Part shown: positions 1-46,156 of the stretch, piece after piece
Position numbering within the stretch: the first letter of the stretch is position 1
How the letters are laid out: each line of letters begins with the position of its first letter
Source: Promethearchaeia archaeon
GTDB taxonomy: Archaea > Asgardarchaeota > Lokiarchaeia > Sigyniarchaeales > SOKP01
Length of the DNA: 46,156 bases
Direction of reading: 5' to 3'
NCBI GenBank assembly: GCA_029856125.1
Contig: JAHQWJ010000036.1
Coordinates: forward strand, 1 to 46,156
Made by a program: the position numbers and the translations under genes
The notes under the pieces: model-generated
The model's database searches: none
Seen by the model: only the letters and a program-made list of their open reading frames with translations
Told to the model about the DNA's origin: nothing

Positions 1-82
1 TAATAGAACTATCTTGTAAAATAATAAATAAAGTTAGTATTGATTAAATTCAGTATCCTAAAGATAACAAAAAGCTTGATTT

Positions 83-1123
83 TCATTCATTACTACTATA
101 ACGCTTTATTAACAATTCTTTTAACAAATCTAAATTTTCTCCAGATAAGGCGTTAATTAAAAAGCAATCTTTTTCTTCCACATTTAACATTTTTCTAAGA
201 GATTTAATTTCTTCTGCGCTGGCTAAATCCATTTTATTGAATACAATTACTATTTCGATTTCTCCTTCTTTTGTAAAATTATTTTTAATTTCATGGTATA
301 AATCTAATTGCGAATCAATTGAATAGCCACATGAGGGTGTGGGATCAAATATAAAAATAATTAAATCTGATATTAATCGCAGAGCTAGAATTGCTTGGAG
401 TTCAATGTTGTTTCTTTTCGACATAGGGCGATCTAAAATTCCTGGTGTGTCTAAAAATTGTAACTTGATTTGACTATACCGTTTTTCGATATCAAAATGC
501 CCCATTATTAGTTTTTTTGTAGTAAAAGGGTATTCTTGCACTTCAATTCTCTTGTTTGTGGATATCTGCTTAACAAAACTACTTTTGCCTACATTAGGGT
601 AACCTGCAACAACTATGCTGCGCAATGTATAATCGAGTGAGGGAATTTCTTTTAAACGCCCCCTAATTTTATTTAAATATTCCAGATTAGGATTCTGTTT
701 ATTGATAATTGAAGATATTCTACCAAACGCAGCCCTTCGTATTTGATCGGCATCTTTAGGAGTTTCAATTTGACTTAATTTCTTTGAGAATAACCTTTGT
801 AGTTTTCTCAACAATGGTAAAATTCCGTTTAATTTTCCCAGAGTTAGTCTTAATTCGTCAACATCAACTAAAAGTGAAGCTAGCTCTTTGTAGAAATCGG
901 GTAATTCATCAATCATCGGAACTCTCTTAATAATAGTTAAAATCCGATCTAGCAATTCTTCAATGGCTACTTTAATCCGTTTAGATTCTTTTTTTTTCGC
1001 CTTAAGGAGAATAGGGGCATTTTTAGAGACTTGAGCGCTACTTTTCATAGCTCTACTGAAAGCTATATCTAAGAGCTCTTTTGAATTAGGGACGTGAAAA
1101 AATTCTAAAAAAGGATTCTTCAT
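83..1123 (-). CDS. NOG1-family (Obg-like) GTP-binding protein, ribosome biogenesis
   Basis: N-terminal helical NOG1 region (ELLDIAFSRA, LPDFYKEL); G1 GYPNVGKSS, G2 YPFTTK, G3 DTPGILDRPM..RNNIE, G4 NKMD. Confidence 0.92.
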   Translation of the reverse strand: MKNPFLEFFHVPNSKELLDIAFSRAMKSSAQVSKNAPILLKAKKKESKRIKVAIEELLDRILTIIKRVPMIDELPDFYKELASLLVDVDELRLTLGKLNGILPLLRKLQRLFSKKLSQIETPKDADQIRRAAFGRISSIINKQNPNLEYLNKIRGRLKEIPSLDYTLRSIVVAGYPNVGKSSFVKQISTNKRIEVQEYPFTTKKLIMGHFDIEKRYSQIKLQFLDTPGILDRPMSKRNNIELQAILALRLISDLIIFIFDPTPSCGYSIDSQLDLYHEIKNNFTKEGEIEIVIVFNKMDLASAEEIKSLRKMLNVEEKDCFLINALSGENLDLLKELLIKRYSSNE

Positions 1124-1178
1124 TGAAGTTCAAACTTAAATTTTATTAGTTACATAAAAGAAGCCTAAGCCAAAAATA

Positions 1179-2540
1179 TTACGATTTCGCTTTTAAATCC
1201 ATAATCTTCTGCTCTACATCTGAGACTTTATTTGATAAATCAATGCTTTCTTTAGGAATTGATAGGTATAATTCAAGGATGTACTGATATCTTGACAAGG
1301 CTCTTGAAAAATTATTTGAATTTTCTTCTTTTTCAGCCTTCTTTTGAACCAACTTTATCTTTTCAATCTTACTCCTAATATCAGGCGATAGAGCGGTATG
1401 CCGTTGTTGTAGTTTCTCGCTGTATCTTTGTTTCTCACTCATCACTGTTGAAACTCTTTTTTGAAATTCTTGTTCTTGTTTTACTTTATTTAATCTTGCG
1501 ATTTCTCCTTTCTTTTCTTCTTCTTTTTTATGCAAATCAATATTTTTGAGTTCTTTCTCTAAAATACCTATCTGATTGTGCCAGCCAAGTTGAGTAAATA
1601 ATTCAATTGCTTCATTATAAAAGATTTTTGCTTCGTCGTACTCTTTTTGTTTAAGTTTCTGGTTTCCTTTTTCTAATAGTTCTTGTCCTTTAGCAATCAG
1701 TTCGTCCTTTTGTTTTTTTTCCTCTCGCAAAGTATGTAATTTATTCTGTTTTTCTTTCCATTTGCTCTCAAAATTCTCTTGTTGGTCTTTCACATTAGAT
1801 AGTGATGTTTTTTCAAGGTCTCTGTTTCTTTTCTCAGTTATTTTCATCTGTTCAAGTAATTTAGAACCTTTAGGGCGAGTTGTATTTGATTTATTTCTTA
1901 TTGTACTTTTGTATTCTTCGATCTCAACTGGTCGAGAGTTAGCCCCTAAACCCTGTTGTATTCTTTGCCTCCTTCTCTCAGCGGAAGCTAGAGACACAAT
2001 ATCTTTTAATTTTATAGGAACTCCTTTAGATTTTCGAAATTCTGCCATGCGTTGATAATCTTTTATCTCATTTATTTGCCATAAAATTTGTTTACACTCA
2101 TAATCATGTTCGAGATGCTTAAATGCGCTATAAGCTTCGTTATATAATTTTAATGAGTCTTCATATTTATCTTCAAGCGCTAAATTTCGAGCTTTTTCTA
2201 GAATAATATTACCATTTGCTTCCGATATTTGAGTGTTCTCGGATTTTGCTTCTTCTAATCTTTCTAAGCTTGATTTTAACTGAGATTTAGGTTCAATCTT
2301 TTCTTGATTTCCTTCATACCTTTGTATGGACCCTTTTTCATCTCCTTTTAACCGTCTCAACCTAACTATTTCTTTAATAATTATTGAAACTTGCCCATTT
2401 AATCCCAATTTAGTGTAATTATCTTTTGCTTGCATCAAAGCTGTAATCGCTAATTCGTAATTTTTATCCCTCTCAGCAATTTTCGACTGGTTTTCCAACT
2501 CTTCTGCTTCCTTTAATAAATCTGTTTCTCTATTTAACAT
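1179..2540 (-). CDS. Charged helical protein with four TPR/MIT-like three-helix modules joined by coiled-coil
   Basis: Repeated pattern e.g. LLEKGNQKLKQKEYDEAKIFYNEAIELFTQLGW and ILEKARNLALEDKYEDSLKLYNEAYSAFKHL; 453-aa E/K/Q-rich ORF. Confidence 0.65.
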   Translation of the reverse strand: MLNRETDLLKEAEELENQSKIAERDKNYELAITALMQAKDNYTKLGLNGQVSIIIKEIVRLRRLKGDEKGSIQRYEGNQEKIEPKSQLKSSLERLEEAKSENTQISEANGNIILEKARNLALEDKYEDSLKLYNEAYSAFKHLEHDYECKQILWQINEIKDYQRMAEFRKSKGVPIKLKDIVSLASAERRRQRIQQGLGANSRPVEIEEYKSTIRNKSNTTRPKGSKLLEQMKITEKRNRDLEKTSLSNVKDQQENFESKWKEKQNKLHTLREEKKQKDELIAKGQELLEKGNQKLKQKEYDEAKIFYNEAIELFTQLGWHNQIGILEKELKNIDLHKKEEEKKGEIARLNKVKQEQEFQKRVSTVMSEKQRYSEKLQQRHTALSPDIRSKIEKIKLVQKKAEKEENSNNFSRALSRYQYILELYLSIPKESIDLSNKVSDVEQKIMDLKAKS

Positions 2541-2653
2541 CTTTTATCGTTAGGTTTTTCCTTACTATAATAAAATAACAAAAAAAATTTAATAAAATTA
2601 TTCAATCAACGCTCATTGAAGAGGTTAAAAATATAATATAAACTCAAATTAAT

Positions 2654-3748
2654 ATGTCTTCTGAAAAAATTAAAATTGGGATTTTAGGAGCTACCGGGAT
2701 CGTTGGTCAAAATTATATTAAACTATTGATTGGACATCCATGGTTTGAAATCGTAGATGTTGCAGCATCACCCAGATCGGCAGGAAAGCTATATAAAGAA
2801 GCGGTTAAAGGAAAGTGGCAAATGCCTATGGATATTCCCACGGAAATTAGAAATTTAATGGTCCGGGACGTCCAAGATTTTAATTCTCTTAAATCTGAGG
2901 TTAGTTTTGTGTTTTCAGCAATGGATTTACCTAAAAAGGAAGAAACAAAAGAAATTGAGTTTAAATACGCAAAAAAGGGCATTCCTGTTATAAGTAATAG
3001 CTCAGCGAACAGATGGACTCCTGACGTACCGATGATCATACCAGAAATCAACTATGATCACATAAATGTAATCCCCATCCAGCAGAAAAATAGAAACTTG
3101 TCGCGAGGATTTGTGACCGTTAAACCAAATTGTTCTATTCAAAGCTACATGGCCCCTATTTATGCTCTGGAAAGAAAAGGATATAAAGTTGAAAAATTGA
3201 TAGTAACGACTCTTCAAGCTGTTTCTGGAGCAGGTTATCCTGGAGTTCCCTCACTTGATATGTTGGATAACATTGTTCCTTACATCGGAGGAGAAGAAGA
3301 AAAGTCTGAGAAGGAACCACTCAAAATTTTAGGACATATTGGCGAAAATGGAATAATTAACGATGATTCGATTCAAATAAGCGCAACTTGCACCAGAGTA
3401 CCTGTTACGGATGGACATACTGCTAGCGTCAATATTAAATTTAAAAATCAAATTCCAAGCAAAGAAGACATAATTAAAATTTGGAAGGAGTTCAAATCGG
3501 TCCCTCAAGAGCTTAATCTACCCTTTGCTCCAAAACAACCAATTATATATTTGGATAATCTAAATAGACCTCAACCCAAAAAAGACAGAGATAACGACAA
3601 AGGCATGGCGGTTACGGTTGGTCGATTAAGGAAGGACACCATTTTCGATTATAAATTTATTGCGCTAAGCCACAATACAATCAGAGGTGCAGCAGGTGGA
3701 GCAATATTAAATGCAGAATTATTGAAAGCTAAAGGATTCATAAAATAA
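2654..3748 (+). CDS. asd: Aspartate-semialdehyde dehydrogenase (archaeal/fungal type)
   Basis: GILGATGIVGQ Rossmann motif, catalytic KPNCS, QAVSGAG, RVPVTDGH, HNTIRGAAGGAILNAE. Confidence 0.96.
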   Translation: MSSEKIKIGILGATGIVGQNYIKLLIGHPWFEIVDVAASPRSAGKLYKEAVKGKWQMPMDIPTEIRNLMVRDVQDFNSLKSEVSFVFSAMDLPKKEETKEIEFKYAKKGIPVISNSSANRWTPDVPMIIPEINYDHINVIPIQQKNRNLSRGFVTVKPNCSIQSYMAPIYALERKGYKVEKLIVTTLQAVSGAGYPGVPSLDMLDNIVPYIGGEEEKSEKEPLKILGHIGENGIINDDSIQISATCTRVPVTDGHTASVNIKFKNQIPSKEDIIKIWKEFKSVPQELNLPFAPKQPIIYLDNLNRPQPKKDRDNDKGMAVTVGRLRKDTIFDYKFIALSHNTIRGAAGGAILNAELLKAKGFIK

Positions 3749-3755
3749 ATTTAGA

Positions 3756-5315
3756 TTAAAAGTTGTGCTTATCAATCGCAATCTTGAGAAAATCCTTCAA
3801 AAATACGAAACTATTTTTCCTCTTCAGTAGAGAATATGGAGGTATTTCAGGGTAAATTTGAAAAATTTGAGGTTTTTTCAACATTTTCAGAACTTTCAAG
3901 ATGGAAAATAAAGAAATTTTATGGAACTTAAAGATAAATGTATTTAAAATCGTTTCTATAAGGTTTTTGTTAAGGATTAAAATATTTGTTATAAATCCAA
4001 ATCTCTCTGAATAAGCAAACCTTATTGAATCCAAAGATTCATGATCAACACCAGAAAGCTGTTGATTATCAGGTATATTTTTCACTTTCGTGAGAGATCC
4101 ATTTTCTATTTCAAGCAGTATAGTAATTGGTGTTTGGCTATTATTATCGTTATTTTTTTTATCGGAAGTAATAATTAGTAAAATTTTTGCGTTTAATCCC
4201 ACAAATGTATCGAATAACCCGAAAATATAATCAGGAATAGCCCAGTGTGAAAGTTTTTGTAAGTTCAAATCAATACCTAAAAGTCTTATTAAAAATCTAA
4301 TTAACGGATTAAAGGTTTTAGGTTTGGGGTACATTTTCCAATGTAAGTCATGTCCCCTAATTCCATACAAAAACTTTTGAAAGAATAATCTTAAAATCCC
4401 CTTATCAAATGGGATATCATTCTCAAATAATTCTGAAAAAAATTTTAAAATTACGTTGAGGTTAATATTGTATATATTTTCCACCATGAAGGTCTGTTGA
4501 GCTAACTTAATATCTGTAAGTAGCCCATAAGAATTTAAATCGTAATCTTCCCTTTCTATCGGGAATATTTTAACTTCAATATCAGAATTAATCTTATTGC
4601 TTTCGATTTTCTTCAGATTCATGCCAAACGATAGCTGATTAGATGCCGCTGCCACCAAGACATTAAACGACGGAATTAAATCTTCAATAAAAGCGAAGAT
4701 TGATGACAATCTGATGTCTTCAAGAAGACCTAAATTATCTCTTAAAAATTTTAAAATGTTTGGCTCAGGATACATGGCTATTAACTTGCCAGTAAGAGAT
4801 GTTTGTATTAAATCCAAAAAACTTCGGAATATATCTAAATTGGTAGAATTACTAAATTTTTCATAATGACTATTTATTAAATCCAAACCCCTTTTTTTTA
4901 TTATTCTAATACTATTAACCTTAACACCGTGATCTTTTAAAATCGATGACTGAAATTTATTGAAAATCGCATTTATATCCTCCAAATTCTCTTGTTTAAT
5001 TCCAACTAAGTCATTTGGTAATAGTTCGACTGTTTCATGAACTCCTGGTTTATTTGTCTTATATAAATATACACCAAACACAATATTGTCAATATCGAAA
5101 TCTGACACAATGATATCAAGAATATTGTGTTGCTCATTTATAAACTGGGGGTAAAGGATTGCAAACAAATTATACAATAAAAAGGCGTCAATCTGAATAG
5201 GAGTTAAAGGAATTCTGACTTTCTCTTCTAATATTCTCGGGTTTTCAACTATGCTTACCTTTGAATTAAACTTTAAAATATCAAGCCAGTTTTTCCGTAA
5301 ATCTTCGTTAAACAT
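3756..5315 (-). CDS. Hypothetical protein (519 aa), overlaps stop of upstream DUF362 gene
   Basis: Long ORF, 8-bp overlap with 5308-6741 suggests translational coupling; no recognised motif. Confidence 0.7.
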   Translation of the reverse strand: MFNEDLRKNWLDILKFNSKVSIVENPRILEEKVRIPLTPIQIDAFLLYNLFAILYPQFINEQHNILDIIVSDFDIDNIVFGVYLYKTNKPGVHETVELLPNDLVGIKQENLEDINAIFNKFQSSILKDHGVKVNSIRIIKKRGLDLINSHYEKFSNSTNLDIFRSFLDLIQTSLTGKLIAMYPEPNILKFLRDNLGLLEDIRLSSIFAFIEDLIPSFNVLVAAASNQLSFGMNLKKIESNKINSDIEVKIFPIEREDYDLNSYGLLTDIKLAQQTFMVENIYNINLNVILKFFSELFENDIPFDKGILRLFFQKFLYGIRGHDLHWKMYPKPKTFNPLIRFLIRLLGIDLNLQKLSHWAIPDYIFGLFDTFVGLNAKILLIITSDKKNNDNNSQTPITILLEIENGSLTKVKNIPDNQQLSGVDHESLDSIRFAYSERFGFITNILILNKNLIETILNTFIFKFHKISLFSILKVLKMLKKPQIFQIYPEIPPYSLLKRKNSFVFLKDFLKIAIDKHNF

Positions 5316-6741
5316 CGCCGGTGACTCCTTTTTTTTTTATTGGTTTTTTCGATTCTTTATTGATATCTTGATTTAATAGAGCATAATAGAAGGAGAGATT
5401 TGGAACTTGTGTTTTTCCATAATATTTAAGGATAGTATTTAAGCTTGTATGCATGTCTGGTGGACACCCCGGAAGTTCACATATAGATTTGTTTATTTTC
5501 TCTTTTACGATAGGTTTTTTTTGGGAAGAATTTCCTTTCTTTACTTTATCTCCTACGGTTTTAATGATATTATCTTTTGTTGGCACTTGAATATATCGAA
5601 AATCACGATTCTTTGTAGTTTTTACCGCACAGTCTCCAAAAACGATAATATTTTCTACTGTCTCTGGTTCAAGAGGATTCTCACCAATCAACATTGACTG
5701 GTTTTGTATGTACTTTAAATCTTTTGTCATCTGGGTTTTCATGAAATTCAATAGATGATACGCCTCTTTAAAACATGCTGAACATATTCTTCCCGTTTGT
5801 AGATAAGTGTTATTAATCGTAATTTCATTTAATTTATCAACTGAGAAATTAACTACTATCTTGTTAGCATCAAAGTTTTCACCTTTTAAATTAATTTCAG
5901 AAACATTTGTTATTCCTAACTTTCGATTTCTTGCCTCTAAAAGGATATCACTATCTAATAAATCAATTTTTAATAGATTTAATGTAATTAAGTCAACTGC
6001 TACCGCATCAGATCCACTAACTACTAAACCCGTACGAATTAAGTTTGAATCCTTGTAAATAAAGGGGCCGGCGCCTTCTAAGAAATAAAACATATCGTTT
6101 ATAACTAAACAGGGTTTTTTAATACTGAGAACATCAAGAATGTTTGATATTAAATCTTGCTTGTATTGGTCTAATAACAAATAATCTTTCCCACTTCTAA
6201 TTACTTTGTCAATTTTCTGAGATTTAGAAGACACTAAATAATAACAATTCAGTAAAGAAAGCGTACATTTGAATAAGGGGTCAACGCTTACTTGATTGAG
6301 TATAATCAATTTATCAGATTCAAGCACTCTTATTGAATATTCGATATTTTTTCCGTTTACTTCGATACTATCAAAGTGAGACGATACCGGATCATCTAAG
6401 GATATTAATTCTGCTCCAAGGTTTTCTAAATAAGATTTGAGCCCTAAGTTGTCATTAATCGCGCTGGTTTTTAAACCGTAATCTGGAAAGCCTCCAACAT
6501 ATATTTCTTTTGCTCCAGCATCCTTGCATAATACAATTAAAGATCTAAGAGAATCCATGTTAACATTAACAGGAAAGCCACTATGTGCTCTTAAATTAAT
6601 CTTGATAAAAACAATATCTTCTTTTCCAATAAAACTTGAAATCCCACCGAGTAATTCGATCCCGGTGTTTATAGCCTTAGTCGGACTATCGTTTTTGGTT
6701 ATAGCAACATCAGTACTATTAACTTTAGAGTTCTGTTTCAT
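5308..6741 (-). CDS. DUF362-domain Fe-S protein
   Basis: LLGGISSFI..EDIVFIKIN N-terminus, GSDAVAVD, C-terminal CSAC...GDC...LPGCPP cysteine set. Confidence 0.75.
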   Translation of the reverse strand: MKQNSKVNSTDVAITKNDSPTKAINTGIELLGGISSFIGKEDIVFIKINLRAHSGFPVNVNMDSLRSLIVLCKDAGAKEIYVGGFPDYGLKTSAINDNLGLKSYLENLGAELISLDDPVSSHFDSIEVNGKNIEYSIRVLESDKLIILNQVSVDPLFKCTLSLLNCYYLVSSKSQKIDKVIRSGKDYLLLDQYKQDLISNILDVLSIKKPCLVINDMFYFLEGAGPFIYKDSNLIRTGLVVSGSDAVAVDLITLNLLKIDLLDSDILLEARNRKLGITNVSEINLKGENFDANKIVVNFSVDKLNEITINNTYLQTGRICSACFKEAYHLLNFMKTQMTKDLKYIQNQSMLIGENPLEPETVENIIVFGDCAVKTTKNRDFRYIQVPTKDNIIKTVGDKVKKGNSSQKKPIVKEKINKSICELPGCPPDMHTSLNTILKYYGKTQVPNLSFYYALLNQDINKESKKPIKKKGVTGDV

Positions 6742-6806
6742 TACAAAATATTAAAATTAAATAATCAAATAAATCTTTATTAAAATATTAGGAGTTGTTT
6801 TAAAAT

Positions 6807-7682
6807 ATGGAACAAAACACTACAAAAATACTCTTAGAACAAACGCAATTTAATATCCCCTCCGACACAATCGGTATTGATATTGGGCAAAGTCTCGCGA
6901 AGATTTCTTATCTAAAAGATAACGAAATTATCCTTAAAATAGGAGAGACCAATTTTAAGGAAATAGAGGAATTTCTTGATGAAAATACAAGTAAATTTAA
7001 TAAAATTAATTTTACCGGCGGAAAAGCTTATAAGCTTTATAAAAAATATTCAAACAATATTAGTACTAACCTAATCAACGAATTTGAGGCAAACATAAGA
7101 GGGATAGAATTTCTTTATGAATCTTACAAGAAGAAAACATTACCACCATCTCTTATTGTCACATTAGGTACAGGGACTTCATTAGTCCTAAAGAGAGACA
7201 TTATTGAACACTTGGGTGGATCCGCTATGGGAGGAGGTTTTTTTATGGGACTAATTAAACTAATATTTAATATGGATAAATATTTTGATGCAATCGAATT
7301 AGTTCGAAAGGGGAATCGATTTAACATTGATTTAAAAGTAGCTGACATTTACGATATTGAAGATACCAGAGTTGATAAATTATTTAGAGAATTTACTGCA
7401 GCCTCTTTAGGTAAGATTAAAAAAGATTTTGATACTAAATCGCTAAAAAAAGAAGATTTTATTAGCTCCTTAATTGGAATTATTGGAGAAAATGTTGGAA
7501 CGATTGCTACTCTTATGGCTGAAAATTATAACCTAGAAAAAATCGTTTTTTGCGGAGGGTTTCTACTAGAGAATAAACCGTTAAAACAGATTTTATCACT
7601 ACTCTGTAAAATTAAAAGGAAAAAAGCTATTTTTTTAAAAAATTCAGAATATTGTGGGGCTATAGGAGCTCTAATATTATGA
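6807..7682 (+). CDS. Type II pantothenate kinase (Fumble/CoaW-like)
   Basis: GIDIGQSLAK, FTGGKA, NEFEANIRG, LGTGTS, HLGGSAMGGG, DLKVADIY, AASLGK, GAIGA. Confidence 0.88.
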   Translation: MEQNTTKILLEQTQFNIPSDTIGIDIGQSLAKISYLKDNEIILKIGETNFKEIEEFLDENTSKFNKINFTGGKAYKLYKKYSNNISTNLINEFEANIRGIEFLYESYKKKTLPPSLIVTLGTGTSLVLKRDIIEHLGGSAMGGGFFMGLIKLIFNMDKYFDAIELVRKGNRFNIDLKVADIYDIEDTRVDKLFREFTAASLGKIKKDFDTKSLKKEDFISSLIGIIGENVGTIATLMAENYNLEKIVFCGGFLLENKPLKQILSLLCKIKRKKAIFLKNSEYCGAIGALIL

Positions 7683-7793
7683 GCTCTCAATAAATACGCT
7701 ATATTTTAAGATTTATGCTAATTTAACAATAAGAAGATTCAACTAAGTAAGGTTATTTTAGTAAAAGTAGAAATTAAAAAAAAAAAGTATTAA

Positions 7794-9335
7794 TTATAAT
7801 TTTCGCTTCTTATATGCTACAAGTCCGATTATACTAACAGCTATAAACAATAGGTAAAAATTCCCGAAAGGAATCCCTCCAGGGCCACTAACAACAGGAG
7901 GAACAGGTATAGCAAAGTTTGTATGCATTATTTCATAATCTGTACCCCACACACCATTAGTAGCATCTTCCCAGACCACGTGAACTTGGTTTGTACTACT
8001 AGCGATCGCGGGGTCGCTGCTAGAATCATCGTTCCAGTAGACACCACTAAAACCGTCTGAGAGTATAGTTATATTTGACCACTTGTTTATCTTTGTGAAA
8101 TTGACATACATTATTTCGGTATCTATGCCCCATACACCGTCAGTTTCATCGTACCATACTATATGAACTGAGTCGCTACTATCAACAGCGATTGCGGGGT
8201 TCCAACTAAATTCATCATTCCAATAACTGCTATTATATCCGTCAGAGATTACGGTGGCATTAGACCATCCTAAATCAGACGTAAAATAAGCATACATTAT
8301 TTCTGTATCTATACCCCACAACCCGTCAGTATAATCTTCCCAAACTATGTGGACATTATCGCTACTATCAACAGCTATTGCGGGATCGTAACTACTTCCA
8401 TCGTTCCAGTAACTGCCATTATAACCATCCGAGATTACGGTGGCATTAGACCATCCTGTTGCGGTTGTGTATTTAGCATACATTATTTCGGTATCTGTCC
8501 CCCACACACCATTAGTATCATCACGCCATGCTACATGAACAGCGTTGTTACTGTCAATAGCGATTGTGGGATAGAAACTATTGTCATCGTTCCAGTAAAC
8601 ACCACTATAGCCGTCTGAAATTAAAGTAGCATTAGACCAACCTGTTGCGGTTGTATATGTAGCGTACAATATTTCGCCATCTGTCCCCCACATACCGTAA
8701 GTATAATCGTACCATACTACGTAAACTTTGTCGTTACTATCAGTAGCGATTACGGGGTGATAACTATTTCCAACGTTCCAGTAACTACTATCATAACCAT
8801 CTGAAATTAAGGTGGCATTAGACCATCCTGTTGCGGCTGTATATGTAGCGTACCATATTTCGTAATCTGCCCCCCAGTCACCGTCAGTTCCATCGTACCA
8901 TACTACATGAACTTGATCACTACTATCAACAGCGATTGCGGGGTTATAACTATGTCCATCGTTCCAGTAACTGCCATTATAACCATCCGAGATTACGGTG
9001 GCATTAGACCATCCTGTTGCGGCTGTATATGTAGCATACATGATTTCGGTATCAAATCCCCACACACCGTCAGTAACATCTTCCCAAACTGCGTGAACTT
9101 TATCGCTACTATCAACAGCTATTGCGGGATCGAAACTACTTCCATCGTTCCAGTAACTACTATTAAACCCATCAGAAACCACAGTAGCGTTAGAAAAATC
9201 CACCGCACTTGATTTAAGATCGTAATTATTATAAGTGCTAGAAGAAGCTATTGTAGGATTTAATGCAACTGCTAAGATTCCACAGAAGAAAAATAGAAAT
9301 ATTAAAACATATATTATCGAAGATTTTTTTTTCAT
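7794..9335 (-). CDS. Cell-surface seven-repeat beta-propeller protein with signal peptide and C-terminal membrane anchor (Loki-CTERM/PGF-CTERM-like)
   Basis: MKKK plus hydrophobic signal; 7 x ~62-aa repeats WSNATxISDG..YWND..S..PAIAVDS...H.VW.D.T.G.WG.D.EIMY; Pro/Gly linker; IPFG-TM-KKRKL tail. Confidence 0.85.
   Translation of the reverse strand: MKKKSSIIYVLIFLFFFCGILAVALNPTIASSSTYNNYDLKSSAVDFSNATVVSDGFNSSYWNDGSSFDPAIAVDSSDKVHAVWEDVTDGVWGFDTEIMYATYTAATGWSNATVISDGYNGSYWNDGHSYNPAIAVDSSDQVHVVWYDGTDGDWGADYEIWYATYTAATGWSNATLISDGYDSSYWNVGNSYHPVIATDSNDKVYVVWYDYTYGMWGTDGEILYATYTTATGWSNATLISDGYSGVYWNDDNSFYPTIAIDSNNAVHVAWRDDTNGVWGTDTEIMYAKYTTATGWSNATVISDGYNGSYWNDGSSYDPAIAVDSSDNVHIVWEDYTDGLWGIDTEIMYAYFTSDLGWSNATVISDGYNSSYWNDEFSWNPAIAVDSSDSVHIVWYDETDGVWGIDTEIMYVNFTKINKWSNITILSDGFSGVYWNDDSSSDPAIASSTNQVHVVWEDATNGVWGTDYEIMHTNFAIPVPPVVSGPGGIPFGNFYLLFIAVSIIGLVAYKKRKL
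7915..9195 (-). repeat. Seven intragenic tandem repeats with ~186-bp period
   Basis: Identical 68-nt block at 8397-8464 and 8955-9022 (offset 558 = 3 x 186); repeats visible in the protein. Confidence 0.92.
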
Positions 9336-9434
9336 TATTTTTTTAACCCTTTAAAATTTAGAATACTGATAAAGAAAGAATATTCATATTTAAATCAATT
9401 TAGTTAAGAAGAAATAATTAGGCTTAAGATAAAG

Positions 9435-9509
9435 CGTGCCCATGGGAGATATTTACTCATCGATTTTTAGTCCTAAAACTACTCTCGTAAATACACTATA
9501 ATGGGCACA
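9435..9509 (-). ncRNA. Candidate H/ACA-like pseudouridylation guide sRNA with K-turn (predicted target LSU rRNA helix 69, U1911 E. coli numbering)
   Basis: Minus strand reads UGUGCCCAU-UAUAGU-GUAUUUAC-GA-GAGUAG-UUUUA-GGAC-UAAAA-AUC-GAU-GA-GUAAAUAU-CUCCC-AUGGGCACG: 9-bp lower stem, bipartite pocket, 8-bp upper stem, tandem GA pairs with 3-nt bulge; no ACA box. Confidence 0.6.
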
Positions 9510-9530
9510 AAGAATGTATAGGAAAGGTAG

Positions 9531-9538
9531 TTTAAATA
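9531..9538 (-). promoter_or_regulatory. Putative TATA box for the candidate sRNA
   Basis: TATTTAAA on the minus strand, 22-29 nt upstream of the hairpin 5' end and overlapping the phi stop codon; AT-rich background weakens this. Confidence 0.35.
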
Positions 9539-10179
9539 GTCTCTGAGTGTTTTCTTAACATATCTTCGTTCGTTTTTCCCATTTTAATTGCGAGCTCAGC
9601 GATTATGGCATCCAAATATACGAAAGCAGCTATCTCGAACATAGTTCCTTCAGGAGTAAGAATTGCGGTATCGTCGTGAAGATCGACCTTATCTCTTTTA
9701 GTACGACCCTTCAGCTTTATAGTAATATCAGCAACTCTCCCTATAATAGTCTCGGGATGGGAAGTAATTGAAATTATACCAGATGGTTTAGCTGTATTCA
9801 CATAATTTTTGAGAAGACTTACCACGATCGAGGTTGTTCCCGATCCAGACAAAACTATTAAAACATCCTCGTTTGTTAGCGCAGGTATTGACCCTAAATT
9901 AGTAACCATATAAACATCTGCTCCTAGGTGGACCAGCCTTGTCGCAAAGCATTGTAAAATAAAAGCAGAGCGCCCACTTGCTAATAGGAAGAATTTTCTC
10001 TTCTTTACTAACCCATCGTAGACCATGTCGATAAATTTCTTAGTATGTGAAAAATGTTTAGTTTTGCTTAAATGTTCCATGTTGTCTCGAAGGTTTCCAA
10101 GTATCACATCCATAGATTGAAATAAAATCTCTCTTTCTTTTCCATTAAGCTTCTGTTCACTACTAACTTTATCAGCCAT
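9532..10179 (-). CDS. hxlB: 6-phospho-3-hexuloisomerase (SIS domain)
   Basis: SGRSAFILQCFATRLVHLG, DVLIVLSGSGTT, PEGTMFE, C-terminal MLRKH. Confidence 0.85.
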   Translation of the reverse strand: MADKVSSEQKLNGKEREILFQSMDVILGNLRDNMEHLSKTKHFSHTKKFIDMVYDGLVKKRKFFLLASGRSAFILQCFATRLVHLGADVYMVTNLGSIPALTNEDVLIVLSGSGTTSIVVSLLKNYVNTAKPSGIISITSHPETIIGRVADITIKLKGRTKRDKVDLHDDTAILTPEGTMFEIAAFVYLDAIIAELAIKMGKTNEDMLRKHSETI

Positions 10180-10370
10180 ATCAAATCAAAAATCTTTTAT
10201 TTTGAGTATATGTTAATTAAGTTGAGATTTAAAAAATACATTTTGGTTAATAATATTTTTAATTGAAATATTATAAATTCCTACTATCAAGGAATTGATT
10301 TCAGGTTATTATAAGCTATTGCTACAAAGCAGTTTATTAAAAAAAAAAAAAAGTTAAATAATAGATTACT

Positions 10371-10580
10371 TCACGCTTTCTTTTTGCGGAACCACAATAA
10401 TACAAATAAGGCTGGAGTTGCAACTGTAAAAAGTATCGCTAGAATTAAGTAAAACAAGTTTGCAGTGTGATCAGGGAATGTTGTATAAAAAAGCCACATA
10501 AGAATTGTTCCGGATAGACACATCCCAATAAGAATGCTAATTAGTTCCTCAAGGTCAAATTTTTCTTTTAAACTTGTCAT
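10371..10580 (-). CDS. Small two-TM membrane protein
   Basis: 69 aa, two hydrophobic segments, basic tail; GAGG upstream; co-oriented downstream of the hydrolase gene. Confidence 0.65.
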   Translation of the reverse strand: MTSLKEKFDLEELISILIGMCLSGTILMWLFYTTFPDHTANLFYLILAILFTVATPALFVLLWFRKKKA

Positions 10581-10624
10581 TTTATTTCCTCATAATTTAA
10601 GTTATGTTTTGTTTATAAAAAAAA

Positions 10625-12574
10625 TTATACGTAAGCAACTAAAGCAGTCATCTGGAACCATACTTGTATAGCAGCAAACATTATTGCACTAAGATAAATC
10701 CTTCCCGTTTGACGATAGAGGTTAATCGAAATGAAATAAGTTATAGCTAACGAAGGAATGCCACCCATTAACTGGATAATCATCATCCGGTTAACATCAC
10801 TAAGTCCCCATCCAACCATATTTGTCGATGTAAGTGCGCCTCCAAACCACTGTGGAGCATATTGAACTAGCATGACAACAACTAGCCCACCAAGCATCAG
10901 ATAACAATATTTGAAAAACCAGACCGTATGAGTTATATATGTGTTTTTGTATTCTTTCATTCTAAGTTGTCCGTACATATAGATTCCGGCATTTACTAAA
11001 GAGAAAAATAGTACTATTCCAAAGTAAGGCCAGAAATCAACTGCTCGTTGTAGGTCGCTAAATGTTTTCATCATCGTCCAGAATCCTCGAAATTCGACGT
11101 TTAAAAACGCTTGTGAAAGGAAGACTAAGCCATACATCCAGCCGAATAAAATTGCTGCTATCACGATTGTTTTGCTTATTATCCTTGGATTAAAAGCTTT
11201 CGTAGCTTTCTTTACTAAAGATAAGTCTGCTAATTCTTCTTTAGTACTGAAGGTTAACCCCACATCATGAAGCGAAATACTATCTCTACCTTTCCTCCAT
11301 TTAGTCAAAAGATACCAGACAGTCCACAATATGATACCTATAGTTGCATTCAGTAAGTACCAGTGCTCAAACCCGTTAGCGATCCCATGATTGAATACGG
11401 TATAATCACCAATTTTTGTGTCAAATAACCAATTATCTGAGAGACCATATCCTGGTATAAAGAACCAATAAGTAATTCCTGCTATGGCAGTGTTAACAGT
11501 TGCAACAATCCACCATGTTGACTTTTTAGGCGTATTTATTTTCTCTGGCATAGGTTGCCGAACTTCATTGAAATATTTAGTATTCATTAACAGGTAGGCA
11601 AGAGGTAGGATTGAGATAAGCGTTGCAAAAGCGGCAAGCATCCCAAAAATTTCAGATCCTAACCAAGTTTGCTTTGCTGGATCTGCAATAACCCAAGCTG
11701 CTGATTCACTCATACCTTGAAGTGCTTGTAGCATCCATGCAACTATTTCTGAGGTATGTTTAGGGCTCATAGTTATAGCCGGATGGCTTCCTATGTCATA
11801 AGATTCTCGTCTCGCTGTACCGTTGACAAAATCTACAGGTCCACCCCATAGATCAACAGTAGTATCAACAGCCATGGTTCCAGGAGCCAAGTGATATGTT
11901 ACATCCAATGCCGCTAAATTATCTGCAAGGTTCTCGGCAACCGTTTTCCCGTCCCCACCCCATTCTTCGTAGGAAGACCAAAGATGAAGTATGTTATTAA
12001 ACTTTGGGTCACCGTAATCTCCGAAGAGAAAACCAACGAAATTTGGTGTGAAAGCTTGAAGGGCAAGGGCTTTATGTTGAGGATATGCTGCAGCTATTTG
12101 CCGAGCTCTAATTTCACCCATAGAATGTCCGTAAATACCAGTATTGTTCTCATCGACGAATCGTAAATCCATAAGGTATTCATACGCAAGGAAGTAACTA
12201 TAAGGAATGTCGTCAACATCATATCCTCCAGAAGAATCTCCGTGTCCTAATTGGTCTAAAGCTAAAACTACAAATCCGGCTTTAGCCAATTCAATTGCTG
12301 CAGGACGTTGCACATCTTTGTCATTGTTGTAACCATGTAAACCCAGAATTCCAGGAGCAGGACTATCCGCAGTCGCACCGATCGGTCGATATAGTTTTCC
12401 AACAATTCTTTCTCCATCTTTATCATTAATATTGATAATTCTTACATCGATTGTCCCAAAATTATTTTGAAACGCGCTGGACATAATTGCGGAAAAAAGA
12501 ATTACAACAATCAAGACACAAAAAACTACAGCTGCTTTATTTTTTCTAAATTCTTTTAAATTTATTTTTAGCAC
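10625..12574 (-). CDS. Membrane-bound alpha/beta hydrolase with multi-TM C-terminal domain
   Basis: N-terminal TM, LHGY, ALDQLGHGDS, nucleophile elbow GHSMG, followed by multiple TM helices. Confidence 0.85.
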   Translation of the reverse strand: MLKINLKEFRKNKAAVVFCVLIVVILFSAIMSSAFQNNFGTIDVRIININDKDGERIVGKLYRPIGATADSPAPGILGLHGYNNDKDVQRPAAIELAKAGFVVLALDQLGHGDSSGGYDVDDIPYSYFLAYEYLMDLRFVDENNTGIYGHSMGEIRARQIAAAYPQHKALALQAFTPNFVGFLFGDYGDPKFNNILHLWSSYEEWGGDGKTVAENLADNLAALDVTYHLAPGTMAVDTTVDLWGGPVDFVNGTARRESYDIGSHPAITMSPKHTSEIVAWMLQALQGMSESAAWVIADPAKQTWLGSEIFGMLAAFATLISILPLAYLLMNTKYFNEVRQPMPEKINTPKKSTWWIVATVNTAIAGITYWFFIPGYGLSDNWLFDTKIGDYTVFNHGIANGFEHWYLLNATIGIILWTVWYLLTKWRKGRDSISLHDVGLTFSTKEELADLSLVKKATKAFNPRIISKTIVIAAILFGWMYGLVFLSQAFLNVEFRGFWTMMKTFSDLQRAVDFWPYFGIVLFFSLVNAGIYMYGQLRMKEYKNTYITHTVWFFKYCYLMLGGLVVVMLVQYAPQWFGGALTSTNMVGWGLSDVNRMMIIQLMGGIPSLAITYFISINLYRQTGRIYLSAIMFAAIQVWFQMTALVAYV

Positions 12575-12631
12575 CTTTTTTTATTTAAATTTTTTGTATC
12601 TCATTTCTTAAAAGAAAAGAGACAAATATGG

Positions 12632-12682
12632 TTGGTTAGATTTGTATATAAAACTTGTTATTATAATAGTAAATCTACCCAA
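12632..12682. promoter_or_regulatory. Imperfect inverted repeat flanking a TATA-like element (candidate operator)
   Basis: ttggttagattt (12632-12643) and aaatctacccaa (12671-12682) match 11/12; tatataaaa lies between them. Confidence 0.4.
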
Positions 12683-13012
12683 TTCTAATATTCTATATAA
12701 CGAGAGGGAGATAAGGTGTAAATTAAAACTATCCTATTTTTAGTTACAATTTCCAACAAATATTCAAACATTGTTTCATTTTGAAACCCTAAATAACAAA
12801 CAGAGAGTCTTGTAGCTCAATTTTTTCTAAACCTTTTTAGACTTGTTTGTAACAAATTATTAATGTACAATTAAATAAATTTCTTTTATAAAATCTTTAA
12901 AATAAATTTTCTCCACTCTAAAAATCACTCTTTAAAAAATAACTTTATTTCTAGAGAATAAAAAATAAATAAGAATTTGATGATATTGTACAATAGTAAA
13001 CATAAATAAACG

Positions 13013-13942
13013 TTGAGATTAATCTTGAAAGATATATTAATGGAATTTTTAAAAGAAAAATTTGAGAGCAGTGAACTTAACCGCCTTCCTGAGAAATATG
13101 GAGGTGGAAAAATTTTCTCTCAACCTTTAGTTGGTGTTGCTCAAGGTAATGACCCTATTTTTTTAAAATTTAAAGAGATTGTAGGATATGAACATTATAC
13201 ACCCTTGGAAATGTGGTTAGCTAGTGGCCAAAAACAATTACCCACATCAAATCTTAATATTGTCTCTATAGTATACCCGTTTACTGATGAGATTAGAAAG
13301 AAAAGTGTAACTCCAATTAAATTAGCAAAAATGGTTTTACCCGCAGAGATTTACTCTATTGCCAGGAATTTTGCTAAAGATTTTAGAAATTATATAATGG
13401 AGCAAACAGTTGAATTTTTACATAATAAAGGGTATAACGCTATTTCTGGAAAACTTAGCGAGGCTTATACTTTAGTTGCAAAAAAAGATTTCTATTCTAC
13501 ATGGTCTGAAAACCATGTTGCTTTTGCCGCAGGATTAGGGACATTTGGATTACATGAGGGCTTGATTACCAACCTAGGTTGCAACATTCGATTAGCTTCG
13601 GTGATTACAGATGCGCCACTTAAAGTTACTCCTAGAAGAAGTGATGAACCTTATGCAAATTGCTTATATTATGCTAAGGCTACTTGTAGAGAATGTGCAA
13701 AAAATTGTCCTGCTAATGCGATTACTGAAAAAGGCTATAATAAAACAAAATGCAATAAATATCGTAATAAAGTCGCAAGAGAGATGGTACCTCGCCTTAA
13801 ACCAATTCTTAAAAAATACAATCGTCGAATTAATTGGAAATACAAAGCACAAAATTATCCTGTGGGCTGTGAGCTATGTCAATTTGGAGTAGAATGCATG
13901 GATAAAAATCCTATGATCCGACACGATTTAGATTTCGATTGA
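13013..13942 (+). CDS. Epoxyqueuosine reductase/reductive dehalogenase-superfamily Fe-S protein
   Basis: WSENHVAFAAGLGTFGLHEGLIT..GCNIRLASVITDAPL; C..CRECAKNCPANAI; CELCQFGVEC; true start may be ATG at 13040. Confidence 0.8.
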   Translation: MRLILKDILMEFLKEKFESSELNRLPEKYGGGKIFSQPLVGVAQGNDPIFLKFKEIVGYEHYTPLEMWLASGQKQLPTSNLNIVSIVYPFTDEIRKKSVTPIKLAKMVLPAEIYSIARNFAKDFRNYIMEQTVEFLHNKGYNAISGKLSEAYTLVAKKDFYSTWSENHVAFAAGLGTFGLHEGLITNLGCNIRLASVITDAPLKVTPRRSDEPYANCLYYAKATCRECAKNCPANAITEKGYNKTKCNKYRNKVAREMVPRLKPILKKYNRRINWKYKAQNYPVGCELCQFGVECMDKNPMIRHDLDFD

Positions 13943-14053
13943 ATTAATACGTTCGGAAAAAAAAGATGAATTTATCTTAGTGTCAATTAAAAACTGTTAA
14001 AAAAAGTAAGAAAAAAATAAAAAAAATATTTAATCTAATGCGAAAAATGCTCT

Positions 14054-14272
14054 CTATTTGTATTTAATTGATAATAATAGGTCATTCTTCGTGATTTTCT
14101 TCCTGTTAGCGTGCATGGTGAAAGCTCGAGCTTGTTCAGTTAAACCAGTAGCAGTCTTTTCGAGATGGTCAATTAAAAGATCTACTGCGTTTCTTGCTAC
14201 GATGCTTGCGCCCTGTTGTTTCATTAATCTCCGGATAGGCGACCAGGCAAAGCTATGTTTCTTTTTAGCCAT
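14054..14272 (-). CDS. Archaeal histone (HMf-like)
   Basis: FAWSPIRRLMKQQGA..VARNAVDLL...A..FTMHANRKKITKND histone fold; GTGGAGG upstream. Confidence 0.93.
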   Translation of the reverse strand: MAKKKHSFAWSPIRRLMKQQGASIVARNAVDLLIDHLEKTATGLTEQARAFTMHANRKKITKNDLLLSIKYK

Positions 14273-14899
14273 TTTTTTATTCCTCCACTATTAAAATTTT
14301 TAAAGTTTTGATTTTTAATTTTTTTTATGTTTATAATTAAAGTTTCTTAGATAGTAATATATCCGAAGAGTTATTTAAATCTTTTGGCAATATGAGAAGA
14401 ACTTCAAGAATTTAGTGCATAAAAAATCACGACAAAAAAACTTGGTTTCAATATAACTGTTGGATTGTGTGATCATTCAATGGTTGATCAGTCGAAAAAT
14501 TTGAATTAACTTTTTTAGGATAAAAATAATTCAAATATCAAAATAGACTCTAAAATGTTTTAAATCGGTTTTATTATTCTTGATTGAGTTACTAAAAAAT
14601 TTTGAATTGAATCACATCATCCCCAATGAATGTCATGGTAAATTTTCAATGATCATACTAATTAAGTCATAATCAACCTAATTAATAAAAATTAGTTCCA
14701 AATAAGAAATTACACGATTAAACCTAATATGAAAAATCGATAAAATGATTTCAAGGATAATAAATCTTTATTTTTAGTAATTTTCTATAAAATGTTATAA
14801 TTTAAAACGAAAATTTTAATTAATTCTGAGTTTTTCTATAATTATAAGAAAGAACAATTAATTGTATCTTAAACTTATATTTTTGAAAAAGGTAATAAT

Positions 14900-15517
14900 A
14901 TGTCTCAACAAATTATGGTTCCAGGAGCAACAGCAGTAGGAATTAAGTGTAAAGACGGAGTAGTGCTAGGAAACGATCGCAGAGCGACGTGGGGTTACAC
15001 AGTTACTAATAAAACCACTCAAAAGCTATTCAAGATTACTGATAACGTCGGTATGGCTGCGTATGGATTAATTGGAGATTTTCAATTTGTTTCAAGAGTA
15101 TTGAAAGCTCAAGCTGCTCTATATGAATTAGACGCTCACGACAAAATTAATACAAAAAGCGTTGCTAAAATGCTTTCTAACATGTTATATTCTCGAAAGA
15201 TGGCACCCTTATACACCAATTTAATAATCGCTGGAGTAGACAAGGATGGGCCTCAAGTTTATACCTTAGATGGTCTGGGTTCTTTGATTCCAGAAGAATT
15301 TGGAGCTACAGGAACAGGAATGTTACTTTCAATGGGAATTTTGGAAGCGGATTACAAACCTGATATGTCTATCGAAGATGGAGTAAAACTTGTTGAAAAA
15401 GCGATAAGAAATTCAATAAAAAGAGACGCTATGTCTGGGAATGGAATTGATTTGCTTATCATAACGAAAGAAGGTGCGGAAGAAAGACGCATAGAAATTA
15501 AGGAATTAGGCGAGTAA
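14900..15517 (+). CDS. psmB: 20S proteasome beta subunit, probably non-catalytic
   Basis: G-ATAVGIKCKDGVVLGNDRR, KLFKITD, AGVDKDGP, RDAMSGNGID; Thr1 position is Ala. Confidence 0.93.
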   Translation: MSQQIMVPGATAVGIKCKDGVVLGNDRRATWGYTVTNKTTQKLFKITDNVGMAAYGLIGDFQFVSRVLKAQAALYELDAHDKINTKSVAKMLSNMLYSRKMAPLYTNLIIAGVDKDGPQVYTLDGLGSLIPEEFGATGTGMLLSMGILEADYKPDMSIEDGVKLVEKAIRNSIKRDAMSGNGIDLLIITKEGAEERRIEIKELGE

Positions 15518-15625
15518 AACCTAATTTAATGATTCCTTTTTACTCTCATTTTTGCTAAAAATTTTATGCAATGGCATATTTTTCCAATTGTTATTTTATA
15601 TTGACTAAAATTAAGGTGATTTTCT

Positions 15626-17662
15626 TTGCGTCTGTTTAGCAATAACTTTAAGGGTTACAGAGAGGTAAAAGGATACAGTAAAGACGAAATTTTAAACGTG
15701 AAAAAAAAACTAACAACTATTAAATCTGAGCAAGAAGACTCTGATGAAATAGATGAATTTCTTAAATCTGAATTTAAAATTGATGTCTTTAATTTATATT
15801 CAGAGTATTACAACGAGATTAAATTATTTAGTGAATCTTACTTATTTTCCGATTCAAATAAAGAATATTTCTCATTGAAACAAGAAATCATAAACGAGTT
15901 GAAGTTAGTCTCAAGTAATTTAACAAATCTAAATTCTAATGGAAGGAACATTAAACGAATCATAAAGCATAACAAATTTTTAGATAATTTTTTACAAATT
16001 AGCAAAGAATTACAAATTAACATTAATGAATTTACTCCCATTCTGGAAAAAAAAATTCAAAAAATAAATAAATTCTACAAGAACAATACACTCTGTTGGG
16101 TTGAAGCAAATAAAATTAAAGATTTGTCCTTTAAATTAAACAATATTCCAAGCAATTTAGGGCAATGGGAAGAACTACAAGAACTGGAAGCATATTTACG
16201 AAGCTTAATCGAAGCCAAATCGGACAAAAAAATTAAATCTCGTAAAGATGTTTTGCTATCCTTTCATTTTAACGAATTACAAAGCTTTTTCTTAAGTAAA
16301 TCAGACGACAAGACAACAATTTATGACGATTTCATATATCTATTAAATATTAATGGAGTATTTGAAGATTTCGAGGGGGACAAGTTCGTAAATGTCTTGG
16401 AAAGGAAAGAAACGGTTGAGAAATTAAAAAAAAAAATGCGTCCAGTTATTCTCGAGTTAGTTAAAGATTTATTAGGAGAAACTTTAAAAGAAATCGAAGA
16501 GCTAGATCAGAAATACGATTTAAACGGTCAAGGAATTGGAAAATTAAATTTAGAGAGTATATTATCTCAGAAATTCAGTGAATTTCTCCCTAAAATAGTC
16601 GATTTATATTTTAAGGGATTGGATAAACAATTTCAAGTAGGGACAAATAATGTAAGCGATCCAGCGGAATTTGTAAAAATAATTAATTTAAATTACAAGA
16701 AAGTTGATGATTTCGCCACAAAAATAGACGAAATCGATACTTGGATAATGAAGTTTGATACAATTATAAAACCCTATACAAACATTACCGTTAATCTAAA
16801 GAAAACGCTAGCGAATATCGTTTCTGAAGTATTTCGGCGTAAAGAAGAGTATTTAAATTATTTGAATAACATTAAAGACGAGAGTTTTCGGGTAGATGTA
16901 AAAAGTTTTGTTGACACCAAGATTGCCGAGGTAAACAAAATGATCACCTCTTACGAAAACGAAACATCATTAATAATAAAAGAAGAATTACCTGAACTAA
17001 AACAAATTAGAGACCTTCTAAGTGATTATAAATTTAAAATAGACGAAATTAAAACTGAAGTATACAACAAATTAGAAGCGTATAAAGAGAATAACGTTGA
17101 TATTTATGCCACTATAAAACATTGGGAAGATAACTTTAATCGCAAGAAAAATCAGCTTTCTTTTTTATTAACAGTTTTAATGAATAAAATTTTTAAAAGT
17201 TTCAAGGACTTAATAGACACAGAATCCATTTTATTTGCAGAAATAACAGAGATAACTAAGCAGACTGAAAATTTCGAAGGATTACCCTTTAACTTTGCGT
17301 TGTCATCCTTTTTAGCCGACAAATTATCAGAAGATGAACTGAAAGAACGAATAACTGAGATTACCTCAAAAACAAATCAAATAACGTCAAGTTTAGGCCT
17401 ATATGAACTCGAACGTTCGAAGTTAGAAGAAATTTTAACTAATAAAGCTAAAGTGAGACAAGGCGTCTCAGTATCTAATGTTCAGTGTACGGTTTGTCAT
17501 AAAAATATAAACTTTGTTAAAGATAAGCTAATCACATGCCCTTTTTGCAGTTCAACCTATCATTATTTGTGCGTAGCAGACTGGCTTTCTAGGTATAATT
17601 CTTGTCCTATGTGCCAAAACACTTTTTTAGATCCTAATATAGGACTTTTCGAAACTGAATAA
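15626..17662 (+). CDS. Long helical/coiled-coil protein with C-terminal C4HC3 RING finger (putative E3 ligase)
   Basis: CTVC-x13-CPFC-x4-H-x2-C..W..CPMC at 17486-17614; start codon uncertain. Confidence 0.8.
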   Translation: MRLFSNNFKGYREVKGYSKDEILNVKKKLTTIKSEQEDSDEIDEFLKSEFKIDVFNLYSEYYNEIKLFSESYLFSDSNKEYFSLKQEIINELKLVSSNLTNLNSNGRNIKRIIKHNKFLDNFLQISKELQININEFTPILEKKIQKINKFYKNNTLCWVEANKIKDLSFKLNNIPSNLGQWEELQELEAYLRSLIEAKSDKKIKSRKDVLLSFHFNELQSFFLSKSDDKTTIYDDFIYLLNINGVFEDFEGDKFVNVLERKETVEKLKKKMRPVILELVKDLLGETLKEIEELDQKYDLNGQGIGKLNLESILSQKFSEFLPKIVDLYFKGLDKQFQVGTNNVSDPAEFVKIINLNYKKVDDFATKIDEIDTWIMKFDTIIKPYTNITVNLKKTLANIVSEVFRRKEEYLNYLNNIKDESFRVDVKSFVDTKIAEVNKMITSYENETSLIIKEELPELKQIRDLLSDYKFKIDEIKTEVYNKLEAYKENNVDIYATIKHWEDNFNRKKNQLSFLLTVLMNKIFKSFKDLIDTESILFAEITEITKQTENFEGLPFNFALSSFLADKLSEDELKERITEITSKTNQITSSLGLYELERSKLEEILTNKAKVRQGVSVSNVQCTVCHKNINFVKDKLITCPFCSSTYHYLCVADWLSRYNSCPMCQNTFLDPNIGLFETE

Positions 17663-17791
17663 TTTAAATGCGATACTTAGATATGTCCCTAATTTTCTTC
17701 GAACTTGATAAAATCAGATATTTCCAGATCTCGAACTGAAATATCTGAATCAACATATAAAATCAATACGTGTTTCGGGAATTGGATGATT

Positions 17792-18658
17792 CTAAACAGT
17801 AATCTCCTTATAGAGATCGCTCAAAAACAGGCGAATTTGTTTAGTCGAGTTAGGATCGTTATTGAAGTTGGTATAGAGGTAGTTGCGTAAGTAAGATTTG
17901 ATTTGATGTTCAAAGTCTTCAAATTTTATGAATTCATATCCTTTTTCCAATTGCTTTTTATCGATGAGTGGTTGGACATGTTTTTTCATTAGATGTAAAA
18001 CAAACGCTACTAAAATGTTGTTAATATTGTCTTCATCATCACTCGACAACTCATAATCTCCTTTCACAATACCATCTTTGATATTGTTAAGTTGTAGTAT
18101 AGGTATTTCTATTTCTTTTGGTAAATTTAACCTCTTTATTTTATTGGCCATGTTTTTGTCATTTCCCATTTCCAATTTCCCATCGCAATAGTGTTCTAAA
18201 CTAGCAAAAAACCGCACGAGGAACTTAAAATTATCGTCAATTGCGTATAAATCTTCCCAAATGCTAAAATTCAAATCTTGCAGTTCATTCTCTATTTTAT
18301 CTTTTACTTTTGTTATTATTTCCTTTAAATGTTGTGAATAATCTCCGTATGGGAATCCGTAATAATAACTGTTATATTTTTCGTTGAGATCCGATGGATT
18401 CGAGCTTTGAGGAACGATTTTTTCTTTTCTTACGATTTCTTTAACAAAACGTAAAATGTAATTACACGAGGGGCAGTAAGTTACCCAAGAGCTTACGATC
18501 ACTTCTGGAGGTTTTATTGTCTTCGAACTAATGTACCCATTAAATCCTGATAGTTTTTTTCCATCGTGAGTAGGAAATATAGCTTCATCTGGGTAAAATG
18601 TTCTTGGGATAAATTTCATCTTACACACAGGACAGTTGATCATTTGTTTATCGCTCAT
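17792..18658 (-). CDS. Hypothetical protein with N-terminal zinc ribbon
   Basis: CPVC...CPSC pair followed by helical region. Confidence 0.7.
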   Translation of the reverse strand: MSDKQMINCPVCKMKFIPRTFYPDEAIFPTHDGKKLSGFNGYISSKTIKPPEVIVSSWVTYCPSCNYILRFVKEIVRKEKIVPQSSNPSDLNEKYNSYYYGFPYGDYSQHLKEIITKVKDKIENELQDLNFSIWEDLYAIDDNFKFLVRFFASLEHYCDGKLEMGNDKNMANKIKRLNLPKEIEIPILQLNNIKDGIVKGDYELSSDDEDNINNILVAFVLHLMKKHVQPLIDKKQLEKGYEFIKFEDFEHQIKSYLRNYLYTNFNNDPNSTKQIRLFLSDLYKEITV

Positions 18659-18893
18659 AATTATCCGGTGGATATGGTTATTATTTTAATATTAATCATC
18701 ATAAAGCTATAGTAAGTAAAGCAGCTTCTTTTAAATTTGGAAATTCTTTATTTATTTGAGCTCTTACTTTTCAGTTTCCAAGAAATCTCGAAATTTATTA
18801 TTCTATGAGTAAGAAGATTCTAGAGAATTATTATATATATGTACTACTTAGATATTTTTGCTTGTTAAATGTGAATATGAATAACTACGGTTT

Positions 18894-19553
18894 TCAAATT
18901 GTAGGCGGGTTGAAAATTATATTAAAGGTGAGGTAAATACCAAAAACAATCATAAAAACACCACATCCTAATAAAACATATTTGTATATTCTTGGATTCA
19001 AGGATTTTCCGCCGTAATAAATGAATATAGAAAGAGGTAAATACCAGACTATATCTCCTAACTCGTGTCCTATAAAGAATACTAGCATCTCTATAGGCAT
19101 TAAAAGCGTGATATCAAAACTCACCATCAGTGAGAGCCCTATCACAGCCCACCAAAACGTCCAAAAAGGATTCGACAAACTAACTAAAATCCCGCCTACA
19201 TAACTATTCCCTTTATATCCTTTTACTATGTTTTCTTCGAGTGTGAAATTAGTTTCAAAATCAGTTTTTAAAACCCCTCTTATTGCAAAAATTCCATAGA
19301 TAACCAAGAACATTCCTCCTATAAATCCGACTAAAGTTAAAAAGATAATATTTTGGAAAATCAAGGAAGCTCCAGCAAGTAAGGCGATTATTAATGCAAA
19401 TTCTATTGTAGCATGTCCTAAAAGAATATAAATTGCTGCTAAATACCCTCTCTTTTGTTTTAGTGACTTATAAATTGTAAATGTCAATAGTGGCCCTGGC
19501 GATAACGCTCCAGTAAGAGCAACTAGAAAAGAAAAGATAAAGATCTCTAACAT
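18894..19553 (-). CDS. LysE-family translocator
   Basis: ALSPGPLL, GHATIE, SLSNPFWTFWW, multiple TMs. Confidence 0.88.
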   Translation of the reverse strand: MLEIFIFSFLVALTGALSPGPLLTFTIYKSLKQKRGYLAAIYILLGHATIEFALIIALLAGASLIFQNIIFLTLVGFIGGMFLVIYGIFAIRGVLKTDFETNFTLEENIVKGYKGNSYVGGILVSLSNPFWTFWWAVIGLSLMVSFDITLLMPIEMLVFFIGHELGDIVWYLPLSIFIYYGGKSLNPRIYKYVLLGCGVFMIVFGIYLTFNIIFNPPTI

Positions 19554-19579
19554 ATTTCAAACAGGTTTTAACTAAAAGT

Positions 19580-20164
19580 TTAATAATCAAATAATCGAGT
19601 GATTAACGCAACAATAACAAACACCACAACCAATATCGGAATCATAAAAACTAAAAACATATACGAACCCTTTATCATTTCACGGCGGAAAGATTTCAAT
19701 CCTTTTTCCCAATCTCGTTTCGTATTATCTTGCCAATTCTTTATATCTTCACCAATCTTCTTCTTTCTTGCTTCCCATTGTTCCTTAGTTTCCGTTTGTC
19801 TTTTTTCAAAGTCAGCATTCCATTCTTTTAGTTTAATTTCCCAAGAGCGTTGATTATTTTTAAAAAACTCGTTAATTTTTTCTAGATCAGCATCCCATAA
19901 ATCCACATTTTCTTTATGGGTCTTTGCTATTTCGGTTCCCCATTCTTTCATAGTAGCATCCCAATTTTCCTTAGCACTTTCAAAAAATTTATTAATCTTC
20001 ACTTGATTCTGATTCCACAATTCTGTATTTTTCTTAGTGCTTTCTTCAATACTTTTTTGGAAATTGTTGTACCCCTTTGTTATGTTTGAAACAAATTCGT
20101 TCCAACCTTTGACAACAATATTTTCTTTTACCTTATTCTGTTCAGATTTTTCTTTATCAGACAT
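19580..20164 (-). CDS. Tail-anchored Trp-rich amphipathic helical repeat protein
   Basis: Two ~40-aa internal repeats, regularly spaced Trp, single C-terminal TM, no signal peptide. Confidence 0.7.
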   Translation of the reverse strand: MSDKEKSEQNKVKENIVVKGWNEFVSNITKGYNNFQKSIEESTKKNTELWNQNQVKINKFFESAKENWDATMKEWGTEIAKTHKENVDLWDADLEKINEFFKNNQRSWEIKLKEWNADFEKRQTETKEQWEARKKKIGEDIKNWQDNTKRDWEKGLKSFRREMIKGSYMFLVFMIPILVVVFVIVALITRLFDY

Positions 20165-20357
20165 TATTAGATACGACTACTCATACTATTTTGATTATTT
20201 ATATTAGAATATATATCTTCAGTTCTATTTAAATTCACTATTTAGATGATTCTTTAAGATTATTATTCCAGAATACTCTAAATTCTTAAAAGGTTAATAA
20301 AAACATATAGCTTTCAGTTTAAAAACTTTTATTCGAGGAATTATTACATCAAACATC

Positions 20358-21731
20358 ATGGAGTTTGAAATTATAAAAAAAACCCCTCTCTATAATGCTT
20401 TATCAGAACAAGGAAAACGTATTTATTTGCCTCAGGGAGTTTTTCATTGGTCTGGAAGGGCAAAAAAGGAAGCAGAAATTATGGGTACGCTCGGTTCTGC
20501 CTTTGGTTTCGAGGAAGATTTTATTGAGGGAGGAGCTCCCGAATGGGTTCCGTTGTATTTAGAAGATATAAAAAACTATACCAAGTTTAATGTGAACGAA
20601 ATTGTACCGTATTCCAAGATTTCTGGCTTGGAGGATTTAAGAAAATCTTGGATAAAGTGGTTACTCAAAAAATCTATTTATAAAATAGATTCTGAACAAG
20701 AGAAGCTAAATAAACTTGAAAATTTTATTACTACACCAGTCGTCACAGCGGGAGTAACAAATGGGATATTCTTGTGCTGTTCACTACTCCTAAATCCGGG
20801 AGATTTTATTATATCACCTAACAAGAGATGGGGAAATTACGATAACATCGTTGAGAAATTAATCGGGGCTAAAATTAAATCGTTTGATTTCTTTTCAGAT
20901 AAAAAATTTAACGTCAATGGAATGAAAAACGCTATTTACGAAATATCAAAGGTTCAAGAAAAAATTATTATTATTCTGGGATTTCCTAATAATCCTACGG
21001 GTTATATCCCTAATCAGGAAGAATTGGAAGAGATAATAGACGCTTTAAAAGAAGCTCAAAAAACTATTTCTAAACCGATTATAATTTTAGTAGACGACGC
21101 GTACGAACCTTATGTTTATTCTAAGGAAGTTATTAATCGCTCGATTTTCTACGAATTGCACGAGCTAGAGGAGGATATAATTCCAATTAAGTTAGATGGA
21201 ATTACTAAAGAGCTATTACTTTATGGGGGGCGCATTGGATTCATTACATTTGGATTAAAACCTCACTGGGTTAAAAACTCGCAAGAATTAACAACTCTGA
21301 AAGCTGAAATTGACAACAAACTTTCTGGCATGCTTAGGACTACGATCTCAAACGCTAATCATTTTTACCAAAGCCTAATCCTTAAACTCTTTGACGATAT
21401 TGGTATGGACGGCGTGATAGAAAAACGAGAAAAAGTTATACATCTCCTTAAAGAAAGATATGAGAAAATCAACGCTGAGTTTAGGAAAATAAAAAATGAA
21501 AACATATCGGTAGATTCAAACGCCGGGGGTTTCTTTATATTTGTTAACTTAAACAACATTAGCGCTAACCACTTTGCGGATCACTTATTAAAAAAATACA
21601 AAGTTGGCGTGATCCCCATTGAAAAACAACATGATAACATTAATGGGATTAGAATCGCTTACTGCTCAATTGACGTAAGAAAGATTCCAGAGTTCGTAAG
21701 TAGAATTGATCAAGCATTAAGAGATTTTTAA
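20358..21731 (+). CDS. Class I/II PLP-dependent aminotransferase
   Basis: WGNY, FPNNPTGY, DDAY, DGITKELLLYGGRIGF, IRIAY. Confidence 0.9.
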   Translation: MEFEIIKKTPLYNALSEQGKRIYLPQGVFHWSGRAKKEAEIMGTLGSAFGFEEDFIEGGAPEWVPLYLEDIKNYTKFNVNEIVPYSKISGLEDLRKSWIKWLLKKSIYKIDSEQEKLNKLENFITTPVVTAGVTNGIFLCCSLLLNPGDFIISPNKRWGNYDNIVEKLIGAKIKSFDFFSDKKFNVNGMKNAIYEISKVQEKIIIILGFPNNPTGYIPNQEELEEIIDALKEAQKTISKPIIILVDDAYEPYVYSKEVINRSIFYELHELEEDIIPIKLDGITKELLLYGGRIGFITFGLKPHWVKNSQELTTLKAEIDNKLSGMLRTTISNANHFYQSLILKLFDDIGMDGVIEKREKVIHLLKERYEKINAEFRKIKNENISVDSNAGGFFIFVNLNNISANHFADHLLKKYKVGVIPIEKQHDNINGIRIAYCSIDVRKIPEFVSRIDQALRDF

Positions 21732-21852
21732 ATTAATTCTTCTATTTCCTATAAATTATCCCTTTTCTTTTATTTGTTTTTGCATGAAATTAAAAAGACT
21801 AATTCTTATCTTCTAAATATTAATTATAAAAATTTCTAAAAAAAATATCTAT

Positions 21853-22884
21853 TTGAGTGAAATTTATATGAAATTATTTTTAGTTGATCAAGGAAACTTA
21901 TCAGAAATTTCAAAACCAATATTTTCTATGGGAGACGTTTACGTTCTTGACAATGATAACACAATTTATGTATGGATCGGAAGTAAATGTAGCGTAGACG
22001 AAAAGACAGCGGGAGCTGCTCAAGCTCGAACTTTAGACCAGCAAAGAGGTGGGGCTGCTAAAATTATTACTGTAGATGAAAACCAAGAAAGCCCTGGTTT
22101 CATGAAAGCTGTTAGTTCGATGGGCGCTATGAAGGTTGTTGAAAAGAATTACGCAAAGACACTGTTAAAAGACGTATCTACAGGAGATTGGGCAGGATTT
22201 GAAGAGTGGAGCAACATTCTTTACCGTGTTTCGGCCGAAGAATTTGATGGCATTAATTCCATGAAAATGGTTCAAGTTCCTTTTTCCAAAGACTCGTTAG
22301 ACTCTGAAGATTGTTACGTTGCTGATTTAGGCAATAAGGTATATATATGGCAAGGAAAAACTTGTAATGTTAAAGAGAAAGTCAAAGCCGGTCAATGGGC
22401 GCGTAATATTGACACAGAGAGAGCAGGGTCTCAAAACGAGAAGATTTTCGAAGAGGGAGACGACGCTGAATTCTTAGCAGCAATAGATCGTGGCAAAGAT
22501 TATAAGGAATCTGATGCAGTTCAATTAAGAGCTGAATCTGTGTTAGAACCTGAAACTGAAGCAGATAAAAGAGCTGCAGATATACAACCTGAATTTAAAT
22601 CAGAGGTTGGAGAGGCAACTGTGGACGAAATAAAAGCAGATATTGCTCAACTTAAGGAATCAAGTGCCTCAAGTGCAGGTCCAGGAATCCCCGGTTCTAA
22701 AGACGACTCACTCTTAACTATCGAAAAACCTGAAGGTCGAAGAAGATGTCCTAAGTGTGCCGAAGAAAGTAAATCTATGATCCACGAGACTATTGATAAG
22801 AGCAATATAATCTTAGATTATCCACGCGTTTATGGCAAAAAATACAAGTGTGGAAGCTGTGGAATAGAATGGAGGGAGAAGTAA
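21853..22884 (+). CDS. Asgard two-domain gelsolin-like actin regulator with C-terminal zinc ribbon
   Basis: Two gelsolin repeats (GDVYVLD..TIYVWIGSKCSVDEK; LDSEDCYVADLGNKVYIWQGKTCNVKEK), acidic linker, CPKC...CGSC. Confidence 0.9.
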   Translation: MSEIYMKLFLVDQGNLSEISKPIFSMGDVYVLDNDNTIYVWIGSKCSVDEKTAGAAQARTLDQQRGGAAKIITVDENQESPGFMKAVSSMGAMKVVEKNYAKTLLKDVSTGDWAGFEEWSNILYRVSAEEFDGINSMKMVQVPFSKDSLDSEDCYVADLGNKVYIWQGKTCNVKEKVKAGQWARNIDTERAGSQNEKIFEEGDDAEFLAAIDRGKDYKESDAVQLRAESVLEPETEADKRAADIQPEFKSEVGEATVDEIKADIAQLKESSASSAGPGIPGSKDDSLLTIEKPEGRRRCPKCAEESKSMIHETIDKSNIILDYPRVYGKKYKCGSCGIEWREK

Positions 22885-22950
22885 CCCCAAAATAAGAATT
22901 AAAATAATATTTTTTATCTTTTTTTAAAATAAAGCTAAAACTAAAGATTA

Positions 22951-24228
22951 TTACGATTTCTTAATATCTCTACGCATAATTTTGATTTTTTTCTTTAACT
23001 CGATTAGTTCTTTCTCTTTGTTTTCAAGTGCAGATTCTATTTTGAGTTTCTCATCCTTAACATTTTGCATTTCAGTTAGTATTCGGTCTTCAATTTGTTC
23101 AGATTCGTCTATTTTATTTTTCAGAACTTTCTCTTTCTCTCTTATATCTTTGATTTCTACGATTTGCTCATCAATGACATTTCTTAAATTCATTATTTCT
23201 AATTCAAATTTTCCGGTTATGTTACCAGATTTTTCTTGAGATTCTTCCAATCGAGCTTGAATTTGATTGATAAATTCATCGTTCGTTAAGTTTTTTTGGG
23301 TTAATTTCTCTACTTCTAATACCAAGTTTTTGATGCGTTCTTCTTTTTTTTCTACATCTTTTTTTACGAGGCTAAAAGTTTCTAACTTCTGCTGTAAATC
23401 TTTTATTGATTGGGTTGCTGTTTGTCGTGTGTTTTCAAGATCGAAAAGTTCTTTCTCTTTTTCAGTGATAATCTCGTCTTTTTTTTCAAGTAATATCTGT
23501 TGCTTCTCGAATTTTGATTTTTGGATTGTGTCGTTCTCTAAATATTGAATTTGTTCCATTAATTCTTTTAACTTATTTTCTTTCTCAACCACTTTCTCAG
23601 CTAATTTTTTATTCGCTTCTTGTTCTGACCTTAATTTCTCTGTGTCAGATGATACAGCGTGAATTTTTTGTGTTTGATCTGCAACTATATTATTTAATCT
23701 CTCAAGCTCTGTAGTTTGGTTTTGAATCAGTTGATCTTTCTCTTTACTCGAAGTTTGGAATTCTAAAACTTTATTATTTTTATCTTCTAACTGAGATTTT
23801 AGCGTTTCGATTTCCTTTTCTTTATTTTGAATTGATAAGCTAATCTCTGAATCATTTACTTGAGTTTCATTTAAGAAATCAATTTTCGATTCGAGATCTT
23901 TTATTAACTCGTCTTTTTGAACAACTGTTTGCAGTAAATTATCAATCGTCTCATTGTTTTCTTTTGACAATTGAATGGTTTTTTCCTTATCGTGTTGAAA
24001 AGAACCTGCTAATGCTTTGAGGCTTTCGTTTTCTTCTTTAAGATCAGTTAATTCTTCAGTTAGTTTTTTGTTCTGTTCTTTAAAGAGATTTAGCTGTTCT
24101 TTTAACGATTCTTCATCGGAAATTGGGAGTTCTTGTTCTTCCTCTTTCTCTTCAATCCATCCTAGTGAACTTAATGCATCGACCATTGATGTGTCTTCTT
24201 CTTTTTGATCTCGTTGTTCATCAGACAT
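22951..24228 (-). CDS. Long coiled-coil protein
   Basis: Near-continuous heptad-type E/K/Q/L sequence over most of 425 aa; short acidic head with LSSLGW. Confidence 0.75.
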   Translation of the reverse strand: MSDEQRDQKEEDTSMVDALSSLGWIEEKEEEQELPISDEESLKEQLNLFKEQNKKLTEELTDLKEENESLKALAGSFQHDKEKTIQLSKENNETIDNLLQTVVQKDELIKDLESKIDFLNETQVNDSEISLSIQNKEKEIETLKSQLEDKNNKVLEFQTSSKEKDQLIQNQTTELERLNNIVADQTQKIHAVSSDTEKLRSEQEANKKLAEKVVEKENKLKELMEQIQYLENDTIQKSKFEKQQILLEKKDEIITEKEKELFDLENTRQTATQSIKDLQQKLETFSLVKKDVEKKEERIKNLVLEVEKLTQKNLTNDEFINQIQARLEESQEKSGNITGKFELEIMNLRNVIDEQIVEIKDIREKEKVLKNKIDESEQIEDRILTEMQNVKDEKLKIESALENKEKELIELKKKIKIMRRDIKKS

Positions 24229-24317
24229 ACTATTAAAAATAAAAAATTACTAGTATTAAAAATTAATGGAGTAAGATAATGCTATTTTTAAACCTACCAG
24301 CCTATTTTTTGATATAC

Positions 24318-24797
24318 TCAGTATTCTTTGGTGAATACATATTTTCTGTCTAAAAAGAATTTAGTTATGTACCCAATAGAAAGAGCTATTAAAAAGCCAA
24401 CCTCTAAAGGTGCACTAAAAATGTTTGTAAAGATAAATTGGATGCCGATATTTTCAATCGTAGTTAAAATAGCAAATCCAAAGTATTTGAAAAACTCTTG
24501 TGAAGTCTCTTTGACCTTTAGACTGGTTTTTTTGAAGACCAAGTATTTATCCAAGAAAAACTTAATGACATACGTTATTCCGACTGCTACGATAGAACCT
24601 ATTAGTTCAGGCATGTTTATAGGGCTTGTGGAACAATACAAAGCTTGAATAAAATCATTTCCTCCGAACACAGAACAGATAAAGGGAGAAATAGCAAGTT
24701 CATTAATTTTTTGTATTATGTAATTTAAGAGGATCATACACGCCGCAAATAAAAAATAGAGGATCATCTGTTTCTTAATAACATTTTTTTCTGCCAT
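24318..24797 (-). CDS. GtrA-family membrane protein
   Basis: Four TMs; duplicated KFFLDKYLVF / KFFLDRKYVF motifs; EFFKYF. Confidence 0.8.
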   Translation of the reverse strand: MAEKNVIKKQMILYFLFAACMILLNYIIQKINELAISPFICSVFGGNDFIQALYCSTSPINMPELIGSIVAVGITYVIKFFLDKYLVFKKTSLKVKETSQEFFKYFGFAILTTIENIGIQFIFTNIFSAPLEVGFLIALSIGYITKFFLDRKYVFTKEY

Positions 24798-24826
24798 TTT
24801 TAATCAGATGAACTTGGATTTATGTA

Positions 24827-25444
24827 CTATTTTTTAATTCGATCTTTCCATGTATCGTTCTTAGGTTGCCCATCGCTATCCTCTTGCTCAGGCGGGAGTC
24901 TATTAGGAATTGGTCTTGTTAACTGGAGATTACCTTGCTGAGATCCTGAACCCGGGGAAAGCATACCTAAAATTTCTTTTGCTTTTTTTCGCGCGTCTTC
25001 TTTACCAGTTAGTTTCCTATAAAGTCTTTTTATTCCATAGATAATAAGACTAAAACTGATAGAGAACAAGAAGTATACAGCAAACCAACCAGAACCGAAT
25101 ATCAGTATTGGAAACGGAAGCAGATTTTGATAGTATGGTGCGTAAATAACGCCTATCAACCCAAATATCCCCATAAAAATAATACATCTTACGCATGAGG
25201 GGATCATTTGCTTTTTCATCATTACTTTCGTTAATGCCATTGATTCTCGTTGAAGTTCAAACATTTCTTGAGCGTTTCCTGTAAGTCTGGCAGTTTTCAT
25301 TCGTTCTTGTAGGCTCTTTGATTTTTCTCTCATTTCTCTTGCAGCATCCATGTTTAAACCCATAACCCTATTGAGAATCTCGCTTAATCCAACCATTGCT
25401 AAAGTAATAAACATAATTTGGATAATAATTTCTTCGTTAGCCAT
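24827..25444 (-). CDS. DUF106 / EMC3-TMCO1 (Oxa1-superfamily) membrane insertase-like protein
   Basis: TM1, Met-rich cytosolic coiled-coil, then TM2/TM3 with GWFAVYFLFS. Confidence 0.8.
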   Translation of the reverse strand: MANEEIIIQIMFITLAMVGLSEILNRVMGLNMDAAREMREKSKSLQERMKTARLTGNAQEMFELQRESMALTKVMMKKQMIPSCVRCIIFMGIFGLIGVIYAPYYQNLLPFPILIFGSGWFAVYFLFSISFSLIIYGIKRLYRKLTGKEDARKKAKEILGMLSPGSGSQQGNLQLTRPIPNRLPPEQEDSDGQPKNDTWKDRIKK

Positions 25445-25678
25445 AATATATCACTATAAAGAGAAAAGTAAGATTAAAATTAAATTTTATTATTGGTAAT
25501 TAGCAATTTCCAATTGGATTTGCTTAGTTAAAACTGGGAACACTTTGTTGAGTTGTTTTAGCATTCCTACTATGTATCTTTGGATAGAAATAATTTACAA
25601 TGATGTCCTAATCGCTGGAAATCCATCTTATTTATAAAATTTATTTTGTAGAGTATTATAAAAAAATATTGTTCTGAT

Positions 25679-26014
25679 TTAAGCTTCCGTTCCGCAATTT
25701 TTACAAATATACAATTTAGCGTAAATCTTCATTCCACCTTGCTGAAATAATACTTGAGATTTATCTTCTTCCGTGTTGAATACTGTTCCCCCACATGCAG
25801 GACAAACTCTTCTTCCTTCTACGGGTGGTTTTATTAACGCTTTTTCCTCTTCCTCTTGTTTATCAACAACAGCAGAAGGTTTAATATATTCATCGTTAGA
25901 TGGAGCTGCCGAAGGCTTCGAATCAGTTTCAACTCCTTTAGCATCAAGTAGCAAATCAAGTTTTTCGTCTAGCTTTTTGAGCAAGGTTAATACTTTTTCT
26001 TCAAACTCAGGCAT
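25679..26014 (-). CDS. Small protein: short coiled-coil, linker and zinc ribbon similar to the gelsolin C-terminus
   Basis: FEEKVLTLLKKLDEKLDLLL; KPPVEGRRVCPAC...DKS...IYAKLYICKNCG. Confidence 0.8.
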   Translation of the reverse strand: MPEFEEKVLTLLKKLDEKLDLLLDAKGVETDSKPSAAPSNDEYIKPSAVVDKQEEEEKALIKPPVEGRRVCPACGGTVFNTEEDKSQVLFQQGGMKIYAKLYICKNCGTEA

Positions 26015-26153
26015 TTTAATTTTTCCTCGTTCTTTTCACTATTGATAAATAATTTTTATTAAATGATCTAAGACTGGTATTAAATATTTATGTAAAAAGT
26101 TAAGAAGGTGAATTTGTCAAAGTCGTTTAGAATCAGTACTTTAATCTTACGCT

Positions 26154-26447
26154 CTAGCTTGCAATTGGGGATTTTAATTTTCTTGGTTTTTTATGTTCAC
26201 CGGTTAATTCGAAATGTTTCTCGTTGTAGTAGGATTTAATGCCTAGTCCTATTAGAAAGATTGAAAATCCTAACCAAAATACCCAAAATCCTAGTCCTAA
26301 TACATAGAAAATTGTGAAATTATAATTACCCTGCGTTATAGAAGTGAAAATAATGCAAAAGATCGAGAATATCGATATTCCGGTTCCTAAAATTATATCG
26401 GTATACATTGATATTCTTTCGTTTTTTATTTTATCCCATTGTGGCAT
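26154..26447 (-). CDS. Small two-TM membrane protein
   Basis: 97 aa with two hydrophobic helices. Confidence 0.65.
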   Translation of the reverse strand: MPQWDKIKNERISMYTDIILGTGISIFSIFCIIFTSITQGNYNFTIFYVLGLGFWVFWLGFSIFLIGLGIKSYYNEKHFELTGEHKKPRKLKSPIAS

Positions 26448-26601
26448 AATATAATACTCGAAAAACTATAATTATTCTAATGATTGGCTAAATATTACCT
26501 TGATTATCTTAAATTGCGAATAAAAATTTACCGAAGAGAAAAACAATTAACTAAGTAGAAAAATGTATTATTGAAAAAATTAAATTAGTTTTTAAAAGAT
26601 C

Positions 26602-27057
26602 TCACTTACCTCTTCTATACCCTTGTATTGACTCGAAATAATCGAGTACCGACTCTTTTATTTCGATAGCAGGAAATATCAATCTTGATTTACTTACATA
26701 ATTCATCGCATCACTCCAGCTCCAATTTGGATTATTTTTTAGCATCCAAGCTACAATAATTCCTCCGCTTCGGGAAATACCCATTGCGCAATGAACTAAA
26801 ACCTTTCCATGTTCAATGTTATTATCTATAAATTCTAAAATCTCAGTAATGTTGCTATGCGGAGGGTACCATTCGTCGGGGAATCCTTTAAAGAGGTAAT
26901 TAAATCCTTGATCTGTAGGATCATAGTAATTTTCTTCCATTAAATTCACGATAGCAGTAATACCTATCTCTTTAAATTTCTCAAAGTTCAACCTTGGCCA
27001 ATACGCACCTATGTATAGGTTTTCATGCACCTTGTATATTTGATCCAGTTCTACCAT
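26602..27057 (-). CDS. Dual-specificity protein phosphatase
   Basis: VLVHCAMGISRS (HCx5R), NLYIG, GITAIVNL, general acid FPD. Confidence 0.92.
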   Translation of the reverse strand: MVELDQIYKVHENLYIGAYWPRLNFEKFKEIGITAIVNLMEENYYDPTDQGFNYLFKGFPDEWYPPHSNITEILEFIDNNIEHGKVLVHCAMGISRSGGIIVAWMLKNNPNWSWSDAMNYVSKSRLIFPAIEIKESVLDYFESIQGYRRGK

Positions 27058-27133
27058 ATAGTTTAATCCTATTTATGAAATTAAAATAATTCTGAGCTTA
27101 TCTATTTTTAAATATAAAAAAAGATTAGATTAA

Positions 27134-27514
27134 TTATAGTTTGGCTAAATCTCTACTAGCAATAAGATTTGAATCTAATTCGAGGATATTTTCGATCAAG
27201 ATATCTCCCATTTTTATTGGGGCTCTTACCACAGTTTTAGCAATCTCGTTTAGCGCTTCTCTTAATCTATCTTTAAGGATTGGCTTATCCGTTCTTACAG
27301 GAATCAAGGGTAAAAATCCATCCTCAACTCTAACGGTGGTTGTAAGAATCCTTTTGGGCTCATAAAATTCCTGTTTTGCGTATTCCAATCCTCTTTCACA
27401 GGTATATCCTTCAAATACTATATCGGAACCCTTTGGTATGGCTTGTATTTGGCAACCAGTAGGACATACTATACATCTAATTACTTTTACTACGCTCACA
27501 CTACTTTCACTCAT
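27134..27514 (-). CDS. DUF1667 small cysteine protein of G3PDH-like operon
   Basis: CIVCPTGC, GYTCERG, PKRILTTTV. Confidence 0.88.
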   Translation of the reverse strand: MSESSVSVVKVIRCIVCPTGCQIQAIPKGSDIVFEGYTCERGLEYAKQEFYEPKRILTTTVRVEDGFLPLIPVRTDKPILKDRLREALNEIAKTVVRAPIKMGDILIENILELDSNLIASRDLAKL

Positions 27515-27535
27515 TCTTCTCTCCTCCTATGATAA

Positions 27536-28834
27536 TTAATCCTCTTCTATTAATACCTCTGGTCGAGGAATAACTTCTATTGTGATAGATTTGCTTTTTG
27601 GATTCGCATTTGCTTCTTCTAAGTTTAAGTTCAATTCGATCATCTCACTCGGAATTACATATATCTTTTTTTTACTATAAATTACGTTTAATTCATCGTC
27701 TTTGAAATTTATTAAAACTCTTCTCGCTGGATACTTAACTCTGAAAGTAAAATGTATCTCTTTTGATATATCCGCTTTATTTATTACATCTGGCTTTACA
27801 TAACCCACATTTTCCCCAGAGACGCACTTAAATGTTTTTTGCTTCTTCAGTTCTTTGCCGTATCTCGTATCGAGATATTCAATTGCGTTTTTACCGGCTC
27901 TTTTAGCTTCAGCAGTTACCATATCCACCAAATCGTGAACTTGTAAAACATTTCCGCAAGCAAATATTCCCTCTATAGTAGTTTCTAAATTTTCGTCCAC
28001 AATCGGACCACCATTTTGCGATATTTTCGCTCCAGCATCTAGTGTTAGTTCGTTTTCGGGGATTAAACCTACAGATAATAGTAGCGTATCGCATTCAATA
28101 AATTTATCTGAGCCTATTATTCGATCGAAATTTCTACTTACTTTAGAGATGGTTACTCCTTTTATTCGTTCGCGTCCATGGATTTTGGTAACAGTATAAC
28201 CAGTGATAAGGGGGATATCGTAATCTTCTAAACACTGAACTTGATTTCGAAGCAGACCGCTAACATATGATTGTATTTCAACAACGGCTTTTACTTTACA
28301 TCCTTCCCATGTCAATCTTCGAGCCATTATCATTCCAATATCTCCACTTCCAAGGATTACATATGTATTTCCCGGTAGATACCCTTCAATATTTACGAAT
28401 CTTTGAGCCTGTCCTGCAGTATAGATGCCTGCAGGGCGAAAACCAGGTATATTTATCGCACCTCTAGTTTTTTCACGACAACCCATAGCTAAAATAATCG
28501 CTTTTGCTTTGACTTCAATTAGACCTTCGTTTCTATTAACGGCATAGACCAATTTTTCTTTTGTAATTTCAATTACCATAGAATCCAATAAATAAGGGAT
28601 TTTCAATTCTTTTACTTGGTTTATAAATCGTTGAGCATATTCAGGGCCAGTTAATTCTTCTTCAAATTCTTTTAATCCAAATCCATTGTGGATACATTGT
28701 AATGTTATCCCACCTAATTCTTTATCCCTTTCAATGATTAAAACTTCAAGACCAGCCTTTTTTACCTCAATGGCTGCTGCTAGCCCACCAGCTCCGGCAC
28801 CAATAACAACCACATCGGATTTGTATTTTTTCAC
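27536..28834 (-). CDS. FAD/NAD(P)-dependent pyridine nucleotide-disulfide oxidoreductase
   Basis: GAGAGG, LQCIHNGFG, LTGPEYA, GSGDIGMIMARR, ACGNVLQVHDLVD; 4-bp overlap with upstream gene. Confidence 0.9.
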   Translation of the reverse strand: MKKYKSDVVVIGAGAGGLAAAIEVKKAGLEVLIIERDKELGGITLQCIHNGFGLKEFEEELTGPEYAQRFINQVKELKIPYLLDSMVIEITKEKLVYAVNRNEGLIEVKAKAIILAMGCREKTRGAINIPGFRPAGIYTAGQAQRFVNIEGYLPGNTYVILGSGDIGMIMARRLTWEGCKVKAVVEIQSYVSGLLRNQVQCLEDYDIPLITGYTVTKIHGRERIKGVTISKVSRNFDRIIGSDKFIECDTLLLSVGLIPENELTLDAGAKISQNGGPIVDENLETTIEGIFACGNVLQVHDLVDMVTAEAKRAGKNAIEYLDTRYGKELKKQKTFKCVSGENVGYVKPDVINKADISKEIHFTFRVKYPARRVLINFKDDELNVIYSKKKIYVIPSEMIELNLNLEEANANPKSKSITIEVIPRPEVLIEED

Positions 28835-30300
28835 TCTTCATTACCTCCTTCTAGTCTTCGAAGAACAATTTCTTTTGTTTTTGCCACAAGAAAATTAGTT
28901 TCTTCGCCCGTTTTCACTACATCTTCATAGGGAATATTCAATTCTCTTGAAAGTATCTCGATTAACCTTGGTCTACAAAAACCACCTTGACACCTTCCCA
29001 TTCCAGGTCGGCATCTAAATTTTATCCCGTCTAATGTTGTTGCTCCAACGGGAGAATGGATAGCGTTTAATATTTCTTTTTCTGGAATTGTCTCACAACG
29101 ACAGATAATTCTTCCCCAGGCGGGATCTTCTTTTATTTTATTGTCTAATTCTTTTTTATTGAAATCTTTGAATTCCTCTGGTTTTGGTCGAAATGGATTG
29201 TAATCCTTCTTAACTGTCATATTAGCTCCCAGCAATTCTAAATATTCGGCAACTCGCTCTGCAATGGCATAACTTGAAGTTAATCCAGGAGATAAAATAC
29301 CAACTACATTAATAAATCCAAAAACATCTGTGTTATCAATAATAAAATCGTATGTATCTGGAACTGCTCTTAGGCCTGCAAAATTCCTAATAGAGGCTCT
29401 CAGTGGTAAATTTGGTACCAAATTTCTTCCACCTTCTAAAATTTCTTTTAACCCTGCTTCCGTAGTTGATATATCTTTCTTATCGGTAATATTTTGTGCG
29501 TTAGGTCCAACAAAAGTATTTCCGCTGACAGTGGGACAAACTAAAATACCTTTAGAGACTTTTGTTGGTGTCGGAAATAATATTTTGTTTAAATGCATAG
29601 CGTTTCTATCAAAGAGAATATATTCGCCTTTTCTTGGCATTATATTGAAGTAGTCTAAACCAACCATTTTTGATATCTTCGCCCCATAAACCCCCGCTGC
29701 GTTAATCACATTAGTTGCTTTAAATTCTTTATCTTTAGTTTTCATAACAAAAGTGTAATTCTGGTGTTTTATTCGTCTTACTTTTTGATTTCGAAAGAAT
29801 TTTACGCCATTCATAGCAGCATTCTCAGCTAGCGCGTAAGTCATTCCATAAGGGCTTACGATTCCCGCAGTTGGGGCGTGTAGCACGCCTACTACATCAT
29901 CTGTTAGATTTGGTTCCATGTATTTTATTTTTTTTTTGTCTAAGATTACTTCTAACCCCGGAACCCCATCTTGCGTACCTTGTCTCCTCTGTTCTTCTAG
30001 TTTCTTAATTTGGCTATCTTCTAAAGCAACTACAAAAGAACCAATTCTTTGAAAAGAAAAATTTAATTCCTCAAAGGCTTGAGTATATAATTTATTTCCT
30101 TGGATACATAAATCCCGTTTTACATATTCTCTTGGGGAAGCAAAACCTGCGTGAACTACACCAGAATTTGCTTTAGTAGTACCTGATGCTATATCAGCTT
30201 CTTTTTCCAGTAAAGCTATCTTTAGATCGTATTTTGAAAGATTTCTCGCGATACAACAACCAGTTACCCCACCACCTATAATAATTACATCGTAGATCAA
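28831..30300 (-). CDS. FAD-dependent glycerol-3-phosphate dehydrogenase GlpA/LhgO-like oxidoreductase with BFD-like [2Fe-2S] domain
   Basis: GGGVTG, TTKANSGVVHAG, FAGLR, SPGLTSS, ICRCE...GRCQGGFC. Confidence 0.85.
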   Translation of the reverse strand: MIYDVIIIGGGVTGCCIARNLSKYDLKIALLEKEADIASGTTKANSGVVHAGFASPREYVKRDLCIQGNKLYTQAFEELNFSFQRIGSFVVALEDSQIKKLEEQRRQGTQDGVPGLEVILDKKKIKYMEPNLTDDVVGVLHAPTAGIVSPYGMTYALAENAAMNGVKFFRNQKVRRIKHQNYTFVMKTKDKEFKATNVINAAGVYGAKISKMVGLDYFNIMPRKGEYILFDRNAMHLNKILFPTPTKVSKGILVCPTVSGNTFVGPNAQNITDKKDISTTEAGLKEILEGGRNLVPNLPLRASIRNFAGLRAVPDTYDFIIDNTDVFGFINVVGILSPGLTSSYAIAERVAEYLELLGANMTVKKDYNPFRPKPEEFKDFNKKELDNKIKEDPAWGRIICRCETIPEKEILNAIHSPVGATTLDGIKFRCRPGMGRCQGGFCRPRLIEILSRELNIPYEDVVKTGEETNFLVAKTKEIVLRRLEGGNEE

Positions 30301-30457
30301 AGGGTATACCTCGTTAATTTTAAAGAGTAAATTAAAAAGCTTAAGTAATAAAACATGTTATCTCTTTAAAATTTATTTGGAACATTTACGTTTTCTAATT
30401 GATAATGTTCATTAATAGGAAAAAACACATTAAAACGCTATTTTTCCAATTTTAAAA

Positions 30458-30811
30458 TTAGATAAAAAAGAACCACAAAATATTGAATAATAATGCGATA
30501 ATGATAAGAGCGATAGTTACGGGGTTAATTAGAGTGCTTCTTAAAGCTTTTGCGTATTTTAATTCTAGGTCTCCTTTTATCAGCGCTTTAATTGAATTAT
30601 ATTTAGGAGTGTTTTCTTCTTTAAGGTGATAAGATCCTAAGAACCGAGGATTATTCAAGTTTTTAAGCTGTCTGTTATAATCATTGGAAGGAAAAAAGCG
30701 TAATTTATTACTATTTAGAACATCCTCGTAATCTTTTATAAAATGAGCCTTTTTTGGTTCCTTTTCAATACTTTTATTCTTATCGTCCATTTGATTGTTA
30801 ACCAATTTCAT
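30458..30811 (-). CDS. Small tail-anchored membrane protein
   Basis: Hydrophilic N-terminus, single extreme C-terminal TM. Confidence 0.6.
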   Translation of the reverse strand: MKLVNNQMDDKNKSIEKEPKKAHFIKDYEDVLNSNKLRFFPSNDYNRQLKNLNNPRFLGSYHLKEENTPKYNSIKALIKGDLELKYAKALRSTLINPVTIALIIIALLFNILWFFFI

Positions 30812-30911
30812 TGTTTCATTATTCTTATATCATTTCATTCTTAAATCTTTTTTGGTTCTTTTTCAAAACGTCTCTTCTTATATAATTTCATTCATAAAAC
30901 GTCTCAAAATG

Positions 30912-31292
30912 TTATTTTCCTAAAAATTTCTCAAGATAATCACCAAAATCAGAAAAGGTCTCTATGTTACTATCCCAATCTATTAACTCTGAGGTATATA
31001 GTCGAAAAAATTCGTCTGAGATCAACAAGAGATCATCAATTACTTTCTTTTCTTTGGTTTTATAAGAAGAACTTCCAATGAACAGAAATCTTCTTCGTTT
31101 TATTATTACGAAACGAAGATCAGACATTTCAAAGTTCGAAATTCCGCCATCTGTTAACTTTTCTGCGAATTTATTTAAAGCACTCATTAGAGCGCCAAAG
31201 AGCTGTGGATTTACCTTTTGATCTGAAACTTTTGAGTATAAAACGATTCCGTTGTCTGTTAAAACCCAAAAATCTATTAGCATACTAGGCAT
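30912..31292 (-). CDS. Stand-alone longin-like domain protein
   Basis: FWVLTDNGIVLYSK, PQLFGALMSALNKFA, beta strands then L..ISDEFFRLY: longin beta-beta-alpha-beta-beta-beta-alpha-alpha pattern. Confidence 0.75.
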   Translation of the reverse strand: MPSMLIDFWVLTDNGIVLYSKVSDQKVNPQLFGALMSALNKFAEKLTDGGISNFEMSDLRFVIIKRRRFLFIGSSSYKTKEKKVIDDLLLISDEFFRLYTSELIDWDSNIETFSDFGDYLEKFLGK

Positions 31293-31472
31293 TGTACCAC
31301 ATATTATTAAAAGTTATTATCCCTCATTAGTTTAAATGAGCGGTTCAAATATTTAAAAAATCTTTTTTGGTTAATTATACTAAATGTATTACAGTAAAAG
31401 TATTAAAAAAAATAAAAATTTCTGTTTTATCTCCTATTTAAAAAATACTTTAAGAACGGAGTTTAATCGTTT

Positions 31473-32354
31473 ATGAATTGGGAAACTAAAATAACCCAAA
31501 TGACTGGTGTAAAATACCCCTTAATTATGGGTGCGTTTGCAATAATAGGGAGCGCAGACTTTGCAAGCGCCTTTTCTAACGCTGGAGGATTAGGCATTAT
31601 TACTGCTATTAATTATCCTAAAATTGAAGATTTTCGTGCTGAGCTTGAACATATGCTTCTGTTGACGGATAAACCGTTTGGAATTAACTTTACGATAACA
31701 CCACCATATCTTTTAAAAAAAAGAAGAGGAAGAACTCAAGAATCATATCTTGATTTTTTAGATTTAGCAATTGATATGGGAGTTAAAGTATTTACGACTT
31801 CCGCTTACAGAGCTCCAAAACTTGGAACACGAATCAAAGAAGCAGACTGTTACTGGTTTCACAAATGTGTAACTATGAAGCACGCAAAAGCTGCTGAAAG
31901 TGCGGGTGCTGATGCTATTACACTTGTTGGACTAGAAGGAACGGGTTTCAAAAATCCCATACAAAACACAACTTTAGTAAACATAACAATGGCTAGGAAA
32001 TTATTGACCCTTCCAATAATCGCAGCAGGAGGTATTGGAGATGTTAGAGGCTTTCTTGGGGCAATGGCCATGGGTGCAGACGCTGTATGTCTCGGAAGTT
32101 CAATAATAGCAACTACAGAAAGCCCAGCTTCAAAAAATTGGAAAGAACAGATTTTAAACCAAGATATATTCAATGAAAAGTATTATAAAAAGATATTTCA
32201 TCTGGAATTGAAAGATTCACCAATAGCTTCAATGGCTATTGGCCACATTGAAGAAGTTTTACCACTTCAAACATTTATCGATAATATTATTAACGAATCG
32301 GAGCACATTCTAAGAAGTTGGGGTTTTAGGGGTGCGACATTTAACACATTATAA
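31473..32354 (+). CDS. Nitronate monooxygenase / FabK-like flavin oxidoreductase
   Basis: YPLIMG, AGGLGII, TDKPFGIN, PIIAAGGIGD, MGADAVCLG. Confidence 0.88.
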   Translation: MNWETKITQMTGVKYPLIMGAFAIIGSADFASAFSNAGGLGIITAINYPKIEDFRAELEHMLLLTDKPFGINFTITPPYLLKKRRGRTQESYLDFLDLAIDMGVKVFTTSAYRAPKLGTRIKEADCYWFHKCVTMKHAKAAESAGADAITLVGLEGTGFKNPIQNTTLVNITMARKLLTLPIIAAGGIGDVRGFLGAMAMGADAVCLGSSIIATTESPASKNWKEQILNQDIFNEKYYKKIFHLELKDSPIASMAIGHIEEVLPLQTFIDNIINESEHILRSWGFRGATFNTL

Positions 32355-32430
32355 AATTTGATGAAACAAATATAATAAGATTACGAGTTTTGTAATAGAT
32401 ATTGAAAATATAAACTTACACATAATACTA

Positions 32431-33711
32431 ATGAAATTAGACTATGGAAAAGATGGAATTGAGTTAACGATTGATCCCAATTGGAACACGAAAATTATTC
32501 GACCTGTTAAGCAACTTCCAATTGAAAATCCAATTAAAGCGATAAGGGATGCTATTAAAAATCCTGTGGGAAATCTCTCTTTAAAGGCTATAATAAAAAA
32601 AAGAAAGAAGATCAAATCGGTATGTATTGTAGTTTCAGACGCAACGCGTCCAGTTCCTACTCATCTTATTCTAGAGGGTCTTTTGAGAGAATTACTTGAT
32701 TACGGGATTCAAGAAAAAAAAATACGAATCTTAATTGCTACGGGGTTGCATCGTCCATCCAACAGAGAAGAACTTAAAAGAATTTTGGGTACAGTTTCAA
32801 CAAGGGATGTTAAAATTGTTAATCACGTTGCAGCAGATAAGAAATCTCTCATAGCATTACATAATGGCGATCTTGAGAACCCTATTTATATCAACAAATA
32901 TTATTATGAAAGCGATCTAAAAATTTTAACAGGATATGTTGAACCTCATTTCTTCTTCGGCTTTTCTGGAGGATACAAATCAATTGTTCCTGGTTTAGCA
33001 GGGGCTGAAACTATATTAGCAAATCACTCCGCCGAAAATATAGCTTCTCCGCATGCGAGATTCGGAATCCAAGAAAAAAATCCAATACCTAAACATTCCT
33101 CTAGAAATGCAAAAATAGTTGGTGTAGATTTCACTATTAATGTATGTATTAATGTTGATCATAAAATCATCCAAATAGCTGCTGGTGATATAGAATTAGT
33201 TCATAAAAGATTAGTTGATTATCAAAACAAACATGTTTTCAAAGAAATTCAAGAATCATTCGATATTGTAGTCTGCGGGAATGGAGGTTATCCTTTAGAC
33301 CTCAACCTTTATCAGGCGGTAAAAAGTATGGCAATTGGAGAAATGTGTGTAAAACAAGGAGGTATCATAATTTCAGTAAATGAGTGTCGCGAAGGAGTTG
33401 GCGTAGGACAAGACAATTTTAAAGAACTAATCTTTTCTGAAAAGAGTCCAGAAGAAATCTATAATAAAATTCTTAAGAAGGAAATAGTTGTACCGGATCA
33501 ATGGCAAATCCAAGTATTAACCCGGATATTAATGAAGTCAAAGGTATATCTTGTATCTAATATGAAAGAAGAAGAAATCGGAAATATTGGTTTAAAATAT
33601 GCTGACACTATAGAGGATGCAATTAAAATATCTTTAATTAAACATGGAAGAGACGCGAAGATACTTATTTTGCCTAATGGACCACAAATTCTTCCATTAA
33701 TAAACATATAA
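32431..33711 (+). CDS. larA: Nickel-pincer-dependent lactate racemase family protein
   Basis: SDATRP, ATGLHR, NH, EPHFFFGFSGGYKSIVPG, NH, GYPLDLNLYQAVK, DQWQ. Confidence 0.88.
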   Translation: MKLDYGKDGIELTIDPNWNTKIIRPVKQLPIENPIKAIRDAIKNPVGNLSLKAIIKKRKKIKSVCIVVSDATRPVPTHLILEGLLRELLDYGIQEKKIRILIATGLHRPSNREELKRILGTVSTRDVKIVNHVAADKKSLIALHNGDLENPIYINKYYYESDLKILTGYVEPHFFFGFSGGYKSIVPGLAGAETILANHSAENIASPHARFGIQEKNPIPKHSSRNAKIVGVDFTINVCINVDHKIIQIAAGDIELVHKRLVDYQNKHVFKEIQESFDIVVCGNGGYPLDLNLYQAVKSMAIGEMCVKQGGIIISVNECREGVGVGQDNFKELIFSEKSPEEIYNKILKKEIVVPDQWQIQVLTRILMKSKVYLVSNMKEEEIGNIGLKYADTIEDAIKISLIKHGRDAKILILPNGPQILPLINI

Positions 33712-33745
33712 TTTAAATCGATGAATTAGTAATTCTATATAAGAA

Positions 33746-34789
33746 TTGTTGATTGAAATGGATTCAACAAACGCAATCATTTATCTTGATATAAACAACG
33801 ATGCTCCATTGATTAAATTCTGGTATCCTTATAATTTACCAGAAAAATACCAGAGAGTTATCGTTGAGGAGTGTGTTTCGATTATATCTGGAGATCCAAC
33901 TTTCATCCCGGAAGTTCTCTTAATTTTTCCTATTCCCCATCTAAAAATAAAAGTTTTAATTAAATATTTTAAAAGAGAATATCCTACTAACGAAGAAGGA
34001 ATTTCAAAGTCCGCGATAATCTTTTTATTTGCTGAAGAAAATGATCAGATATATTACCGATATATGAGTTATATCGATTCATATTTTAGTAAAACTGTGA
34101 GCATTATGCTCACCTTAGAGAAAAATGGGACTATAAACGATTTAATACACGAAGAAATTGTGAAATTGCATATGATTTTATGCGATGTAACAACATACTT
34201 GACTTCTAAAAGCCAGTACGTAGCAAAGAAAGAAGAATCACCTCGAAAAATCTTTGAAGATAATCAGGTAGGAAAAAAGAAATTTAAAGTCGTAGTCTTA
34301 GGAGACCCGAAGGTAGGTAAGACATCTACAATTCTAAGATTTACTGATAGTGTATTTCTTAGGGCATACATTCCAACGATGGGTCTAAATATTACCCAAA
34401 AAATCTTTAACATAGATTCTATCGTTGTAGAATTAGTGTTGTGGGATATCGGAGGCCAAACCAAGTTTGAACTCATAAGAAAGAAATTTTACGAGGGTGC
34501 GAGCATCCTACTAGTAATTTTTGATTTAACGAATCCAATGTCTTTTGCTAATGTTTCAAAATGGCACCAAGATATTAAAAATTACATGAAAAATAATAAA
34601 GCACTAAAGGGTTATCTTATTGGTAATAAGAAAGATTTGGTTAAAAAAAGAATTGTAAGCGAGATTGATGCGAAAAGGCTCTCATACGCTTTAGACCTTG
34701 AATATCTTGAAATCTCTGCTTTAACTGGTTATAATGTAGAGATGGCTTTCCATAAAATAGCAAAAAAATTACTATATTTTAATAATTGA
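33746..34789 (+). CDS. Rab-like small GTPase with ~175-aa N-terminal (longin/uDENN-like) domain
   Basis: G1 GDPKVGKT, YIPTMG, WDIGGQ, NKKD, SAL; no C-terminal Cys prenylation motif. Confidence 0.88.
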   Translation: MLIEMDSTNAIIYLDINNDAPLIKFWYPYNLPEKYQRVIVEECVSIISGDPTFIPEVLLIFPIPHLKIKVLIKYFKREYPTNEEGISKSAIIFLFAEENDQIYYRYMSYIDSYFSKTVSIMLTLEKNGTINDLIHEEIVKLHMILCDVTTYLTSKSQYVAKKEESPRKIFEDNQVGKKKFKVVVLGDPKVGKTSTILRFTDSVFLRAYIPTMGLNITQKIFNIDSIVVELVLWDIGGQTKFELIRKKFYEGASILLVIFDLTNPMSFANVSKWHQDIKNYMKNNKALKGYLIGNKKDLVKKRIVSEIDAKRLSYALDLEYLEISALTGYNVEMAFHKIAKKLLYFNN

Positions 34790-35202
34790 AGAATAAATTT
34801 GTAGAGAATTTGGAGATTATTTCTTCCAAGTAGGCGATAAAATTAGGCGATAATCTAATTTGTGATAATATCTTATAAGAGATCTCTAACTTTAGCATAC
34901 AGCAAAATTCTAAAATATTAACTTATAAAAAATAAACTGACTTTTTCCCATAATATGCCCGCAAACCTTAGAGAAATTTTGTTCTGGGACATATAACAAG
35001 CGTAGACAAAAACATTTTTAAATAGTGGCGTTACATTATGTATACTAATATAATAATAATAGATTATTTGTAGTAATATTTTCAAAAATTTTTACAAAAA
35101 CTTATAATATAGAAGGATTAAGATTAAGTTCAAAAATTTGTGTTTATAGTAATATTGAGTAATCATTATTAAACAAATTTGTATCAAAAAAAGTGAAAGT
35201 AA

Positions 35203-36126
35203 ATGTCATACCGAAACCGCTTACGATCAGCGAAAGATGATTCAAACGAGGAAAGCCCAGTTGGAGAATGCTGTGAAGATCCTTCAATCGAATCAAAAGA
35301 TGGCGATGTTGTCTGTTTAAACTGCGGAATGATCCAAAGCAGAAATATGGTCGGAAATGAAAGGAGAGCGTACACCGTAGAAGAAGTAAACAAACGAAGA
35401 CGAACCGAACCTCGATGGCGAGAATTTGGACCCAGAACCATGTTACCAAATTCCAAAATTGATTCAAAAGGTCGATTAATTAACGCAAAAGGAAAGACTC
35501 TGTTCTCTCGACTCTCTAAAATTCAGAATTCCTTAATTTCCAGTATAGAAAGAAATTTTTGGGAAGCAAAACCTAAATTAAAGATGCTTACATCCAAGCT
35601 AAATATTCCAGAATATATTAAAGAAACTGCCTGGAAAATTTATAGCGTTGTAGCTCGGAAAAAATTAACTATGGGTAGATCCATCGATGGATTTATTGCG
35701 GCATCACTCTATGCAGCAATCAGAGTTCACGAGTTTCCACGTTTACTGGAAGAAGTGTGCGATGCATCCATGACTCCACGAAGAACTGTCCACAGAAGCT
35801 TAGGAATGATTGTAAAAGAAGTGCTCCCCGAGTTAAATTTACGATATAAACCGATTACTGCAGAACAGCTAGTCTTTAGATTCGGCAACGATTTAGGTTT
35901 ACCGATGGAAGTCCAAAAGAAAGCAATCGACATGCTCTCAGTAGCTTCAAAAAACGGTTTATTAAGAACAGGAAAAGACCCAAAAGGTTTAGCGGCAAGT
36001 GTAATTTATATGGCGGCCAAATCAAGTAACTGCCGGAAGACTCAAGCCGAAGTCTCATCGGTCGCCAAAGTTACAGAAGTCACTTTACGAAGCCGTTCCA
36101 AACAGATTAGACTGAAGCTGGTCTAA
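35203..36126 (+). CDS. tfb: Transcription initiation factor IIB
   Basis: Zn ribbon (CC..D...VCLNCG), two cyclin repeats, GRSI..AASLYAA, GKDPKGLAA, TQAEVS..VTEVTLR. Confidence 0.95.
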   Translation: MSYRNRLRSAKDDSNEESPVGECCEDPSIESKDGDVVCLNCGMIQSRNMVGNERRAYTVEEVNKRRRTEPRWREFGPRTMLPNSKIDSKGRLINAKGKTLFSRLSKIQNSLISSIERNFWEAKPKLKMLTSKLNIPEYIKETAWKIYSVVARKKLTMGRSIDGFIAASLYAAIRVHEFPRLLEEVCDASMTPRRTVHRSLGMIVKEVLPELNLRYKPITAEQLVFRFGNDLGLPMEVQKKAIDMLSVASKNGLLRTGKDPKGLAASVIYMAAKSSNCRKTQAEVSSVAKVTEVTLRSRSKQIRLKLV

Positions 36127-36138
36127 AAAGATTTTGTA

Positions 36139-36167
36139 AATCTGGTCAGCCAGATTAATTTTTTTTT
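36139..36167 (+). terminator. Hairpin plus T-tract after tfb
   Basis: aatctgg-tcag-ccagatt followed closely by a T run. Confidence 0.55.
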
Positions 36168-36469
36168 AATTTTCTATTTTTTATTTCTTTTTTCAAACAA
36201 TCCTAACTCTTTTATCGTCGGTAAGGTCTGTTAGTTAAAAGCCTCAAACTGCGATAAAGTGCTTTATTGATCATATAAAAATTTAAGTGTTTTTGTTTTG
36301 TTTTACTATTTGCGACAAACTAGAAGAATTTTGGCTCCACTTAATTTGCGGTAATTTCTTTTCTTATTTAACAACAGGGTTTAAATCATTAATTTTAGAT
36401 ATTAATTTAAGATTGGTTTAAGCGGAACAAGAGTCGCAACTAAAACGTGTTGTTGGTAAAGCGGTTTTA

Positions 36470-38200
36470 TTGAACATAAAGTATATTGCACGGAAATTTA
36501 AAGAATTTATTACAATCAAGAGCGTTAGTTATTCCTTATTTTTTTTAAATTTGTTTTGTATTATATCTGGTATTTTATATCTAGCCAGGTCTGAATATTT
36601 GCCACTTTGGGACATATTTGGGATAGTATTAACAATTACTCTTTTTGAAAATTTGCTGTTAATTTACCTTAATTTGGTGAAAGTAAATAAAAAGAGCAAA
36701 TTTGGATATAGACTCCATATATTCTGCTATATCTTTTTAGTCTTTATTATTTTGGGTATGTGGGGAATGATGCAAGGCAATTTATTAAGCTCTACTACAA
36801 TTTCTAACTCTTTTATGGGAGGATACGCATTGAACCATATATCCTACTTTGGAATTTTAACATTTGGAACTACTTTGGTTATGATTGATTTCCTAACAAG
36901 AAAGAATCCAAAGTTTTGGGGCAGAGAAACTAGAAGAGATGGGAGTAAATACATAAAAATTTTAAGATTTAAGGAAATAGTAAAGAAAATTATAATAATC
37001 ACAAGTTGGATCGGTTTATGCATTGGTGCGTTTTGTGCTTTCATAACACTTTTTGGTGTGTTTGAGTTTGTAACTACCCAAATTGCTTTTTTCTCCTCTC
37101 AATATGGAGTGTTTTTGTCGTTTATTTTTTTAGCGAACACTATCATTCTATTAAAGATAAAAAAAGGAAAATGGAACAGAAAAAAGTTTCGTAGAGTTTC
37201 GCTTACAGGGTTATTAATTTCAATTTCATTACTCACACCCTTTTTTGTAAGTAATATTAATGCAATAAGTGCTGAAGCCAATTTTACAGAAGCTTTTGGT
37301 CTAAATTGGCAATCAGAAATTCCTACAACAACGTATGATTACTTCTTACAAACTTCGTTTTCGACAGCTGGATATTATTTAGGAGTTCCTCCTAAAGATT
37401 GTATTGTTATAGAAAATCTCTTATTTTATGATAACGAAAGTATCAAATTGTATTTTGATGTATATATGCCATTGAAAAGAGGTGAAGGCCTTCCAGGGCA
37501 GAATTCAACACTTATTCGAATTCATGGTGGTGGTTGGGTGTCGGGTGATAAGGGTGGATCGAACATGGCACAAATGAATAAATATTTTGCAGCTCAAGGA
37601 TATATCGTATTTGACATTCAATACGGATTATACGATTCGCCCATAGCTGCTATGGACCTTAGTACGCCTAGCTACAATAAAGGAGATTTTAATATCGATG
37701 ATATGGTTAGGCACATCGGTGAATTCACGAAGTATTTAACTGAAAATGCGCATCTATTTGGCGCTAATGTGGATTCCGTCTTTATTAGTGGTAGTTCATC
37801 TGGAGGACATCTTGCTAGTGCAGTAGGATTAGCTTTAACAAGTGGAAACTATTCAAATCTTTTTAGTCAGAATATTACAATAAAAGGAATAATCCCATTC
37901 TATCCTTCAAACGGTCAGATGGTCTATTTTGGAATAGATGGGAGGGAAGAATTCACAAATCCTGAAAAATTAATTGGATCTGAAAGCCCGCCTTGTTTAA
38001 TTTTTCAAGGTACGCACGATGTCCTAACTTATTTTGGTATTAGTCGAAATTTCAGGGCTACCTATCTAGCTAAGGGAAATGTTAACTGTGCCATTATATG
38101 GATGCTTTTAGGAGGACACACGAGCGATTTTTATTTTTCTGGTCATTATAATCAAATATTTTTGTATTATATGGAGCGTTTTATGTATCTCCATCAATAA
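36470..38200 (+). CDS. Multi-TM membrane-anchored esterase/lipase (HSL-like alpha/beta hydrolase)
   Basis: About 7 N-terminal TMs; HGGGW oxyanion motif, GSSSGGH nucleophile, QGTHD, GGH. Confidence 0.88.
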   Translation: MNIKYIARKFKEFITIKSVSYSLFFLNLFCIISGILYLARSEYLPLWDIFGIVLTITLFENLLLIYLNLVKVNKKSKFGYRLHIFCYIFLVFIILGMWGMMQGNLLSSTTISNSFMGGYALNHISYFGILTFGTTLVMIDFLTRKNPKFWGRETRRDGSKYIKILRFKEIVKKIIIITSWIGLCIGAFCAFITLFGVFEFVTTQIAFFSSQYGVFLSFIFLANTIILLKIKKGKWNRKKFRRVSLTGLLISISLLTPFFVSNINAISAEANFTEAFGLNWQSEIPTTTYDYFLQTSFSTAGYYLGVPPKDCIVIENLLFYDNESIKLYFDVYMPLKRGEGLPGQNSTLIRIHGGGWVSGDKGGSNMAQMNKYFAAQGYIVFDIQYGLYDSPIAAMDLSTPSYNKGDFNIDDMVRHIGEFTKYLTENAHLFGANVDSVFISGSSSGGHLASAVGLALTSGNYSNLFSQNITIKGIIPFYPSNGQMVYFGIDGREEFTNPEKLIGSESPPCLIFQGTHDVLTYFGISRNFRATYLAKGNVNCAIIWMLLGGHTSDFYFSGHYNQIFLYYMERFMYLHQ

Positions 38201-38376
38201 TATCTTTATTTTTTTACAATCTGGTTTATTCGTTAGAAGTATTGATTTAACAGAGCATCCTCTTAATTTTCGGTTTTGTATCTTATGTAGGTGGATTTGG
38301 CACATATTTTTATATAGAAGCTAATAATAATAGAGATGGCACGTACAATTTTATTAAATTCAATATCATGAAGTGA

Positions 38377-39594
38377 ATGAATATGGAGGATCTTACAATT
38401 CTAGTAAATATACTCGTTATTATTATTGGATATTTCATTGGTTCAATAAACCCTGCTTATATTTTTGGTAGATTCAAAAATTTTGACATAAGAGATAAAG
38501 GAGATGGTATAGCCGGGACAGTAAACACTTACCATAATTTAGGCGTTAAATACGCAATACCTACAGGTATGTTTGATTTTTTCAAAGGGATATTAGTAAT
38601 ATATTTAGCATTAATTTTAGGCGCGGATTTTGTTTTTGCGCAAATAAGTGGTCTTGCCGCTATTGTGGGGCACATATTTCCTTTTTACATCAAATTCCGT
38701 GGAGGTCAGGGTATGGCCTGTACATCGGGAATCTTGCTTGCTTATTTACTGAATTATCTCCTTACTGGGCCCCAAATGCTTTTTTTTATCTTATTTTATC
38801 TTATCTTTGTCATTGCGATTTTCGTTTATATTACGAGGACAGGGATTATTGTTGTTATATTTGTTCTGCCTTTAATTGGATACGCTGCTTTCATTTATTA
38901 TCCTACAAATCCATATAATCTTTTCTTTTGGATTGTGATCGCTTATGATGCTTCTATATCCTTCTACGATATGCTAAAGGGGAAAGTTATAAAAATTGAA
39001 GACGAAAATTTTAACTCTCACTGGTGGCGGGTAGCTACTAGGCCGTTTGCTTTACTTTTCATTATTTTTTACATAATCTACACCCAAACAGTCGCTCTAA
39101 TGATCATAGGCATTGTTGCGATAATTTTTATTGCTCTTGATATTACCAGATTTCTCCACAAACAAACAAACGAACTGTTTACTGTAAGGATTAAGTCAAT
39201 TTTTAGAAAAAATGAAGTTAAAAAGTTTTCGTCTATGACGATATTCTTGGTAGCTACGTTCATTTCAATTCTATTATTTGAAAAGGCAATCGCTATCACT
39301 GCGTTAGTTTTTCTAATTTTTGGTGATATTTTCAGTAAAATATTCGGGCTAGCATTTGGCAGACATAAAATATTTCATAAAACCCTTGAGGGTACATTAG
39401 CATATTTCGGATGCATGTTTATTTGTGGATACATCCTCTATACTACTCTAAATATTCCATTATTTATCCTCATAATAGGAGGAATCAGCGCACCGTTGGT
39501 AGAGTTATTTTCATTTCAGTTAAACGATAATTTTACAGTTTCTTTAATTAGTGGTTCTATTATGACTGTAGCACGAGTATTCGGAGTTTTATAG
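38377..39594 (+). CDS. Fusion of PlsY-like glycerol-3-phosphate acyltransferase and CTP-dependent dolichol/phytol/DAG-kinase-like domain
   Basis: N-terminal GYFIGSINPAY, DIRDKGDGIAGTVN, DFFKG, GHIFPFYIKFRGGQG; C-terminal FGDIFSKIFG..FGRHK..KTLEGT, LVE....NDN. Confidence 0.85.
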   Translation: MNMEDLTILVNILVIIIGYFIGSINPAYIFGRFKNFDIRDKGDGIAGTVNTYHNLGVKYAIPTGMFDFFKGILVIYLALILGADFVFAQISGLAAIVGHIFPFYIKFRGGQGMACTSGILLAYLLNYLLTGPQMLFFILFYLIFVIAIFVYITRTGIIVVIFVLPLIGYAAFIYYPTNPYNLFFWIVIAYDASISFYDMLKGKVIKIEDENFNSHWWRVATRPFALLFIIFYIIYTQTVALMIIGIVAIIFIALDITRFLHKQTNELFTVRIKSIFRKNEVKKFSSMTIFLVATFISILLFEKAIAITALVFLIFGDIFSKIFGLAFGRHKIFHKTLEGTLAYFGCMFICGYILYTTLNIPLFILIIGGISAPLVELFSFQLNDNFTVSLISGSIMTVARVFGVL

Positions 39595-39700
39595 ACTAGA
39601 ATATTATTTTTTATCTTATTTTTTTTTTCTTTTAAAGTTAATCAAACCGTAAGATTTGATAAAAATTGTTATATATGGATAGATTATCTTATCTATAGGA

Positions 39701-40489
39701 ATGTCTTATATTGAGAAAAAATATAATACCAAAATTGCTGAAGTTTTTGATGATCTTTCTGCAATAGAGCAGGATATTCTTCGACTTTTTACCAATAAAT
39801 CAATCGAATTCTCAGATAAAATAGCAAAGCTATGCGCTCTCTGTACGAAAAATGTGAACCTTATTTTAAAGAAATTTTATCCAGAAATCAAACAAATTGA
39901 CGATAAGTTAAAAATTAAGTCGAGGTTGAAATTTTACTACGATTTGATTGACAAGTTGACTCATTATATAAGATGTGTGGAAGAGTTTCAAAAATTAGAC
40001 GATCAATATTACGATACTATTATAGAATTCATCGAGGAGAAAGAAGATTTAATATCAGGTAAATACACAGAAATAAGTACTCACGAGTTAACTGTCTTTT
40101 ACGATAAAAAAACGCGTGAAGATTTAGAACGAGTTCTGATAGAGAAAATAGAATCTAGGAGCAAACAATTTTTTACTTTCGGCTCATTAGAAGCAGAACT
40201 TAAAAAGATCGCCCGAATTGTGGGTGCGGACTCGATTTCGATAATTGATAACGAAGAAATGTTAAAAAGGTCTGAGTTTATCAACAATCCCAGAGCAATT
40301 ATTCATTATTCAGTTTATTCTACGGATGAAGAATTATTGAAAAAGATTGGGAGAGAATTAAAAGGATATCTCGTTTCCAAGGGATACGAAGCGATTATTC
40401 TCCTTCTTGAGATCTCTGATTATTCAACTGATCGCGATTATTTAACAGGCTCGGTTATTACTAATGCGAATTTAAATCCTGATAAGTAA
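39701..40489 (+). CDS. Hypothetical protein
   Basis: 262-aa ORF, helical N-terminus, alpha/beta C-terminus; no recognised motif. Confidence 0.7.
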   Translation: MSYIEKKYNTKIAEVFDDLSAIEQDILRLFTNKSIEFSDKIAKLCALCTKNVNLILKKFYPEIKQIDDKLKIKSRLKFYYDLIDKLTHYIRCVEEFQKLDDQYYDTIIEFIEEKEDLISGKYTEISTHELTVFYDKKTREDLERVLIEKIESRSKQFFTFGSLEAELKKIARIVGADSISIIDNEEMLKRSEFINNPRAIIHYSVYSTDEELLKKIGRELKGYLVSKGYEAIILLLEISDYSTDRDYLTGSVITNANLNPDK

Positions 40490-40504
40490 TTTTTAAAAAA
40501 AAAA

Positions 40505-41023
40505 TTAATTAAAAGTTTGAACAAACAGACTCTGAGCCGAATATATAGCGTCTGCTGTGCTATCTCCTTTAAAAGCTATAGTAACCGTATGATTTCCAGA
40601 GGATATTGTAGGGCTAGAATATTGTAAAGCGACTGATAATTGAATACCTCCAGGAGTAGCTGTACTATACCTCCAGACTTTCACATAAGGATAGTTCAAT
40701 CTAATATCATCTACACTGAATTCGATCATAACATAGGAATTGCCTGAGCTATCATCCAAGAGTACATGCCCTACATATGAAAAATAAACTGTTTCTCCTA
40801 AACCTACTGTAAAATCTATAGCTAAATTGCTAGATGTGTCCCAAGCCTCACCTGGAGACATATAGTCTACAAAACTGCCAAATTTGTACCACTGATTACC
40901 TGTAGAAGTTGTAGGAGGGACCGCAATAAAATTGTCATATAAAACAAATCCCCCTACACCAGCACTAATCATTACAGCAATAAGTCCTAATATTATTCCA
41001 CTTCTGTTTCCCATTTTTTTCAA
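40505..41023 (-). CDS. Membrane-anchored exported beta-rich protein
   Basis: N-terminal TM, PPTTST linker, beta-strand-rich domain (SGNHTVTI). Confidence 0.7.
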   Translation of the reverse strand: MKKMGNRSGIILGLIAVMISAGVGGFVLYDNFIAVPPTTSTGNQWYKFGSFVDYMSPGEAWDTSSNLAIDFTVGLGETVYFSYVGHVLLDDSSGNSYVMIEFSVDDIRLNYPYVKVWRYSTATPGGIQLSVALQYSSPTISSGNHTVTIAFKGDSTADAIYSAQSLFVQTFN

Positions 41024-41168
41024 CTTAATTTTATTATTTGAGTAAAAAATTAGGATAATATTACTTATAAATTTTTTACCTTTTTGTAATTATAATGAAC
41101 TATTTTATCATATTTTTAAGAGCTCAAAAAATATTTAACTTTTAATGCATTTATTTTGATGATAGTAT

Positions 41169-42644
41169 ATGGCTAAAAAGAAAAAGGAAGCTCCTTTAAC
41201 GGGAATCACAATTTCTAAAGAAGATGATTTTTCCGGTTGGTATACGGAGCTAATAAACAAGGCAGAGTTAGCTGATATTCGATATAACATCAAGGGTTTT
41301 GTCGTCTATCGAGAATGGGCAACCATCACGATTAGAAAAATGTATAAAAAAACCGAAGATTTGTTAGAAGAAAAAGGTCATCTCCCACTGACAATGCCAT
41401 CTCTTATTCCAGAATCTAATTTCTTATTAGAAGCAGAACATGTTGAAGGTTTTGCTCCAGAATTATTTTGGGTAACGGAAGCAGGTAATTCTGGCAAATT
41501 ACCAGAACGTTTGGCGTTACGTCCGACTAGTGAAACTGCGCTATACAAAATGTATTCAATGTGGATAAGAAGTTATAAAGATTTACCCTATAAAAGATAT
41601 CTTTCATGTCAAGTCTGGAGATACGAGGGAAAAATGACAAGGCCATTTCTCAGAGGCAGAGAATTTCATTGGATTGAATCACATAATGTTTTTGCCACAA
41701 TGGAGGGTGCGATGGAGCAGGTTAAAGAAGATATGGAATCGACATATCAAATTCTTCAGGATGAATGTTGTATTCCTATGATCTTTTTTCAAAGACCAGA
41801 ATGGGATAAATTTGCAGGAGCCGTTCATACTTATGCTGCTGATGCATTAATGGGATCTGGAAAAGTTCTGCAGTTACCTTCCACACATTTGTTAGGACAG
41901 AATTTCTCAAAACCATTTGATGTAAAATTTGTAGATACAGATGGAGAAGAGAAATACGGTTATCAGACTTGTTATGGTCCTGCTCAAAGTAGAAATTATG
42001 GAGCTATGATTGCCTATCTTGGGGATGACCAAGGGTTAGTTTTACCCTTTGATTTAGCACCAATCCAAATCGTAATTATTCCAATACTCTTCAAAGAGAA
42101 AGAGGATATCGTTCTTACTAAAGCAAAAGAAATATTTGAAAGGTTAAAAAACAAGTTTACGGTTAAAATCGATGATTCTGACGAGTCACCAGGAAGTAAA
42201 TTTTATAATTGGGAATTAAAAGGAGTCCCGATTCGGATTGAAATCGGACCAAGAGACTTAGAAAAAAACCAAATGGTATTAGTAAAAAGACACGATGGAA
42301 AGAAGATATTTGTTAAAGATCCCGATCTAGAAAAAGTTGTAGACGAAATTGCTCAAAACTATACTAGAGAAATTAAAGAAAAGTCTATGATCGACTTCGA
42401 ATCGCAAATTGAATTGACCTATGAGAAGGACGCAGCAATTGAAGCAATAAAAAACGGAAAAATAGTGGCTTGTGGTTTTTGTTCTATAGATTTAGATGGT
42501 GAACGTTGCGCTGAAATTGTTGAAAAAGATATTGGTGCGGAAGTAAGAGGTAAAAGAGTAGATGAAGAGAAACACGAGTTCGCCACTTGCTTAATTTGCG
42601 GTAAACCCGCTTCGTGCACTGTTTATCTAGCAAAAAGTTATTAA
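41169..42644 (+). CDS. proS: Proline--tRNA ligase (archaeal/eukaryotic type)
   Basis: FSGWY, HVEGFAPE, LRPTSET, RYE..TRPFLRGREFHW, HLLGQNFSKPF, GVPIRIEIGPRD, C-terminal Zn cysteines, AKSY. Confidence 0.97.
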   Translation: MAKKKKEAPLTGITISKEDDFSGWYTELINKAELADIRYNIKGFVVYREWATITIRKMYKKTEDLLEEKGHLPLTMPSLIPESNFLLEAEHVEGFAPELFWVTEAGNSGKLPERLALRPTSETALYKMYSMWIRSYKDLPYKRYLSCQVWRYEGKMTRPFLRGREFHWIESHNVFATMEGAMEQVKEDMESTYQILQDECCIPMIFFQRPEWDKFAGAVHTYAADALMGSGKVLQLPSTHLLGQNFSKPFDVKFVDTDGEEKYGYQTCYGPAQSRNYGAMIAYLGDDQGLVLPFDLAPIQIVIIPILFKEKEDIVLTKAKEIFERLKNKFTVKIDDSDESPGSKFYNWELKGVPIRIEIGPRDLEKNQMVLVKRHDGKKIFVKDPDLEKVVDEIAQNYTREIKEKSMIDFESQIELTYEKDAAIEAIKNGKIVACGFCSIDLDGERCAEIVEKDIGAEVRGKRVDEEKHEFATCLICGKPASCTVYLAKSY

Positions 42645-42683
42645 ATGTCAAAAAAAAAATCAATTTAATAAAGGTGCTATACA

Positions 42684-42860
42684 ATGTCGGAAAAAGAAAA
42701 AGTATTAAATGTGTTTAAATTCTCAGAAAATCCATTAAGACCGGGAGATATAGCTAAAGAAACAGGAATAGAATCAAAGGAAGTTTCGAAATTTATTAAG
42801 GAGCTTCGAGAAGAAGGTAAAGTGTATTCTCCTAAACGTTGTTATTACGCATTAAAATAA
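42684..42860 (+). CDS. Small winged-helix protein (58 aa), absent from ORF track
   Basis: MSEKEKVLNVFKFSENPLRPGDIAKETGIESKEVSKFIKELREEGKVYSPKRCYYALK; AAGGTG upstream; T-tract downstream. Confidence 0.85.
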   Translation: MSEKEKVLNVFKFSENPLRPGDIAKETGIESKEVSKFIKELREEGKVYSPKRCYYALK

Positions 42861-42898
42861 TTTCTAACTACCTTTTTTTCTAATACTTATTTATTATT

Positions 42899-43192
42899 TT
42901 ATCTTTCTGTATATCCAATAAATCCAGCAACTAAGATTAATATTCCTCCTGCTAGGCTACTAAATATTAATATTACTATCCCTAATCCTACAAATAATAA
43001 CCAATTCATAGGTACAGGATCACCAGGTCTGATGACGCTAAGTAAGATAATTATAGATAGAACAATTGAAAGTACAATTGAAATTACTTTAGTTGTATCA
43101 ACATTCCTCTCGTTAATACTCATTATAGTTTCAATTAAAGTAATTGCTCCACCTAAACCCCCTAACAATCTCATTAAATCTTCTTCTCTCAT
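42899..43192 (-). CDS. Small multi-TM membrane protein
   Basis: 97 aa, three to four hydrophobic segments. Confidence 0.7.
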   Translation of the reverse strand: MREEDLMRLLGGLGGAITLIETIMSINERNVDTTKVISIVLSIVLSIIILLSVIRPGDPVPMNWLLFVGLGIVILIFSSLAGGILILVAGFIGYTER

Positions 43193-43336
43193 TTCATCAC
43201 TTTATATTATATTGTTTATAGAAAATGTTTCATGCTTATCTAAGAGCTTTTCTTAGATTTATGATGTTATTTTTGGTATTTAAAACCAATTGGAATAAGT
43301 TTAAAATTTTTCAATTAGAGAATCGTTAATTATTTT

Positions 43337-44284
43337 TTGATATTCATATTTACAACTATAAAATGGATATGTTTTTTCATGGATGATTTCATACAACCGT
43401 TAAGTGAGGATTTTTCTGACATTTTTTTCATCAAAGGAAAAAATAATGCGAGGTATCCTTATTCCAATTCACTATTAATTGGAGATCACCTCATCGATAC
43501 GGGAGTCTCCCCCAACCATCTTCGAAAATTAAAAAGAACATTTCCAATAAACCACGTGTTGTTCACTCATTGGCACGAAGATCATATTTCAGGAAATTAT
43601 CTATTAAATAACGTGAAGTTCTATTGTCATTCCAAGGATGTACTCCCGATTGAAAATGTCGAAAAAATGATTCCACTCTACAATGTTAGAAATACTCCTG
43701 TTGAAGACGAATTAATAAGCCTAATCAAACTTTTAAGGATGCAAAACATTAAAATAGATGCTTTACTTGAAGATAACGATATTTTTGACATTGGGGAGCA
43801 GTTGAAATTAAAAGTCCTTTTTACACCAGGTCACACAGCAGGACATTGTGCATTCTATGAACAAAACTCAAAAATAGCTTTTCTTGGCGATATTGACCTT
43901 ACGAGACACCCTTATTATGGAAATCTTGATGCAAGTTTAATTGATTTTGAGGAATCAATAGCTAAAATTAAAAGTTTGGACGTAAATATTGTGGTTACTG
44001 GACATAAGGGTATAATTGAAGGGAAGAAAAAAATTAACGAGGAAATTGAAAAATACAAGTTAATCTTGTATGAACGCGGCGAGAGAATTCTCACTTTCTT
44101 CTCAGAAAGAAGTAGACCAATTAAACTAAATGAATTTAAAAGTAGCAATATTATATACCGAAAATATTCTGCCTTTAAGGATTTTGAAATAATCGCTGAA
44201 CTTATTATGATTGAAAAGCACTTAGAAAAGTTCATTAAAAAAGGAATAATATCTGAAAATAATAAGGGGTATATTCTAAATTAA
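43337..44284 (+). CDS. Metallo-beta-lactamase-fold hydrolase
   Basis: THWHEDH, TPGHTAGH, GDID, TGH; real start probably ATG at 43379. Confidence 0.9.
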   Translation: MIFIFTTIKWICFFMDDFIQPLSEDFSDIFFIKGKNNARYPYSNSLLIGDHLIDTGVSPNHLRKLKRTFPINHVLFTHWHEDHISGNYLLNNVKFYCHSKDVLPIENVEKMIPLYNVRNTPVEDELISLIKLLRMQNIKIDALLEDNDIFDIGEQLKLKVLFTPGHTAGHCAFYEQNSKIAFLGDIDLTRHPYYGNLDASLIDFEESIAKIKSLDVNIVVTGHKGIIEGKKKINEEIEKYKLILYERGERILTFFSERSRPIKLNEFKSSNIIYRKYSAFKDFEIIAELIMIEKHLEKFIKKGIISENNKGYILN

Positions 44285-44341
44285 AAAAAAAAGAGAAATT
44301 GGATATCCTTTTTTAAAAGCTTTTTTTTGTAATAACAAATT

Positions 44342-45640
44342 TTGATCCTTATGGAAAGTAAAAAGCCAATTTTGTTCGAGGTATATCCAAATTTAGAGGG
44401 AAAAGTTCCATGGATCTCAATATTAACGGGAATACCTTCTAATGTTGATAGGTTAACACAATTAGAAAATTACTTGAAATTAAACGATGGCGAATTATAT
44501 ATTAAGCGTGATGACAAAGATCATAAAATATATGGTGGCAACAAACTTAGAAAGTTTGAATTTATTTTTGGGGAGGCTCTAAAGAAAAAAAAGAGGGGCA
44601 TAATAACTTTGGGAGGAATTGGTACAAATCACGGAGCAGCTTGTGCAATTATAGCGAAAGAACTGGATTTAAAGTGCGAGTTGTTTTTATCCCTTCAACC
44701 AGTGACTTGGCATGTTCAGCGTTCTCTTCTTTTATATCATTATTTTGGGGCAAAATTACATTTTACTAAGATGTTTGAATTTGGTGTTCTCAAAAGCTTG
44801 TTGTTTAGAATGTTTCATCCGAAGTATTATTTAATGTCAGTTGGTGGTTCACCTCTCCTTGGATTTGGAACACATTTAGGAACTATAGGCTTTATTAATG
44901 CAATTTTTGAATTAAAAAGCCAGATTAATGAAGGAATTCTTTCGGAACCGGATATCATTTTTGTGGCAGCAGGATCAACCGGAACAGCAGCAGGTCTCAC
45001 AGCCGGTTGCAAACTCCTAGGATTAAAAACTAAAGTCTACCCAGTTAATGTTTCTAGGGATATTGTTGTTAACCCAAAAAGGCTAATTAAAATCGCAAAT
45101 AAATCGATTAAATATCTAAGAAAACGAGATAAATCTATACCGGATGTCCAAGTTAATCACGATGATTTTAATATGATTAAGGGATATTTAGGTTCTAATT
45201 ATGGTGTAAAAACAGTTAAGGGGCAAAAAGCGGTAGATTTAGTTTACGAGCTAGAGGGGAAAAAATTAGACTTCAAATTAGAAACGACTTATACCGGTAA
45301 GACAATGGCAGCAATGCTAGATTTTCTGGAAAAAGAGGAAAACAAATCAAAAAAAATTCTATTTTGGAACACCTACAATTCGAACGATTTAGATACATAT
45401 CTTAGAGAAACCAATTTTGACTTCGAGAAATTACCTAAAAAATTCCATAAATATTATGCTAAAAAAATATTTCAGTGCTGGCAACTCGCAGATTGCCCTG
45501 AAGATACGAGAAACAAATGTCCTGCGTATTTGAATCATGAATATAGGTATTGGAAAGTTACAGTGTGTAAATTAGGAAAAGATAAGCAATCAACAATTAA
45601 AGAAAAATTAAGTATGGTCATAAATTTAGAAGATGCATAA
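44342..45640 (+). CDS. ACC deaminase / D-cysteine desulfhydrase family PLP enzyme with C-terminal Cys-rich extension
   Basis: IKRDD, GGNKLRKFEF, GTNH, GSTGTAAGL, LETTYTGK, FWNT. Confidence 0.9.
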   Translation: MILMESKKPILFEVYPNLEGKVPWISILTGIPSNVDRLTQLENYLKLNDGELYIKRDDKDHKIYGGNKLRKFEFIFGEALKKKKRGIITLGGIGTNHGAACAIIAKELDLKCELFLSLQPVTWHVQRSLLLYHYFGAKLHFTKMFEFGVLKSLLFRMFHPKYYLMSVGGSPLLGFGTHLGTIGFINAIFELKSQINEGILSEPDIIFVAAGSTGTAAGLTAGCKLLGLKTKVYPVNVSRDIVVNPKRLIKIANKSIKYLRKRDKSIPDVQVNHDDFNMIKGYLGSNYGVKTVKGQKAVDLVYELEGKKLDFKLETTYTGKTMAAMLDFLEKEENKSKKILFWNTYNSNDLDTYLRETNFDFEKLPKKFHKYYAKKIFQCWQLADCPEDTRNKCPAYLNHEYRYWKVTVCKLGKDKQSTIKEKLSMVINLEDA

Positions 45641-45657
45641 GAGTTTTCGATGCATTT

Positions 45658-46155
45658 CTATTTAAGTTTTAATTTCATTATATTCTCAATTAGTTTCTTA
45701 ATTAATGTATATAGCACTCCAACATCCGCAATTTTTAATTTTTCGCTCGGAGAATGCAATCCATCTACAGTTGGACCAAGGGAGACCATCTGGAGCCCAC
45801 TTATTCTAGTACTTAGCATCCCCGTTTCTAAACCACCATGTATTACTATAGTTTTTACTGTCTTTTTCAATATTTCTTCAAATTCCGTTTTTACATAGCT
45901 TAAGAGTTTAGATTCTAGATCTGGGAGCCATTCGGGTAAAACTGGTCTTAAAAACACCTCCCAACCTCCGATCTCTCCTAGTTGTTTCATAGAGACGCAA
46001 AAAGAGTTCAATTCGCTTCTGATCATGCTTCGCGGGTAAAGCCAGATTATTTCGGTTTCCACTTCTGTGTTAATGATAGCTAGATTATTGGAACTTTCTA
46101 TAAATTTATCGTAAATAGAGGATGTTTTTAAGACACCATGGGGGATTATATTGAT
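45658..46155 (-). CDS. pepD: Aminoacyl-histidine dipeptidase (M20 family), 3' part; 5' end lies beyond the window
   Basis: Frame open to window edge (PHGV...ESSNNLAII); IHGGLETG, SLGPT..LHSPSEK. Confidence 0.85.
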   Translation of the reverse strand: MNIIPHGVLKTSSIYDKFIESSNNLAIINTEVETEIIWLYPRSMIRSELNSFCVSMKQLGEIGGWEVFLRPVLPEWLPDLESKLLSYVKTEFEEILKKTVKTIVIHGGLETGMLSTRISGLQMVSLGPTVDGLHSPSEKLKIADVGVLYTLIKKLIENIMKLKLK

Positions 46156-46156
46156 G

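Follow-up and report, generated by a model that had tools for sequence, protein, structure and literature searches.

The locus and the hairpin

The window, by which we mean the whole 46,156-nt stretch of DNA analysed here, carries on its minus strand a single hairpin with a kink-turn (K-turn), hereafter the H69 hairpin, between two protein genes of the same strand (Table 1). Upstream lies a gene for a SIS-domain sugar isomerase; on the other side, a 513-aa gene separates the hairpin from a Fumble/PanK gene (6807-7682). The PanK gene abuts the hairpin directly in many relatives, and the 513-aa gene therefore looks like a lineage-specific insertion.

Table 1. Features of the H69 hairpin and its surroundings, in coordinates of the window.
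Feature	Position	Strand	Remarks
SIS-domain sugar isomerase gene	9532..10179	minus	Upstream neighbour, not part of the RNA; Pfam SIS, E 5.5e-9
TATA-like box TATTTAAA	9531..9538	minus	22-29 nt upstream of the hairpin; overlaps last codons and stop of the SIS gene
H69 hairpin (predicted guide RNA)	9509-9435	minus	~75-85 nt, single hairpin
Lower stem P1, 5′ strand	9501..9509	minus	9 nt; 9 bp with 9443-9435, outermost pair U.G
5′ guide strand of pocket	9495..9500	minus	6 nt; 7 Watson-Crick pairs in 81/82 loci
Upper (GA) stem, 5′ strand	9485..9494	minus	8 bp (9494-9487) plus K-turn GA (9486-9485), making 10 layers
K-turn canonical stem (G-C closing pair) and variable apical hairpin	9462..9484	minus	
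K-turn 3-nt bulge GAU (9461-9459) and second GA (9458-9457)	9457..9461	minus	Predicted L7Ae site
Upper stem, 3′ strand	9449..9456	minus	Partner of 9494-9487
3′ guide strand of pocket	9444..9448	minus	5 nt; 5 bp with helix 69 bases 5′ of U1911
Lower stem P1, 3′ strand	9435..9443	minus	End is 14 nt from pocket top
Lost-ACA position, now CUUU	9431..9434	minus	Invariant in 10/10 close relatives
513-aa gene	7794-9335	minus	Other neighbour; no Pfam match

All elements of the minus-strand K-turn hairpin drawn in a preliminary description of this DNA were found in place, and the coordinates of the parts were checked by script. The CUU that it had reported instead of ACA at ~14 nt occupies 9434-9432, exactly 14 nt past the top of the pocket, and the box that it had seen 22-29 nt upstream corresponds to TATTTAAA at 9538-9531. 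CUUU is possibly the start of a U-rich 3′ end of the RNA. The minus-strand fold has z = -3.87, with 0/200 shuffles equally stable; the plus strand folds too (z -3.58), so that folding alone does not assign the strand. With ten layers between the pocket and the distal G.A, a 3′ guide of 5 nt and 9 bp in its lower stem, the hairpin falls into the 10/5/9 class, a productive archaeal H/ACA fold class of Toffano-Nioche et al. (PMC4652768); a ten-layer upper stem occurred in 14/15 productive Pyrococcus folds (PMC4652768).

An A/T box occupies the same place upstream of the hairpin in 10/10 close relatives. In seven of the ten, ~70 nt separate the SIS stop codon from the guide stem downstream of it, and the position of the box is thus independent of the stop codon. 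TATTTAAA is the probable promoter of the RNA itself; a sigma-70 promoter scan is not applicable to this locus. Contigs of relatives from three metatranscriptomes (depth 2-7), which carry neither strand nor end information, cover the hairpin and run past it.

Conservation of the family and complementarity to helix 69

The preliminary description had proposed Rfam and covariation searches, and conservation of pocket and K-turn in relatives, as checks. At gathering score, no Rfam family matched the hairpin in the window, and ACA-bearing family members searched at E up to 5 returned chance miRNA matches only. A covariance model built from ten close copies matched 107 of 131 other genomes of the family (Promethearchaeota/Loki), nearly always in single copy, and a broader model together with a pocket pattern added guides in two more families of the order. 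Both pocket and K-turn proved conserved across the family, and its stems covary. In ~118 genomes outside the order, model R2 gave no convincing match; as the pocket pattern did find one there, this null result reflects a limit of sensitivity. In one genome (G047) the RNA occurs twice, as ACA-less copies that differ slightly and lie on different contigs (L047 on C6, L245 on C129), the result of either a duplication or a mixture of strains.

Across 10 same-genus genomes, 59 of 75 columns were invariant in the core, compared with 15/51 in the upstream and 4/41 in the downstream flank. Among 82 distinct homologues, both sides change in 19 of 24 pairs, and 93% of cells pair vs 34-53% in slid controls, in an alignment that was fitted to the model and hence leans towards the structure. 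In P1, seven of nine pairs change on both sides, with 100% pairing in the 10 close relatives. While the stems covary, the pocket strands are nearly invariant across the 82 sequences. The G-C pair beside the K-turn bulge is kept in 81/82 homologues; the UGA side of the K-turn is present in 82/82 loci, as the parser required it, and its 5′ GA position reads GA, AA or UA in 63, 12 and 7 loci respectively. One sheared G.A pair of the K-turn is thus often replaced in otherwise canonical guides of the family. The apical hairpin varies in length about two-fold and more.

Within the host genome, the H69 hairpin ranked joint first among 1,130 K-turn-like stems, and the tying match has no comparable lower stem. 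Loose H/ACA descriptors produced thousands of chance matches there, which makes pocket complementarity weak evidence unless it is accompanied by conservation. Four descriptor scans and a search with RF00064, which found nothing, revealed no convincing further H/ACA guide in this genome.

Two recurring features were seen 3′ of guides in other genera. All six g17 genomes examined (L216, L218, L220-L223) have an AAA or AUA box followed immediately by a conserved GC-rich hairpin with a GGGAGCC-type arm and its complement, which was not observed in other genera and may protect the 3′ end or be a second element. Many g12 and some g1/g16 loci (e.g. L190-L201, L226-L244) show a GCNCCAAUNGC-like motif and then a GCACAAA-like one, 15-35 nt 3′ of the ACA; this composite motif may belong to the next gene as a separate conserved element, or be a further RNA.

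The host assembly contains 16S rRNA and lacks 23S rRNA, and 23S sequences of the same genus were used in its place. In four genomes of this genus (G007, G008, G016 and G020), all carriers of the same ACA-less pocket, helix 69 and the pocket are exactly complementary. The 5′ guide strand and the U that precedes it form seven Watson-Crick pairs with helix 69 bases 3′ of U1911-A1912 (E. coli numbers), the 3′ guide strand forms five on the other side, and U1911-A1912 stays unpaired. The match to helix 69 and the unpaired UA of Psi-N geometry, which the preliminary description had derived from the general consensus, thus hold in 23S rRNA of four same-genus pocket carriers. U1911 was identified by alignment with a bacterial helix 69 (L020), the unpaired U being the loop-closing U1911 of E. 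coli. L020 itself, a 23S helix 69 of bacterial type that was assigned to an Asgard MAG (G014:C263), is probably contamination. The 23S rRNA of G007 (L182) has, in domain V near helices 89-91, a G at about E. coli A2448 in the peptidyl-transferase-ring motif and a ~30-nt insertion in the helix 91 region, both by approximate numbering.

Among ~1,000 uridines of 16S and 23S rRNA, this was the best bipartite site, with 12 pairs compared with 7 for the next best, and none of 3000 shuffled pockets found a perfect rRNA site. The target sequence is absent elsewhere in the assembled host genome. The 3′ guide duplex has 5 pairs (-8.5 kcal/mol) vs 4 pairs (-5.1 kcal/mol) in most ACA-bearing relatives. 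Guide-target covariation was observed once, in one distant Asgard genome (G157), where a U-to-C change in the guide is matched by an A-to-G change in the target; this guide may have arisen by convergence instead of common descent. A second guide role for the apical segment, whose sequence resembles a complement of the region around U1917, found no support: its bases are taken up by the K-turn and the apical stems, and it lacks conservation in the family.

The preliminary description had also taken a pseudouridine at the U1911 equivalent to be conserved in archaea, and this found no support: the archaeal helix-69 sites given in the studies consulted lie in the loop or 3′ of it (PMC7075261, PMC11077068, PMC2377435). 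Specifically, guide targets are 1940/1942 in Haloferax (PMC7075261), 2016 in P. abyssi (PMC2377435), and U2060, given as E. coli 1917, and U2066 in S. islandicus (PMC11077068). E. coli and human rRNA have a documented Psi at the position equivalent to 1911, and in models of both it is the sole helix-69 Psi that stabilises the hairpin, by 0.6-1.1 kcal/mol (PMC3973299). No guide for an archaeal Psi1911 was found in the archaeal H/ACA literature searched, and our literature searches, which were incomplete, yielded no paper on Asgard H/ACA RNAs and no Psi map of a Loki ribosome.

Absence of the ACA box

Parsing of 82 loci, a chosen rather than random sample, gave 57 with ACA and 8 with another ANA at 14-16 nt (65 together), 3 with ACA at 12-13 nt and 14 with none. 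The host's ACA-less state is common to 17 of the 38 same-genus genomes with a match, and no locus of this subclade has an ANA at 12-17 nt. Fifteen of its genomes could be placed on a Cbf5 tree, where they form one branch (support 94/88). A tree forcing G058 to group with them was rejected (p-AU 2e-7); G058 and G087 are a second, separate ACA-less lineage. Genus g14 and the families f2 and f4 also contain box-less copies beside ACA-bearing relatives, and the taxonomic placement of these copies suggests further losses.

At the end of the stem, relatives read (CA)3 followed by CUU, and the ACA-less clade reads (CA)2 followed by CUUU; in 10 of its 17 genomes, including the host, the last A is now a G that still pairs with the 5′ U. 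Aligned in this way, the box was probably lost through slippage of one CA unit in (CA)3, followed by an A-to-G change in part of the clade. An ACA in a shifted register, 11 nt from the pocket and inside the lower stem, was ruled out: it reads ACG in 10/17 clade genomes, and its base varies as part of a U.G/U-A pair. Pocket and lower stem are 96-100% identical among ten clade members vs ~60-66% for the flanks, two upper-stem pairs have been swapped between U-A and C-G inside the clade, and the host genome has no ACA-bearing paralogue that we could find. Selection on the hairpin continued after the box was gone. We read its absence as a recent, repeated loss within a canonical family. In this respect the 'non-canonical Asgard pseudouridylation guide' of the preliminary description stands as to the type of guide and fails as an Asgard trait, since 65 of the 82 loci have ACA or ANA at 14-16 nt, and in most family members the ACA stands exactly 14 nt past the pocket.

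Neither the protein nor the pocket offered a clear compensation. Cbf5 of the 17 ACA-less genomes is 82-94% identical to that of the host, whose PUA motifs match those of ACA-bearing relatives and Pyrococcus. Co-evolution of Cbf5 with the loss was rejected, as a single conservative column differs (A286V, in the PUA region). The fifth pocket pair is a weak candidate for compensation, because five-pair pockets also occur with ACA or AAA (g17, f4, G157) and some ACA-less loci have only four pairs. The Cbf5 match in G057 (L273) was listed with one TAG inside it; the translated stops fall at the C-terminal end, and the TAG is probably just the end of the gene.

Loss of the box needs no new mechanism, given two precedents. 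A natural non-ANA box, CCA, is found in a Pyrobaculum calidifontis guide (PMC4652768), and a Haloferax single stem-loop guide produced Psi in vivo with ACA changed to UGU and in vitro with ACA deleted, a dispensability that holds for a typical unpaired UN pocket up to 17 nt (PMC7075261). Since removal of the ACA in Haloferax also made the reaction slower and left no Cbf5 binding in EMSA (PMC7075261), the activity of an ACA-less guide may be reduced. Guides that have neither stem nor ACA work with ordinary Cbf5 (PMC11077068).

The known guides closest to the H69 hairpin are the canonical single-hairpin H/ACA sRNAs, i.e. Pab91, Pab160/Pf9 and Pab21 of Pyrococcus, sR201/sR202 of Pyrobaculum and sR115/sR435 of S. 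islandicus (PMC2377435, PMC4652768, PMC11077068). It shares with them the lower stem, the bipartite UN pocket, the 10-layer GA stem with K-turn and the 14-nt spacing, and differs in that the host copy has no ANA box and that its 1911 target is outside those listed in these studies. The family shows every testable canonical archaeal H/ACA feature; the host copy, which has the stem-pocket-stem order (7-9 bp lower stem), the K-turn at 10 layers, the bipartite UN complementarity and the protein genes, lacks, of these testable features, the ACA only. The atypical guides sR203-210 of Pyrobaculum and sR109, sR136, sR148 and sR563 of S. islandicus are functional and likewise combine a K-turn with the absence of ACA (PMC4652768, PMC11077068). 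They have no lower stem, however, whereas the H69 hairpin keeps a perfect 9-bp stem under selection. By its predicted structure, the host RNA is intermediate between the canonical and the atypical class. sR148 also aims at helix 69, but uses one guide strand and addresses the 1917 equivalent and a downstream site (PMC11077068). The engineered ACA-less SL1 of Haloferax volcanii sR-h45 has the same architecture and is active in vivo (PMC7075261), yet is a laboratory mutant rather than a natural allele, and SL2 of this RNA, which directs Psi1940/1942 in helix 69, differs in its two loop uridines, its atypical UNUN pocket and its need for ACA (PMC7075261). Motif 3 of Pab40/Pf7/Afu4 (HgcG, RF00064) is, like the H69 hairpin, an H/ACA motif for 23S helix 69, but belongs to a three-hairpin RNA, and its target, P. 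abyssi 2016, is a terminal-loop site (PMC2377435).

A predicted guide for U1911 and its alternatives

Very probably, the H69 hairpin is a genuine guide RNA for one uridine of helix 69, so far uncatalogued, in Asgard archaea of the Loki type. The K-turn guide of H/ACA type put forward in the preliminary description is supported by the 10/5/9 geometry, the conservation in the family and the unique match to helix 69. We consider it likely, from the comparison of sequences, that the RNA is a stand-alone single-hairpin pseudouridylation guide, that it descends from a canonical H/ACA ancestor whose ACA was lost, and that it targets U1911.

The host genome, which is 99% complete, encodes the proteins that such a guide would need: Nop10, two proteins of the L7Ae/L30e family, and a Cbf5 (E 4e-105 against that of Pyrococcus) in which the catalytic motif GTLDP is present and the PUA domain is normal. 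A Gar1 candidate scored just under the Pfam cut-off (E 1.3e-5), and Gar1 is probably present. In the proposed mechanism, transcription would start near 9509, directed by the TATA box at 9538-9531. By analogy with known RNPs, L7Ae would bind the K-turn, and Nop10 and Cbf5 would sit on the 10-layer upper and the 9-bp lower stem. The pocket would then pair through 7+5 bases with helix 69, opened up in the pre-23S rRNA, and U1911-A1912 would stay free beneath the upper stem; for this step, complementarity, conservation and the one guide-target covariation speak. Cbf5 would turn U1911 into pseudouridine, and Gar1 would help release. Where ACA is missing, only the lower stem and L7Ae/Nop10 would hold Cbf5, which is plausible because this suffices for a typical UN pocket at the same spacing in Haloferax.

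The same position is modified elsewhere by other means. Bacteria make Psi1911 with RluD, a stand-alone enzyme, and no RluA/RluD-family synthase for this bacterial route was found in the 99% complete host assembly. The human H/ACA guide for this position, which we take to be SNORA23/ACA23, is a two-hairpin snoRNA without a K-turn.

The box that most of the family kept is the defining element bound by Cbf5, its removal abolished Cbf5 binding in EMSA (PMC7075261), and the single Cbf5 column in which the clades differ (A286V) offers no clear compensation by the protein. Each of these points would suit a family that truly guides Psi1911 and a subclade copy that has been weakened or inactive since the loss. 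This is very unlikely in view of a pocket and lower stem that are essentially invariant in 17 genomes while the flanks fall to ~60% identity, of the two compensatory pair swaps within the clade, and of the presence in the host of a sole copy that no ACA-bearing paralogue replaces. Catalysis as such might be denied instead: an L7Ae RNP that binds helix 69 as a folding chaperone during 50S assembly, without modifying it, would leave the same pairing and conservation, which are all the evidence there is, and the longer 3′ duplex of the ACA-less clade would suit it. We give this little credence, because catalysis by Cbf5 is what constrains the exact UN gap, the ten layers of the GA stem and, in relatives, the 14-nt distance to the ACA (PMC4652768), and archaeal non-modifying sRNPs of this kind are not known (PMC8339473).

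The gene order raises another reading, in which the hairpin is a cis-acting 3′ element of the SIS mRNA, bound by L7Ae for stability or acting in termination, and its rRNA match a coincidence. In every family-f1 locus with ORFs listed, the SIS gene lies directly upstream on the same strand, and in the host the TATA-like box overlaps its stop codon. Yet the invariant part of the hairpin is the unpaired pocket with its unique match to helix 69, the f2 and f4 homologues and the G157 guide have other neighbours, and an ACA at 14 nt would have no role in such an element, which we therefore regard as highly improbable. Processing of the guide from the SIS transcript could occur and is compatible with the guide interpretation. 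In the K-turn core of a SECIS, the 5′ strand has AUGA and the 3′ strand GA, and the element stands behind a gene with an in-frame UGA. A eukaryote-type SECIS of Lokiarchaeia was rejected here, since the polarity is reversed (AUGA on the 3′ strand) and the SIS reading frame is uninterrupted down to its TAA.

Read as a guide, the H69 RNA reveals no new mechanism. It represents an uncatalogued, well-supported sRNA family for Asgard archaea, found in >110 genomes, and is a natural counterpart to the laboratory result that ACA is dispensable for a typical single-hairpin guide. Searches that require ACA will miss such archaeal members. It seems fairly likely that a third natural architecture, which retains the lower stem, dispenses with the ACA and works with unmodified Cbf5, has evolved repeatedly in Loki archaea. 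The wider proposal, in which this architecture is joined to an Asgard Psi1911 made by a dedicated guide ancestral to the eukaryotic guide of the same site, is improbable, and a link of ancestry is unlikely to be provable from such short sequences. The family predicts Psi1911 in intersubunit bridge B2a, which is directly checkable in cultured Promethearchaeota. Within one genus, ACA-bearing and ACA-less natural alleles share the same target and a near-identical Cbf5, and such alleles may be a first step from canonical guides towards the stem-less atypical guides of Crenarchaea.

Follow-up and report, generated by a model that had tools for sequence, protein, structure and literature searches.

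Two genes of the window (the whole stretch of 46,156 nucleotides analyzed here) encode proteins that end in the same pattern, CPxCG...DK[ST]...Y.KK..CxxCG, behind an acidic linker. The features are as follows.

21868..22884, forward strand: two-domain gelsolin with a C-terminal Link+Zn extension (Loki2DGel ortholog; Pfam and phmmer)
22522..22725, forward strand: gelsolin aa 224-291, a low-complexity linker rich in acidic residues and counterpart of the Loki2DGel "Link" (composition)
22726..22881, forward strand: gelsolin aa 292-343, Zn-ribbon module with CPKC...CGSC (alignments, profile, AF2 and Foldseek)
25679..26014, reverse strand: 111-aa protein in which a short amphipathic helix (aa 1-26) is followed by an acidic linker (aa 27-62) and then by the Zn ribbon (ORF list)
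25682..25828, reverse strand: aa 63-111 of the 111-aa protein, Zn-ribbon module with CPAC...CKNC (BLASTP and genome profile)

The gelsolin ORF is open from a TTG at 21853, which the preliminary description took as the start. The ATG at 21868 is probably the true start, because the alignment with the solved ortholog begins at residue 6 and most orthologs are 338 aa long. The protein (P0001) matches the Pfam family Gelsolin (PF00626) in two stretches (E = 4e-28, 97 bits against a cut-off of 21), and thus carries the two gelsolin/cofilin-fold repeats of Asgard two-domain gelsolins (2DGel). With phmmer, aa 6-343 align to residues 1-335 of PDB 7WHG_G, "Lokiarchaeota gelsolin (2DGel)" (E = 1.3e-163), and further matches include Thor 2DGel3, Heim 2DGel and eukaryotic gelsolins. 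The same architecture recurs in at least 120 orthologs, each about 338 aa long. Judged by sequence, the gelsolin is an ortholog of the crystallized Loki2DGel (PDB 7WHG), for which actin binding and Ca regulation have been published. Its linker contains 16 D+E and 7 K+R (pI 4.27), and the corresponding Link of Loki2DGel is 69 aa long (Akil et al. 2022, PMC9433394).

The 111-aa protein had been called a coiled coil, a description that needs correction: its N-terminus probably offers no more than a single amphipathic helix, some 25 aa long, and a rough heptad heuristic found no 28-aa coiled-coil window in it. Its linker contains 9 D+E and 5 K+R (pI 4.4), and scans of Pfam and NCBIfam returned no family at threshold for this protein. 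Orthologs were found in 37 of the 41 genomes of the family to which the window belongs, mostly on the contig of the gelsolin and convergent with it, and are nearly absent outside this family (1 of 14 in family f2). An EMC3/TMCO1-like gene lies about 5 kb from one distant ortholog, which we regard as loose synteny only.

The preliminary description had proposed a zinc-ribbon module shared by the two proteins, preceded in both by an acidic low-complexity linker, and both points were borne out, as were the ORFs and the position of the gelsolin ribbon. The codon at 22726 is that of K292, the first residue of KPEGRRRCPKC. In pairwise BLASTP, gelsolin aa 294-339 and aa 66-110 of the 111-aa ORF are identical at 17 of 48 positions (E = 6e-7), and the two ribbons have in common all four Cys, the CP.C knuckle, DKS and the Y.K motif. 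A seven-sequence profile recovered each copy in the genome at E values of 1e-22 to 1e-26 (3.8e-22 for the module of the 111-aa ORF). On these alignments, the similarity of the two ribbons is far beyond chance. The nearest relative of the gelsolin ribbon is found in a 171-aa protein on another contig (58-59% identity, compared with 35-38% for the neighboring 111-aa ORF). This paralog is predicted to consist of a three-helix bundle, a disordered linker and the ribbon, and a Foldseek search with the model gave no meaningful match. The ribbon of the 111-aa ORF belongs to a sub-type of its own, KPPVEGRRVCP.C.GT.F...EDK.QVL.Q.GG.KIYAK, which was found in P0215, P0229, P0241 and P0265.

The system had also been presented as possibly undescribed, which fails because Akil et al. 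(2022; Commun Biol 5:890, PMC9433394) had described the Link+Zn extension of Loki2DGel and named its terminal part the "Zn domain." They had found it on multidomain proteins unrelated to each other, in every case at the C-terminus, as well as in discrete mini-proteins, noted a loop with a conserved Tyr, proposed that a cellular feature or complex is the target, and could not detect the domain consistently outside Loki. The reference for this domain is KKK44901.1 or the 7WHG construct; chain G of 7WHG includes the Zn tail, which is unresolved in the structure. The module profile matches 7WHG_G residues 283-333 (E = 4.9e-19), and the modules of the gelsolin and of the 111-aa ORF are both homologous to the Loki2DGel Zn domain. 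By this homology, what the two proteins share is the Zn domain already published for the two-domain gelsolins of Lokiarchaea, on which a literature search turned up no later work.

The genome of the window encodes seven carriers of the module, all with the module at the C-terminus. Across the database, the module was found in 515 representative protein clusters, mostly on coiled coils, and among 149 representatives examined it lies at the C-terminus in 147, where the chain ends 4-11 aa after the last Cys. A second, internal copy is present in a minority of carriers. The N-terminal parts of carriers match solely generic coiled-coil families in Pfam, and ten non-coiled-coil carriers contain no Pfam domain. 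The heptad heuristic, which is crude and indicates a trend only, flagged 110 of 147 carriers compared with 32 of 147 shuffled sequences. Copy number is 5-11 per genome in the family of the window (40 of 40 genomes) and 5-7 in the sister family, and in most other Asgard families there is just a single copy, a stand-alone ORF of 48-66 aa. Every taxon-named match is from Asgard archaea, with names including Odin, Heimdall, Jord and Thor. In five other Asgard genomes, the stand-alone copies have no neighboring gene in common. These observations describe a portable C-terminal tag that has multiplied in the order of the window. The profile search suggested earlier returned family-specific matches and not generic ribbons, and on this point the proposal holds. 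It comes close to failing on enrichment among cytoskeletal proteins: the only carrier with a recognized cytoskeletal (actin-binding) domain is the gelsolin; the others are coiled coils or have unknown domains.

In three families, a small carrier is encoded near the 3' end of the gelsolin gene, at a distance of about 0.2-12 kb. In the family of the window it is convergent with the gelsolin and 3-12 kb from its 3' end in at least 25 genomes, an arrangement that could reflect simple inheritance. In L. ossiferum, a cultured relative from another family of the same order, a small carrier lies 4.3 kb from the gelsolin with different genes in between; this carrier consists of a gelsolin-type module alone and is not orthologous to the 111-aa ORF. 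Two further closed genomes have the small carrier at about 0.2 kb and about 2.4 kb, and in a third family it is 2.5 kb away and on the same strand. The 425-aa coiled coil (22951-24228) that lies between the gelsolin and the 111-aa ORF in the window has no ribbon, and it is missing from the neighborhood of the L. ossiferum gelsolin.

The four Cys, arranged as two Cys-X-X-Cys pairs, are invariant across an alignment of 145 modules that are 23-76% identical to that of the gelsolin, and form a predicted zinc site. D-K on strand 1 and Y-x-K on strand 2 are nearly invariant, and the tyrosine (Y39 of the module), just past the turn of the extended hairpin loop, is conserved in at least 90%. The AF2 model of the gelsolin module (pLDDT 83.9) is a three-stranded ribbon in which the two Cys pairs are positioned for zinc and strands 22-33 and 38-45 form a long hairpin, whose tip is D-Y-P-R or variable. 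The top Foldseek matches are the C-ribbons of TFIIS, Rpb9, A12.2 and C11, plus Rpp21, at TM 0.55-0.59 (1TFI, 5XON_U, 4YM7, 7OBA_I and 1QYP; probability up to 0.99, E = 0.17-1). The model thus suggests that the module, about 50 aa in length, is a C4 zinc ribbon whose fold is TFIIS/Rpb9-like and whose beta-hairpin is long, a resemblance of fold only. In the Pfam and NCBIfam scans, modules and stand-alone copies matched generic ribbon families only below threshold: Zn_ribbon_TFIIS (PF01096) was not reached by the gelsolin module (10.3 bits) or by a stand-alone copy (20.5 bits; cut-off 21), and the haloarchaeal HVO_2753 and HVO_0758 families gave 13-20 bits against cut-offs of 27-80. Co-folding of the gelsolin module and the 111-aa ORF module with two Zn gave a score of 0.03 (mark 0.32), a value that we count neither for nor against binding between them.

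Carriers can be followed in an anti-Lokiactin co-immunoprecipitation from L. ossiferum (bioRxiv preprint 10.1101/2025.11.30.690169, Supplementary Table 2). According to this table, six of the seven carriers located are enriched, including two module-only mini-proteins.

2DGel1: log2 ratio 3.97
374-aa carrier: log2 ratio 3.85
57-aa module-only protein: log2 ratio 2.53
404-aa coiled coil: log2 ratio 2.10
330-aa carrier: log2 ratio 1.91
62-aa module-only protein: log2 ratio 1.74

Each of the six has P < 0.05, and they rank from 6 to 54 among the 569 valid proteins of the table, the top-54 cut-off being chosen post hoc. The seventh has a log2 ratio of 0.57 and is not enriched there. Two of the seven were mapped to the table by mass plus position alone, and the seven were located out of eight carriers, UYP46080.1 being the eighth. 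Co-purification of the carriers with Lokiactin in this data set may be indirect.

Taken together, homology, architecture, distribution, predicted fold, gene linkage and co-purification in a relative lead us to lean slightly toward the module being a portable docking tag for one common structure, linked to the actin cytoskeleton. The interpretation in the preliminary description is supported in part. Its modular docking domain agrees with all that was observed: the module is portable, almost always C-terminal and placed behind a flexible linker on the gelsolin and on rods, or occurs alone, but docking itself is our inference. Its proposal of a single partner for the carriers may hold and gains indirect support from the enrichment of six of the seven located carriers with Lokiactin. 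The face of the hairpin would be the docking surface and would gather the carriers at one cellular structure, presumably the Lokiactin cytoskeleton or something bound to Lokiactin. The tag would localize the Ca-regulated severing activity of the gelsolin and place the coiled-coil rods on the same structure, where two or more tags per rod would provide avidity. Module-only proteins and small neighbors, e.g., the 111-aa ORF, would act as competitors or adaptors at the same site. Against this reading, the Zn domain of Loki2DGel did not co-sediment with F-actin in an assay that used eukaryotic actin, and a GFP-Loki-Tail fusion was diffuse in human cells (Akil et al. 2022, PMC9433394); the lack of a recognized actin-binding domain in all carriers but the gelsolin also counts against it. 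It is conceivable, if rather unlikely, that the ribbon targets the Lokiactin cytoskeleton itself, through direct filament binding by way of a surface missing from eukaryotic actin or through one filament-bound hub.

The carriers may instead be gathered at the membrane or cortex, with the basic ribbon, which has an aromatic residue near the hairpin tip, binding a membrane protein or the head groups of archaeal lipids in the manner of coiled-coil tethers tipped by FYVE or GRIP domains. Carriers would then appear in the actin co-immunoprecipitation because the cortex comes down with the filaments. We consider this improbable. The module is basic (pI 9.2 in the gelsolin and 8.2 in the 111-aa ORF), unlike the acidic linkers that it follows, K, Y and K are invariant, RR precedes the first knuckle, and the strictly C-terminal layout with long coiled coils and flexible linkers would suit such a tether. 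However, the module has no hydrophobic loop and matches no lipid-binding family in Pfam or NCBIfam, and a GFP-Loki-Tail fusion is diffuse in human cells, whose lipids differ (Akil et al. 2022, PMC9433394).

An explanation that seems to us unlikely to a similar degree is that there is no common partner, and that a generic stable zinc-ribbon cap or nucleic-acid-binding knob spread through duplication and fusion, with a function that varies from carrier to carrier or is not specific at all. The sub-threshold matches to many generic ribbon families, the heterogeneity of the carriers and the stand-alone copies without conserved neighbors in other Asgard lineages are all compatible with it. Yet the near-invariance of D-K and Y-x-K argues for one conserved surface, and the strict C-terminal position and the enrichment of six of seven carriers in the co-immunoprecipitation table also speak against it.

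Homotypic binding, by which modules would recruit the gelsolin and the mini-proteins to ribbon-bearing coiled-coil scaffolds, would fit the many paralogous carriers per genome, the subfamily with two modules per chain and the small carriers encoded beside the gelsolin, but it is less probable again. Most other Asgard families have the stand-alone form as a single copy, which would therefore find only itself as a module-bearing partner there, and we know of no TFIIS-type ribbon that serves as a dimerization unit, which also counts against it. A transcription role, in which the hairpin would enter the secondary channel of RNA polymerase as it does in paralogs of TFS/TFIIS, is very improbable: the best structural matches and one automatic annotation of an ortholog as "RNA polymerase subunit M/TFIIS" point that way, but Pfam scores are sub-threshold, the knuckles are about 30 and not about 24 residues apart, the acidic DE tip is missing, the module sits on gelsolin and coiled coils, and carriers co-purify with actin in the preprint's table.

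To our knowledge, almost nothing is known of Asgard actin binders beyond profilins and gelsolins. As first written, the finding adds little, because the Zn domain had already been published; the gene linkage and the co-immunoprecipitation pattern of its carriers are absent from the paper that described it. If the tag marks actin-associated proteins, it would be a sequence handle on some 500 clusters of coiled-coil or unknown proteins, and the question of what else is in the Asgard cytoskeleton would become a short list of candidates for cultured strains. If, moreover, the ribbon targets Lokiactin, the module would define an unrecognized, Asgard-specific set of actin-associated proteins, including a coiled-coil protein that ranks with the most abundant of its kind in L. 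ossiferum, and the mini-proteins adjacent to the gelsolin would be competitors that tune the load of gelsolin and rods on filaments.

Among known systems, the closest are the Zn domains of Loki2DGel and MKD1-2DGel and the discrete Zn-domain proteins. The gelsolin of the window, an ortholog of Loki2DGel, has in common with these gelsolins two gelsolin domains, an acidic Link and a (CxxC)2 ribbon; between this gelsolin and Loki2DGel there is no essential difference. The Zn domain likewise agrees in its exclusively C-terminal placing, its unrelated carriers, its hairpin Tyr and the docking hypothesis, whereas the sub-type of the 111-aa ORF was not singled out by Akil et al. (2022), and the single stand-alone copies in many other Asgard families were found here by profile. 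The C-ribbons of PF01096 (TFIIS/TFS/Rpb9/A12.2/C11) resemble the module in the predicted three-stranded ribbon, the two CxxC knuckles and the protruding beta-hairpin, which in those proteins is the functional probe. In contrast to the module, they have a shorter hairpin, carry in TFIIS/TFS the acidic (D-E) tip for RNA cleavage and sit on transcription factors, not on cytoskeletal and coiled-coil proteins; the sequence relationship is not significant, and the conserved residues of the module (DK, Y.K) differ. The haloarchaeal C(P)XCG micro-proteins (HVO_2753, HVO_0758), which are 50-60 aa long and have knuckles of the CPxCG type, are superficially similar to the stand-alone Asgard copies, but differ in the sequence between the knuckles and score far under the cut-offs. 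The villin headpiece, the FYVE domain of EEA1 and the GRIP domain of golgins offer an analogy only, given unrelated folds and no homology: in each, a small C-terminal module behind a flexible linker localizes a gelsolin-type core or a coiled coil.

The similarity between the C-terminus of the window's two-domain gelsolin and that of a small protein encoded about 3 kb away is real and correctly placed, but it was already known. The preliminary description had proposed that the two proteins share a C-terminal module, and its coordinates are right: both ORFs are present, with the similarity at their C-termini and an acidic linker before each module. The relevant features are as follows.

21853-22884, + strand, gelsolin, 343 codons (ORF list)
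22951-24228, - strand, 425-aa coiled-coil protein without the ribbon
24318-24797, - strand, GtrA-like protein (E 6e-11)
24827-25444, - strand, EMC3/TMCO1-like membrane protein of the Oxa1 superfamily (Pfam, E 4e-8), following the 111-aa ORF
25679-26014, - strand, 111-codon ORF (ORF list)

The 343-codon ORF contains two gelsolin repeats (Pfam, E 4e-28), and its start is most likely the ATG at 21868 rather than 21853. Over the last ~50 residues, 17 of 48 positions are identical between the gelsolin and the 111-aa ORF (BLASTP, E 6e-7). These modules, which are C4 zinc ribbons, are basic (pI 9.2 in the gelsolin and 8.2 in the 111-aa ORF), and the linkers before them have pI values of 4.3 and 4.4, respectively. 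The "coiled coil" previously ascribed to the 111-aa ORF appears to be at most one amphipathic helix of ~25 residues. On the minus strand between 22951 and 26014, this ORF is the first in a four-gene co-directional run that is convergent with the gelsolin gene. An EMC3/TMCO1-like gene is also found ~5 kb from one distant ortholog of the 111-aa ORF (locus L023).

The gelsolin is an ortholog (E 1.3e-163) of Loki2DGel, the published Lokiarchaeal two-domain gelsolin that was crystallised with actin (PDB 7WHG), and the module profile matches residues 283-333 of the 7WHG construct (E 4.9e-19). The tail of Loki2DGel was described as a 69-aa charged Link and a "Zn" domain; small proteins made solely of the Zn domain exist, the domain did not associate with F-actin, the actin used being eukaryotic, the tail fused to GFP showed a diffuse distribution in human cells, and detection of the domain outside Loki was not consistent (Akil et al. 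2022, Commun Biol 5:890, PMC9433394). Both the similarity and the main part of its interpretation, once regarded as possibly undescribed, were thus already in the literature (PMC9433394). Our literature search found no paper on the Zn domain later than Akil et al. 2022.

When either module was used as a query against the window's 3.69-Mb assembly (G000), seven copies were recovered, all seven at the extreme C-terminus. They are carried by the gelsolin, the 111-aa ORF, a 171-aa protein with an N-terminal domain of unrecognised type, and four coiled-coil proteins (137 to 415 aa), one of which has a polyproline tract as well as a Gln-rich coil. The consensus of the seven modules is [GR]RR.CP.CG-(x5)-I.E..DK[ST].(I/V)(I/L)-(x6-8)-Y[AG]KK..C..CG.E[WF]. 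The ribbon nearest to that of the gelsolin is the one in the 171-aa protein (58-59%), whereas that of the neighbouring 111-aa ORF reaches only 35-38%. Two carriers encoded elsewhere in the assembly are listed here.

G000:C84, locus L004, 1498-2304, - strand, 268-aa polyproline carrier, a member of the Zn-domain family
G000:C8, locus L005, 114-665, + strand, 137-aa coiled-coil carrier

The 268-aa carrier consists of an acidic head, a PPP-rich tract, a Gln-rich coiled coil, an S/T/P linker and the ribbon. A gene for a small Ras/Rab-like GTPase lies ~0.8 kb from the 137-aa carrier, with a histidine-phosphatase-like gene between them, and an MscS-like channel gene lies ~0.1 kb from it.

A profile of the seven sequences was searched against 1.84 billion representative proteins and matched 515 clusters at E<=1e-3, 264 of them at E<=1e-10. 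Among the best 149 of the 515 clusters, 4-11 residues follow the module in 147 representatives, and ten carry a second copy. The N-terminal parts of these 149 match only generic coiled-coil families in Pfam, no recognisable domain was found in ten carriers without a coiled coil, and the ribbon itself is covered by no curated family in the Pfam and NCBIfam scans. This leaves the gelsolin as the sole carrier in which a cytoskeletal domain is recognised; its gelsolin+Link+Zn architecture is kept in at least 120 clusters. Seven metagenomic proteins of 287-586 aa (P0140, P0159, P0188, P0203, P0212, P0222 and P0253) form a two-module subfamily in which the N-terminal region is Pro/Ala-rich and lysine-headed, one copy is internal and the other C-terminal, and the hairpin is longer and Gly-rich. 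The top profile match (P0128, metagenomic, 3179 aa, E 3e-56) was rejected as a repetitive protein outside the family; its score is made up of 38 short matches, all to the first CP.CG knuckle (profile positions 5-19).

In a profile search across 201 genomes of the phylum, the module was found in 40/40 genomes of the window's family (5-11 copies each) and in 5-7 copies in the sister family. Most other families have exactly one match (E 1e-9 to 1e-14), a stand-alone ORF of 48-66 aa with no conserved neighbour genes in the genomes compared, and several families have none or nearly none in the genomes searched (1/43, 0/19, 0/10 and 0/7). A profile of the stand-alone form had 140 matches among 5.8 billion proteins, and all taxon-named ones are Asgard (Odin, Heimdall, Jord, Thor or Loki/Promethearchaeota). 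This distribution extends the remark of Akil et al. (2022) on inconsistent detection beyond Loki. It fits, without proving, an ancestral stand-alone mini-protein that was then multiplied and fused in the window's order.

Almost all orthologs of the 111-aa ORF come from the window's family, where 37/41 genomes have one. In at least 25 genomes of six genera they share a contig with the gelsolin and are convergent with it at a distance of 3-12 kb; in one genus the distance is 165 kb. In the sister family, another small carrier lies by the 3' end of the gelsolin gene: a module-only protein of 62 aa at 4.3 kb in Ca. Lokiarchaeum ossiferum, where the intervening genes are not those of the window, and stand-alone copies ~0.2 kb and 2.4 kb away in two other closed genomes. 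In a third family, a module copy is 2.5 kb from the gelsolin, on the gelsolin's own strand. Because such proximity is expected by chance in only ~1% of genomes (7-8 carriers per 4-6 Mb genome), its recurrence is suggestive, though not proof, of a functional or duplicative relation. In one closed sister-family genome (G205:C1:4004433-4004914), the 3' ends that encode the ribbons of the gelsolin and of a stand-alone frame of 69 codons lie face-to-face, ~180 bp apart, which looks like an inverted module duplication.

The profile search found eight carriers in the genome of L. ossiferum B-35 (G216), and seven could be placed among the locus tags of a Lokiactin co-immunoprecipitation (preprint 10.1101/2025.11.30.690169, Suppl. 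Tables 2 and 3). Carriers were matched to tags through the offset of the UYP accessions and through the masses in the tables, from which computed masses deviate by 0.00-0.04 kDa; tags 05159, the genome's last gene, and 04980 were mapped by mass and position alone.

Mapped L. ossiferum carriers: locus tag, protein, mass, log2 ratio, adjusted P
04136, 2DGel1, 36.6 kDa, 3.97, 0.015
05159, 374-aa carrier, 43.78 kDa, 3.85, 0.066 (P 0.021)
03900, 57-aa module-only protein (UYP47583.1), 6.54 kDa, 2.53, 0.004
04980, 404-aa coiled coil, 44.64 kDa, 2.10, 0.001
00612, 330-aa carrier, 36.98 kDa, 1.91, 0.012
04132, 62-aa module-only protein (UYP47813.1), 7.37 kDa, 1.74, 0.029
03553, 534-aa carrier, 59.9 kDa, 0.57, 0.17

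Six of the seven mapped carriers are enriched by the authors' own definition (log2FC>1 and P<0.05), and rank 6, 9, 18, 31, 47 and 54 among non-contaminants. With 569 tested proteins, as implied by the Benjamini-Hochberg ratios, the hypergeometric P is 4e-6, or 3e-5 without the gelsolin and 3e-3 for accession-mapped non-gelsolin carriers only; the cut-off was post hoc and these values are indicative only. Zinc is mentioned in neither version of the co-IP paper. Two of the enriched proteins consist of little but the module, and this is the strongest hint of a direct or indirect association between the module itself and the actin cytoskeleton. The reservations that attach to any co-IP apply here, and L. 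ossiferum belongs to the sister family; its carriers are 35-44% identical to the window's, and it lacks an ortholog of the 111-aa ORF. The 404-aa coiled-coil carrier (G216:C1:5841083-5842294, L026) is without annotation and is probably GNAMCCOK_04980, a protein that ranks ~30th by abundance in the proteome table of L. ossiferum (mean log2 intensity 22.6) and whose sequence is 84.7% covered in the actin co-IP. Within the window's genome, the carrier on contig C28 matches the 404-aa protein best (35% over 221 aa).

The best-supported mechanism, held with moderate confidence, is a portable docking tag at the C-terminus, by which the ribbon would bring its carriers to the Lokiactin cytoskeleton or to something bound to it. 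Targeting by the module to the membrane or cortex is unlikely, and so, to the same degree, is the absence of any common partner among the carriers; homotypic pairing between modules is rather more doubtful.

The fold of the module was modelled with AF2 for the gelsolin's copy on 145 aligned modules (pLDDT 83.9), giving a zinc ribbon of three strands whose long hairpin is formed by strands 22-33 and 38-45. From the strand register, K28, Y39 and K41 are predicted to share one face of this hairpin. In Foldseek, C-ribbons of TFIIS, Rpb9, A12.2 and C11 rank highest, and Rpp21 and Elf1 come next (TM 0.55-0.59, probability up to 0.99, E 0.17-1, a range expected with a 55-residue query). A TFIIS-like role is very improbable. 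Membership in the TFIIS family was rejected because the sequence score is too low, the knuckles are spaced differently and the acidic tip is missing; what the module shares with TFIIS is the ribbon fold of the model.

What the first reader, a model, noticed from the sequence alone, without database searches (positions are those of the whole stretch)
36470..39594. PlsY-like acyltransferase fused to a CTP-dependent lipid kinase beside a membrane esterase: candidate lipid salvage or hybrid-lipid system
Seen: one ORF joins a PlsY-like domain to a dolichol/phytol/Dgk1-type kinase domain, downstream of a co-oriented multi-TM esterase with intact catalytic motifs. The PlsY motifs are altered: GDGIAGTVN for GSGNxGxTN, GGQG for GGKG, and no recognisable H..NI motif 3. 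Known: PlsY acylates G3P using acyl-phosphate in bacterial ester-lipid synthesis, whereas archaea make G1P ether lipids. Inference: the esterase frees lipid chains, the kinase activates them and the PlsY-like domain transfers them, possibly with a changed substrate. This bears on the archaeal-to-eukaryotic lipid transition.
Basis: partly seen in the sequence, partly recalled or inferred. Interest (0 to 1): 0.78.

Follow-up and report, generated by a model that had tools for sequence, protein, structure and literature searches.

The report
PlsY-like domain fused to lipid kinase
The gene that databases call the bacterial lipid enzyme PlsY in this Loki-type Asgard archaeon is a two-domain membrane protein, an altered PlsY-like half joined to a CTP-type lipid-kinase half; it was acquired from bacteria, is patchily distributed, and is not functionally tied to the neighbouring esterase.

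Summary
ORF 38377-39594 (405 aa) joins a PlsY-fold domain to a DolK/DGK1/VTE5-type CTP_transf_1-superfamily domain. ORF 36470-38200 is a 7-TM esterase with an intact HGG/Ser/Asp/His set.

The system-level reading is not supported. The esterase is adjacent only in the closest relatives, is never found beside 30 bacterial fusions, often lies on another contig, and probably faces outward.

The fusion is a wide family, with 262 representative clusters at E<=1e-30. In 12 of 16 bacterial genomes it sits beside a canonical PlsY. Among 251 sampled Asgard genomes it occurs only in the window's own family, patchily. Archaeal copies form one clade nested among bacterial ones.

The acyl-phosphate pocket is kept (His92, GGxG, Asn42). 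The glycerol-phosphate clamp is not (Lys104 is never Lys, mostly Gln; Ser35, Arg45 and Asn180 are not conserved). The genome has no PlsX or FakB.

My best reading is a self-contained accessory lipid-salvage enzyme: the kinase half makes a lipid phosphate, possibly acyl phosphate, for the PlsY-like half. This is inferred, not shown.

The scan has found this fusion before on other genomes, with the same conclusion. Other Asgard families carry fully canonical stand-alone PlsY.

The parts
38377..39594 (+). Fusion gene (405 aa, P0002): PlsY-like domain plus DolK/DGK1-type lipid-kinase-like domain
   Evidence: ORF. Full-length homologues of about 400 aa in 79 of 79 fetched loci. AF2 pLDDT 86.4.
38377..38979 (+). 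PlsY-like domain (residues 1-201, 7 TM helices). H99, G109, G110, G112 and N50 are kept. Q111 replaces Lys104, D43 replaces Ser35, H53 replaces Arg45, and there is no HxxN motif 3.
   Evidence: PF02660 E 8.7e-30. TIGR00023 scores 89.8 bits, below the 137.2 cut-off. Foldseek 5xj6 prob 1.0. Residue tallies. Residue roles from PMC5700162.
39022..39591 (+). CTP_transf_1-superfamily, DolK/DGK1/VTE5-type kinase-like domain (residues 216-405). Invariant: R218, R222, P223, D255, E280, D317 (GD), K335, G339 (KTLEG), E376, D384-N385.
   Evidence: A2 conservation. hhalign 97.5% to an own-genome protein that passes PF01148. 4q2e Z 9.9 and 5guf Z 7.2. Source names 'dolichol kinase' and 'diacylglycerol/polyprenol kinase family'.
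38201..38376 (+). Intergenic gap: oligo-T run at 38209-38215 just after the esterase stop, and a TATA-like TTTTTATATA at 38307-38316, about 60 nt before the ATG. It probably separates two transcription units.
Evidence: Direct reading of the sequence.
36470..38200 (+). Membrane-anchored HSL/BD-FAE-type carboxylesterase (576 aa, P0001): 7 TM segments (residues 1-262) plus an alpha/beta-hydrolase domain (263-576). It is a syntenic neighbour, not shown to be a functional partner.
   Evidence: Pfam PF20434 E 2.4e-19 and PF07859. Invariant HGG, GxSxG, D517 and H550. K+R counts per loop are 4/5/12/9 on one face and 1/0/0 on the other, which puts the C-terminal domain outside.
35203..36126 (+). Transcription factor B (TFB) gene, part of the conserved syntenic block. 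In many relatives it lies between the esterase and the fusion.
   Evidence: PF00382 E 4.8e-35. 85-97% identical copies beside the fusion in 32 loci.
39701..40489 (+). 262-aa protein with no family match (P0004), the conserved downstream neighbour in archaeal loci only
   Evidence: No Pfam hit. tblastn hits downstream of the fusion in 38 archaeal loci and no bacterial locus.

Best explanation
What it is (well supported). This is a single 405-aa integral membrane protein with two enzyme-like halves.
- The N-terminal half has the complete 7-TM PlsY fold. It keeps the residues that hold the phosphate and carbonyl of acyl phosphate: His92, the GGxG loop and Asn42. It has lost the conserved clamp that PlsY uses to hold the phosphate of glycerol-3-phosphate.
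- The C-terminal half is a strictly conserved member of the CTP-dependent lipid-kinase branch (dolichol kinase, phytol kinase, Dgk1) of the CdsA/CarS superfamily.

The fusion is a distinct paralogous family. It is common in sediment bacteria, where it usually coexists with a canonical PlsX/PlsY pair. One Lokiarchaeial family acquired it, most simply by one transfer from bacteria, and it then duplicated there (1-4 copies per genome). It is accessory, not core.

How it most likely works (inferred). The two halves act in sequence at the cytoplasmic face. The kinase half uses CTP to phosphorylate a membrane lipid. The favoured substrate is a free fatty acid, giving acyl phosphate, by analogy with FakAB. 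The PlsY-like half binds that lipid phosphate in its retained phosphate hole and transfers the lipid group to an acceptor that is probably not bound the way PlsY binds G3P. The result would be a self-contained salvage or remodelling route that needs neither PlsX nor FakAB. The neighbouring esterase is not part of the unit.
For: - Identity: PlsY fold; kinase-type domain.
- Functional coupling: fusion in all 79 of 79 loci. Of the 150 best 50%-identity cluster representatives, 71 have the order PlsY then kinase and one (P0271) has the reverse order. No recurring partner gene was seen among 72 bacterial neighbour ORFs.
- Acyl-P site kept: H92, G102, G103 and G39 are invariant, and G105 (79/80) and N42 (79/80) nearly so, in the 80 tallied fusions.
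- Clamp lost: Lys104 is Q in 68/80 and never K. Ser35 is T in 54/80. Arg45 is R 25, K 23, H 19. No conserved Asn180 (residue roles from PMC5700162).
- Paralogue status: a clade with SH-aLRT 99 on a branch of 1.83 from canonical PlsY. Canonical PlsY is also present in 12/16 and PlsX in 11/16 fusion-bearing bacterial genomes.
- No other acyl-P source: PlsX and DegV/FakB were not found in the 99%-complete own genome, in G005, or in the genomes holding the Berkelbacteria (G003), Saccharibacteria (G411), CSMAG_1200 (G407) and Hydrothermota (G406) fusions.
- Analogy: in one Aminicenantaceae genome, a stand-alone PlsY-like gene that falls inside the fusion clade lies 83 bp downstream of a FakB-FakA fusion.
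- Accessory and transferred: 33/251 sampled Asgard genomes, all in family f1. Within that family 24/61, with no match in several 98-100%-complete genomes, two of them in the window's own genus. Archaeal copies form one clade nested among bacterial ones.
Against: - No biochemical data exist for any member.
- Known members of the DolK/VTE5/Dgk1 family phosphorylate hydroxyl groups, not carboxylates, so a fatty-acid kinase would be a new activity.
- Position 45 is still Arg or Lys in 48/80 members, and Gln/Arg at position 104 could still contact a phosphate. Glycerol-phosphate is therefore not excluded as acceptor.
- In three small or incomplete bacterial genomes (G406, G407, G411), and in G409, the fusion is the only PlsY-family gene. 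This could mean it does perform the first acylation there.
- The Fak adjacency is a single locus.
- The tree is a quick search, rooted on long branches.
- I could not inspect the model coordinates for a tunnel between the two sites.
Confidence: 0.42

Rival explanations
1. The order of action is reversed. The PlsY-like half acylates a phosphate-free lipid or polyol (glycerol, monoacylglycerol, or an archaeal or bacterial lipid alcohol) using acyl phosphate from an unknown source. The Dgk1-like half then phosphorylates the product with CTP (for example DAG to phosphatidate).
For: Loss of the phosphate clamp fits a phosphate-free acceptor. Yeast Dgk1, a member of the kinase family, is a CTP-dependent DAG kinase (PMC2459266). 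This reading keeps the kinase chemistry conventional, acting on a hydroxyl acceptor.
Against: It needs an acyl-phosphate source, and none (PlsX, FakB) was found in the own genome or in four of the small bacterial genomes.
Confidence: 0.2
2. The PlsY-like half is no longer an acyltransferase. It is a lipid-phosphate-binding or membrane-scaffold module that delivers substrate to, takes product from, or regulates the kinase half, which is the only catalyst (for example a polyprenol, dolichol or DAG kinase).
For: All four G3P-clamp residues and motif 3 are unconserved. The protein falls below the TIGR00023 equivalog cut-off. The kinase half is the more strictly conserved.
Against: His92, Asn42 and the GGxG loop are invariant or nearly so across Asgard and bacterial copies that are only about 38% identical overall. 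That degree of conservation is hard to explain without catalysis or specific ligand binding. The genome already has three stand-alone DolK-like paralogues.
Confidence: 0.15
3. It is a true glycerol-phosphate (G3P or G1P) acyltransferase that starts ester-lipid synthesis in the archaeon, fused to an unrelated housekeeping dolichol kinase.
For: Databases name it PlsY. It matches PF02660. A tandem PlsC-like gene is present in the genome. Bacterial PlsY accepts both glycerol-phosphate stereoisomers (PMC13400652). In a few small bacterial genomes it is the only PlsY-family gene.
Against: Clamp residues whose mutation costs more than 90% of activity in Aquifex PlsY are replaced. It forms a separate clade from canonical PlsY. 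It coexists with canonical PlsY in 12/16 bacterial genomes. No acyl-P source was found. The gene was not found in several 98-100%-complete genomes of the family, two of them same-genus. Other Asgard families keep fully canonical stand-alone PlsY, so canonical motifs are maintained where that function exists.
Confidence: 0.13
4. One reading: the upstream esterase frees acyl chains, the kinase activates them and the PlsY-like domain re-attaches them, all as one functional unit.
For: The two genes are co-oriented and adjacent here and in about 6 closest relatives. An outward-facing lipase could in principle supply fatty acids for uptake.
Against: The linkage is not conserved. Terminator-like and promoter-like signals lie between the genes. 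The essential TFB gene sits inside the same syntenic block in most relatives. The esterase domain is predicted to be extracytoplasmic, whereas the PlsY active site faces the cytoplasm (PMC5700162).
Confidence: 0.06

Closest known systems
Bacterial PlsY, acyl-phosphate:sn-glycerol-3-phosphate acyltransferase (PF02660, TIGR00023; Aquifex aeolicus 5XJ5-5XJ9)
   Same: The same 7-TM fold. The same acyl-phosphate 'phosphate hole' residues: His92, Gly102, Gly103, Gly105, Asn42, Gly39.
   Different: The G3P phosphate clamp (Ser35, Arg45, Lys104, Asn180) and the His177 motif are not conserved. It scores below the TIGR00023 equivalog cut-off. It forms a separate clade on a long branch. It is fused to a second enzyme domain. 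It coexists with canonical PlsY in most bacteria that carry it. No PlsX was found in the archaeal genomes checked.
CTP-dependent lipid kinases of the CTP_transf_1 superfamily: dolichol kinase Sec59/DOLK, phytol kinase VTE5, yeast DAG kinase Dgk1 (COG0170)
   Same: A CdsA/CarS-like fold. The conserved GD...K(T/S)xEG...DN pattern. Profile similarity to PF01148-passing paralogues. Stand-alone relatives are named dolichol or diacylglycerol/polyprenol kinase.
   Different: It does not reach PF01148 on its own. Its N-terminal motif is WWRxxxRP. It is covalently joined to a PlsY-like domain. The substrate is unknown and may be a carboxylate.
FakA/FakB fatty-acid kinase plus PlsY route for incorporating exogenous fatty acids (Gram-positive bacteria)
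   Same: The proposed logic is the same: a kinase makes acyl phosphate from a free fatty acid and a PlsY-type enzyme uses it. One stand-alone PlsY-like gene of the fusion clade lies directly downstream of a FakB-FakA fusion.
   Different: The kinase module is unrelated to FakA (a membrane, CTP-type fold instead of a soluble Dak2, ATP-dependent one). The acceptor site differs.
Hormone-sensitive-lipase-type (family IV) / BD-FAE carboxylesterases (for the neighbouring gene)
   Same: The HGG oxyanion motif, the GxSxG nucleophile elbow, and the Asp and His of the triad.
   Different: It has a 7-TM N-terminal anchor, and the catalytic domain is predicted to lie outside the cell. The substrate is unknown.

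Membership tests
PlsY (acyl-phosphate:G3P acyltransferase) | Match to PF02660 above the gathering score | tested here: met
   104.4 bits against a cut-off of 24.1, residues 17-181
PlsY (acyl-phosphate:G3P acyltransferase) | NCBIfam equivalog TIGR00023 cut-off (functional equivalence) | tested here: not met
   89.8 bits against a cut-off of 137.2
PlsY (acyl-phosphate:G3P acyltransferase) | Seven-TM PlsY fold | tested here: met
   Foldseek 5xj5-5xj8: prob 1.0, TM (target) 0.63-0.65, 196 columns
PlsY (acyl-phosphate:G3P acyltransferase) | Acyl-phosphate site: His92, Gly102-Gly103-x-Gly105 loop, Asn42 and the Thr41 region | tested here: met
   H, G and G are invariant in 80/80; G105 and N42 are each 79/80. 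The Thr is shifted by one position, to Thr48 in place of Ala40, in 77/80. Residue roles from PMC5700162.
PlsY (acyl-phosphate:G3P acyltransferase) | G3P phosphate clamp Ser35, Arg45, Lys104, Asn180 | tested here: not met
   Lys104 is Q 68, R 7, E 5 of 80 and never K. Ser35 is S in only 9/80. Arg45 is R in 25/80. There is no conserved Asn at motif 3.
PlsY (acyl-phosphate:G3P acyltransferase) | His177 / motif 3 (HxxNIxxL) | tested here: inconclusive
   Canonical copies show THRxNI. Fusions show Y or H at the nearest column, and the alignment there shifts by 1-2 columns between runs.
PlsY (acyl-phosphate:G3P acyltransferase) | An acyl-phosphate supplier (PlsX or FakAB) in the same genome | tested here: not met
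   No PF02504 or PF02645 match in the 99%-complete own genome
PlsY (acyl-phosphate:G3P acyltransferase) | Groups with canonical PlsY in a tree | tested here: not met
   The fusion-type clade has SH-aLRT 99 and is separated by a branch of 1.83 from 4 canonical PlsY sequences. This was a quick search.
CTP-dependent lipid kinases (DolK/VTE5/Dgk1; CTP_transf_1 superfamily) | Match to PF01148 | tested here: inconclusive
   No direct hit at E<=10. Stand-alone relatives score E 6e-4 to 0.1. hhalign gives 97.5% (E 7.6e-12) to an own-genome protein that passes PF01148.
CTP-dependent lipid kinases (DolK/VTE5/Dgk1; CTP_transf_1 superfamily) | CdsA/CarS-type membrane fold | tested here: met
   4q2e_A scores Z 9.9 with 174 residues aligned and is the only hit at Z>=8. 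5guf_A scores Z 7.2 over the C-terminal core. Z values under about 13 for helical bundles call for caution.
CTP-dependent lipid kinases (DolK/VTE5/Dgk1; CTP_transf_1 superfamily) | Conserved Asp of the GD motif (Dgk1 Asp177) and the kinase-branch K(T/S)xEG...DN pattern | tested here: met
   D317, K335, G339, E376, D384 and N385 are invariant in 35 Asgard and bacterial domains; E338 is >=90% conserved there and invariant in the 42 Asgard sequences. The essential Asp is from PMC2459266. The equivalence of positions is my own reading.
CTP-dependent lipid kinases (DolK/VTE5/Dgk1; CTP_transf_1 superfamily) | CTP-dependent phosphorylation of a lipid | not testable with these tools
   Needs an enzyme assay
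   15/34 archaeal loci, directly adjacent in about 6, and 0/30 bacterial loci. The genes lie on different contigs in same-genus genomes, and the esterase occurs in genera without the fusion.
HSL-type / BD-FAE carboxylesterase (neighbour gene) | HGG oxyanion motif, GxSxG, and the Asp and His of the triad | tested here: met
   PF20434 E 2.4e-19. H352-G353-G354, G441, S443, G445, D517 and H550 are invariant in 12 orthologues.

The most novel reading that the evidence does not exclude
The DolK/Dgk1-type half is a CTP-dependent fatty-acid (carboxylate) kinase that makes acyl phosphate in cis for the PlsY-like half. That half then acylates an acceptor other than canonically bound G3P. This would be a third, membrane-embedded route to acyl phosphate, independent of PlsX and FakAB. 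It would be used for lipid salvage by sediment bacteria, CPR bacteria and one Lokiarchaeial family.
Probability: 0.25. Interest if true: 0.75.

Novelty: new variant of a known kind. Interest (0 to 1): 0.5.

Why it matters
PlsY homologues in Loki-type Asgard archaea have been cited as a sign that the archaeal relatives of eukaryotes might make bacterial-type or chimeric ester lipids (PMC6737245, PMC6431249, PMC9385802, PMC13400652). A 2022 review says the function of these PlsY and PlsC homologues remains to be elucidated.

In this family the only PlsY-family gene found is the fusion. It is a bacterial-derived, accessory, patchily distributed paralogue with an altered acceptor site and an attached lipid kinase. 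It is therefore weak evidence for a G3P ester-lipid pathway.

The fusion family is nonetheless widespread and uncharacterised, in both domain orders. It may encode a new way to activate and transfer lipid chains. None of the papers I searched holds both 'PlsY' and 'dolichol kinase'.

Tried and rejected
- Direct Pfam and NCBIfam scans of the C-terminal half gave nothing at E<=10.
- A profile search of that half against PDB sequences gave nothing at E<=10.
- Foldseek on the isolated C-terminal model gave no hit at E<=0.001. CdsA 4q2g ranked 4-5 at E about 2. Only the VIA-align wide search separated CdsA from the background.
- hhalign of the kinase profile against the genome's CarS gave no match. 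The domain is therefore not a CarS.
- Bacterial neighbourhoods gave no functional clue. The recurring genes GAPDH, PGK, NAD(P)HX dehydratase and TsaE occur only in closely related Aminicenantes, and 121 different families were seen in 72 ORFs.
- I searched 121 genomes of the G002 phylum for further stand-alone PlsY-like genes next to Fak. No second example turned up, so that adjacency stays n=1. That search listed an unpublished genome, G029. No claim here rests on it.
- The protein-atlas look-up gave only sub-0.9 leads ('phosphatidate cytidylyltransferase family', PF01148 on 14% of members).
The contexts of the reversed-order fusion P0271 and of the 570-aa form P0211 could not be seen.
- I considered the MAG labels Hod-, Thor-, Odin- and Hermodarchaeota as evidence of a wide Asgard distribution, and rejected them. 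The adjacent TFB genes are 85-97% identical to the window's, and the taxon-aware genome search found the fusion only in the window's family.


Full report
**Observation.** The window (GC about 32%) carries four co-oriented genes on the + strand:
- a TFB gene (35203-36126);
- a 576-aa ORF (36470-38200);
- a 405-aa ORF (38377-39594);
- a 262-aa ORF with no family match (39701-40489).

The 405-aa protein P0002 matches PF02660 (PlsY) at residues 17-181 (E 8.7e-30). It also matches Aquifex PlsY 5xj5 (E 9e-14). It stays below the TIGR00023 equivalog cut-off, at 89.8 bits against 137.2. An AF2 model built on 42 homologues (pLDDT 86.4) has seven N-terminal TM helices. These match PlsY crystal structures with Foldseek probability 1.0.

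**The C-terminal half.** Residues about 200-405 have no direct Pfam, NCBIfam or PDB-sequence hit. I built a 35-sequence alignment of this half from Asgard and bacterial loci (A2).
- Its profile finds 5654 cluster representatives at E<=1e-3. Many are stand-alone proteins of about 190 aa at E about 1e-40.
- Their sources name these stand-alone proteins 'dolichol kinase' or 'diacylglycerol/polyprenol kinase family protein'. Some of them score weakly on PF01148.
- The profile matches an own-genome protein that passes PF01148, with hhalign probability 97.5% and E 7.6e-12. The GD...KTxEG...DDN blocks align. A second paralogue matches at 93.5%. The genome's CarS does not match.
- The isolated domain model (pLDDT 86.5) has CDP-DAG synthase 4q2e as its only structural hit at Z>=8 (Z 9.9, 174 residues). 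CarS 5guf scores Z 7.2.
- R218, R222, D255, E280, D317, K335, E376 and D384-N385 are invariant between archaeal and bacterial copies. An Asp that I read as equivalent to D317 is essential in yeast Dgk1 (PMC2459266).

**The PlsY-like half is not a canonical PlsY.** Li et al. (PMC5700162) assign the residue roles. Acyl phosphate is held by His92, Thr41/Ala40 and the backbone of the Lys104-Ala107 loop. G3P is held by a clamp of Ser35, Arg45, Lys104 and Asn180, plus Ser142 and His177. Mutation of clamp residues costs more than 90% of activity.

I tallied these positions in 50 archaeal and 30 bacterial fusion sequences (alignment).
- Kept: His92, Gly102, Gly103 and Gly39 are invariant, and Gly105 and Asn42 are each 79/80.
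- Lost or variable: Lys104 is Gln in 68, Arg in 7, Glu in 5, and never Lys. Ser35 is mostly Thr. Arg45 is R 25, K 23, H 19.
- No Asn or His is conserved in the motif-3 region.

Canonical PlsY genes from the same bacterial genomes show GSGNxGATNxxR, GGKG and THRxNI.

**Distribution and origin.**
- All 79 loci fetched from species-representative genomes encode the full fusion of about 400 aa. Thirty of them are bacterial: WOR-3, Aminicenantes, Calditrichota, KSB1, Hydrothermota, Berkelbacteria, Saccharibacteria and others.
- Among the 150 best cluster representatives, 71 have the order PlsY then kinase and one (P0271) has the reverse order. Fusion in both orders is a classic sign that the two domains work together.
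- Of 16 fusion-bearing bacterial genomes, 12 also have a canonical full-length PlsY, 11 have PlsX and 4 have DegV/FakB. In those 12 the fusion is an extra paralogue.
- In a tree of the PlsY-like domain rooted on canonical PlsY, fusion-type sequences form one clade (SH-aLRT 99, stem 1.83). The 50 archaeal sequences form one clade (86). That clade is nested among bacterial fusions, next to three uncultured bacteria (97), WOR-3 and Caldithrix. This was a quick search with long outgroup branches.
- A model of the full fusion found matches in 33 of 251 sampled Asgard genomes. All 33 are in the window's own GTDB family (32/54, against 0/197 elsewhere).
- Within that family it was found in 24/61 genomes and 7/13 genera, with 1-4 copies, often in tandem. 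It was not found in several 98-100%-complete genomes, two of them same-genus.
- The Hod-, Thor-, Odin- and Hermodarchaeota labels on some MAGs are unreliable. The adjacent TFB genes are 85-97% identical to the window's.

The simplest history is one bacteria-to-archaea transfer into this family, followed by duplication and loss.

**The esterase.** P0001 is an HSL/BD-FAE-type alpha/beta hydrolase. HGG352-354, G441-x-S443-x-G445, D517 and H550 are invariant in 12 orthologues. It has seven predicted TM segments. K+R counts are 4, 5, 12 and 9 on one face and 1, 0 and 0 on the other. This puts the catalytic domain, which carries five N-x-S/T sequons, outside the cell. PlsY's active site opens to the cytoplasmic side.

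The linkage to the fusion is local synteny, not a conserved system.
- The esterase is directly upstream only in the closest relatives, about 6 loci.
- In 11 others the TFB gene lies between the two genes.
- 19 of 34 archaeal loci with at least 4 kb of upstream sequence have no esterase.
- None of the 30 bacterial loci has one.
- Esterase homologues (including a shorter paralogue class) occur in 44/61 family genomes and 12/13 genera, including genera without the fusion. In several same-genus genomes it lies on a different contig from the fusion.
- The 176-bp gap holds an oligo-T run just after the esterase stop and a TTTTTATATA box about 60 nt before the fusion's ATG.

**Mechanism.** The following are shown:
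- two enzyme-like domains are always joined, and occur in both orders;
- the acyl-phosphate pocket is retained;
- the G3P clamp is altered;
- there is no conserved partner gene;
- no PlsX or FakB was found in the 99%-complete own genome, in a second archaeal genome, or in four small bacterial genomes.

In one Aminicenantaceae genome, a stand-alone PlsY-like gene that falls inside the fusion clade lies 83 bp downstream of a 772-aa FakB-FakA fusion. That protein is the known acyl-phosphate-forming fatty-acid kinase. This is a single example.

I infer that the kinase half makes a lipid phosphate with CTP, most attractively acyl phosphate from a free fatty acid. The PlsY-like half would then use it to acylate an acceptor that is not held like G3P. 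This would give a self-contained salvage or remodelling enzyme.

I give the full mechanism about 0.4. I give the identity, paralogue and accessory statements about 0.9. The rivals are:
- the reverse order of action (acylation of a neutral lipid, then Dgk1-like phosphorylation);
- a non-catalytic PlsY-like module;
- a true glycerol-phosphate acyltransferase. This last is not excluded, because Arg or Lys persists at position 45 in 48/80 and the fusion is the only PlsY-family gene found in four small or incomplete bacterial genomes.

**Relation to the literature and to earlier scan notes.** Papers on Asgard lipids list 'PlsY' in Loki- and Thorarchaeota without mentioning a fusion (PMC6737245, PMC6431249, PMC13400652). 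[quoted passage not shown] No searched paper holds both 'PlsY' and 'dolichol kinase'.

This scan has already met the same fusion in other genomes. Its follow-up agents reached the same core conclusion (e1-5701610, e1-5864491, e1-5572724). I re-derived that conclusion independently here.

This report adds:
- the negative result on the esterase;
- the restriction of the fusion to one Asgard family among those sampled;
- the reverse-order fusion;
- the 16-genome bacterial tally;
- the finding below on canonical PlsY.

Other Asgard families carry stand-alone PlsY with fully canonical motifs: GSGNMGATNVMR, GGKS and WRHKANxKRL. One family has it in 26/26 genomes and another has PF02660 matches of about 220-245 aa in 10/10. 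'Asgard PlsY' is therefore two different things.

**Verdict.** The domain interpretation is right. The esterase 'system' and the eukaryogenesis angle are not supported. The fusion family is an uncharacterised variant of known enzyme kinds, of moderate biochemical interest.

Noticed in passing
L113:1459-2166 (+), L114-L118; other families of the same phylum: Other Asgard families carry stand-alone PlsY of about 236-243 aa with fully canonical motifs (GSGNMGATNVMR, GGKS, WRHKANLKRL). One family has it in 26/26 genomes, usually in 2-3 copies. PF02660 also matches stand-alone-sized ORFs in another family (10/10 genomes; motifs not read). The canonical enzyme and the fusion type are thus separated by lineage within the phylum.
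   Followed up: partly
Genomes G315, G324, G357, G248, G363 (family f28): One Asgard family has 6-11 PF02660 genes per genome, all about 230-280 aa. This is an unusual expansion of the PlsY family.
   Followed up: no
G000:C47:3338-5083 (-) = L087:475-2220 (-): The own genome has a 582-aa protein with two tandem PlsC-type acyltransferase domains (PF01553 twice). Homologues are present in 53/61 genomes and 13/13 genera of the family, far more widely than the fusion.
   Followed up: partly
L096:4222-6540 (+) and L096:6623-7237 (+) (Aminicenantaceae genome G002, contig C9): A 772-aa FakB(DegV)-FakA(Dak2) fusion lies 83 bp upstream of a stand-alone 204-aa PlsY-like gene that falls inside the fusion-type clade. 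No second example was found in 121 genomes of that phylum.
   Followed up: partly
Protein P0271 (431 aa) and P0211 (570 aa): P0271 has the reverse domain order: kinase-like at residues 29-207 and PlsY-like at 226-390. P0211 carries an extra N-terminal region of about 160 aa with no family match before the PlsY-like domain.
   Followed up: partly
window:39701-40489 (+): A 262-aa acidic protein with no Pfam match lies downstream of the fusion in 38 archaeal loci (47-87% identity) and in no bacterial locus. Together with TFB it forms a conserved syntenic block around the fusion.
   Followed up: no
G000:C84:53405-54496 (+), C5:9-1037 (+), C12 (L084:1351-2490, -), C63 (L085:1297-2097, -): The own genome also has three stand-alone DolK-like CTP_transf_1 paralogues (343-380 aa) and a CarS (CDP-archaeol synthase). 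The fused kinase domain is therefore a fourth member of its family in this genome and not the only candidate dolichol kinase.
   Followed up: partly
Loci L007, L011, L015, L023, L026, L027, L035, L046, L051: MAGs labelled Hod-, Odin-, Thor- or Hermodarchaeota carry this fusion. In the six of them whose locus includes TFB, that gene is 86-90% identical to the window's. The taxon-aware search found the fusion only in the window's family. The submitted labels look unreliable.
   Followed up: partly
G000:C43:5083-6321 (-): A second, shorter paralogue of the esterase (about 450 aa, 39% identity over residues 170-576) is present in the own genome. This shorter class is common across the family.
   Followed up: no
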